A program made the position numbers and the translations under genes. The notes below the pieces were generated by a model. It was given only the letters and a program-made list of their open reading frames with translations, was not told the origin of the DNA and did not search any database. A stretch of 41,027 bases of DNA, counting the filler, from Orbicella franksi (lineage: Eukaryota): assembly GCA_964199315.1 (NCBI GenBank). It is 2 parts of 2 records of this genome, joined end to end, with 100 filler letters (N's around TTAATTAATTAA, not from the genome) between each part and the next. Parts side by side here need not be neighbours in the genome. Positions count along the whole stretch, not along the records: positions 16,839 to 41,027 come from OZ116700.1; 1 more part is not named here. One strand, written 5' to 3'. Positions 1 through 41,027 of the stretch are shown one piece after another (positions within the stretch are counted from its first letter, which is position 1; every line of letters starts with the position of its first letter).

Positions 1-1497
1 CCGTGACCGTTCAGATGCTGGTGGAGCAATGTTGGATGTAGGCCAGAGTTTACAGATCAACTTGTACAAGCACATCGAATTCAAAATCGTCGTTAATTTT
101 CTTAATCCTTTTTATTCTGGTTTTGATCCTGGTCTATATTGTGATCGGGCCTATACCAGCATAAATACTCTACTTTGACACGCTTTGCATTTCTTTCTTT
201 TAACAGTTACCCGAGCGTTCGCGTGACAAACGCCACAATGAAATTGACAGGCGAAAATTAAAATAGTTTTAGCTGATCCCATCTCGTCAAGAGCGTCAAT
301 ATCATTTGAAATAAATGGATGCATCTTTTTTTTTTCCAAAATAATAATAATAATTTGTTCCAGCCCTTACTTCAACTGTGCTATTAACATTGCAAGATCG
401 ATAATATTATTTTCTGTAGCTTTTGTTTTAAGAGTCGTTCGTGCGGTTGGCCTGAATTAAACGTTTCCAAGACCTGGTAAACAACATAATTTCAGCGTAA
501 AAAAGCTTCTTGTTACGGCACTACGATCGCTACGTGACTTTGTTATACGATCTACTTCAAATCTCTAGGACTGATCATTTCAGAATGACAGATGGGAGAT
601 AAGCTTCTTCAGCAACTGTCCGTTAAAAAAAATCTTATATATATTAGCCTCCGTAATGGGTCATGCTGGCTCGCACCCTATTGTTTTGGTCTAATTTTGG
701 CAGTTCAGCATTGACTATCACGAGACTAGACTTCAGTATATTCTTTCGTTTACCGCTCTTCAAAAATTCTTTCCTACGTAGCGTTTAACCTTCACGACCA
801 AGCTTCTGACTGTTATTATTTTACGTTTAGAATTACATCCCCTTAGGGGAAAAATTCGTTCTCGTGCCGGCCGGCTTAGCGAAGCAAGAGACAAATGAAA
901 TGTGATCAATTAATTTCCACACAAGCAAGCTTGCTTATCATCGCAATTTCACAACAAGTCTAGCATATCATATGTTTTGGGGCAGAGGTTACCAAATTTC
1001 AAAAATGCGTAACATTTAATTCTGTTAATACAGATCGTTTCAAGGCAATGGAAGCGTTGTAAAATGTCCCCGAAGGCACCAGTATTCGCAGCAATTATTC
1101 CACTATGGATTAGAAATTGTTTTGGAGTTTTGGTTATTTTAAGTATTTTAGTAAAGGTAATATTGATTGTCCTGACTATCCAATATTTTGAAATACGTGA
1201 ATATTTGAAATTAAATCAACTTGTTCATAATGTGAAACGAAACTTGCTTTAAAAAACAAATAACAAGTCCTTCTTGTGTCTTCGGCCAAAAGAAAAGCCG
1301 GAAAAAGCATGATGTAACCAGAAAAAAATAGACTGTTGTCATTATGTAAAAACAACTGCAAAATTTGATTTCAAACGACAATCGCATTTAAAAACCTTGC
1401 CTTGTCTAGGAGCTAAGATGACATTATCCGCATGGCTATTATAAATTGCCCTGGCGTCGACCTGGCGGCCAAATGTGCCAAAGATTTGTTCTGTCAA

Positions 1498-1928
1498 CCA
1501 ATCGTAATGTTTGTCCTTAGTGACTTTTGACACCTCCCTGCTGTTCCTAACCAATCAGACAGCATGGTTTATTTTTGCATACATCGCAAACAGCCGTAAC
1601 TTCTGTCACATGGCTCGGATTGCATTTCAACGTGGTACTTCCGTGCAAGAAAACAACCGCATTTGCAGCAGGTTTTCAAGATCTGGTCGGATAGGAGACG
1701 CCATGCTGATACGGTGAATCGATTTTCAAGCCAAAATAAAAAGAATACAATCGATCTTTCGAAAGAAAGATGCGTACGTGAGGTCGACACGTTTCAAAAT
1801 CGTAGTGTAAACAAAGCTGCTGAATGGGTTTAAAAATAGCGACTGGTATTAGCCAATCACACGTAATCTCATAATAGCTTTGAACGAATAGGAAATGTCG
1901 TAGTATATTCTAGGCAGTTTTGACCAAT
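1498..1928 (+). promoter_or_regulatory. Cluster of four same-strand CCAAT (NF-Y-type) boxes upstream of the ZNF704-like gene
   Basis: aaCCAATcg (1498), aaCCAATcag (1551), agCCAATcac (1853) and gaCCAATcaa (1924) resemble the RRCCAATSR consensus and lie 195-625 nt upstream of the ATG at 2123. Promoter function is inferred. Confidence 0.45.
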
Positions 1929-2122
1929 CAAATAGAGTAATAGATTGTAAATCCCTCTAGGGATGGTGTACACCCCCAAGAACTCCCGTAAAAACAACAA
2001 CACTAGTTTCGTTCGGCGAATTTTGCACGACAAGCGTTTTACCGGTTTCGACGTAACGGGAGAAATATTTAATTTCGGACCAAAAATAGACGAATTGTGC
2101 GGCAGCCGTCAAGGCAAAAAGT

Positions 2123-4768
2123 ATGCTTTCCTCCAGAAGACGACCGAAAAATTCGCTTCTTGGCGTACGTGTCTGTGCTCCTTGGAAAGATGGATTCTTT
2201 TATTCCGGTGTGATTGAGGCAGTGAAAAGCAAGCCTACCGGCGAAAATACTTACACCATTCTCTTCGACGATGATTATATAGCTGAGGTGGACGAAGGAG
2301 ATATCGTTGGACCTGGATTCAGTACAGTTAGTGCTTCGTCCCTGAAAACTGGACAACATGTTTACATCACGTACAAGAATCGAGAACTGAGCGCTCGGGT
2401 GCTCAAAACCCGGTCAGAGTTCAACGAAGTTTTGGTGCAAATTTTGGATTCTCAAGACACGATTGTCGCTGTAAGACCAAATGAGATCCACCTTACGAAG
2501 GGAGAGAAGTTCTCTTCAGCAACGGTGGATCCTGAGTGTGTTAACGGTTCCAAATCGACCGTGTCATGTCCAGTCCCGTGCAAAATAAAAGCACATGGAA
2601 TAAAATCGTGCGAGTAAGTAAGCCTGAGGTCGACGGTCACACAAAAAAGTTTATACCTTGATTTTCGATTTTTTTCTTTTATAGTATTTATTATGTTTCT
2701 TAGTAGGAATTCTGTGGCTAGTAGAAAAGAAATTTATTTCTGCTTTAAGGTTCTATGGAGCGAAATCTTTTTATATTCTTTTGTTATGATGTTGTAAGGC
2801 TATCTCTGTTCTGTACCTCATTGAAAACCTCTACTTTTACACAGAGGCTGCATGAAACGACAAGAAAACGTTACAAGGAGTGAAGAAATGGCTGCTCTTG
2901 TTCTGACCGCCCTGTCTATCTCACCAGTTTTCAAAGACATGGACCAAAGTAAGTTTAAGTAAAGAAACCGTGTTACCAAGATTATTTGATTCGTTATGTG
3001 TCCTCCAGACAGAATCCCGCGCACAAGTTGGTTATTTGCCTTTTAACTCTCGGAGGTGTTCTCACAACGTGAATATCCCTTATTAGCGATCTGATAGCAC
3101 TAAATTCTACAATGATTTTTCTTAACAATTTGTTTTTGCTTTATCATTTTCAGTGGAAGAGACGTGCTTCGGTTATCCTCCAACGCCAGACTCTGGTTCC
3201 GAAATGGCACCGTTTCCAAGCCCGGGTAATTCGCCGGTCCATTCCACTTTTCCCGTTCACCCAAATGATTCAAACTTTTTCATCAACGGTCCCCCTTCAC
3301 CCGTTGATGAGGGAATTGGAGTGGATTTCCAAAGGCAGGACAACTCTCGGAAGAGAAAGGTAAGAAATACAGCGCCGGGCTAGAATAATTTGAAGCGAAA
3401 CTCGCAGAATTAGTTGTTTACATCGTTCCGATATAAGTTACATTCCTTCCTGGTTTGGCGGTTTTAAGCGGGTTTCGTAACAGTTGCATCAGAAAAGCAG
3501 CATCACGGCTTATTTCCCAGATCTTCAAAGCAAATCGTCTTAAACTGTTACGGTTTTTAACTTGGGCCAGAAATGTTCCTAGCAAGAGTTAATCCTATCG
3601 AGGTCTTGTTGTCTACGAGCAATTTCACACCTTCAAATTGCATGTGCTGCATGTGCACGCCATGTCCGTCTCGTGTTGCTGTTTGTTTTGTATTTGTTCC
3701 GGCGATTCCAACTTCTCTCGTATTCCGACGTTTTCCAGATCCCATAGAATTGTACACGTTACTGAGAAGCCGGCAACAAAAAAACTGATCATTTGCATTG
3801 TCTTTACAGGCGTCAACCTCGTCGAATTCAAGTCTGAAGACTTTGTACAAATGTACATGGCCTGGATGCGGGAAAACCCTTTCAACCGCCCCCGGAATCA
3901 TTCGTCATGTTCGAACGATCCATCTTGGGTAAGCTCAGTTTAACTTTGTCACGCTTTCGTGTTGGAATTATTCATTTAAGCTGACTGTAATGAAAAGATT
4001 TAGACAATAATTCCTTCGGTTTGACGTCGATACAGTTTATTAGGAGCATTCGCCAGCGTTGTACCGGTCTACAAGTTTCTTCGGAAATTCATACACTTAA
4101 CCCTGCTAAACAAATCATAAAAATTATTCCTAATACCGATCGGATAGAGTTATAAATTAGTCTTGCAAACGTTCGAGAATCTTTTCGATAAATAGCTGTA
4201 TTCACTCGGAATTGTTTTATCTTATTTATGGATGTTATTAAAGAATGTCTCGCCAAGTGAACCCCGAAACAGAGATGTATTTCAAACGAAGATTTTCGCA
4301 TTGTCTTTCAGGCCTAAACGGGCTACAGAGGAAGGATATAGTGATGGAGAAGAGGATTTTTACTTTAACGAAATAGACTTAGACGAGGATGAATGTAACG
4401 ACAGTGTGTTCCCGTCGCCTCTGGCGCTGTCTCCAACACCAACTCAATCGCACTTTGACATGGTAAAGAGTCCTTGGACTGAACCGGGCGTTGAAACTTG
4501 TCCAAGCGGTTACGACTCACTTCAACATCCTCGCTTCAATTGGGATGTTCAGACACTCGCTCATCTATCGTATGCACCGGCTACAAAGGCATCAAGCGGC
4601 AAGACCAGTCCTCCTGCGAGAGTTCAGCACCACTCCAACCACCATACTCCCTTACGAAAAGTCCGAGGCGAAAGTAAGAAATGCAGAAAGGTTTATGGAA
4701 TGGAAAACAGACATCTGTGGTGCACCCAGTGCCGGTGGAAAAAAGCTTGCGTACGATTCGCAGACTAA
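2123..4768 (+). CDS. ZNF704: ZNF704/ZNF395/SLC2A4RG (HDBP/GEF) family transcription factor with one C2H2 finger and a C-terminal C-clamp; complete, 5 exons, 458 aa
   Basis: Exons 2123-2613, 2845-2948, 3154-3359, 3810-3928, 4312-4768 have GT-AG ends and consistent phases (2,1,0,2); total 1377 nt. Family motifs: N-terminal [10 protein letters not shown] (DUF4772-like), [43 protein letters not shown] (C2H2), [12 protein letters not shown], and [35 protein letters not shown] (C-clamp). The symbol denotes the family, not a specific vertebrate paralogue. Confidence 0.93.
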
Positions 4769-7700
4769 ACGGACAGAACTTATCCATTTTACAGCACCAT
4801 GCAGATATTATATTTATAGCACGTTCGTAGCGCACGGAGTAGCGTGCCTTGAGACAAATGAAGAACATGTATATAGATTAAATATTTTATAAAATCATTA
4901 TATTTTTTATAATCGCAGTCAGTCGATGTAAGACATCTTCTGCGAGCGGAAAGAAGAGATTCAGTCGTTTTACATTGATTAGAGAAAAGCCGGACGTATA
5001 CAAGAAGAATCGAAGATTCGTGTTTTAACACATGCATGGTGCAAAAATATTTTGCGACTTGTTCATGGTTGAACATATATATACTATAAAGAAAACACTT
5101 ATAACCTGTCTCAAGAATGGTAACTTATCGTCAGATGGAAATTCCATCGAGTTAAAGTTATATAGATATCTGGAAGTTTACAGAAAAAAAATATTTCCAA
5201 TAAATTTGCTATGGGGGTTTTTACAGTCAATGTGGTGATTGTCATGTGCCTTTCGATATTTAAAGAATTGTATCAAGCGTGTTTGGATCTACAAGGATTG
5301 GTAGTTTTGTTTCAGTTTCGATTGTAAATTATACGATCGGTAAAGCCCTGCAAGCGGAAATGCAGACAGCCCGTTCCGCTGTTATTCGCGTGATCAGAGA
5401 AGTCTGGCTATAGGCCAATAAGTTCGCACGTGCCGAAAAAACCGGTAAGCGAAGGTTTCCAATGTCGAGAAACAGAGCCAAGAAATCTAGATTTACGAAA
5501 CCACAAGACTCAACTAGGGGATATTTTGAAACAGGCTGCTTCTGCCCCGTTTATTTTCAACAATGAAAACAAATTTGCGCCGCTCATGTTGTTTATCTCG
5601 ATTCCGTAACTTTGTCCTCGGAGCCTTTGCCCTTTGACATGCAGTGTGATTGGTTCCATTTTAAAATGACAATATTGCTCGTCTTTGTCTTCAATCAATC
5701 ACTTTATTTTTGCCTGACATTCAATGAATTTTAATGACCTGTGCATACTAATAATGTATTCTGGTCATGTCCCACAATTTTGCGGTAGTATTATTGCATG
5801 AAAATTTCTCAGAAAACACATAGTGCTTGGTTTTAGTAAATGGTTGGGAAAACGCGTGAATTTCACGCCAAATTTTGCGTTTTCGCGAATTTTTCGATAC
5901 GGTGAATGAAGTAAACAACTTTAAGTAGATTTCATGTGATTGGCTACAACACGGGGGTGTGTCGTTTCCGGTGAAAGCTTAACAATACACAAGCTAGCTT
6001 TGTGTAAAGCCGGCGTTTTGAATAGATCCTCGGCGCTTGTATACGTTTTTTATCGCGCCGACTGGAAAAACAAGCATTATCAACACTGGTAAAACTCCCG
6101 TAAATTGCTTTCTCACTTTCGGTTTCACTTCATGGTTGAAATTGTGATATTCCTTAGAACACGGACGACTATTGAACAATTTTACGTAAACAGGTTTCAA
6201 AATGTAAATTATAAGATGTCAGTTGATAATGGTGGTCTTAATATAATAACTGCTCTGAACAAAAAATTCTATCCCATCTGAGTGGCAGCCTAGCAACTTT
6301 AATATTTTTAGTTTTCGAGTAAACGAAAATATCACACCAAAAGTTGGTTTGAACCTCATTGTTTATGCCGGTTTTTTCTTTTGTTATAAAAGATTCTTAT
6401 ATACTGGCAAATTATTATGTCAATCGTATACAAAATTGATTGAAAAGTCTGTTCTTTGGCGTTGTTTTGACTCGTCTATCAGGTCTTATCTAGAAATGCA
6501 CGACTCCCACATGCCGATCGCGTTTGCATCAGTTTCAGTTTTTCACATCACATGACTTCTGATTGACATGTTAGCTTTTTCTCGTAACGCGAAACTTTCA
6601 TAAATACCGTGCATGTTTCACGTGGTTTGACCAAAAAAAGTGTTAACACAAGTAGCATGGGAAAAGATTAAAACTGGTAAGACCGATTATCGAGTGTTTG
6701 TTGTGTCTTCGCCTCTCAGGGAACAATGTGTGAAAACAGACACATCCAACTTCCGGTTGGAAATAGATTTGACCCAGATGTATCGAATGCACGCTCATCA
6801 AAAACTTCGCTTTATAGACTTTAATGTTCGAATAAAATGCGCAAATGAAGTATATTCTTCAAGGTGGTGAGAGGCCCGTGGAACTTGCAAACTGGATGAA
6901 TACTCTTTGTATCTGTTCTTGACTGATATTTATTCCTGTTTTGTACAGGCACTTCTTCACGTACCTGGACACTCGCACTCTATTTTAAACTCTTTGCGGT
7001 TTACCAGGGCTTCCACGTCTTCGTGGGTTCGCAGAGTTTTTCTCTGTCTTGTACAGAACAATTTCAAGTACACAAGCTAAACAGGGCGCGATTTCTTGAA
7101 GGAGTTTGTTTTTCTGTACCAGTATTTACCCATTGTCTTATTCAAATCGCTTAATCTCAAAAAACAATTACAGTCACAGACAAAAAGTGAACTGGCGAGT
7201 GACCGGTCACGTCCTCTGAAAACATAGTTGATGAAAACATAATCGATGTTGCTCGAGAGAAAGCGCTAGGACAACTTCAGATCGTTCAAACCCGGTAAGA
7301 TGGACGCAAATACAGTATATTCTTCGGGTAATACAATCCTTTCAAGAATTTAGAAACACAATTGTTTTCCAATCGTTCGTGACATGACCCGCCGGCCGGC
7401 ATTTTTCGTTGTAAACAACTACCACGTGACTACAAGTTTATTCAAACCGATTACTATCTTCCTAGACATGGAAATTGAACAGATCTCTTGCATTGCAGGG
7501 AATTTTTTAGAAGTAAAACCCTAAAGCATGAAGGAACTTTTTACTTGATCAAAATGGTATTTTTTTTCGAGTTTGCTTAGTCAGTCCTTTGAATTCCCTG
7601 AGTGAGTGTTCTTAGTATTGTTTTGAAAGAAAATATCTTTGTTCTTGAGGTAGCCTAATTACACATAAACACGCAACTTATTTAATGGGTTCCTTTCACT

Positions 7701-9779
7701 GGATCGTACGCTTTCAATCGCTATCAATTCCAACTTGCACGTAAAACAAGTTTAAAAATGTCAACGTGATGGCTTTGGCGCCATAAGTCTCGCATGATAT
7801 CTGCGAATAACGACTTTCATAATACAACCAGGCCAGGAGCCACGAAAGGTTGATCACCTGTTACTCTATCGATATAAAAAAGAACAAATGTATTTTAGCC
7901 GTTTCTCCAGTAAACCGTGACATTCCCGTCTCTATAAACCACAGAGATCTTTGCGGTACACCTTGAAGTCACACACGAGACGAGAAGAACCTTAGAAATT
8001 ATTTTTAAAGTGTTCTAACGAAGTACACTTGTAAACCACATCATTACCATTGTCCGTTCTTGTAGCGCCATGCAGCGTGGACATGTAAGGCCTTCTTACA
8101 ACCAATGAAGGCAAGAGAGGGCATTAAATATTTGCGTGTAGGTTTCTAATAAATCATGAGTGTCTTCAGGGCCTGTGATCAATATCATCACGGGAGGTAT
8201 GACATGTTCTGTTGTTGACTGGCAAAACGTACTTCACTTCTTTTACTCGGTAACACCAACGTCATAATAACATGAACCAAATGAAATGAGCAAGTGATTT
8301 TAATAACGTGTCAATACACGTCAGTACACTTTATATTCATTGTCATTTTTCACCCTAGGGCCTTCATAATGCAAGGGTGTGGCCGAAACTTTGGATCAGG
8401 TGATATAAGGAAACAGATTTCGCATGAGACCAGTGGCGTAGAACGAGATAAAAGACAGCTTGTACAACTGCTATCCACTCACTGAGGTAAAACGTGTTGT
8501 CCAGCAAAGTCCTTTTTCATTCAACATGCACGGAATCAAAATTAATTGGATACATTACCCACGCGCGGTCAGAAACAAAAATAGATCGCTCTTTGATACT
8601 TTGAACTTCATCCATGACGTGGGGTATAACTTTTCTTTTTTGAAAGACAAGAATGAAAATATATAAGTCTGCGGGATATTAACCAACAAGGCTTCTTTTC
8701 TTGTCTAGCTTACTTTGTTTTCATTTCTCTTCCTTAACCCCTTATCGCTAGTTTCGTCTCACCTTCATAGTTTAAGCCAATTTAAGGGACATTTTTTTTA
8801 AACAATTTGAAAACCTGGTATGTTTTATACAAACAACCGGCTAAAATTTTCATCTGTTTTTTTTTTTTTTTCTAGTGGTCCTTGTATTGGAATTAGTATT
8901 TCTTTCTCTAAGCGCGATCTAACATAACATAACAAGGTTTGAAATGTACATGTGAAGTATGGACCGGTCTACCGGCCAGCGGCACATGTCAGACATGAAA
9001 GGCTATGAAACCAGCTGAAATCACGTACATTGCATTCTTGCGAGGCCACTGGTGATCAGGCGTTCTATTATTATTATTTTTTTTTTTTTCGCGACCCGAC
9101 AGCGAAAAAGAAAGAACGCCTGATCGTTCATTAGGTCCATGACTGTCGACAGTTCCCAAATCATGTATTGTTCTGCGAAGGGACATGTTTTGTAGCAGGG
9201 AACTGACGTCGTGTACATGTTTCATGCACGAAAGAAAATGTACTGGGGGCATGTCGCAGCAACCATAGTGTTTTACCGGACCTTTATAATCGCCAGCTAT
9301 CTTCAAAACGAAGGCTACAAGATTCCTAGTGAGCTTGTGTTGTATCGAACGCCATGGTGCGCGGCAAGTAAGCAGTTAATCTAGGTAAAGTTTTCTATAA
9401 ATTTCCTCAAATTTCTCTACGATCGAGCTATTTTCAACGAGGCATTGGCTCCCGAAATGCGACAGAGTAACTTAATTGCAATCGGGCATTCTATTTTTCT
9501 CGCAAAAGCCTGATCATAGCTTAAGACAGGAATCTGTTGTACTCGAAGATAAAGTCTGAGAAGGTGACCACGAATGTGAAGATCTCAGAAGCTAGTAAAA
9601 TTGATTGAGATTCGTGCCAGGCCTTCAGAGCCCCCTGGTGCCCTCTAAATACGTTCCACTCTGACGGGCTGTCACCTCCTCCACCATGAACGAAAGTTTA
9701 AGGCAATACGTCGTCTGGGCTTGGATATAAGTTGAAATTCTGTATTCTGTTCTGCAATATGCGAAGATTTGCTCTCTTC

Positions 9780-9930
9780 CTGTAGTTGTATAGTCGCAAG
9801 CTACACGCACTCTCATTGGCTATTTCGAAGTTCGAGGTCACATGACATCTAACAATAAAACAGTTTCGCGCCAAAAGTCTCCGAGCCGAGAACATTGCAA
9901 AATTTATGACATAACTGCAAATGTTGACCG
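9780..9930. repeat. Interspersed repeat fragment
   Basis: ctctcattggctatttcgaag...ggtcacatgacatctaacaataaaacagtttcgcgccaaa resembles a repeat I recall as common in coral genomes. Boundaries approximate. Confidence 0.4.
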
Positions 9931-10349
9931 ATAAACGCGGATAATGATTTTAAATTAGATTCTTTTAGTTACTGGTAATTATTCTGCCGTTTTGTGTTTG
10001 TGTTGTCCTTTCCGCTGTTCCGTTATGTAGATATTTGTTATTTTGTTTACTCTAGTGCATTTTTTTTACTCTAGGGATTAATTCAGTTTAGCGATGAAAC
10101 TAAGACAAAACCACGCTCTCTTCCTCCCATATTAAACCGACTGAGCATGAATCCCACAACACATTTTCCCGTCGACCGGGATGAAATTCAAGAAACAAAA
10201 AGCAAACTGGTGCCACAATAAGTTGTATCGTTTGCGACTATCGTAGCCTTTGTTGACTCTTGTAAAGTGGAAACACGTAGACATACAAGAAAAACATTAT
10301 GCCATTTTGGCCGCCATAATGCGAAAGCCAAGCTATTTTGCATAAAAAC

Positions 10350-10520
10350 GTTTCTTCCCGGTTACCCGGGCTGCAGGGTTCATATGGGAAAATTTTCATC
10401 TCAGCTGCCGAGATCTCGGTTAGGCCCGCCTTCTCAAATGAACACATCGAAATTTTTAGACATGAAATAGGAGTGAGGCGAGGTCTCGGTAACCGGGCCA
10501 GCCCGATCCACCGGGCCCTT
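10350..10520. mobile_element. MITE-like fragment with cccggttacc/gatctcggt internal motifs
   Basis: GC-rich block with repeated, partly inverted motifs (cccggttacccggg, ccgagatctcgg, ctcggtaaccgggccagcccg). The short overlapping ORFs here have no recognisable product. Confidence 0.45.
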
Positions 10521-10980
10521 AATCCTGTAACCATTGATTAACCTCTTGCAGCTAGGCACACTTGGGGACGGCTTGTTGTAGGAGTCCTATGTTTCGCAGT
10601 GGTTGTGGCGATGACAACTGTTCCGAAACAGCTTTTGGTGTAATTTTCCGACAATTGCTTCGCGTCATGTTTAACTGATGATCTACGTATTTTAAAAGTA
10701 TTCCATCACAATTTTTACCAACCTTCACAGACTTCAAGTGAACGAAAACTACCTTGTTTAACACCAAACTCCATTCTTATGGTCTAAAATCTCCTCTGAA
10801 GAGTCCTTTTGATAATATCACATATTTTATTCCTCAGTTCAATAATAGTAGTTATATATCCAACGAAAATTTAGGGGAGGAAACAATGATACAGATAGTC
10901 ATATTCCGATAGTCACGATTAAAAAGCGTGCAAACAAACACAAATGCCATGCAAATTGACCGACCCCGTGCAAAAACGCC

Positions 10981-11790
10981 CAGTCAATTATTTCCTTTTG
11001 GGTTTACAAGCCAAAAAAATATATATAAATAAATAAACATATTGAAATAGTCATAAATCGATACGGACATTTTATTTCAGGTCAAGTGATAAAACGTGCA
11101 TAACTTCACAACTCTTTATCTACATCAGGTACTAACCGATCGATGTTTCATTTTTTTTTTTTTACCAAGCCACCGTTTGTAATTGTAGATTATGTGTTTA
11201 GACTCTCGCTATTTATCACTCGTAGGAGAAAAATTATTTTAAAATGAGCAGCTACAAGACAAACGTGTTTTGGCTTTTTTTCAAATTGATTCGTGAGTGG
11301 AACGAATCTGTGATTCAAAGCAAAAGGAAAACACAGTCGTTTTCCGCAATCAGTACAAAGTTCGAGTCGTGATTGTGTTGTTCAGCTAAAACGTGCAGAC
11401 TTACATTCATTGTTTTTTTATACGATCGCGTTTTCAACCATTCACAATTCTTTTTACCACAAGCACGCGTTTAGTTAAGTTTCGTCACGAACGCTCATAT
11501 ATAATGCAATATAATCGAAATATCATAACTCTGAGATGATTCAAATAGCTCAATGTTTGGATTGTTGACATTGTTATATAACTAAGGAACAATGGGCTAG
11601 TCAATAAACGTGTCGCACGTATAACCGGCGTGGTAAACGCCGGCCTGCCTGCGGAGCGTGCAAAATGGCACACTGTATATTTCATTAATTAAGTTAACAT
11701 ATGCTATTGACATTGTATGTTTTCCTTGGACACCCCATGAATCAGCAATTCTGATCAGAAAGTGATTAACAATCTAGTGTTCAGGCTTTC
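10981..11790 (+). repeat. ~800-bp interspersed repeat, copy 1 of a direct pair
   Basis: Begins cagtcaattatttccttttgggttta and aligns by eye to 13641-14412 throughout (e.g. ttttttcaaattgattcgtgagtggaacgaatctgtg; gaacaatgggctagtcaataaacgtgtcgcacgta; gaatcagcaattctgatcagaa). Confidence 0.9.
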
Positions 11791-11799
11791 GCTGACCAT

Positions 11800-12055
11800 C
11801 GCTTTGACGTTGCAATAGAAAGCAAAGCACACCACGACCGCAATGGCAACGAGAAGGTTTAATGAGTAGAACAATGGCTGTGCACGTGATTGTTGCGTTT
11901 TCAAATTTCTCCGGCGTAGTATGGATCGCGGACGAAAAACATTTGATGCGTTTTCAGACTAAAACCTCCGTTTTCAAATTTCTCCGGCGTTAGTGTGGAC
12001 GCACCGTGAGTTCTGTGCATTTTGGAGAACGCGAGCGACGGCGACTAATTTCAAG
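11800..12055. repeat. Short repeat (gcaacg/gagaacgcg family) interrupted by a ttttcaaatttctccggcg MITE fragment
   Basis: The flanks resemble 14420-14580. An internal segment (~11892-12005) containing two copies of gttttcaaatttctccggcgt is absent from the second copy. Confidence 0.5.
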
Positions 12056-12486
12056 CCAAGATCCTGTTTGGTGGGCGTGGCTTGAAATATTTTCCTCCCC
12101 TAAGAGGTACCAATTCTAGAACAACAAATTATCTCCTACCATAGTTTTTTTCGGCTCAATACACGAAAAGGTATCGCAAAAAGTTCCCGCTGTGAACCTT
12201 TTGAGGTTGAACACCCTGAGAGGTACCAAATCTGCTTTTTTAACCCCTAAAAATATTGGAGGCACCCCCCGAGAAATACCCATCATCCAATGTAACTTTG
12301 TTGAAACGTAAAAGATCATTTTTTTAATACTCATCGTATGACATGTAAAATGGTTATCATAACTTGTCCATGATCACTTCAAGTTGTGCATGTTGAATCC
12401 TTTAATGCGTTAAGTTCACACGAATCCTGCTTTCTGTACAGTACCATACGAAGGTTGACGAGAGCTCAGCCCCCCTGATCTTTCCT

Positions 12487-12966
12487 CTAAAGCTGTTGTG
12501 GAAGGAGGGTATATGGAGGAGGAGCTGACGAGTAACCTTGTTGGTAGGACGGTGGTTGTCCCGGGTTGTTTGAGTTGCTCGGTACGGCGATCTCCCTATT
12601 CTCTTCTTCTATTATTAGTATGTACCTTAGGCGACGCTTCCGATAATAGCGAATGCAGAAGGCTACCCAGATGATGAACAAGATTCCTCCAGTTACTCCC
12701 AGTACTATCATGACTGTTTTGCCGTTATCTCCATCGTCACTGTCTACTTTGCACTTGTGATTACAGCAGCTTTCACTGTCAAGACAATCTGAACCTTTAG
12801 AGCAACAACCACTTGTTCTTTGAACACATTCATTGTTGGAACAGATTTCGTCGAGGGACTGATTGCAATTAGCGCCGGAAGTACAGCCATCTCTCACAGC
12901 GACTAACGAGAAGGCAATCAGGACAAACGAAGCCAGGCATTTAACGGAAATAACGGCTACTGCCAT
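12487..12966 (-). CDS. Intronless type I membrane protein: signal peptide, Cys-rich ectodomain, one TM helix, cytoplasmic PPxY motifs (CYYR1/WBP1/VOPP1/Shisa-like architecture), 159 aa
   Basis: Hydrophobic N-terminus (MAVAVISVKCLASFVLIAFSLVAV), 10 ectodomain Cys in two clusters, TM segment VMIVLGVTGGILFIIWVAFCI followed by basic stop-transfer RYYRKRR, and tail motifs PPSY and PPPY. Confidence 0.85.
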   Translation of the reverse strand: MAVAVISVKCLASFVLIAFSLVAVRDGCTSGANCNQSLDEICSNNECVQRTSGCCSKGSDCLDSESCCNHKCKVDSDDGDNGKTVMIVLGVTGGILFIIWVAFCIRYYRKRRLRYILIIEEENREIAVPSNSNNPGQPPSYQQGYSSAPPPYTLLPQQL

Positions 12967-13640
12967 ACCTCGGTCGATCGCGACTCGATACGTCTTAAGT
13001 ACAGAGCAAAAACTTCAAGTTCCTTACGGCTCTAGAACATTCAGCGTTGTGGTTGAACAGGCTACTTTCATTATATTACAGGATGTTAGAATTAAGCTTC
13101 ATAGCGAGGCACAGAGAACACAAACAAAAGAAATGAATATACCGTGATGTCCATCAACCTTTCCCTATTATGTCCATCAGATGGCCGTTTTAGCACCGTT
13201 TAAGCGCTCAAGCTCGAGCACAAGCTAGCATATACGAAACACACGCAGAAGCAGATTATATGTCTATAATTAATGCTTTTTGTTTGAATAATCTCCTAAC
13301 CAAAGGCGCTACTAAACGACACATGGCCTGACTGAGACATGGGTGGTCGCTTACGGGAGGTTCGACTGTACGTGGCATTCAGGTAGACAAAGAATTTCTC
13401 CAAAAGACATTCACAAAATGAACGCAACAGTGGAAACTTCAATCCTTGTTATTTTAAATTCAAAAATCGAAACTGAAACTTCCCTCGCTACCAGCGCTGT
13501 TAGCCAAGGACAATTTTAAATGCTGTTTCATACACTGTTAGCTGTTTGTGTGAAAAGATTCAGAGATCAACCCCATTCCCCCCTCGGCCTCTTCACTCTC
13601 AGCCAGTTCCTTTTCAGCCCTTCCAGACGACCCTGTCCAT

Positions 13641-14412
13641 CAGTCAATTATTTCCTTTTGGGTTTAAAAACCAAAAAATAAAAAAAATAAATAAACGTAT
13701 CTAAATAGTCATTAATCTATACCGACATTTTATTTCAGGTCAAATGAAAAAAAAAAAAAGAAAAGAAAACGTGCATAACTCAACAGATGTTTCATTAAAC
13801 TGAACATCCTTCAGCGAAGCCACAGTTTAGTGTTTCAGACCCTCGCTACTTTTCACTCGCAGAAGAAAAATCATTTTAAAATGATGCTTTGGCGTTTTTT
13901 CAAATTGATTCGTGAGTGGAACGAATCTGTGTTGTAAGGCAAATTTAAAGGAAAACACAGTCGTTTCCCACAATTAGTACAGAGTTCGAGACGTGATCGA
14001 GTTTAGCTAAAGCGTGCAGACTTGCATTCATGTGTTCTATACGATCACGTTTTTAGCCATTCACAATTTTAATCAGAGATAACGTTTTACCACAAGCGCG
14101 CGTTAAGTTAAGTTTCGTCACGAACGCTCATATACAATGCAATATCAAAACTTTGAGATGATTTTTAGAGATGATTTAAACAGGCTAATGTTTGGATTTT
14201 CGACATTGTTATATAACTGAGGAACAATGGGCTAGTCAATAAACGTGTCGCACGTACAACCGGCGTGTTAAACGGCGGCCGGCTTGTGGAGCGTGCAAAG
14301 TTGCACACTGTATATTTCATTAACATGTGCTATTGATATGGTATGTTTTTCTTGGACACCCCTTGAATCAGCAATTCTGATCAGAAGGTGATTAACAGTC
14401 TTGTGGTCAGGC
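13641..14412 (+). repeat. ~770-bp interspersed repeat, copy 2 of the direct pair
   Basis: Colinear with 10981-11790, with scattered substitutions and indels. Confidence 0.9.
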
Positions 14413-14879
14413 GTTTGCCAGAGAGAGCTTAAGCAAAGCGGCAACGGCAACGGTCGAGAACGCTGTGCCCGTGCGTTATAAATCTACATACATTTCTCTG
14501 CCGTTCTCTAGACAAAAACAACGTGAAACGACTAAGTTCTGCGTAGTGGAGCACGCGAACGACGGTGGCTAATTTTTCGTAGTTTTATTTGGAATTGAAC
14601 GCTGGCGTTACATAGTTAGGTTGAATACATTCTGAGACCAATAGGCGCATTGAACAGATCTAGGCAAATGCAAGATTCGAAGGTAAAATATAAAGTCGTT
14701 CTTTACTAGGCATTGTCGTTGGGGTAGCCGCCGTCATTGCTTTAAGCTCTTTAACATCTAAAAGGTGAAGGCCTGGCGCGAATATGGTGACATCACAAAA
14801 ACCGAAAATAGCAATCTCGTTCCCAGTACTTTCTTATTTCGTCTCCAGTGCTACTCGTTCAAAAATGTCGTTACAACTC

Positions 14880-15530
14880 AAATACCATAGAATTCCGAAA
14901 GTAACGGCCCTCGTTACTTTCGGATTTAGCAGGCAAAAGGGGCTGCTACTTTCGGGTAGCCGTTGCTTACTGGTAGCCGGAACTTTCGGAAGGTTAAAAA
15001 ACGTTTGTACGGTAACAGTCGTTTCAGACAAAGCGGACGCGTAACACATGAAATTAAAAGTTCCGTTCATATATGTTCCTAAAGTACCCACATGACCAAA
15101 GCAGACTGTATCAACAAAAAAGCTCTAAAAGTTGGTACCGTAGGCCGAAAGTATAATGGTCGCAATATATCGTAGTTCAGCTGATTACACTACAGTACAT
15201 CATTTGACTCTGTTGCTAGACAAATACAGCTTAGCTTATAAATCATAGTTCAAGAAAACTTCAGTTCGAAATAAAATCACAAATAAATTTTCAAGTTGTT
15301 CAGTCAGTCGTGCAGTCAGGCTGTTCCATCTGCATTGGGTTTGAGAACAGAGTGTTTCTCTTTTAGTGACTTCTTCAAAAGACCGCTACTTTCAGGTAGG
15401 CAGTTACTTTCAAGGGACCATTACTTTCGGGGTTCAGTGGGAAGGGAAAAAAAATTAACGTTACTTTCGGGGAACCGTTATTTTCGGGAGGGCCGTTACT
15501 TTCGGATTTCGACAACTTCAACTTTCGACT
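14880..15530. mobile_element. Non-autonomous element(s) with multiple gccgttactttcgg sub-terminal motifs
   Basis: Motif (g/c)cgttactttcgg and its reverse ccgaaagtaacgg are repeated at ~14895-14960 and ~15380-15505. No coding capacity. Confidence 0.5.
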
Positions 15531-15912
15531 CGCACGTGATCAGGTCGTGCAGCTTGAAACTGCAGCAAATTTGTGTACCAGCTGGCGTCAGGCAAATAAT
15601 TTTTTTGTAGTTTGTTCTAGTTTTGAGTTGGGAGGTGTAACAAAAATGCCCCACGGGAAACAAAGAGTTTTGTTTCTCCCCGACCCTCAATGTTCCCCTC
15701 GGGGAGATTTTCTCATTTCTCTATACCCCAGGCTCGTCACGGCTTCACCGCTCGTTTTCGCGGCTTCCTTGCTTAATCGCTCTAACTGCCAGCTACGCAA
15801 GTGTAGGAGGTTAATCTGCACTACGGACCTAGTAATTCTTCATTGCATTTCATGGTCATTCAGAGAGAGTTCACCAGCTGCAGTGACTGATTTAGTTCAT
15901 AACAACCGGTCG

Positions 15913-15918
15913 TTTATT
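15913..15918 (-). terminator. Candidate polyadenylation signal for EXTL3
   Basis: AATAAA on the minus strand ~70 nt downstream of the EXTL3 stop codon. Confidence 0.4.
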
Positions 15919-15989
15919 TATGAAACAAGTTTGTGTCAGAAATTAGTTTGCAATAATCCTCCGAAAAAGAAATTTAATATTGATGCTTA

Positions 15990-16552
15990 TTAAACATTCT
16001 CATAACACTGTGATTTCAGTCTTGACACTCCTGTTTTAAACAGTAAAGAAACTGCTCTGAACTGCGTCCTCAACAGCGGCATATAGCCATACACCTCCAC
16101 AAAGAAATTCAAACATTTGTGTCGCTCAGAGAAGTGCTTTTTGTCATACCACAGTGAGCCAGAACAGTCTTTGCAAGGGAACTGCCAGAGGGAGGTCACC
16201 TGGGAGAAAAATAACAAGGCCAGTCAAAATATTGTAAAGCAGAAGACAGGTCAAGTCGGAAGGAGATTTCCGACTGTTAGGGTGTTCAGCCTCAAAAGGT
16301 ACAACACAGCGGGAACTTTCGACAATCAAATAGTTTTTTAATTTTGTCCCGTCTATAATTGTCGTTATGGATATTAAAAATTATGAAAGTGTAAACTGGC
16401 CACCCTCTGAAATTGTCACATACCTTAATCGGGGGTTTTCTTGTGATATGAGAAACCAGGAAATTCATTGCAAGGTCTTCACAGTTCGTGTACTCATCTA
16501 CTTTATCTCTTATGACTTGTGGCATCCAATGCGTGTACAGATATCCATAGTA
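15990..16552 (-). CDS. EXTL3: Exostosin-like 3 (heparan sulfate GlcNAc transferase, GT64 domain), last two exons only
   Basis: Exon 16552-16424 (129 nt): [43 protein letters not shown]. Exon 16199-15990: [55 protein letters not shown]...stop. Both are phase 0 with AG/GT ends and match the EXTL3 C-terminus ([22 protein letters not shown]; [21 protein letters not shown]). Upstream exons were not found in the window. Confidence 0.93.
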
Positions 16553-16738
16553 CTGTCAGGCACCCAACATTAAAATTAATATTCTCCTTAGTTTATTTAT
16601 AGATTTCTATGATGCTACTTGGGAGAATTTGGCCTCAGCGCTACTTTTTTTTCCTGCAGTGATCAGGTCCTGTTTTCTCGTTACATGTAAGTACCTACTT
16701 GAATTTCTTATAACGAAGTAAAGAGAATTTAGGAACTG

Positions 16739-16838
16739 NNNNNNNNNNNNNNNNNNNNNNNNNNNNNNNNNNNNNNNNNNNNTTAATTAATTAANNNNNN
16801 NNNNNNNNNNNNNNNNNNNNNNNNNNNNNNNNNNNNNN
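16739..16838. other. Assembly gap with artificial six-frame-stop linker
   Basis: 44 N + TTAATTAATTAA + 44 N = exactly 100 nt. The 12-mer is palindromic and has a stop codon in all six frames, so it is not biological sequence. Confidence 0.95.
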
Positions 16839-16892
16839 GCAGGAAGTTTGTGATTGAAAGTTGTCACTTATTTTGATTGACAAAACATGGTG

Positions 16893-17250
16893 GATTATAC
16901 ATAAACAATAGCCTCCATTGGGCATGAAAATATGCTTGGATAAAATATTATTTGTCCACGGACATTATCTGTTCTGAGAAGCAAATAGTTTTCCAAGAGC
17001 GTAGCTCGAGGAAAATTGTGAGCTTTGAGGAACAGATAATGTCCAAGGACAAATATTCAAGCATATTTTTGCACCATATGGAGGCTATTGTGTTTATTAT
17101 CCTTCAAATATTTTTCGCCACAAGCACAGTTTAGAAAATTAGGGAGTATGCTCGGATATTCCCCAGTTTTAGCGGGGGAATATTTGATCACTTGACGCCT
17201 TTAGACCAATCGTGCATGAGCGAAAACATTTGATGGATTATAAACAAATA
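16893..17250. repeat. Interspersed repeat (aaacaatagcctccatt...atttgatggattataa family)
   Basis: Resembles a repeat I recall as abundant in coral genomes (ggacattatctgttc, gagctttgaggaacagataatgtcc, ggaggctattgtgttt). Contains local inverted matches. Boundaries approximate. Confidence 0.55.
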
Positions 17251-17949
17251 TATTACATGTTACCATGCATCTGTTCAATAATTGATCACAGATCAGTGTT
17301 GGAAACTGCTGTAAATTTTGACAGCACTCTCCTTTCGGGCATGTGACTCTCAAATTGCACTTACCTGGTATAATTTTCACTCGCTCACTCAGAAAGATGC
17401 CTCCCCTCCTAAAAAATCTCTGCATTAATTTACAAACCATATGTTTTTTCAGTATCTCTTGATCACATACGCCCAGCTGGTCATTTCATGTTGAGCTTTG
17501 TTGTTCTGGCCCATTTACCAGACGCCTCTTTAGGATCGCGGGCCGATTTTACTGTTTTACTCATTTTTTGTCATCAACTTTTGACACTCTTGGGAAATAT
17601 TTTTATATTGCCAAATTCACATATCCTGAGAATCGAGATATGGGAGTAAACAACTTGTCAGCAGGTGGATTAGCTAGCATGATGATTTTCTTTCAATGAA
17701 AAATTATTCTAAAAGACCTTAAACTCAAAGATAACTACAACAAAGGTACTTTTATTTTCAAAACAGTTCCTACATGTATTCAAGACCCTTCACGATCTTT
17801 GAGATTCATTCCTTAACAGGCAACCATCCTTGTTCCTAGAGAGCAATGGTATCACTTCATACACAAGTAACCATTACTTAGTTTATCACTGCTAGGAAGC
17901 CATATTTCATTTTGCCTAAATTTATCAGGCATCTCAAAAGCTAAGATAG

Positions 17950-18765
17950 AAATAAATAAATAAATAAATAAATATACATTTATATAGCGCCATTTTCCAC
18001 TAATTGTCCATGGCGCTTTACAATACTTTAAAATTAAAATCCTAATTCTTTAAAAACCTAAAATCCTAAATCCTAAAAGTTAAAATCCTAAGAATTAAAT
18101 ACGCTATATAATACAATTAGGCTACAAATAAAAAGTAAAAACTACAAATCAAATGCACGCTTAAAAAGATAAGTCTTAAGATTAGCCTTAAAAACTGCCT
18201 CTGATGATGAAAGTCTGATCTGGAGGGGTAGTTTATTCCAGAGCCTTGGTGCCGCCACGGCAAAAGCCCTTTCACCATACGTTTTAAGATTTGCTTTAGG
18301 CTCATCAAGCAACCTGTTGTTTGAAGATCTTAGTGTCCGACCAGAAATGTTAAATCGCAGTAGGTCTCTAATGTAATCAGGGACCAGTCCATTCAGAGCT
18401 TTGTAAGTTAACAACAATATTTTGAAAATAATCCTAAAATGAACTGGCAACCAATGTAAGCTCCTTAGTATTGGTGTGATGTGTTCCTGCCTTCTAGTCA
18501 AGGTAACAAGGCGAGCTGCTGAGTTCTGTACAAGCTGAAGTCTATTAATCAGATACTTTGGGAGACCGTACAGTAGGGCGTTACAATAGTCCAAACGCGA
18601 TGTTATGTAAGCATGAACAATAGTCTCAGTAGTACTCTGGGATAGGTATTGTCTAATTTTAGCTATACTACGAATGCGGAAAAATGCGCTCTTGCAGTTT
18701 ATTTTAACATGTTCTTTGAAATCCAAACATTGATCGAATGCAACTCCTAAATTCCTGGCCTGTTT
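17950..18765 (-). mobile_element. 5'-truncated non-LTR retrotransposon (L2/CR1-clade LINE): RT C-terminus, 3'UTR and (TTTA)n tail
   Basis: Minus-strand ORF 18142-18763: ARNLGVAFDQCLDFKEHV...SRLDYCNALLYGLP...LQLVQNSAARLV...LHWLPV...YKALNG...RAFAVAAPRLWNKLP...FKANLKTYLF. The 3' end reads gtaaagcgcc...ggcgctatataaat followed by (ttta)n (plus strand 17950-17972). The ORF-track N-terminal 30 aa are flanking sequence. Confidence 0.92.
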
Positions 18766-19282
18766 ACTAGGCTTGGTAAAAAAACTAGGTAAAAAAAGCA
18801 CTGGTCTAGAGATATCTTTGCGAAAATGGAAAATATAATGGAGCATTATCAACATTCAAGCTTAAAAAATTTCCCAAGAATGAAAATCATGCTCGCCAAA
18901 TGGGCAGGTGATCGATGATTTGTACTCACCTAACACTTTTCACACTTGCATTGGCGAGCAGGCAAGTGCTTATTTCTAACACTGCAGTTGATGTCAGAAT
19001 GTGGCAAGGACAAAAAATTCGCACTCAATGTGATGGCAGAGTGTGTCACTGATGTTGTTACCACACTGTGAAGTCTTTGTTATCAATTACCAAGTTAAAG
19101 TAGGAATTTTATCACAGCTATTTAATGTTGTTATCTTCTTTTACTCCCTTCAAACTTGATTCTCCTCCTAGGGGGAAAGAATGACTAGTCCCTTTTTTGG
19201 CTCTTCATTTACTGTAAACAATATAGCAAGCAGTAATTCATTAAGGACACTGTAAATCAATTTTGTAATCTCTCTTATTTAG

Positions 19283-20035
19283 TATTGAAGGTAAAACCAA
19301 GCATTACAAAGTGAGCTGTAAAAGAAACATGACTTTTACCATCAATGACAAAGAGTACTTTGACAATATCACTGAGATGGTTACGGTAATATATGATCTA
19401 ATAATTTGTTTTATTCTTAATTAATTGTCTGAACAATAGGAAAACAAACTGTAGTAATAATACCTCTTCATTTAGTCATTTCTTAACAACACAATTTTTC
19501 TTATCACTTTCTTCTGCCTGTTCTATATATTATATCAAGAACCAGTTTTCTTTTTCTGCATACATTGTGCATATTAAATAGCGATTTTGCATGCAAAAGA
19601 GAGATTTCCAAAGTTTGACTTACATGCTGACCAAGCAGGTGTTTTATGCAACTTTGGTTTCACTGTAGCTGTGTCTGTAAAAGCAAATCAACTGAATGAT
19701 TAAAAGTGACCTTGGGAAACTGCAAAACTAACATGAACTACTGCATTGTAAAATTGTACAGTATGCTTTCCTTACCTGCAGAAGATGTTCCTAAGGACAA
19801 TTTTGTTATTAAAGATATCGTATGCCGTTTGAATATGTTTTAAAGTATTTACACGTACATAAGAAATCTTATAAATTAATATTCATCATTTGGATGTTGT
19901 TTCTGATGAAGTTACCTTTATCACAGTTCTACCAGAACAACACAGGATGTCTGCCAATTGAACTTACAGAACCTGTCTGTAGGTGTGAGTTCAATGGCGG
20001 CAGTGCTGATGATTCTTCTCAGCATACAGGAGAAG
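19283..20035 (+). CDS. SH2 domain 1, C-terminal two exons (Csk-like)
   Basis: IEGKTKHYKVSCKRNMTFTINDKEYFDNITEMVT|FYQNNTGCLPIELTEPV resembles the Csk SH2 C-terminal half (CDGKVEHYRI...IDEEVYFENLMQLVEHY...GLCTRLIKP). The W..G/FLVRES exon was not found. Confidence 0.75.
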
Positions 20036-23000
20036 GTAATGTCAGGGAATTCTTCTTAGTAGCATTCAATCACTATACAAGAAATAAACATCAATGACAG
20101 GTTACTCAGCGGGCTGCATGGTCAAGTGGTTTAGATTTCAGTAATAATTAATAATTACTCACTGAAGTGGAGGTAAATATCCATCACTTTCACTGACACT
20201 GAGGTGAATAATTGTTTTAGTATATACCACTCAAGCTGAATAATTAGCAGACCAAAACATTATTTTATGTGTGACAAGCGGTCGGAAATTTTAAAATCTC
20301 TCTTGCCGGCTGCTCGGAGGTGAATAGTACTTGCTAATCACCTCGGAGTTAACCAACCAGAGCACTCGAAAAGCACTATTCACTTGTGTGGTATATACTA
20401 ATTTCAAATACAGACCAATCATGCAATGCTTTTGAGTGGTATTATGTATACCATATGATATCCCACAAGTCACTTGCATATTCTCAGTACATGTATACAC
20501 ACATGGCTTTAAGAAAATACAAATGACAAGTGAAATATTGAATTCCATGGTGTATCATGATAAAGTGGTGCATAACCATTTGTTTATCAATTATAATGCT
20601 ATCGAAAATACAGTGGTGACACAATCAATGCATTGCATCATGAGAATGTTGGGTGTAATGATGTGGATAATACAAGGCTTTCCTGTTTAAAAATTTCCAA
20701 TTGCTTGCATTTTCCATGGCATGGTATAAATAATTATTATTATATAATAATTTGTAGTATTCATTATTTAGGCATGTTCCATTGATCATGCACAGGCTTT
20801 CAAAATGTTTTGAAAATATTCACAGAAATCCTTTTGTTTGTTTTTAGAGTTTTTGAAATTAAATGAAATGTTAAACTTTCTAACTTAAGCGAGTTGCTTA
20901 AGTCTGTATGCAAATCTCACCATCACCAGCAACATACACTGTAGAGGCCAAATAATGCCTTTATTCAATTTAGTAATAATTATTGCTTATGTAACATTTG
21001 CTACCTTTGTAAAGAAAACCATAATGTAACCAGCAAGTAATACTTCACTTACAATCAAACTACATTAAAGACCTTTCAACATTTTGCTTTATTTGCCAGG
21101 CAACACACTGCCAAGAGCTCGACTTCAAACAAATGCAATCTCAGAAATCCAGCTTCGTGTGATAGTTGAGTCAAAGACATTCTCACTTCTCACAAGTCCT
21201 TTTAATCAAGTGCTTACCCTCAAAGAGCAGGTAGAAGAGTTAAGTGGGGTGCCTGCAGACTGTCAGTTGTTAGAGCTGGATGGCAAGCCATTGGTGATGG
21301 ATACTTTTCTTCTTTGTGACTATCACATCATGGAAAACTCAACAATTTACGTTCAAGTTCACCCTTGGAATGAGGAGTAAGTGCTGGGCAGTATGGCAAC
21401 GAACTGCATACACATGTAGACTTTGTTTGTTAAATTTTACCCGACATTTTTGTTCTTAAGTTAATGTTAAACTTAATTAAATAAATGTTCGGGGCTGTCA
21501 ATCAGAGCTGTAACCCATGGCACCTGTTAAGCCCCGGCCAAACAATCCCAACATTTGAACACAACACATCGCAACATTGTTGGACGCAACATGTTGAGTG
21601 TGTTTGGCCTTCCTGTTGCAATGTGTCGCGATATGTTGGGTATTGAAAATCAAACTAGTGCACATGCCCGGGCACAACATTGTTGCATGAACCTGGCCAA
21701 ACGATTACAACATCATGCAACATCCACAAATGTTGCATGAAAAATTTGACCATTTTCAAATTTGAGCCAACAACACCCAACATATTGCAACATGTTACAA
21801 CGAGTCGCAACAGGGTGGCCAAACATGCGCAACATGCTGTGCCCAACAATGTTGCAATATGTTGAGTTGAAATGTTGCAATCATTTGGCCGGGGCTGTAC
21901 AGCTGAGTATGCTTGATGGGCCCTTGTTGGTACAGCTGAACTTGCCTGTAAGTGGTATAATTCACCATAAAGTAGCAAGTTTGCTACAGGTGTGAAGATC
22001 AAGGCTATAGATGAATCAAAACTTATTGACAGCCCCCATGTTATTCATTCAACTGATGTTCAAACTCCTACACTTAGTTATCAAGTTTGGCTTTTAGAGT
22101 TACTTCACCCTCTTTCTTTCTTTCTTGTTCAAAGATGGATGCCCCATACTGATAATAATAATACTGACAATGACAATGACAATGACAATGACAATGACAA
22201 TGACAATGACAATGACAATGACAATGACAATGACAATGACAATGACACTGACAATGACAAGGACAAGGACAAGGACAATGACAATGACAATGATAATGAC
22301 AATGATAATGATAATGACAATGATAATGACACTGACACTGACAATGGCAATGATAATGATATATAAATTATATATTTAGAGACATATTATATTATATAAT
22401 CATGCATGGTTTCTATGTCAGAACCTTCCATTAGGACAGATTATCCTATATTCAGTACATTGTACCTCACAAAAAGTCATGTGTTGTAACATAAAACAGA
22501 TGTGATCAAACACAATTTGGTAAACAGATACATAGTACCAACCAGTAGTCCATGTCATTGCGCATGTCCTGTTTTGTTGACACAGCTGGTACGTTGGTAA
22601 AATGTCAGCCAGTGATATAGACTGTGTTGTCAGTCAGCTCAGTGATGTTACAGATGGAATGTTCCTAGTCAGAGAAAGCATATCACATCCAGGATGTTAT
22701 TATCTTTATGTCTGGTGAGTTAGATTATGGTAGGAATGAGCAAAAAAACTCATAAGATGTGTGACACTATGCCGATAAATTAGATATGACGCTCAAAAGG
22801 CTCTTAAAAGTGTCAAATAGTTGCTGGTTAACTAAATGCTTCGGGCTTAGCCCGAAGAAGAAGGGCTTAGCCCAGAACATTTAGTTAACCAGCAACTATT
22901 TGACACTTTTAAGAGCCTTTTGAGGCTCATATTTAATTTATGATTATGGTATTGTGTCTTGAATATCCGTAAAGTTTCATTTATTTTCCTAATGTGAGTC

Positions 23001-26000
23001 AAAAACATTAAGATGAAATCCGATAGGAAATCAAGCAATTCAGCTTTTAGAGGACAGAAACCTTGAACCAGAATAATTTTAAGTATTTCTATGGTCCTTT
23101 TTTCATTTTTTAGAAGCTTAAGATACAAATAGTTGCCTGAAAATAAGCAAAATAAATTTCACAGGTAACATTTCACTATTGTGGTCATTTCGCCAGTACT
23201 GTCAAGTGTTTCAATATGAACTTCAAAATGCTTTTCAACATCTGGTGTTGTTGGTAATTAAAACAGTCCCACAGACGTTTGCAATACAATGTAAAAAATC
23301 TTGGTACAAAGTTTTACTCCACTTGATTCCTTGTTAAATCTTAATAATTAAGATTGAATTAATTCCCATTTGTCATAAATTAGCCAAATTACCCTAAGTA
23401 GATGAGAAGCAAACACTTAAACCTTTCAGCCACTCAGCTGTCAGTACTGGGCTAATTACACCTCAAGCTCTTTGTATTGCTGTATCCACAGGTGTAAAGG
23501 CAAGTCAAACCACTACAGAGTACTCAACAAGAAAAACATGTTCACTGTTGATAACAAGCAGCAATTTAGCAGCTTGTCTCATCTGGTAGAGGTGAGCTGT
23601 GAATAATGATAAGTCAATTGTCTGAGAAGTACACTGTATATTAAGGTGGCTGGTACCAGTTTTCTCGCGCGGTGAGTAGATCACCATCATGCGTCATGCG
23701 TGAGTAACACGTACGATAGAGGCGCAAGATTTAAAACCGGAAAGTCCCAAACAAATATGGCGGCGCGGGGCTTTTACCTCGCACGGTCACTTTAGTACGG
23801 AATTCGCATTTAAAGGAGGCTTTACCTGCTAGAACAACTTTAGTCAATTCTGTGTATTTAAGAAAAATTGTTTCGGGAATTCAATGTTTCCCAAATTTCA
23901 AAGGAAACTTGATCGATCTTGACAGCCACCGGAAGCGTATAAGGGACTCGCAAAACATCGCAAATCTACCCAGAATTTGTGTGAAAATCCTACAGAGTAA
24001 GCCCAGGAGGTTGTCTTTAACAACAACTACAACTGTAAATGAAGTTTTAGCAGCAAACAAAACAAAACGCCTGTTCGGAGCCCGCTCGCCTGTGCAGGCA
24101 CACGAAGCAGTCAGTGGTAGTCAAAACAGCTCATGAGCAACTGCTGATCTTATAAAGTCTGGATTTTTGAATGTGTGTCTATGCACGTGGGAGTAACGGA
24201 ACTCGCGAAGGCTTTTACATGAAAGCAAACCCAGTGACCCCTTTTTTTTATTGTTTTAATATAATATTATTGAGAGGAAGCATCAGAAAAAAGGTAAAAA
24301 ATACTACGGAAGGAAATTTGCACTTCGTGCAAATTGTCGTTTTTCCAAGTTTACAAGAAATTGGCTCCGTAAAATTATTTTAAAATTGTTGTGCATATTC
24401 ATTTTCTGATGCCAAAAGCTATTGATTAAAGGGTCACCGGTCAATTTTTTAGTTATTAGTGACATAAGCAAAAAATCAGGTCTGGAAAATCATTTTAGAA
24501 TGTTGCCATGGTAACTACTGACAACAAAATAACAGCTTATTTAGATCAAGTATAAATTATATAATCCAAACTTACAAAAATATTACAATGGCCCTGGTCT
24601 GCCTTTTTGTTCTATTCTTACAAAGTTATGAGCCGTCAAAAACCTGAAAACTGGTACGAGCCACCTTAAGTTAAAGATCTAGATAAAGAAAAGAAAGGGA
24701 TATCTAAGCTAGGTTATCCAGTGGATATAAGAAAGAGAGGTATTGAGGTTGAGAAAAGGAAGGAGGCAGGCAGGTAAGAAGAAGCTCATATGCTCTCACA
24801 CGAGGGAAGGAGGGACTGAGCGAGAAAAAATGGTTATATTGGGTTACATTTTTGCATACAGGAAGTACTGATTGAATTGTTTTCTTAACTAGAATATTAC
24901 TGTGAAACTAGACCATTGATATTTACTTTCCAGTATTACAAACACCAGCGTGGTTCTCTGAAAACACAACTCACTAAGCCTGTGAAATTGGACAAAGAAC
25001 AGAGAGGTAAATGCAGATTATATCTTATTATTTTGGTGTGAATGGTAAACACAATTTGAAGTTCAAGAGTTTTTACATGGAGTTGCATACAAATAGTTGT
25101 TAAAAGTATTCTTTGATATATACAGAAAGAGGGAATCAGAGTACATTGTATCCAATTTTGCCTTGTCTCCTTTAGTACTCATCACTCTTTACTGTATCAA
25201 AAAATTGCCAAACAGAACATATTTTAAAAAGAAATGTATGGTAATCAGTAACTAGAGACTGACTGGCTCAAAACAAGTATTTCTCACACACCACTGGTAG
25301 CAATGTTAAGCTGACTGCTGCAGCCTGACCTTTATTGCAAAATCAAAGCTAATACAAATAACGAAAACACCTGTACATTATACTTTAAAATCTTCCGGTG
25401 AGTGGGTGGGAAAGTCGACAGTGGCAGATGCAACAGAAAAGACTGCCCACCCCACAGGTGACATGACCGATACCAAGGCCCCTAGCGGTGTGTGAGAAGA
25501 ACATTTTTCACTTATGTCATTCACTCAGCCAGTGAAAAATTACTCTTCTCTGTTTTGCAGGTCTTATTCCACCAGCCATTCTTGCAAGAGGCAGTAAAGC
25601 CAAAGCAGCATACAGACGAGCCTTAGAACGTGGTAAAACATGTGACATCCGTGTGCGAGTCATGCTGATTGGACAAGACCATGCGGGTAAGACAAGTGTT
25701 AAGAGATCTTTGAAGGGTGACAAGTTCAACAGAGATGAAGCCAGCACAGCAGGAGTGCAGATGGACCTTCCCTTGTTAAGCGTTGGAGAACGGCCGTGGA
25801 AGCCAGCATCCCAGTCTGATGAAACAACTACTGTGTTTGATCATAAGAGTGCACAGCTAGTGGCTCGGCAGCTGTCAGGAAGTTCTGATGAACTGGAAGA
25901 GCCGCCCACCAAACGCAGTTCTTGTGATATGCTTGAGGAGTGTCCTGTAGAAAAGAAATGTCATGCTAATGGAGTAGGCAGCTCTGAATCTAATGCTGAT

Positions 26001-29000
26001 TTGGAAAAGTTTCATTCTCAGACCAGTGTTCTATCCAATGGGATAGGAAGCTCTCAAGGTTCACCACTCTCCCCACCCATGGGAGGTAAATATCAATTTG
26101 GATTATGTGTAGTACTAAAATTAGCACTTAGGTTGTAGAATCTTAGAAGTGGTGCGAGTTAAAACATGCAAGTTAGTAGGGACTGACTAGGTACATGCAG
26201 TTGTAAGTCCTACTGTGAAAGGATTTTATGAATCAAAGTACTTCTAAGTACTTATTTTTAGAAACTAATTTTCCATTTTACGCAACGTTTTTGATTAAGT
26301 TTGTTTTTTGTTTGCATCTTTATTTGTTTGTCTTGTGTGCTTAATTAATCCTTGTTGTAGTACATCAGCAGGGAAGTGAAAATAATGGCAATGATGTTGT
26401 ATGCCCCTGACTGTTCATCAACCAACTGTTTTGTTGTTAGCTTGGCACTGTCATTTTGTAGTTTAAAGGTGAATTTCCACATTCGCGTCTTCTCGCGCGT
26501 GTTGAACCACATTTATTTTTTTCCATGGACCTAGGCCGTCCAGTTTTTAAATTTCATCATTTTATTTAACACGATTTTTACTTTGAAATTCAAGCCATTT
26601 AACGCGGGTGAGATAACGTAGCAGTGGGAATTTCGCTTATATGTTTTCTCCTAGAGTGTGCCAGGTTTGGCTGTGTACATAGTAACTGGTTACTTTTCAG
26701 TGCTTCATTGATGTTCATTTAAGGATCCTTCCTTAAATTCCAACATAAGGGTGAAAGTTGTTTGTCACACACAATCATTTCTCCTTGTCTTTAGCAGTGA
26801 GTCATATGGAGCCTACCTCGCCAATCTTTCAAGATGAAGTGTTCACTAATGATCACGATCCGTTTGGTGATCTGCCACAGGAGATCATCAGCTTGGTAGA
26901 AGGTATCCTCGTACAAGACAATCAAACAACTGCAGTCGACGAGATATGGCCAGTAATCTGGGACTTTGCAGGCCAATCCCTTTATCATGCCATACATCCG
27001 ATATTCATGTCACGGGAGGCTGTATATCTGTTGGTATCTGACCTAAGCAAAGACCTGTTCCAAAGGCCAGACACTCGTGCAAAACCTTGTGAACAGTCGC
27101 GTGAGCGGGGGATGGAGATGTCAAACAGGGGCGACTCCGGTCTTGATCATCTCATGAAATGGATGGACTTGGTTCATTCTTTTCAGGATCCCAGCAGTGT
27201 GGATTCCGTAGACATTGCTCAGCCACCTGTCATATTAGTTGGAACGCATGCAGACAAAGTGGTCGGTGATCCATGGCGCGTTATGAATGTCATCTTGGAC
27301 AGTTTTGAGGGAAAGGCCTTTTCATCGCATATTGTTGACGAGAAATTTGTGGTCGACAATACTCGTGCTGGTCAACCGTTTCAACATGAAGATCAAAATG
27401 TCCAGAGGCTGAGGAAGAAGATTCTTTCCGTAGCTGCAACGTTACCTCACACAAAGCGAGAAATTCCTCTGCAGTGGCTTCGCGTTGAGAAAGTACTCCA
27501 TCGGCTAGCCAGCAGTGGCGTCAAGCACATTACTAAGACGGATTTCAAAGCCATTTCTAACAGAATATGTCAGTTTGAATTCCAGGAAGATAGTGAAGAG
27601 CTGCTTCATTTCCTGTGTGATTGTGGTGCAGTTCTTTACTTCAACGAGGCTGACAATTCCAGCAGCTTGGTTATTCTGGACCCACAGTGGTTAATCAATG
27701 TCTTTTGTCAAATCATAACTGTTGTTCCAAGCAAGAAAGAACCAATGCGAATCCGTGAACATCGCCGGACCCTTGCTAAAGATGGCATCTTGTCCCAAGA
27801 ACTTATCAACTATGCTTGTCAGAACCTCAGCCTTTCACTTTCCCAAAACTCGCTTCTTTCGATCATGGAAAAATCCAACCTCATTTGTCGCTGGGATGTT
27901 CAGAAGGACAAGGTGCTCATTCTTGTGCCTTCAATGATGACTGCCAAGCCAGAAGAGGAAATATCAGGATTAATTTGCCAAGGCTCAGTTGGACCAATTT
28001 ACATTCAGTTTCACACTGGATATGTGCCTTATGGCTTGTTTTCCAGATTCCTTGTGTTGTTTGGTCAGTACGCCTCCCACGATCTTGCTGCCCGACCGCC
28101 CAAACTTTCCGCAAATGCAGCCCGATTTTTTATTTGTAAGAGAAACAACTACAATCTGACGTTCGCTTGCTTCAAGAGTGTCATCACAATTCATTTGGTT
28201 CATGAGGGCAAGTCAGAGGACGGCCAAGAGACTGTTACCATCTGTCAGCAAGTCTGCAGGTTTGTAGAACTGGAGTTTGAGCAAACCTTTTAGTTTACCG
28301 TAAAGGATCCCTGTCAGCCACACGTTTGTTTTTGTTTACATGCGAGAGTTTGGCCGTTATATTTTGTTCCGAGCATGTCAAAACAAAGGAAATCACTGTG
28401 AAACTTTTAATATTTTCATTGAACATTGTGATTTTTTTTTTAGCAAGAGTGAGTACAAATAAAGATTGATTGATTGATCAGAAATGCGAACCATTTAACC
28501 GAAAATCCCGGAAATTCCGAGATGAAAATCAATAGGAACAGAAATTCCCAGAAAAAATTTTCGGAAATTTGGGTACAGCTCGCGGATGTGTCCTCTTTTC
28601 CGAAAACTGTGGAAACTGTTGTTCCATTGGCCACTAGACATTTCTGGGAATGTTGAATGGAAAGCACCCTACACTGTCATAATCCTGTTTTTTGTGTACG
28701 TTACACTAAGCTTAACCAATCAACTATTTGCGCGTGGTTGATTTGGTATAGACGAGTACATTGTTCGTGTTATTATGGGGGGTCTTATTTGACTTCATTT
28801 TTTTCCTCTGTAAGTGTATAGCTTGGACGCGCATGTATTTTTAGCGCGAGGATCACCGTATGTGTAGTAATGGTTGATTATTGTCGTCTTCAGTTTTGTT
28901 GAAGACATTCTTCAGTTTCTTGCTGAGCAGTGTCCATGGCTACACTCCATGACATGGCAGCTGTGTGCTCGCTGTGATCTGTGTGTTGGTGAAGATGAAG

Positions 29001-30551
29001 ATCCTGAGGGCTGTTCATGGCATCATGTCCACTCCTGTCTTCACCCTGACTGCGCGCACTTCATTCCCTTAGCCTCACAACCTTTAAGATGTGATAGGAC
29101 CTATAAGCTGAACTCCGTACTTACTGTGGACAAGATTCAACCCTGGATGAAGGTACGTACAAACTGAGAATAATCTACTATTACAGAATCAATCGTGAAG
29201 GATTTGAAGTCTGCCTGGGTTGGCGTTGGGTTTGTTCTCCACAAAACACCTTTTCAGGTTAAGTAGCCATTCTGTAAGTTGTCAGTGTAACTTGGATATA
29301 ATGGACTGTTTGTAAGTTGATCCAGGGACGAGGTTTTTTCCAAACATTGACGATTTTCATCTCTCAGGCTGAACTGGAACTAGCCCACTAAAGAGAATGG
29401 TGCACGGCTCAATTTGAAGATTTTTTAGCTGCCTTTATGACGATCTAGGTTTAATTCTATTTGAAGTCTGTTCTACGGATTGTAATAACTTTTCCAAGAA
29501 GCCTTAATTACATGAGACTGACACAAGTTTGTGGTTTATCAGGAGAACTGTCAAGTCAGTAAACCTCAGTGAACAGTGTACAATGGTTATATACAAAGCA
29601 ATTGTAAACAATGTTCGACTAAACGGCTTTGAAAACAAGGTTGATGAGTGCACGAGTGAAAGGGACATACCTTAAACATCCCTGTTTTAGAAAAAGTTCA
29701 ATGTTCTTGCTAAAGATATCGTTTAACATAATCGTGCTAGCTTTTAGTCGTTTTAAAGATTAAAGTTTTTATTAATGTCCAATATTTGTTTTCTCTTCGT
29801 TTCTCAGTATTTCGACTACAGAGATCAGAAAACAGGTAAACGTGTCTTGTAGCCTGATAATAAAATCTTTCAGTTTCTAAAGAGTAAACATGGTGTACCT
29901 ATGGGAATAAAAGCTAGTTGGTGATACAGTTGTGAAGCTGGTGATTCAGTTGTCAATGAGTGGTGTAATTTTATTGTAGAGTTGGTAAGTAGTAAAGGAA
30001 AGATCGGCAAGGTAGGAAAATTTCTCCTTCCCAGCTAAGATTCTAGTGTTTTGTGCTCATCCCTAATCTGGTAGACTTTCTTAGTCTGCAGTTAAATGTT
30101 GAGTGGGAAGAGTTGATTACGATAAAAATGAATGTTGAGGAATGTAGCTGCTATTCCATATCTACCTGAAAATGAGTTATTTACACAGTTTCCAAAGATT
30201 GAGCGGTTATGCTTTTAACTTGATACAATTGATTGTCTTGTAGATGGACTTCGTTTTAAACCTGGTCTTGTTTCCAGTAATGATCTGCTGCACATAGCAC
30301 GTGACGTGGGCGTACAGTGGGATTCATTAGGTCGCGTTCTGTTGGGTGAGAAGGAAGTGGAACACATTGACTACGACCAGAAGACACTGTTTGAAAAGTG
30401 CTTCGGTATGCTGACTAGCTGGACAAGAGCTCGAGGATCCAGTGCTACATACGCTGCGTTGGGACAGGCGTTAATGCAGGATCGGCACACACAAGATCTT
30501 TGTTCAAAGTATTGCTTGGCATCGCAGGGAGTGCTTGAAAGTAGTGTCTGA
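19283..30551 (+). CDS. Multidomain ROCO protein: SH2 (5'-incomplete) - ubiquitin-like - SH2 - Roc GTPase - COR - Cys/His-rich segment - Death domain; at least 11 exons, at least 1124 aa
   Basis: Exons 19283-19385, 19927-20035, 21100-21376, 22586-22714, 23492-23591, 24934-25006, 25561-26085, 26795(or 26798)-28259, 28894-29152, 29808-29835, 30244-30551. All are GT-AG and phase-compatible, giving one open frame to TGA 30549-30551. AATAAA at 30687. That all exons form one transcript is inferred from frame continuity. Confidence 0.8.
20150..20402. repeat. Interspersed repeat (gaggtgaata/cacctcgg family)
   Basis: Recurrent gaggtgaata and tatataccac motifs in both orientations. Non-coding. Confidence 0.5.
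21100..21376 (+). CDS. Ubiquitin-like domain exon (phase 1 to 2)
   Basis: IQLRVIVESKTFSLLTSPFNQVLTLKEQVEELSGVPADCQLLELDGKPLVMDTFLLCDYHIMENSTIYVQV matches the ubiquitin-fold pattern (LKxxIxxxxGIPxxxQxLxxxGKxL...L.DY.I...STI). No C-terminal GG. The donor GA|gtaagt overlaps the ORF-track stop. Confidence 0.85.
21529..21896. mobile_element. MITE with AGCCCCGGCCAAA terminal inverted repeats and internal caaca/tgttg palindromic motifs
   Basis: Left end aagccccggccaaac; right end atttggccggggct. ~370 bp, no coding capacity. It explains the six overlapping spurious ORFs at 21498-22002. Confidence 0.85.
22165..22360. repeat. Hexamer microsatellite (TGACAA)n with TGATAA/GGACAA/TGACAC variants
   Basis: Directly visible tandem array of about 30 units. 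It produces the poly-DN, poly-TM and poly-SL ORFs and is intronic in the Roco model. Confidence 0.97.
22586..25006 (+). CDS. SH2 domain 2, complete, three exons
   Basis: WYVGKMSASDIDCVVSQLSDVTDGMFLVRESISHPGCYYLYVW|CKGKSNHYRVLNKKNMFTVDNKQQFSSLSHLVE|YYKHQRGSLKTQLTKPV. Shows the WYxG start, FLVRES signature, HYRV strand and F..L..LVE.Y helix. Exons 22586-22714, 23492-23591, 24934-25006. Confidence 0.92.
22792..22924. repeat. Near-perfect foldback (about 50-bp arms) with two central GGGCTTAGCCC motifs
   Basis: ctcaaaaggctcttaaaagtgtcaaatagttgctggttaactaaatg is the exact reverse complement of catttagttaaccagcaactatttgacacttttaagagccttttgag. Weaker similarity extends ~30 nt further on each side. 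Confidence 0.9.
23641..24669. mobile_element. Non-autonomous TTAA-specific DNA transposon (Kolobok-like), 1021 bp
   Basis: TTAA|GGTGGCTGGTACCAGTTTT at 23641 and AAAACTGGTACGAGCCACC|TTAA ending 24669 form 19-bp TIRs with 1 mismatch and a TTAA target duplication. Purine-purine termini fit Kolobok better than piggyBac (CC-starting). No transposase ORF. Confidence 0.85.
25281..25498. mobile_element. MITE (~220 bp)
   Basis: Inverted ends ttctcacacaccactgg and ctagcggtgtgtgagaa. Confidence 0.6.
25561..27460 (+). CDS. Roc GTPase domain (two exons, with long low-complexity insertion)
   Basis: Pre-Roc helix IPPAILARGSKAKAAYRRALERGK; P-loop RVMLIGQDHAGKTS; switch I STAGV; G3 IWDFAGQSLYHAIHPIFM; G4 LVGTHAD; FVVDN. 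Confidence 0.92.
26464..26640. mobile_element. Probable short MITE
   Basis: Imperfect inverted ends taaaggtgaatttccac and gtgggaatttcgctta. Confidence 0.4.
27461..28259 (+). CDS. COR domain
   Basis: IPLQWLRVEKVL...LLHFLCDCGAVLYF...VILDPQWLINVFCQII...GIL...LVPSMM...PYGLFSRFLV follows the COR-A/COR-B pattern. Confidence 0.88.
28483..28671. mobile_element. MITE fragment (ttccgg/ggaaattcc; end gaatggaaagcacccta)
   Basis: Resembles a coral MITE end I recall (reverse of tagggtgctttccattcaac). Non-coding, in an intron. Confidence 0.5.
30244..30551 (+). CDS. Death domain terminal exon
   Basis: DLLHIARDVGVQWDSLGRVLLGEKEVEHIDYDQKTLFEKCFGMLTSWTRARGSSATYAALGQALMQ shows the death-fold pattern (W..LGR.L....I..I......E....ML..W....G..AT...L..AL). 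Phase-1 acceptor at 30244. Confidence 0.88.
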
Positions 30552-32554
30552 AAGAAGATGATCGGGAACTAATAGGCAAGGAATGGGAGAATCTCCTCTC
30601 AAGGTATACTCTCTGAGAGTTTATTTATTCCAAGGTGTAGGTATGTTTGTAAAACTACCTGGCCTGATTATTCTTTTCCTTATGTGAATAAAATAATCAG
30701 TAACTTAAAAGAGAAAAGCGCATTACCGATTTCAAATAACACTGTTTCACGTTCTTCCTAAGAATTTGTGCAAAACGAAGACCCTCGTGTATATTGTTTG
30801 TAACTAATTTATGTAAAGGTATATGGAAAAGCTGATCCGTGAATGAGTGGTCAGCTCTCGTACGTACAGCTATACAACAAGATGTAATTATTTAAGCTAA
30901 GTACAAATAGAAGATAGATAAAATAAATAGATAAATGATAATCGAGTAAAAATCCATCCGCGCGCTTTTTCTAATGCATTAGGTGTAAATCTATGACAAG
31001 AAATAATTGGACTGAAATAACAGAAAAAATTGAAGCAAATTTCAGTAAGAATTCTGCTAAAACAATGTGATTATTCGCTCTCGATTTCTATGAGGTAATA
31101 GCTTATTCGGCCTGCGGCCTCATCAATTATTGCCTTACAGAAATCTTGATCTCATAATCATTTTTTTTTCTAATAGAAAAGCAGTAGAAGTTAGGGAGAA
31201 CGACAAATGCTGTGGGAACACGAGCCGATAGGTGAGTGTTTTCACAGCTTTTCCGAGAGAAGTGATCTTATATCTCGATAGCAACACGAAGAACTAAGTG
31301 TTCTCTACTTCTTTTGGAAAGCACCGTGAGAAAAAGATGGAAAGAAAGAAAAATCTTTTGTTCAATTATCAAAATGTATGTTGTCTTTGCTGGTGCTGTT
31401 GGTGCGCGCTTTCTTACAGGGTGTTTTCTAAACGTGAATATCAATCATACCCCGACTTTCATATTTTGGTTTCATTGTCTCAGGGAATTGTTGATCCAGA
31501 GTAACTAAAGAACGTGGATGACTTGAGATTTTGCCTCATCAAATTTAGGGAGCCAAAGTTTTTGCACCGACTAACTTTTCAATTACAGATTAGTACTGAA
31601 ACTACAGGCATTCGCCACTACCTACACCAACCAGCTTGGTTAGTATTAGCGATTGGTTTTACCTTACACGTTGAGAAATAGACGAAAGGGAAGGAAAATA
31701 TAAAATTTAAAAAAAATGGAAGAAATTGTGCCTGCTTGAAGTCATGTCGTTAACGTGTTGTAATGTATTTTGTTTATCCTTAAAATCTTAGTGTTAATGA
31801 AGGTAATTTAAGAGAATGTTGTGATCTGTGGTAGGAATAAAGGAAACATTGTAATAACGTATGCTGTCCTCCCCTTATCCTTTCTTGCGGTTCTTTTCAG
31901 TAGTCGAATATTCTCTTAGTCACTTCCCTGTACCATCTATTCCACGTTCATGTTTTAAAAACGGGATTGTCGAAGCTTGGTACACGTTTAGTGTGTGATA
32001 TCAGTTCACAGTAAAATTCTTGCTCTGGCTGCGCCACTGTCAGTCATCTCTTGTTGTAAGTGTCGGCCGACAGGTGGTGAAGGTGAACCCTTCCTGTGAC
32101 ATTCGAACATTTAAATTACATTTTATAATTGCAAACAAACCTTCGGTCGTGGGCTCATTTCCGTTTCTCGTGAGAGAAAGATCTCAGTTTCTGGTGAAAT
32201 ATTCCGTATTCAATAATTTTGATTGATGTAATGTCGGGAAACCCTAAAGCATGGAATCCGGAACTAGAATCCTAGAAACCAGAGTAACGACCAGTATTGA
32301 ACTGGCAACGAACTGTAACAAAACATTTGTTCAGAGCAACCCCTAGCTGTACATCTCGCCCGGTTGAACAAAAAGGTGGATAACGTAATCTATCCATTGG
32401 GTAAATCACCATCCAGTCAGGGTTGATGATTTTTCGGGTGGATAGAGTTGCCATCCTTTGTTGAACCTGGCCCCGGCGGGAGCACGGTTCCTGTGAGTGT
32501 CCCGATTACATTACCCTGAAAAGACTAGCGAGTTGCACAACAGCAACAAGCTAT

Positions 32555-32748
32555 AGGCCCTTTGCAGGATCCGGTCACATGGTACGGAATTAATTACGCT
32601 GGGACGCAAGTTACGTAGTGAGACTTCCAAAACAAAGGAAAGTCGGGCTGGACTGGTACAAGTTCCTTTGGTTTGGAAGTCCCACTGCGTAACTTGTGTC
32701 CCAGCGTAATTAATTCCGTACCATGTGACCGGATCGTGCAAAGGGTCT
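32555..32748. mobile_element. Foldback MITE (~195 bp, ~85-bp arms)
   Basis: tttgcaggatccggtcacatggtacggaattaattacgctgggacgcaagttacg pairs with cgtaacttgtgtcccagcgtaattaattccgtaccatgtgaccggatcgtgcaaa. Confidence 0.9.
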
Positions 32749-33673
32749 GTTGTCACAACATTGACATCAAAGTGATGTTTGCGTGCGATGAGTTTCTGGC
32801 AATTTTTCACCATCTTTTAGCAACATATATGGTCCGATCCGTTCGCAAGCAAGAAGGACAAGGAAGTAAGTGTGCAACAGTTCCATAAATTATTTTAATA
32901 TGATGGCTTACAAGAATATCTGATGCTGATTTGTAATAGTATCGGTCTGACAATAGTGTTACTCTAGAATTCATCTCGGCGTATGATGGGAACAACAAAC
33001 TTATTTAGACGAGCCAGGTTAGCCTTGCGATATCGAAAGTGAGAGGCGCGACCGTCGAAGGCGTCGAGGTACAGCTTGTTGCCACTGACGGAGAGCCTGT
33101 TCTTTATAAAATTAAAATTTGCTAGCTTCTTCTCTGGACATGAAGGCCACTCTGGTAAATTTTCCCATGACAATAGCTCTCACCAGGTTGCACGAATTTC
33201 GACAGGCGGGGGATCCTTGTTTCTATACAAGTGAAGTTTAGGGGTCCTTTTTATTGGCCTCTTTAATTTTACAGGCAACGTAATTTTCGCGTATTTGAAG
33301 AACTTATTTTCTTTGATTTGAGACTGATTCCGGATTCCGATTTCAGGATTCGATTTCAGGATTCGATTTCAGGATTCGGTTTCCCGATTCCATATTTTAG
33401 GGTTTCCCTGAAATGTTGTTTACATTCTCAGGAAAGTCATGATCAAGTGACAACAAATTTAGCCGAGCTATGCAGGTTATGTCATCAGTATGGCACTTTT
33501 TGGAAGGCTTACCAGCATCGGCCCAGCATCGGTTATTTCTTCCTTCCATCCCTGTCCATCTTTTATGCGTTTCAATTGATGCAACAATATATGTCCTCAT
33601 ACATGACAACCTACCTTCTTTGAAGCATTTACCGCTCTAATTGTATTGTGGGCTCCATTGATGGTGAAACAAC

Positions 33674-36600
33674 ATGGCGGACGGACTTGATACCTGCCGG
33701 CAAATTCTTCTAGAGAGATTTCCTTCAATAGACGACGATCTCTTCCAGTATGTGACAGGTAAATGTTTCACGTATTATTTTTGTTCAAACGGATATTCCT
33801 GATTTCTGTTCGGCTCGCTAGTTTCTGTGTGACAGCCCTGCTTCACTTTTCGTGAAATCTTATATACGTATACGTTTTCAGTGACTTTTGAGATAGGAAA
33901 GGTAATCTCAATCAAGTCTTATGTAAAGTTAAGTTTTAGATCGTTGATTGTGGATATAATCATATTCTTGGGCATGGTATTGATGTCGTGTTGACTCTTG
34001 GTCAGGTTGCGGCTTGGAAGTCGAGTCAATTTTCGTACGTCGCGTTTTCTACAACTAGGGCTTACACTTCAATATCGTTTTAGTTCCGGTATTTCATTGT
34101 TTTGGATTACGTAACAGGTTTTAGTTGAAAAACATCATTGCCGGGTACTATAAGATATGCTGGTTGTCATTCTTTGTTTGGGATTCAAATTATATCGTGA
34201 TATGCCAATAGTCAGAGCGAAATCAGACCTCTTAAATAATCTTAATTTGATTTGAAATAGTTTATTGGATTGCTTGAGGTCTGAGCTGTTTGAAACTATA
34301 GAGGGTTCTTAGCTGATAAGGAATGTGTAGAGCTCTCAAATTTTAGAGATTACATGATGTTATTTCGTAGTTAATTAGCCTTGTCTAGAGATCTTGTGTG
34401 AAAGAAATTTCCTGGTCATTTTAGCTCAGCAGAAAGTTTAGGGGTGACTTCCTACAGATTCTTGCATGTAGTTGCAAGGAATTGACAAAGGTTCACCATT
34501 CTTAGCTGTGTTCTAAATCTAAATATTATGTCAGCAACATCCAGAGGACATCACGCCAACCCTGGGTTGTGTGGGTTATCAGCTGAGTGCAAGTACTACC
34601 CAAGGATCTTAGCTGATAGGGGTTACCTTGGAGTCTTACTCAAGGGTCTTAGCTTATAGAGATAACTTAGGGATCCCAGTTCATTAAAATTACGTAGGAT
34701 CAATAAGTTGACTGGATTGCCTTGTTTTTATAGCTAATAAAAATAAATATACCTAGAGATTACACAGTAGCTGACAGAGATAACCTAGTAAGGATCTTTG
34801 TTCATAAGGAATGTACCCAGATATAAATAACTAATAAATATATTGTGTATTACATTACTAACTACTTATTGACTGAGAGTGAGGCCTTTATGGGAAAATC
34901 TCAAACCCAGACCTTGCTATATTGACCTCGCTATCGCTCGGTCAATATGGCAAGGTGGAGGTTTGAGATTTTCCCATAAGGACTGAATGTTTGAGGTTAA
35001 TAAATTGTTTATTATATGGCTTTTTGCCTAGCAGTCCTTGGAAGCTCAACTTGTCAACTACAATAAACAAACTGACCTATCAGGGCACTTAACTTTTTTT
35101 ATTTTTAGTTAGCCCTATGGAACTTAGTAATCTCATTCTATAACTAAACAAGCTTTTTATTATTATAATATATGCCAAATATATCTTTCAAGCTTGGAAA
35201 TTTATTAGTAGTCGGTTTAAATATGCATTTGCAAGCACTGATGGTTTGGAACATTGACTTCAGACATTCTTGAAAGTGGATCAGATGATTTTGAGAGTGG
35301 TGAAGATATTCACGATGCTGTGGGGAGTATACTCACAGAGGTGGCAGGAGATGAAGGAGAAGAGGACATCATTGACATTTGTAACCAACTAATGGGTGCT
35401 TTAAAAGGGTATGTAGAAACAAGCAATTGAATTTGTAACAATTTTGTATATCCTCAAAATATGTTGGAGATTAATGGGTAGTATACTGGACTCAAGATTA
35501 AGCAGTCTGGTTTTTGGGGAATTTTTTGAGAGAAATCAAGTACATGTATTACTGGTACTGTAAGAGATAAAATTATCGTATTACCTGTAATTTAACCGTT
35601 ATTTAAGTAGTCATGCTAGCAAGAGAATGATGTTCATGCTGTTACATCATAGTCACTGGAAAATTGGTTTTCCTGTACATGCTGGAAAGTGTCTTTTTCC
35701 ATTTGGGACCTTTTCATTTATATAAACATCAGTCAAAATCTGGAAAAGAACGATCCATGCAAATTAAACTTTTTTTATTGCAATTCGGTGCTAGAGTTCA
35801 ACAACATCATGAGAGTGACAGAGACTGAAACGTCTACACAGATGTCACTCAGAAAAAGACAGCAAATATGTCTATGTCAGTATTAACAGAATTAGATAAA
35901 ATTAGACTGTACCTGATGATTTGCGTCTAGCCAATTAATAACTGGATACTTGAGTTGTGTAAGGCTACCCTGATTATTCATATACAGATGTATCAATTTT
36001 TTTAATAGCAGTGGATGCAATGGCACAACCACAGATCAAGGGAGGCACAAATTACTCCAAGCCCCTGTCAATATGAGAGAGATGGCAGAAAATTTAGGTA
36101 ATAGCTCAAACTGCATTTACTAGTCAATAGCATGGCAAGTATATATACACCACAGGAAGTCAAACAGTGTTTGAGATACGTGAAGTGAAATGTATGTTGG
36201 AAGCACCAAAGCTGTGTGAAATTATAATTCAAGAAATGTTCACTGGAACAAAATCTGTGTTACATGTGCTATTGAAATTATAAATTAAAGTTATACAACT
36301 CTGTGTGTCTTCAATTTTCAAGATCATGGCACAAAGCCTGCATTTATTTTATCTCCCCTTTATTGACCTACAGTGTACAATCCTAGTCAAAATTCCTTTA
36401 AACACTTCACACCACACTCCTTTGCAATGTTGTTACATGTTGCTTTCCAACAATCAAGCAGACGAAACAACATTCTAAAGAGGTGTGGGGTGTTCAAAAT
36501 ACATGTGTTTGAAGGTTTATGACCAGAGCGTTCGCCTTCTAATAAGGAATTGATTTCAGAATGATTTCAACCTATGTCAAAGGGGAAGGGAAAGTCTGCG

Positions 36601-38670
36601 ACCCATAACTTATTTGAGTAACAAATTTGAACAAATTTGCAATGATTGCTTGAATGGCCTACATGTAGTGTAGGTGAAGGTGGACTACAAAGTCAGAGAT
36701 CGGGTGTTCAAATCTAGTTTGCAAGTACAAAATAAAAAATTATCTCGGGGGTTAGGTCTAGGGTTAGGGTTAGGGTTAGTGGGATTGATATGGGATTCTG
36801 GCAGGGTAGGGTAGGGGTAGGAACTTAGGGAGGTGGGTGGTGTGCATGTTATTCTCTTTAAGAACCTCCAAAGATTGGAAAAAAATAAACTGGTTTACAT
36901 ATAGGCTGAAACAAGTTAATCTAAGGTTGTAATCATTCTAACCTAAAGAACAAATTTACCTACAGCAGTTATATTAGTTGTTTTATTTGAACCTGTAGAA
37001 CCTCAGCTGGAGGATGAAATGTCAAGTATCTGGATTGTAAAGAGAGAAAGTAATACAGTGAGTTTGATGAAAGGATAATATGAAAATTGATAAACAAATA
37101 ATGAAATCAAGTATGATTATATTCAGTTAGAATTATTGCTTTTTAATAGCTGTAAGTACAGTGTGAACCTGTATCAAAACATTGCAAAGTTTTTAACAAC
37201 CAGTGACTGGCAAAATTCATTTATTTGTACATATTTACATGTAGTTCATTGGAATTGACTTCCTGTATATACTCAAGTGTGAACAACCTTGTCTTTACCA
37301 CTCACCATCACAATCCGTGCACAACATGAATTCTAAAATAGCACACACAAGAATCCATCACTCACCAGATGTTCTCCGGTGAGCAAATAAAATGACACTA
37401 ACTAGACATTTCAATGTGACTCTCCAATAACCTTCTCTGTTATAAACAATACTAGTCTAATAAAAATATATATGTCATGTTCCTATATTTCTTTGTAAAA
37501 ATTCCCATGTTTTCATGAGTTTGCAACAGATTCTTATTAAACTTGGTATCTTTACTAAATTAAGATAAATATTTACTAAATTCAGAATCATGGTAAATTG
37601 AGCTATGGAGGTGTTTTTTGTTGATATTGCTTGACATAATAAAAAACGTCTGTTGTTTTCCTCTTATAGCTTTATGACGATATAACAAATAGTTTCCATA
37701 TTACCATGCATCTGTTCAGTAGTCGATTGCAGATGACATCAAAATGTGGTAAGGACAAAATGGGGCACACAAGACAATAGCTGAGTGTGTCACTGAATGA
37801 TGTTCTTACCATATTTTGACATCTGTGATCAAATACTTTCACATGGAATCTATTTGTTTTATGTAATAAAGAAACGAAAAGAAACTTAATAACATCCTTA
37901 GTCAATGTCTCCTTGGAGAGTTGTGCTTGCCAGTGGAGTTTTAACTGTGATATTGTTGTGATTTTAATGCTTTTGACTTATCACTTTAAATTCAGGTTGT
38001 AGATCAGAAAAAATTGCAAAAAGCTGAAGCTAAAATAAAAGCAAAGCAGGAGAAACGTGCCCAGGATGGAGAACCTATTAATGAGATAAGAGGGAGGTAA
38101 TATATGTGTATGATATCGCAGAATTTGACAAGGATTGCAGATATGTACATATTTCTCTAACATGAAGCTATTTCAACAGCTAGTCTGGAAAATTGTGATA
38201 ACAAGTGACTCTGACCTTCCGTTGGCAGGCAAATAGATAATGCTTCAGCTTGCCAGAGCTCAAACAAAAGAGAAAACAAACTAGAGGCCAGTGGTACAAA
38301 CAAAAGTCGAGATATTAGGATAGAGAACTTTGATCTCTCTTATGCAGACAGGTAGGCACAACTCTAGTTATCTTGATTCCAGAATGTTTTACCCATCTTG
38401 ATTTAAATTCGTCCAGTGTGTCAAATCACAGCTGCTCAAGATATGTGAGTTTAATCTTAATACCTGTAAATGATATTTTTCAGAGTTTTACTGAAAGAAG
38501 CAGACTTGACACTAATATTTGGTAGGAGATATGGCTTAGTTGGAAGAAATGGCATTGGGAAGACAACGCTTATTAAAATGATCTCCAGGTAATGTACATG
38601 TACGTATGTTAGGAAGTGGAAATTTCCTGTTTGCAAAGTTCATTATTAATAATAATTAGTATCACCCAAC

Positions 38671-38708
<38 letters not shown>

Positions 38709-38818
38709 GCTACTAGAGGACTATTAGCAATAGTCCTCGAGTAGTGAAATTGGCGCAATCAAGCGTGACGCTTTCTTTCGTTTTACTCCCAAATAAATAT
38801 TTCTTCAACTTGCATTTG

Positions 38819-38854
<36 letters not shown>

Positions 38855-38867
38855 GGTGATACTAAAG

Positions 38868-38898
<31 letters not shown>

Positions 38899-39867
38899 GT
38901 CTAATTGTTAATTATTACATGTGTACTGTAAATATTCACTTGACAGAAGGATAAGCCTGTTGTATCTTAATCATTAAGAGAGATTTATTTAATGACAGTA
39001 CATAATAAAATTTACTACAATTTTAAATTTAATGTATTTATTGCCCATTACATTGTGACCAGTTCTTGATTGTTGAGCTAGACTCTTTGCTTTTTTCCTT
39101 CAGGCGTGAGTTATTTGTTCCATCTCACATTTCTATTCTGTGTGTTGCACAAGAGGTATGTTGATTGACTGTGTAAAAAGGAACTTGCTTTCTTCCAAAC
39201 CATCAAGTTTCATAAATGATAAACATTTCACTTTGTCAAGTGATGAGAATTAAGAGTATTTTCAGGTAAACAGAATTGTCATTGATTTAGTTATGAATCA
39301 TCAACTACTAACAACAAATATAAAGGTACATGTAAATGAGTGGCAATCAATAAGAATGATGTTATTTACAACAATCATTTTTTTTTTTTTAAATGGCAAC
39401 AGTGGTATAATAATCTAAAGGATTTTAAAGTTTTCGATTTTAATTATTACATCTATGACAAGTACTTTTTTGAAACATAGATCGAAATCTCTTTAGTGTT
39501 TTAAACATGTTCAATCTTATATCGAAAACCTTGCATTTTTGTGGTAATTAATTTCATTTCTTACAGTTAATTAGCAATCTTAAACACTTTCAGTACTAAG
39601 CAAAAAGCTATCCAAAATGTAATAAATTAAATATTAATAGATATGTGTCTGTTAACCCATGAACTGATTGCTTTTTTACTTATTTTTCATTGTTATAACA
39701 CTGGATATTTGGGTTCTGATCACACAATGTTGTGTACAATTAATGCACACTTTGCAGGTGACTGGTGATGAGACACAAGTTCTTCAGAGTGTTCTAGAAT
39801 GTGATACTGAAAGAGAGAAACTATTGAAAGAAGAAAGGAAACTTCTTGCACTGACAGGACATGAAGG
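33674..39867 (+). CDS. ABCF3: ATP-binding cassette subfamily F member 3 (GCN20-like), first nine exons; gene continues beyond the window
   Basis: Exons 33674-33758, 35264-35408, 36009-36097, 36999-37057, 37996-38096, 38229-38351, 38484-38588, 39104-39155, 39758-39867, all GT-AG and phase-consistent. Translation: [28 protein letters not shown]...ESGSDDFES...[20 protein letters not shown]...[13 protein letters not shown]...[17 protein letters not shown] (Walker A)...[28 protein letters not shown]. Confidence 0.94.
34862..35020. mobile_element. Hairpin-containing interspersed repeat
   Basis: ttatgggaaaatctcaaacc...accttgctatattgacc pairs with ggtcaatatggcaaggt...ggtttgagattttcccataa (34888-34980). 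Confidence 0.75.
36750..36840 (+). repeat. G-rich tract with telomere-like (TTAGGG) and (TAGGG) units
   Basis: ctagggttagggttagggttag followed by gcagggtagggtaggggtagg, in ABCF3 intron 3. Confidence 0.75.
37670..37905. repeat. Interspersed repeat also present as fragments at ~17250-17300 and ~18985-19075
   Basis: Shared blocks ttaccatgcatctgttcagta, atgtgg(t/c)aaggacaaaa and agtgtgtcactga(a)tgatgtt(c/g)ttacca. Confidence 0.6.
38646..38915. mobile_element. MITE with tagtatcacccaactagt inverted repeats
   Basis: ttagtatcacccaactagt (near 38657) is inverted relative to actagttgggtgatactaa (near 38848). The distal end contains gacccttcgccctcaagggccacgggtc. Confidence 0.7.
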
Positions 39868-40049
39868 GTACACAGCATGAATTCATAAGTTAGTTGTTAT
39901 TGTCCATCTTTGAAGCTTAGGATATTGTTTCCAATATATTCCAATATTGGAGCAGTTACTGCAAAGCTGTGTGCTACAGAGCTTCCAGTTTGGATCATAA
40001 TGTTTGATTGTAGGTGTGACAGCTTGATGAACCTTATGTTCTCTGAGGC

Positions 40050-40724
40050 CAGCCCGGGGAGGGGGGGTACTCCCAGAAATATTGGGTGGGGGTGTGTGGC
40101 CTGCTTCCCAAAACCCCTACCCTATTTATGACCAAAATCTGCAATATTCCCTACCCTATTTATGACCTGACCAAAAATTCGAAACCCTATTTATGACCTG
40201 ACCCTTAAATCAAAACCGTGTTTCAGACTTGCATTATAATTAGTTCCCTAGTTCAGACCAATGTTAAATTACCGTAAACATAATTATTATTTGTGAAGGG
40301 CTTTTGTTGATTTTCTTTTCGATAAAGATGAAAAGGTGGTTTCTTCTTTAAAACACAGGGTTTTCAATAAGTTTTGAAATAGCCGTCTGAGCTAACTAAA
40401 GTGGGTGGCAAACTAATGAATTTTTTCAATAATTTGAGTGAAAATACAGACAAAGTAGGTGGCAGTAAGAGGTAAATTCTGACAAAGTAGGCGGTGATTT
40501 TTGCTTGTTGCCAGCTTCTAATGAAACCCCTGAAAACATAACCATATCAAGGCTAGAGTACAAAAACCATACCCTATTTATGACCAAAATGGCCAAAATC
40601 AGCTAAAATCAATACCCTGTTTATGACCAAAACGGCTGAAAAGCCATACCCTTTGGGGCCGCACATACCTATATCTATAGCCCATATAAAGGAGTTCCCT
40701 CCCCCCCCCCCCCCCCACCCCGGG
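40050..40724. mobile_element. Non-autonomous element with poly-G/poly-C ends and repeated accctatttatgacc motifs
   Basis: Left end cccggg(g)n tactcc; right end ggagttccct(c)n accccgggg. accctatttatgacc occurs at least 4 times internally. Confidence 0.75.
40356..40532. mobile_element. Nested 177-bp hAT-like MITE
   Basis: CAGGGTTTTCAATAAG...CTTCTAATGAAACCCCTG inverted ends, with aaaaca on both sides (at least 6-bp target duplication). CAGGG termini are typical of hAT elements. Confidence 0.65.
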
Positions 40725-41027
40725 GAGGCCAGATGGAGCCTGTACATGTACTTTTTGTCTTGAAGTTTGTGAGCAACTGGTCATGCCATGTTCGCATTAC
40801 AACTTTTGGTGAACTCCTTCAGGAGTACTGGTGTTAGTTGTTGTTTTGTAATAAAAAGTAATTTATGGGATAGTATTTTGTATGGCCTGTGATGCATAAA
40901 CACTGTTGGTATCACTCAACTCTTTGCAAGCCTGCTGTAAGTACACTAGTCATCACAAACAATATAAAGTCCTGCCTCAATATGAACCCACTGTGTTTAT
41001 TGTCACTGTTTTGCAGGTGAAGTGATT

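Follow-up and report, generated by a model that had tools for sequence, protein, structure and literature searches.

A stony-coral ROCO gene that joins ubiquitin-like and SH2 domains to a Roc-COR GTPase and a Death domain

Does the coral Orbicella franksi encode a ROCO protein with SH2 domains, and if so, what might the protein do? A preliminary description of a 41,027-nucleotide stretch of its genome (the window; filler included) proposed that eleven exons splice in one frame to join two Csk-like SH2 domains, with a ubiquitin-like (Ubl) domain between them, to a Roc-COR GTPase and a C-terminal Death domain. We found that these exons (plus strand, 19283-30551; Table 1) have AG acceptors and GT donors throughout and form a single open frame of 1124 codons. 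The spliced product is 100% identical to residues 208-1331 of XP_020606516.1, which is described in RefSeq as "uncharacterized protein LOC110045263" from Orbicella faveolata. The peptides predicted across two of the junctions (...HPWNED/WYVGKMS and ...DKEQR/GLIPPAILARG) are both exact. We are nearly certain that these are the final eleven coding exons of LOC110045263, whose 1331-amino-acid product has the order Ubl-Ubl-SH2(1)-Ubl-SH2(2)-Roc-COR-Cys/His motif-Death. The SH2-Ubl-SH2 order originally described is right but incomplete, as two further Ubl domains lie at the start of the protein. Nor is the gene hidden from annotation: RefSeq has the identical full-length model (with two isoforms) in O. 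faveolata, and a full-length model also exists in Pocillopora verrucosa. Only in Stylophora, Oculina, and Desmophyllum are the models truncated. The expectation that automated annotation would probably split or miss the short SH2 exons is not borne out.

Table 1. Coding exons of the gene within the window.
Feature	Coordinates	Strand	Evidence and remarks
SH2-1 middle (betaC to alphaB; HYKV)	19283..19385	+	AG/GT borders; Pfam SH2 4.6e-4; phase-2 intron before; alternative GT at 19380
SH2-1 C-terminal end and low-complexity linker	19927..20035	+	RNA contigs: start 19926/19927, joined 20035 to 21100
Third ubiquitin-like domain (Ubl-c), ends HPWNE, without Gly-Gly	21100..21376	+	Pfam ubiquitin; RNA junctions
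SH2-2 N-terminal half, FLVRES (Arg at betaB5)	22586..22714	+	Pfam SH2 1e-7; RNA 21376/22586, 22714/23492
SH2-2 middle (HYRV)	23492..23591	+	Pfam SH2 8.7e-5; RNA junctions
SH2-2 C-terminal end; phase-1 intron after	24934..25006	+	RNA junctions 23591/24934, 25006/25561
Pre-Roc helices (GLIPPAILARG...), Roc G1 P-loop (GQDHAGKTS), switch-I Thr, insert	25561..26085	+	Pfam Roc
Roc G3 (WDFAGQ), G4 (THAD), then COR-A and COR-B	26795..28259	+	Pfam COR-A 7.6e-17, Roc 7.1e-7
Cys/His-rich motif (CxxC...CxxH...C...CxH) after COR	28894..29152	+	Family alignment; no Pfam match
28-nt micro-exon (YFDYRDQKT)	29808..29835	+	Predicted: best splice sites among phase-compatible candidates; present in XP_020606516.1
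Last coding exon: Death domain and stop (30549-30551)	30244..30551	+	Pfam Death 1.2e-3

The edge of the piece cuts the gene at its 5' end. The first 207 residues are encoded upstream of 16839, and we took them from the database protein and from the sequences of other species. A search of three frames of 16839-19282 for the FLVR and WYxG motifs of the N-terminal half of SH2-1 found neither, so this half lies upstream of the piece. For the first exon in the window, we chose the donor at 19385 because it gives identity to the RefSeq protein and matches the intron position in SH2-2; an end at 19379 was considered and dropped. RefSeq isoforms X1 and X2 differ by a single alanine at a NAGNAG acceptor (26795/26798). 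The downstream neighbor is an ABCF3-type gene, an exon of which is conserved. Neither the downstream ORFs nor an intronic minus-strand ORF had a match in Pfam.

We considered that a Ubl/SH2 adaptor gene and a Roc-COR-Death gene might have been joined artificially, by read-through or by an error in the gene model, or that the fusion might be decaying and functionless. Exon-level ORF calls from metagenome assemblies, which list the parts separately, and some truncated annotations could be read in this way, but we do not count any of these as support. Spliced RNA contigs from three runs cross the SH2-Roc junction (25006/25561), and also carry 20035/21100, 21376/22586, 22714/23492, and 23591/24934, with no mismatches. 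(Three of these junctions had been singled out in the preliminary description.) Single RNA contigs of 3591 nt and 3875 nt were found; 19927 to 25899 and beyond is spanned, and the junctions are all GT..AG. RNA depth is similar on either side of the SH2-Roc junction. Furthermore, the phase across this junction is kept in all eight genomic loci with this architecture that we found in other corals, and species whose Roc-COR exon shares only 58-92% identity with that of the window still have intact full-length ORFs. Finally, dN/dS is 0.06-0.53 for every domain. An artificial or decaying fusion is extremely improbable. Because RNA contigs cross the SH2-Roc junction and the fusion is kept in every orthologue recovered, this is, as the preliminary description had it, one transcribed gene and not two. 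In another run with raw reads (X23, 12% sampled), there were only partial, repeat-derived matches and no exon coverage; we do not count this against expression.

The RNA contigs of all three contig-based runs stop exactly at 29152, so an isoform that lacks the Death domain is possible. The link from the exon that ends there to the Death exon is based on the RefSeq model, the orthologues, and the reading phase. If the 28-nt micro-exon is skipped, a stop follows after 17 codons, while its inclusion keeps the Death exon in frame. Regulated skipping could turn the Death output off.

Among the coral loci, exon order is identical in L001, L004, L005/L007, L006, L008, L009, and L010. The exon at 19927..20035 is conserved in L004, L005, L006, L008, and L010, and the Ubl-c exon is 63-83% identical in orthologues. 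The same architecture is annotated in Pocillopora, Stylophora, Oculina, and Desmophyllum, and the full-length coral proteins, whether annotated or derived from transcripts, have the same domain order. (L002 has no upstream sequence and gives nothing on the N-terminal modules. L003 seemed to carry SH2-2, but this match was an extension of the alignment; L003 is a TPR-Roc-COR paralogue with no SH2 domain.) The dN/dS values indicate that the gene is under purifying selection. The SH2 and Ubl exons (0.2-0.47) evolve faster than the Roc core (0.08-0.15).

The Roc domain matches Pfam on two exons and scores 49 bits in the full-length protein (cut-off 27); COR-A follows directly (62 bits, cut-off 35.3). 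In an alignment of 24 family members, the GTPase motifs (G1 GxxxxGKT, G2 Thr, G3 DxxG, and G4 THxD) vary little or not at all. The first Roc exon also has a poorly conserved insert, about 130 residues long, that is predicted to be disordered (pLDDT <50 at model residues 107-199). In a model of residues 472-1331 (pLDDT 72, pTM 0.68), the 38 best PDB matches are all LRRK2, LRRK1, or prokaryotic Roco proteins (Foldseek E 1e-14 to 1e-7). TM scores on RocCOR and COR crystal structures are up to 0.66-0.69 (0.66 for the RocCOR tandem 3dpu; 0.68 for the whole COR domain 3dpt, rmsd 3.8 Å). The Cys/His columns after COR are invariant or at least 90% conserved in the 24-sequence alignment, and the motif is present in 25 of 90 long family members; it probably binds zinc. 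The window's Death domain by itself scores 19.4 bits, which is below Pfam's cut-off of 22.6. However, when 13 relatives were combined in a profile, its only PDB matches were death domains (RIPK1 at 4.5e-8, TRADD, FADD, ankyrin, and PIDD), and PF00531 matches all 13 (best 3.3e-10). The region shares 43% identity with a Nematostella paralogue's Death domain and is modeled as a helix bundle (model residues 770-848). The full-length protein has no match to a kinase or ankyrin domain, and no orthologue has a kinase. This is a Roc-COR-Death protein without a kinase, as originally described.

At the other end of the protein, the Ubl-c exon matches PF00240 (1.9e-10; 40.8 bits, cut-off 25.4), and so does the first exon of an orthologue (7.4e-13). 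An AF2 model of the N-terminal 470 amino acids has three beta-grasp and two SH2 units (pLDDT 70.9), and in the PDB it most resembles linear poly-ubiquitin and tandem-SH2 proteins (Syk, ZAP-70, and SHP2). In this predicted model, the Ubl array can be overlaid on linear tri- and tetra-ubiquitin. The three Ubl domains run straight on without Gly-Gly (...NLARKRD..., ...HPWKED-WFHGK, and ...HPWNED-WYVGK), so they are built-in domains and not conjugatable modifiers. Arranged head to tail, they could act as a mimic of linear poly-ubiquitin and attract receptors for ubiquitin chains. Introns interrupt the two SH2 domains at matching positions and in matching phases (2, 0, 1), the exons from 21100 to 25006 form a 579-nt cassette between phase-1 introns, and both Ubl-to-SH2 junctions read HPW-x-E and then W-[YF]-x-G-K. 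From this pattern, the Ubl-SH2 unit underwent a tandem duplication.

In single-exon searches, Pfam's SH2 family was matched three times (E = 1e-7 to 4.6e-4). The full-length protein matches PF00017 in two stretches (E = 5e-38), and the AF2 model shows a secondary-structure pattern consistent with two SH2 units. By sequence, these domains are nearest to the SH2 domains of CSK (in keeping with the Csk-like label), RasGAP, SHP2, and HTK16-like proteins. We asked if these domains could bind phosphotyrosine. In SH2-1, the FLVR arginine (betaB5) is replaced by lysine in all eight full-length orthologues, as it is in each of the four genomic loci that extend to this exon (L001, L005, L008, and L010). 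In SH2-2, betaB5 is arginine in the window and in 7/8 full-length orthologues; the arginine was lost in two lineages (threonine in P0375, lysine in L001).

The preliminary description had envisioned that both domains dock on a doubly phosphorylated ITAM- or ITIM-like tail, as in Syk, ZAP-70, or SHARK. One chain does hold two SH2 domains, the N-terminal profile finds an HTK16-like SH2-Ank-SH2 kinase as its best multi-domain match, and tandem-SH2 structures are among the top fold matches. But a bidentate reader of the Syk type is unlikely given the lysine in SH2-1 and the losses in SH2-2. The spacer between the SH2 domains is a linker of about 30 residues that is predicted to be disordered (pLDDT <50), plus a whole Ubl domain, instead of Syk's rigid coiled coil, and the orthologues have no kinase domain. 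We consider this kind of docking very unlikely.

Alternatively, the SH2 domains may no longer read phosphotyrosine. The Ubl/SH2 array would then be a phospho-independent scaffold (for instance, for intramolecular autoinhibition of Roc-COR or for binding partners of the ubiquitin-receptor type), and the protein would be one more Roc-COR-Death adaptor. Besides the substitutions at betaB5, alphaA2 of SH2-2 is never arginine (it is histidine in one orthologue), its betaD4 histidine is not conserved, and the SH2 exons are under weaker constraint than Roc; the superposition of the Ubl array on linear ubiquitin chains also fits. Because SH2-2 lost its arginine in two lineages and betaD4 varies, the conserved function may not be phosphotyrosine reading. 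On the other hand, SH2-2 retains Arg betaB5, Ser betaB7, and a basic betaD6 in 7/8 full-length orthologues, which fits the SAP-like class. SH2-1 retains Arg alphaA2 and a basic betaD6 in 7/8, and its betaB5 lysine is invariant rather than drifting. Also, an SH2 domain that binds phosphotyrosine without the FLVR arginine, the "FLVR-unique" SH2 of p120RasGAP, is cited in the reference list of PMC7530234. We view the scaffold as a somewhat doubtful explanation.

We tentatively propose, as a possibility short of an even bet, that the protein is a kinase-less, GTP-gated adaptor from Ubl/SH2 input to Death output. The N-terminal array would recruit the protein to an upstream partner. SH2-2 would be the sole domain with a canonical phosphotyrosine pocket; additional or non-canonical binding surfaces would come from SH2-1 (FLVK) and from the three non-conjugatable Ubl domains. 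Roc-COR would act as a nucleotide-dependent switch of dimerization or conformation, like that of LRRK2 and bacterial Roco proteins. The Death domain would relay this state by homotypic death-fold assembly to cell-death or NF-kB-type immune signaling. Roles in immunity, symbiosis, or cell death, as raised in the preliminary description, are speculative. Taken as a whole, a single coral ROCO gene with this proposed role is probably the best explanation, though with modest confidence. A stronger version sees in this protein the first natural case of a phosphotyrosine reader fused to both a ROCO GTPase and a death domain: a route within one polypeptide from a tyrosine-kinase signal through a GTP gate to death-fold (apoptosis or NF-kB-type) assembly, which stony corals acquired when exons were shuffled onto a Roc-COR-Death chassis of the immune type. 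We think that this version is unlikely to hold in full.

Where did the N-terminal module come from? The gene is, as far as our searches show, specific to stony corals, and it belongs to a large Roc-COR(-Death) family of anthozoans and echinoderms, with Roc-COR paralogues in Nematostella, Actinia, Exaiptasia, Montipora, Asterias, and Amphiura. The modules ahead of Roc-COR in the paralogues are kinase-SH3, NACHT, HEPN_DZIP3, CAP-Gly, Neuralized..TIR, TPR, or RING; no SH2 or Ubl domain was found among the 150 best matches. Many paralogues' matches start at 25566, so the border of the module is the exon border. Across the family, interchangeable N-terminal modules are attached at an exon border to a conserved Roc-COR(-Death) chassis. 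Outside of stony corals, searches with the N-terminal module (scored among the 8000 candidates that share the most words) gave single-domain matches only (PLC-gamma, Abl, CSK, HTK16-like, and polyubiquitin). In these searches, the Ubl/SH2 module was found in stony corals only.

The true homologues include LOC5519146 (A7RN40) and LOC116614441 from Nematostella vectensis, LOC116302196 from Actinia tenebrosa, and LOC117297937 from Asterias rubens. The anthozoan and echinoderm paralogues are 26-47% identical over Roc-COR and 43% identical in the Death domain. The pre-Roc helix, the Cys/His motif, and the module border are common to these paralogues and the coral protein, but the N-terminal modules of the paralogues are different (kinase-SH3, HEPN, NACHT, CAP-Gly, Neuralized, or TPR). 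DAPK1, a characterized Roc-COR-Death protein, has the same order of Roc, COR, and C-terminal Death and the ROCO-type GTPase motifs. However, the three Ubl and two SH2 domains ahead of Roc in the coral protein take the place of the CaM-regulated kinase and ankyrin repeats of DAPK1, and the Cys/His motif between COR and Death is extra in the coral protein. The best structural matches to the predicted Roc-COR (LRRK2, LRRK1, C. tepidum Roco, and M. barkeri Roco2) have the P-loop, DxxG, and THxD in common with it. Unlike these proteins, the coral protein lacks LRR, ankyrin, kinase, and WD40 domains, has the predicted-disordered insert between switch I and G3, and has a Death domain as its output. 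Two SH2 domains separated by another module are also seen in HTK16/SHARK (SH2-Ank-SH2-kinase), Syk/ZAP-70, SHP2, and p120RasGAP, but in the coral protein the spacer is ubiquitin-like, SH2-1 has FLVK, and there is no tyrosine-kinase or phosphatase domain. Lastly, brown-algal LRR-Roc-COR genes were proposed to be immune receptors that diversified by exon shuffling (PMC11378527). The shared concept is an expanded family with a Roc-COR core and shuffled, exon-delimited recognition modules; that work deals with a different kingdom, with LRR modules only, and with no Death or SH2 domain.

Neither an SH2-Roc fusion nor the locus identifiers turned up in the searchable literature; for the fusion, this agrees with the preliminary description. 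This domain combination is not described in the literature that we searched, and the protein was already in RefSeq as uncharacterized. The value of the finding is limited because the gene was already in RefSeq and the Ubl/SH2 version is confined to stony corals.

The ROCO proteins LRRK2 and DAPK1 are medically important, and the upstream input to their GTPase switch is poorly understood. A natural ROCO protein with SH2 and ubiquitin-like inputs and a death-domain output is a simple, testable case: does a phosphotyrosine or ubiquitin-type signal pass through Roc-COR to death-fold signaling? More broadly, anthozoans and echinoderms have a large family with the layout of innate-immune receptors, in which a variable sensor is followed by an NTPase switch and by a death or TIR adaptor; the switch here is Roc-COR in place of NACHT. 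This bears on coral immunity, symbiosis, and disease.

The part of the stretch that comes from OZ116700.1 (16839-41027) has a GC content of about 37% and resembles animal DNA with long introns. Similarity to SH2, ubiquitin, Roc, COR-A, and Death domains lies in stop-free segments of the + strand, where the preliminary description had placed an SH2-Ubl-SH2-Roc-COR-Death gene with eleven exons in one frame. The frame was borne out: all eleven exons have AG/GT borders, and the spliced frame has 1124 open codons before the stop. Both of the junction peptides that had been predicted are exact in the spliced model. The 28-nt micro-exon was chosen because it had the best splice sites among the candidates that restore phase between the neighboring exons. 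The observation in the preliminary description is confirmed, and its interpretation is partly supported.

Features of the Roc-COR gene and its surroundings in the window
Feature	Position	Strand	Remarks
237-aa ORF	18142-18855	-	in intron upstream of exon 1
Exon 1	19283-19385	+	AG/GT borders
Exon 2	19927-20035	+	AG/GT borders
Intronic stretch with deep RNA coverage	20100-20500		
Exon 3	21100-21376	+	AG/GT borders
Intronic stretch with deep RNA coverage	21500-22100		
Microsatellite	22140-22370		in intron between Ubl and SH2-2 exons
Exon 4	22586-22714	+	AG/GT borders
Exon 5	23492-23591	+	AG/GT borders
Exon 6	24934-25006	+	AG/GT borders
Intronic stretch with deep RNA coverage	25297-25547		
Exon 7	25561-26085	+	AG/GT borders
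Exon 8	26795-28259	+	AG/GT borders
Exon 9	28894-29152	+	AG/GT borders
Cys/His motif	28940-29060		in exon 9
Exon 10 (28-nt micro-exon)	29808-29835	+	AG/GT borders
Exon 11	30244-30551	+	AG/GT borders; stop 30549-30551
ABCF3-type exon	35254-35415	+	next gene

We placed contigs and reads from RNA runs on positions 19900-25899. Single contigs of 3591 nt (run X1) and 3875 nt (run X4), as well as several from run X13, align to the gene with 0 mismatches. The RNA contigs include the junctions 20035/21100, 21376/22586, 22714/23492, 23591/24934, and 25006/25561, and all of the skipped parts are GT..AG. The first, second, and last of these junctions had been proposed beforehand as the RNA check. A single assembled transcript contains both the SH2 part and the Roc part, and depth is similar on either side of the SH2/Roc junction. 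The X4 contig reaches about 840 nt 5' of exon 1, which places the start of the gene upstream of the OZ116700.1 part; the N-terminal half of the first SH2 domain (SH2-1) was not found in 16839-19282. At the other end, contigs from all three runs terminate exactly at the donor after exon 9, so they leave the join to the Death exon uncovered. If the micro-exon were skipped, a frameshift would bring in a stop 17 codons on, and the Death domain would be lost. The contig ends and the effect of skipping hint that there may be an alternative isoform, with alternative splicing after exon 9 and at the micro-exon.

Three intronic stretches have RNA contig depths of up to about 2100, with numerous mismatches and with loose ends on either side; these look like dispersed repeats that are transcribed elsewhere, outside this gene. 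The long microsatellite, which is of the hexanucleotide type and translates, depending on the frame, to Asp-Asn, Met-Thr, or Leu-Ser repeats, was passed over as a repeat in the RNA alignment. The 237-aa ORF has no match in Pfam; it resembles the C-terminal tails found in ORF2 proteins of non-LTR retrotransposons.

The gene had been described as hidden, but it is not. The large-exon ORF shares a 90%-identity cluster with XP_020606516.1 and XP_020606517.1 from RefSeq, which are isoforms X1 and X2 of the uncharacterized protein LOC110045263 of Orbicella faveolata (1331 and 1330 amino acids). Residues 208-1331 of XP_020606516.1 match our spliced model at 100% identity, including the micro-exon, so the gene is already fully annotated. 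A single Ala distinguishes the isoforms, due to a NAGNAG acceptor at 26795/26798 (TTTAGCAG). A literature search found no paper on the gene or its orthologues, and the gene remains unnamed.

The 207 N-terminal residues that are encoded outside the OZ116700.1 part cover two ubiquitin-like domains, followed by the N-terminal half of SH2-1. We took them from the database protein and from an orthologous locus (L005/L007), where a single 5' exon encodes Met...HPWEE. The AlphaFold model of residues 1-470 (mean pLDDT 70.9) contains three units of the beta-grasp type and two of the SH2 type, and a linker of about 30 residues after SH2-1 is predicted to be disordered. The closest PDB structures are linear tri- and tetra-ubiquitin and tandem-SH2 proteins. 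For residues 472-1331 (pLDDT 72, pTM 0.68), the best 38 PDB matches are, without exception, LRRK2, LRRK1, or prokaryotic Roco proteins (TM 0.66 with a RocCOR crystal structure and 0.68 with a COR domain). The GTPase motifs in Roc are intact. The C-terminal domain alone scores under Pfam's cut-off for Death; for a profile of 13 relatives, the PDB matches are death domains only, and PF00531 is found in 13/13 members. Between COR and Death is a CxxC...CxxH...C...CxH motif, which has no Pfam model. Its Cys and His columns show little or no variation within the family (the anthozoan Roc-COR paralogues), and the motif is probably a zinc site.

Relatives of the large exon show graded identity from 92% to 58%, followed by a fall to 47% or less. 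We fetched eight loci of this graded series from assemblies of coral genomes and metagenomes (L001, L004, L005/L007, L006, L008, L009, and L010). Within reach of the fetched DNA, the exons for Ubl, SH2, Roc, COR, the Cys/His motif, and Death are present at every locus and follow an identical order. The most divergent orthologue is L001 (58% identity in the Roc-COR exon). The same Pfam set is found in full-length or partial annotated proteins from Pocillopora verrucosa, Stylophora pistillata, Oculina patagonica, and Desmophyllum pertusum, and in transcript assemblies. Pairwise dN/dS is 0.06-0.53 across all domains; the Roc core has the lowest values, and the disordered insert and both SH2 domains have the highest. 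Furthermore, the ABCF3-type exon downstream is 89% identical to a PWI_ABCF3 (PF26051) ORF downstream of the L005 orthologue, and it matches one in L008. This conserved microsynteny implies that the loci are orthologous.

Among representatives of 50%-identity clusters, the Roc-COR exon has 3879 relatives (E ≤ 0.001), and not one of the best 150 matches the SH2 or Ubl exons. At their N-termini, the relatives have kinase-SH3, NACHT, HEPN_DZIP3, CAP-Gly, Neuralized, TPR, or RING, and the Neuralized type has Death-TIR at its C-terminus. Their sources are Nematostella, Actinia, Exaiptasia, Montipora, Acropora, and echinoderms. Many of the relatives' matches start at 25566, or five bases inside exon 7, so the border of the module is an exon border; the preceding intron is in phase 1. 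In contrast, a TPR-Roc-COR paralogue (L003) lacks an intron at this border: at least 8 TPR repeats and the Roc P-loop lie in one exon (L003:1205-2827, + strand). Intron positions and phases are identical in SH2-1 and the second SH2 domain (SH2-2), and exons 3 to 6, which encode the third ubiquitin-like domain and SH2-2, form a 579-nt cassette with phase-1 introns on either side. From this exon structure, we infer that the Ubl-SH2 unit was tandemly duplicated and that the array was joined to the Roc-COR(-Death) chassis via exon shuffling.

For the first 470 residues, we also ran one search with a single query sequence and another with a profile. Among the candidates scored, both searches found the Ubl/SH2 module only in the stony-coral proteins described here; those sources that have a name are all members of the robust clade. 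The other matches were to single domains only (HTK16-like, CSK, PLC-gamma, Abl, and polyubiquitin). Within the ROCO family, the gene represents a new variant that is restricted to stony corals; RefSeq already lists its product as uncharacterized.

The phosphotyrosine pockets of the two SH2 domains differ. In SH2-2, betaB5 (the FLVR position) is Arg in most orthologues and Thr in one transcript-derived orthologue, betaB7 is Ser in 7/8, betaD6 is basic in 7/8, and alphaA2 is never Arg (His in 1/8). In SH2-1, betaB5 is an invariant Lys, alphaA2 is Arg in 7/8, betaB7 is Ser in 8/8, and betaD6 is basic in 7/8. L001 has Lys at the FLVR position of both domains (FLVKES, L001:531-650, and FLIKDS, L001:3818-3949). 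We considered Syk-like bidentate docking, which seems very improbable, and that the Ubl/SH2 array might be a phospho-independent scaffold, which we think rather unlikely. Given the residues at these four positions, we tentatively favor single-site docking: SH2-2 would bind phosphotyrosine at a single site, while SH2-1 and the non-conjugatable Ubl domains may provide additional or non-canonical interaction surfaces. The protein's layout is that of a putative sensor, an NTPase switch, and a death-fold adaptor. It resembles the layout of NLRs, except that the coral protein has Roc-COR where an NLR has NACHT.
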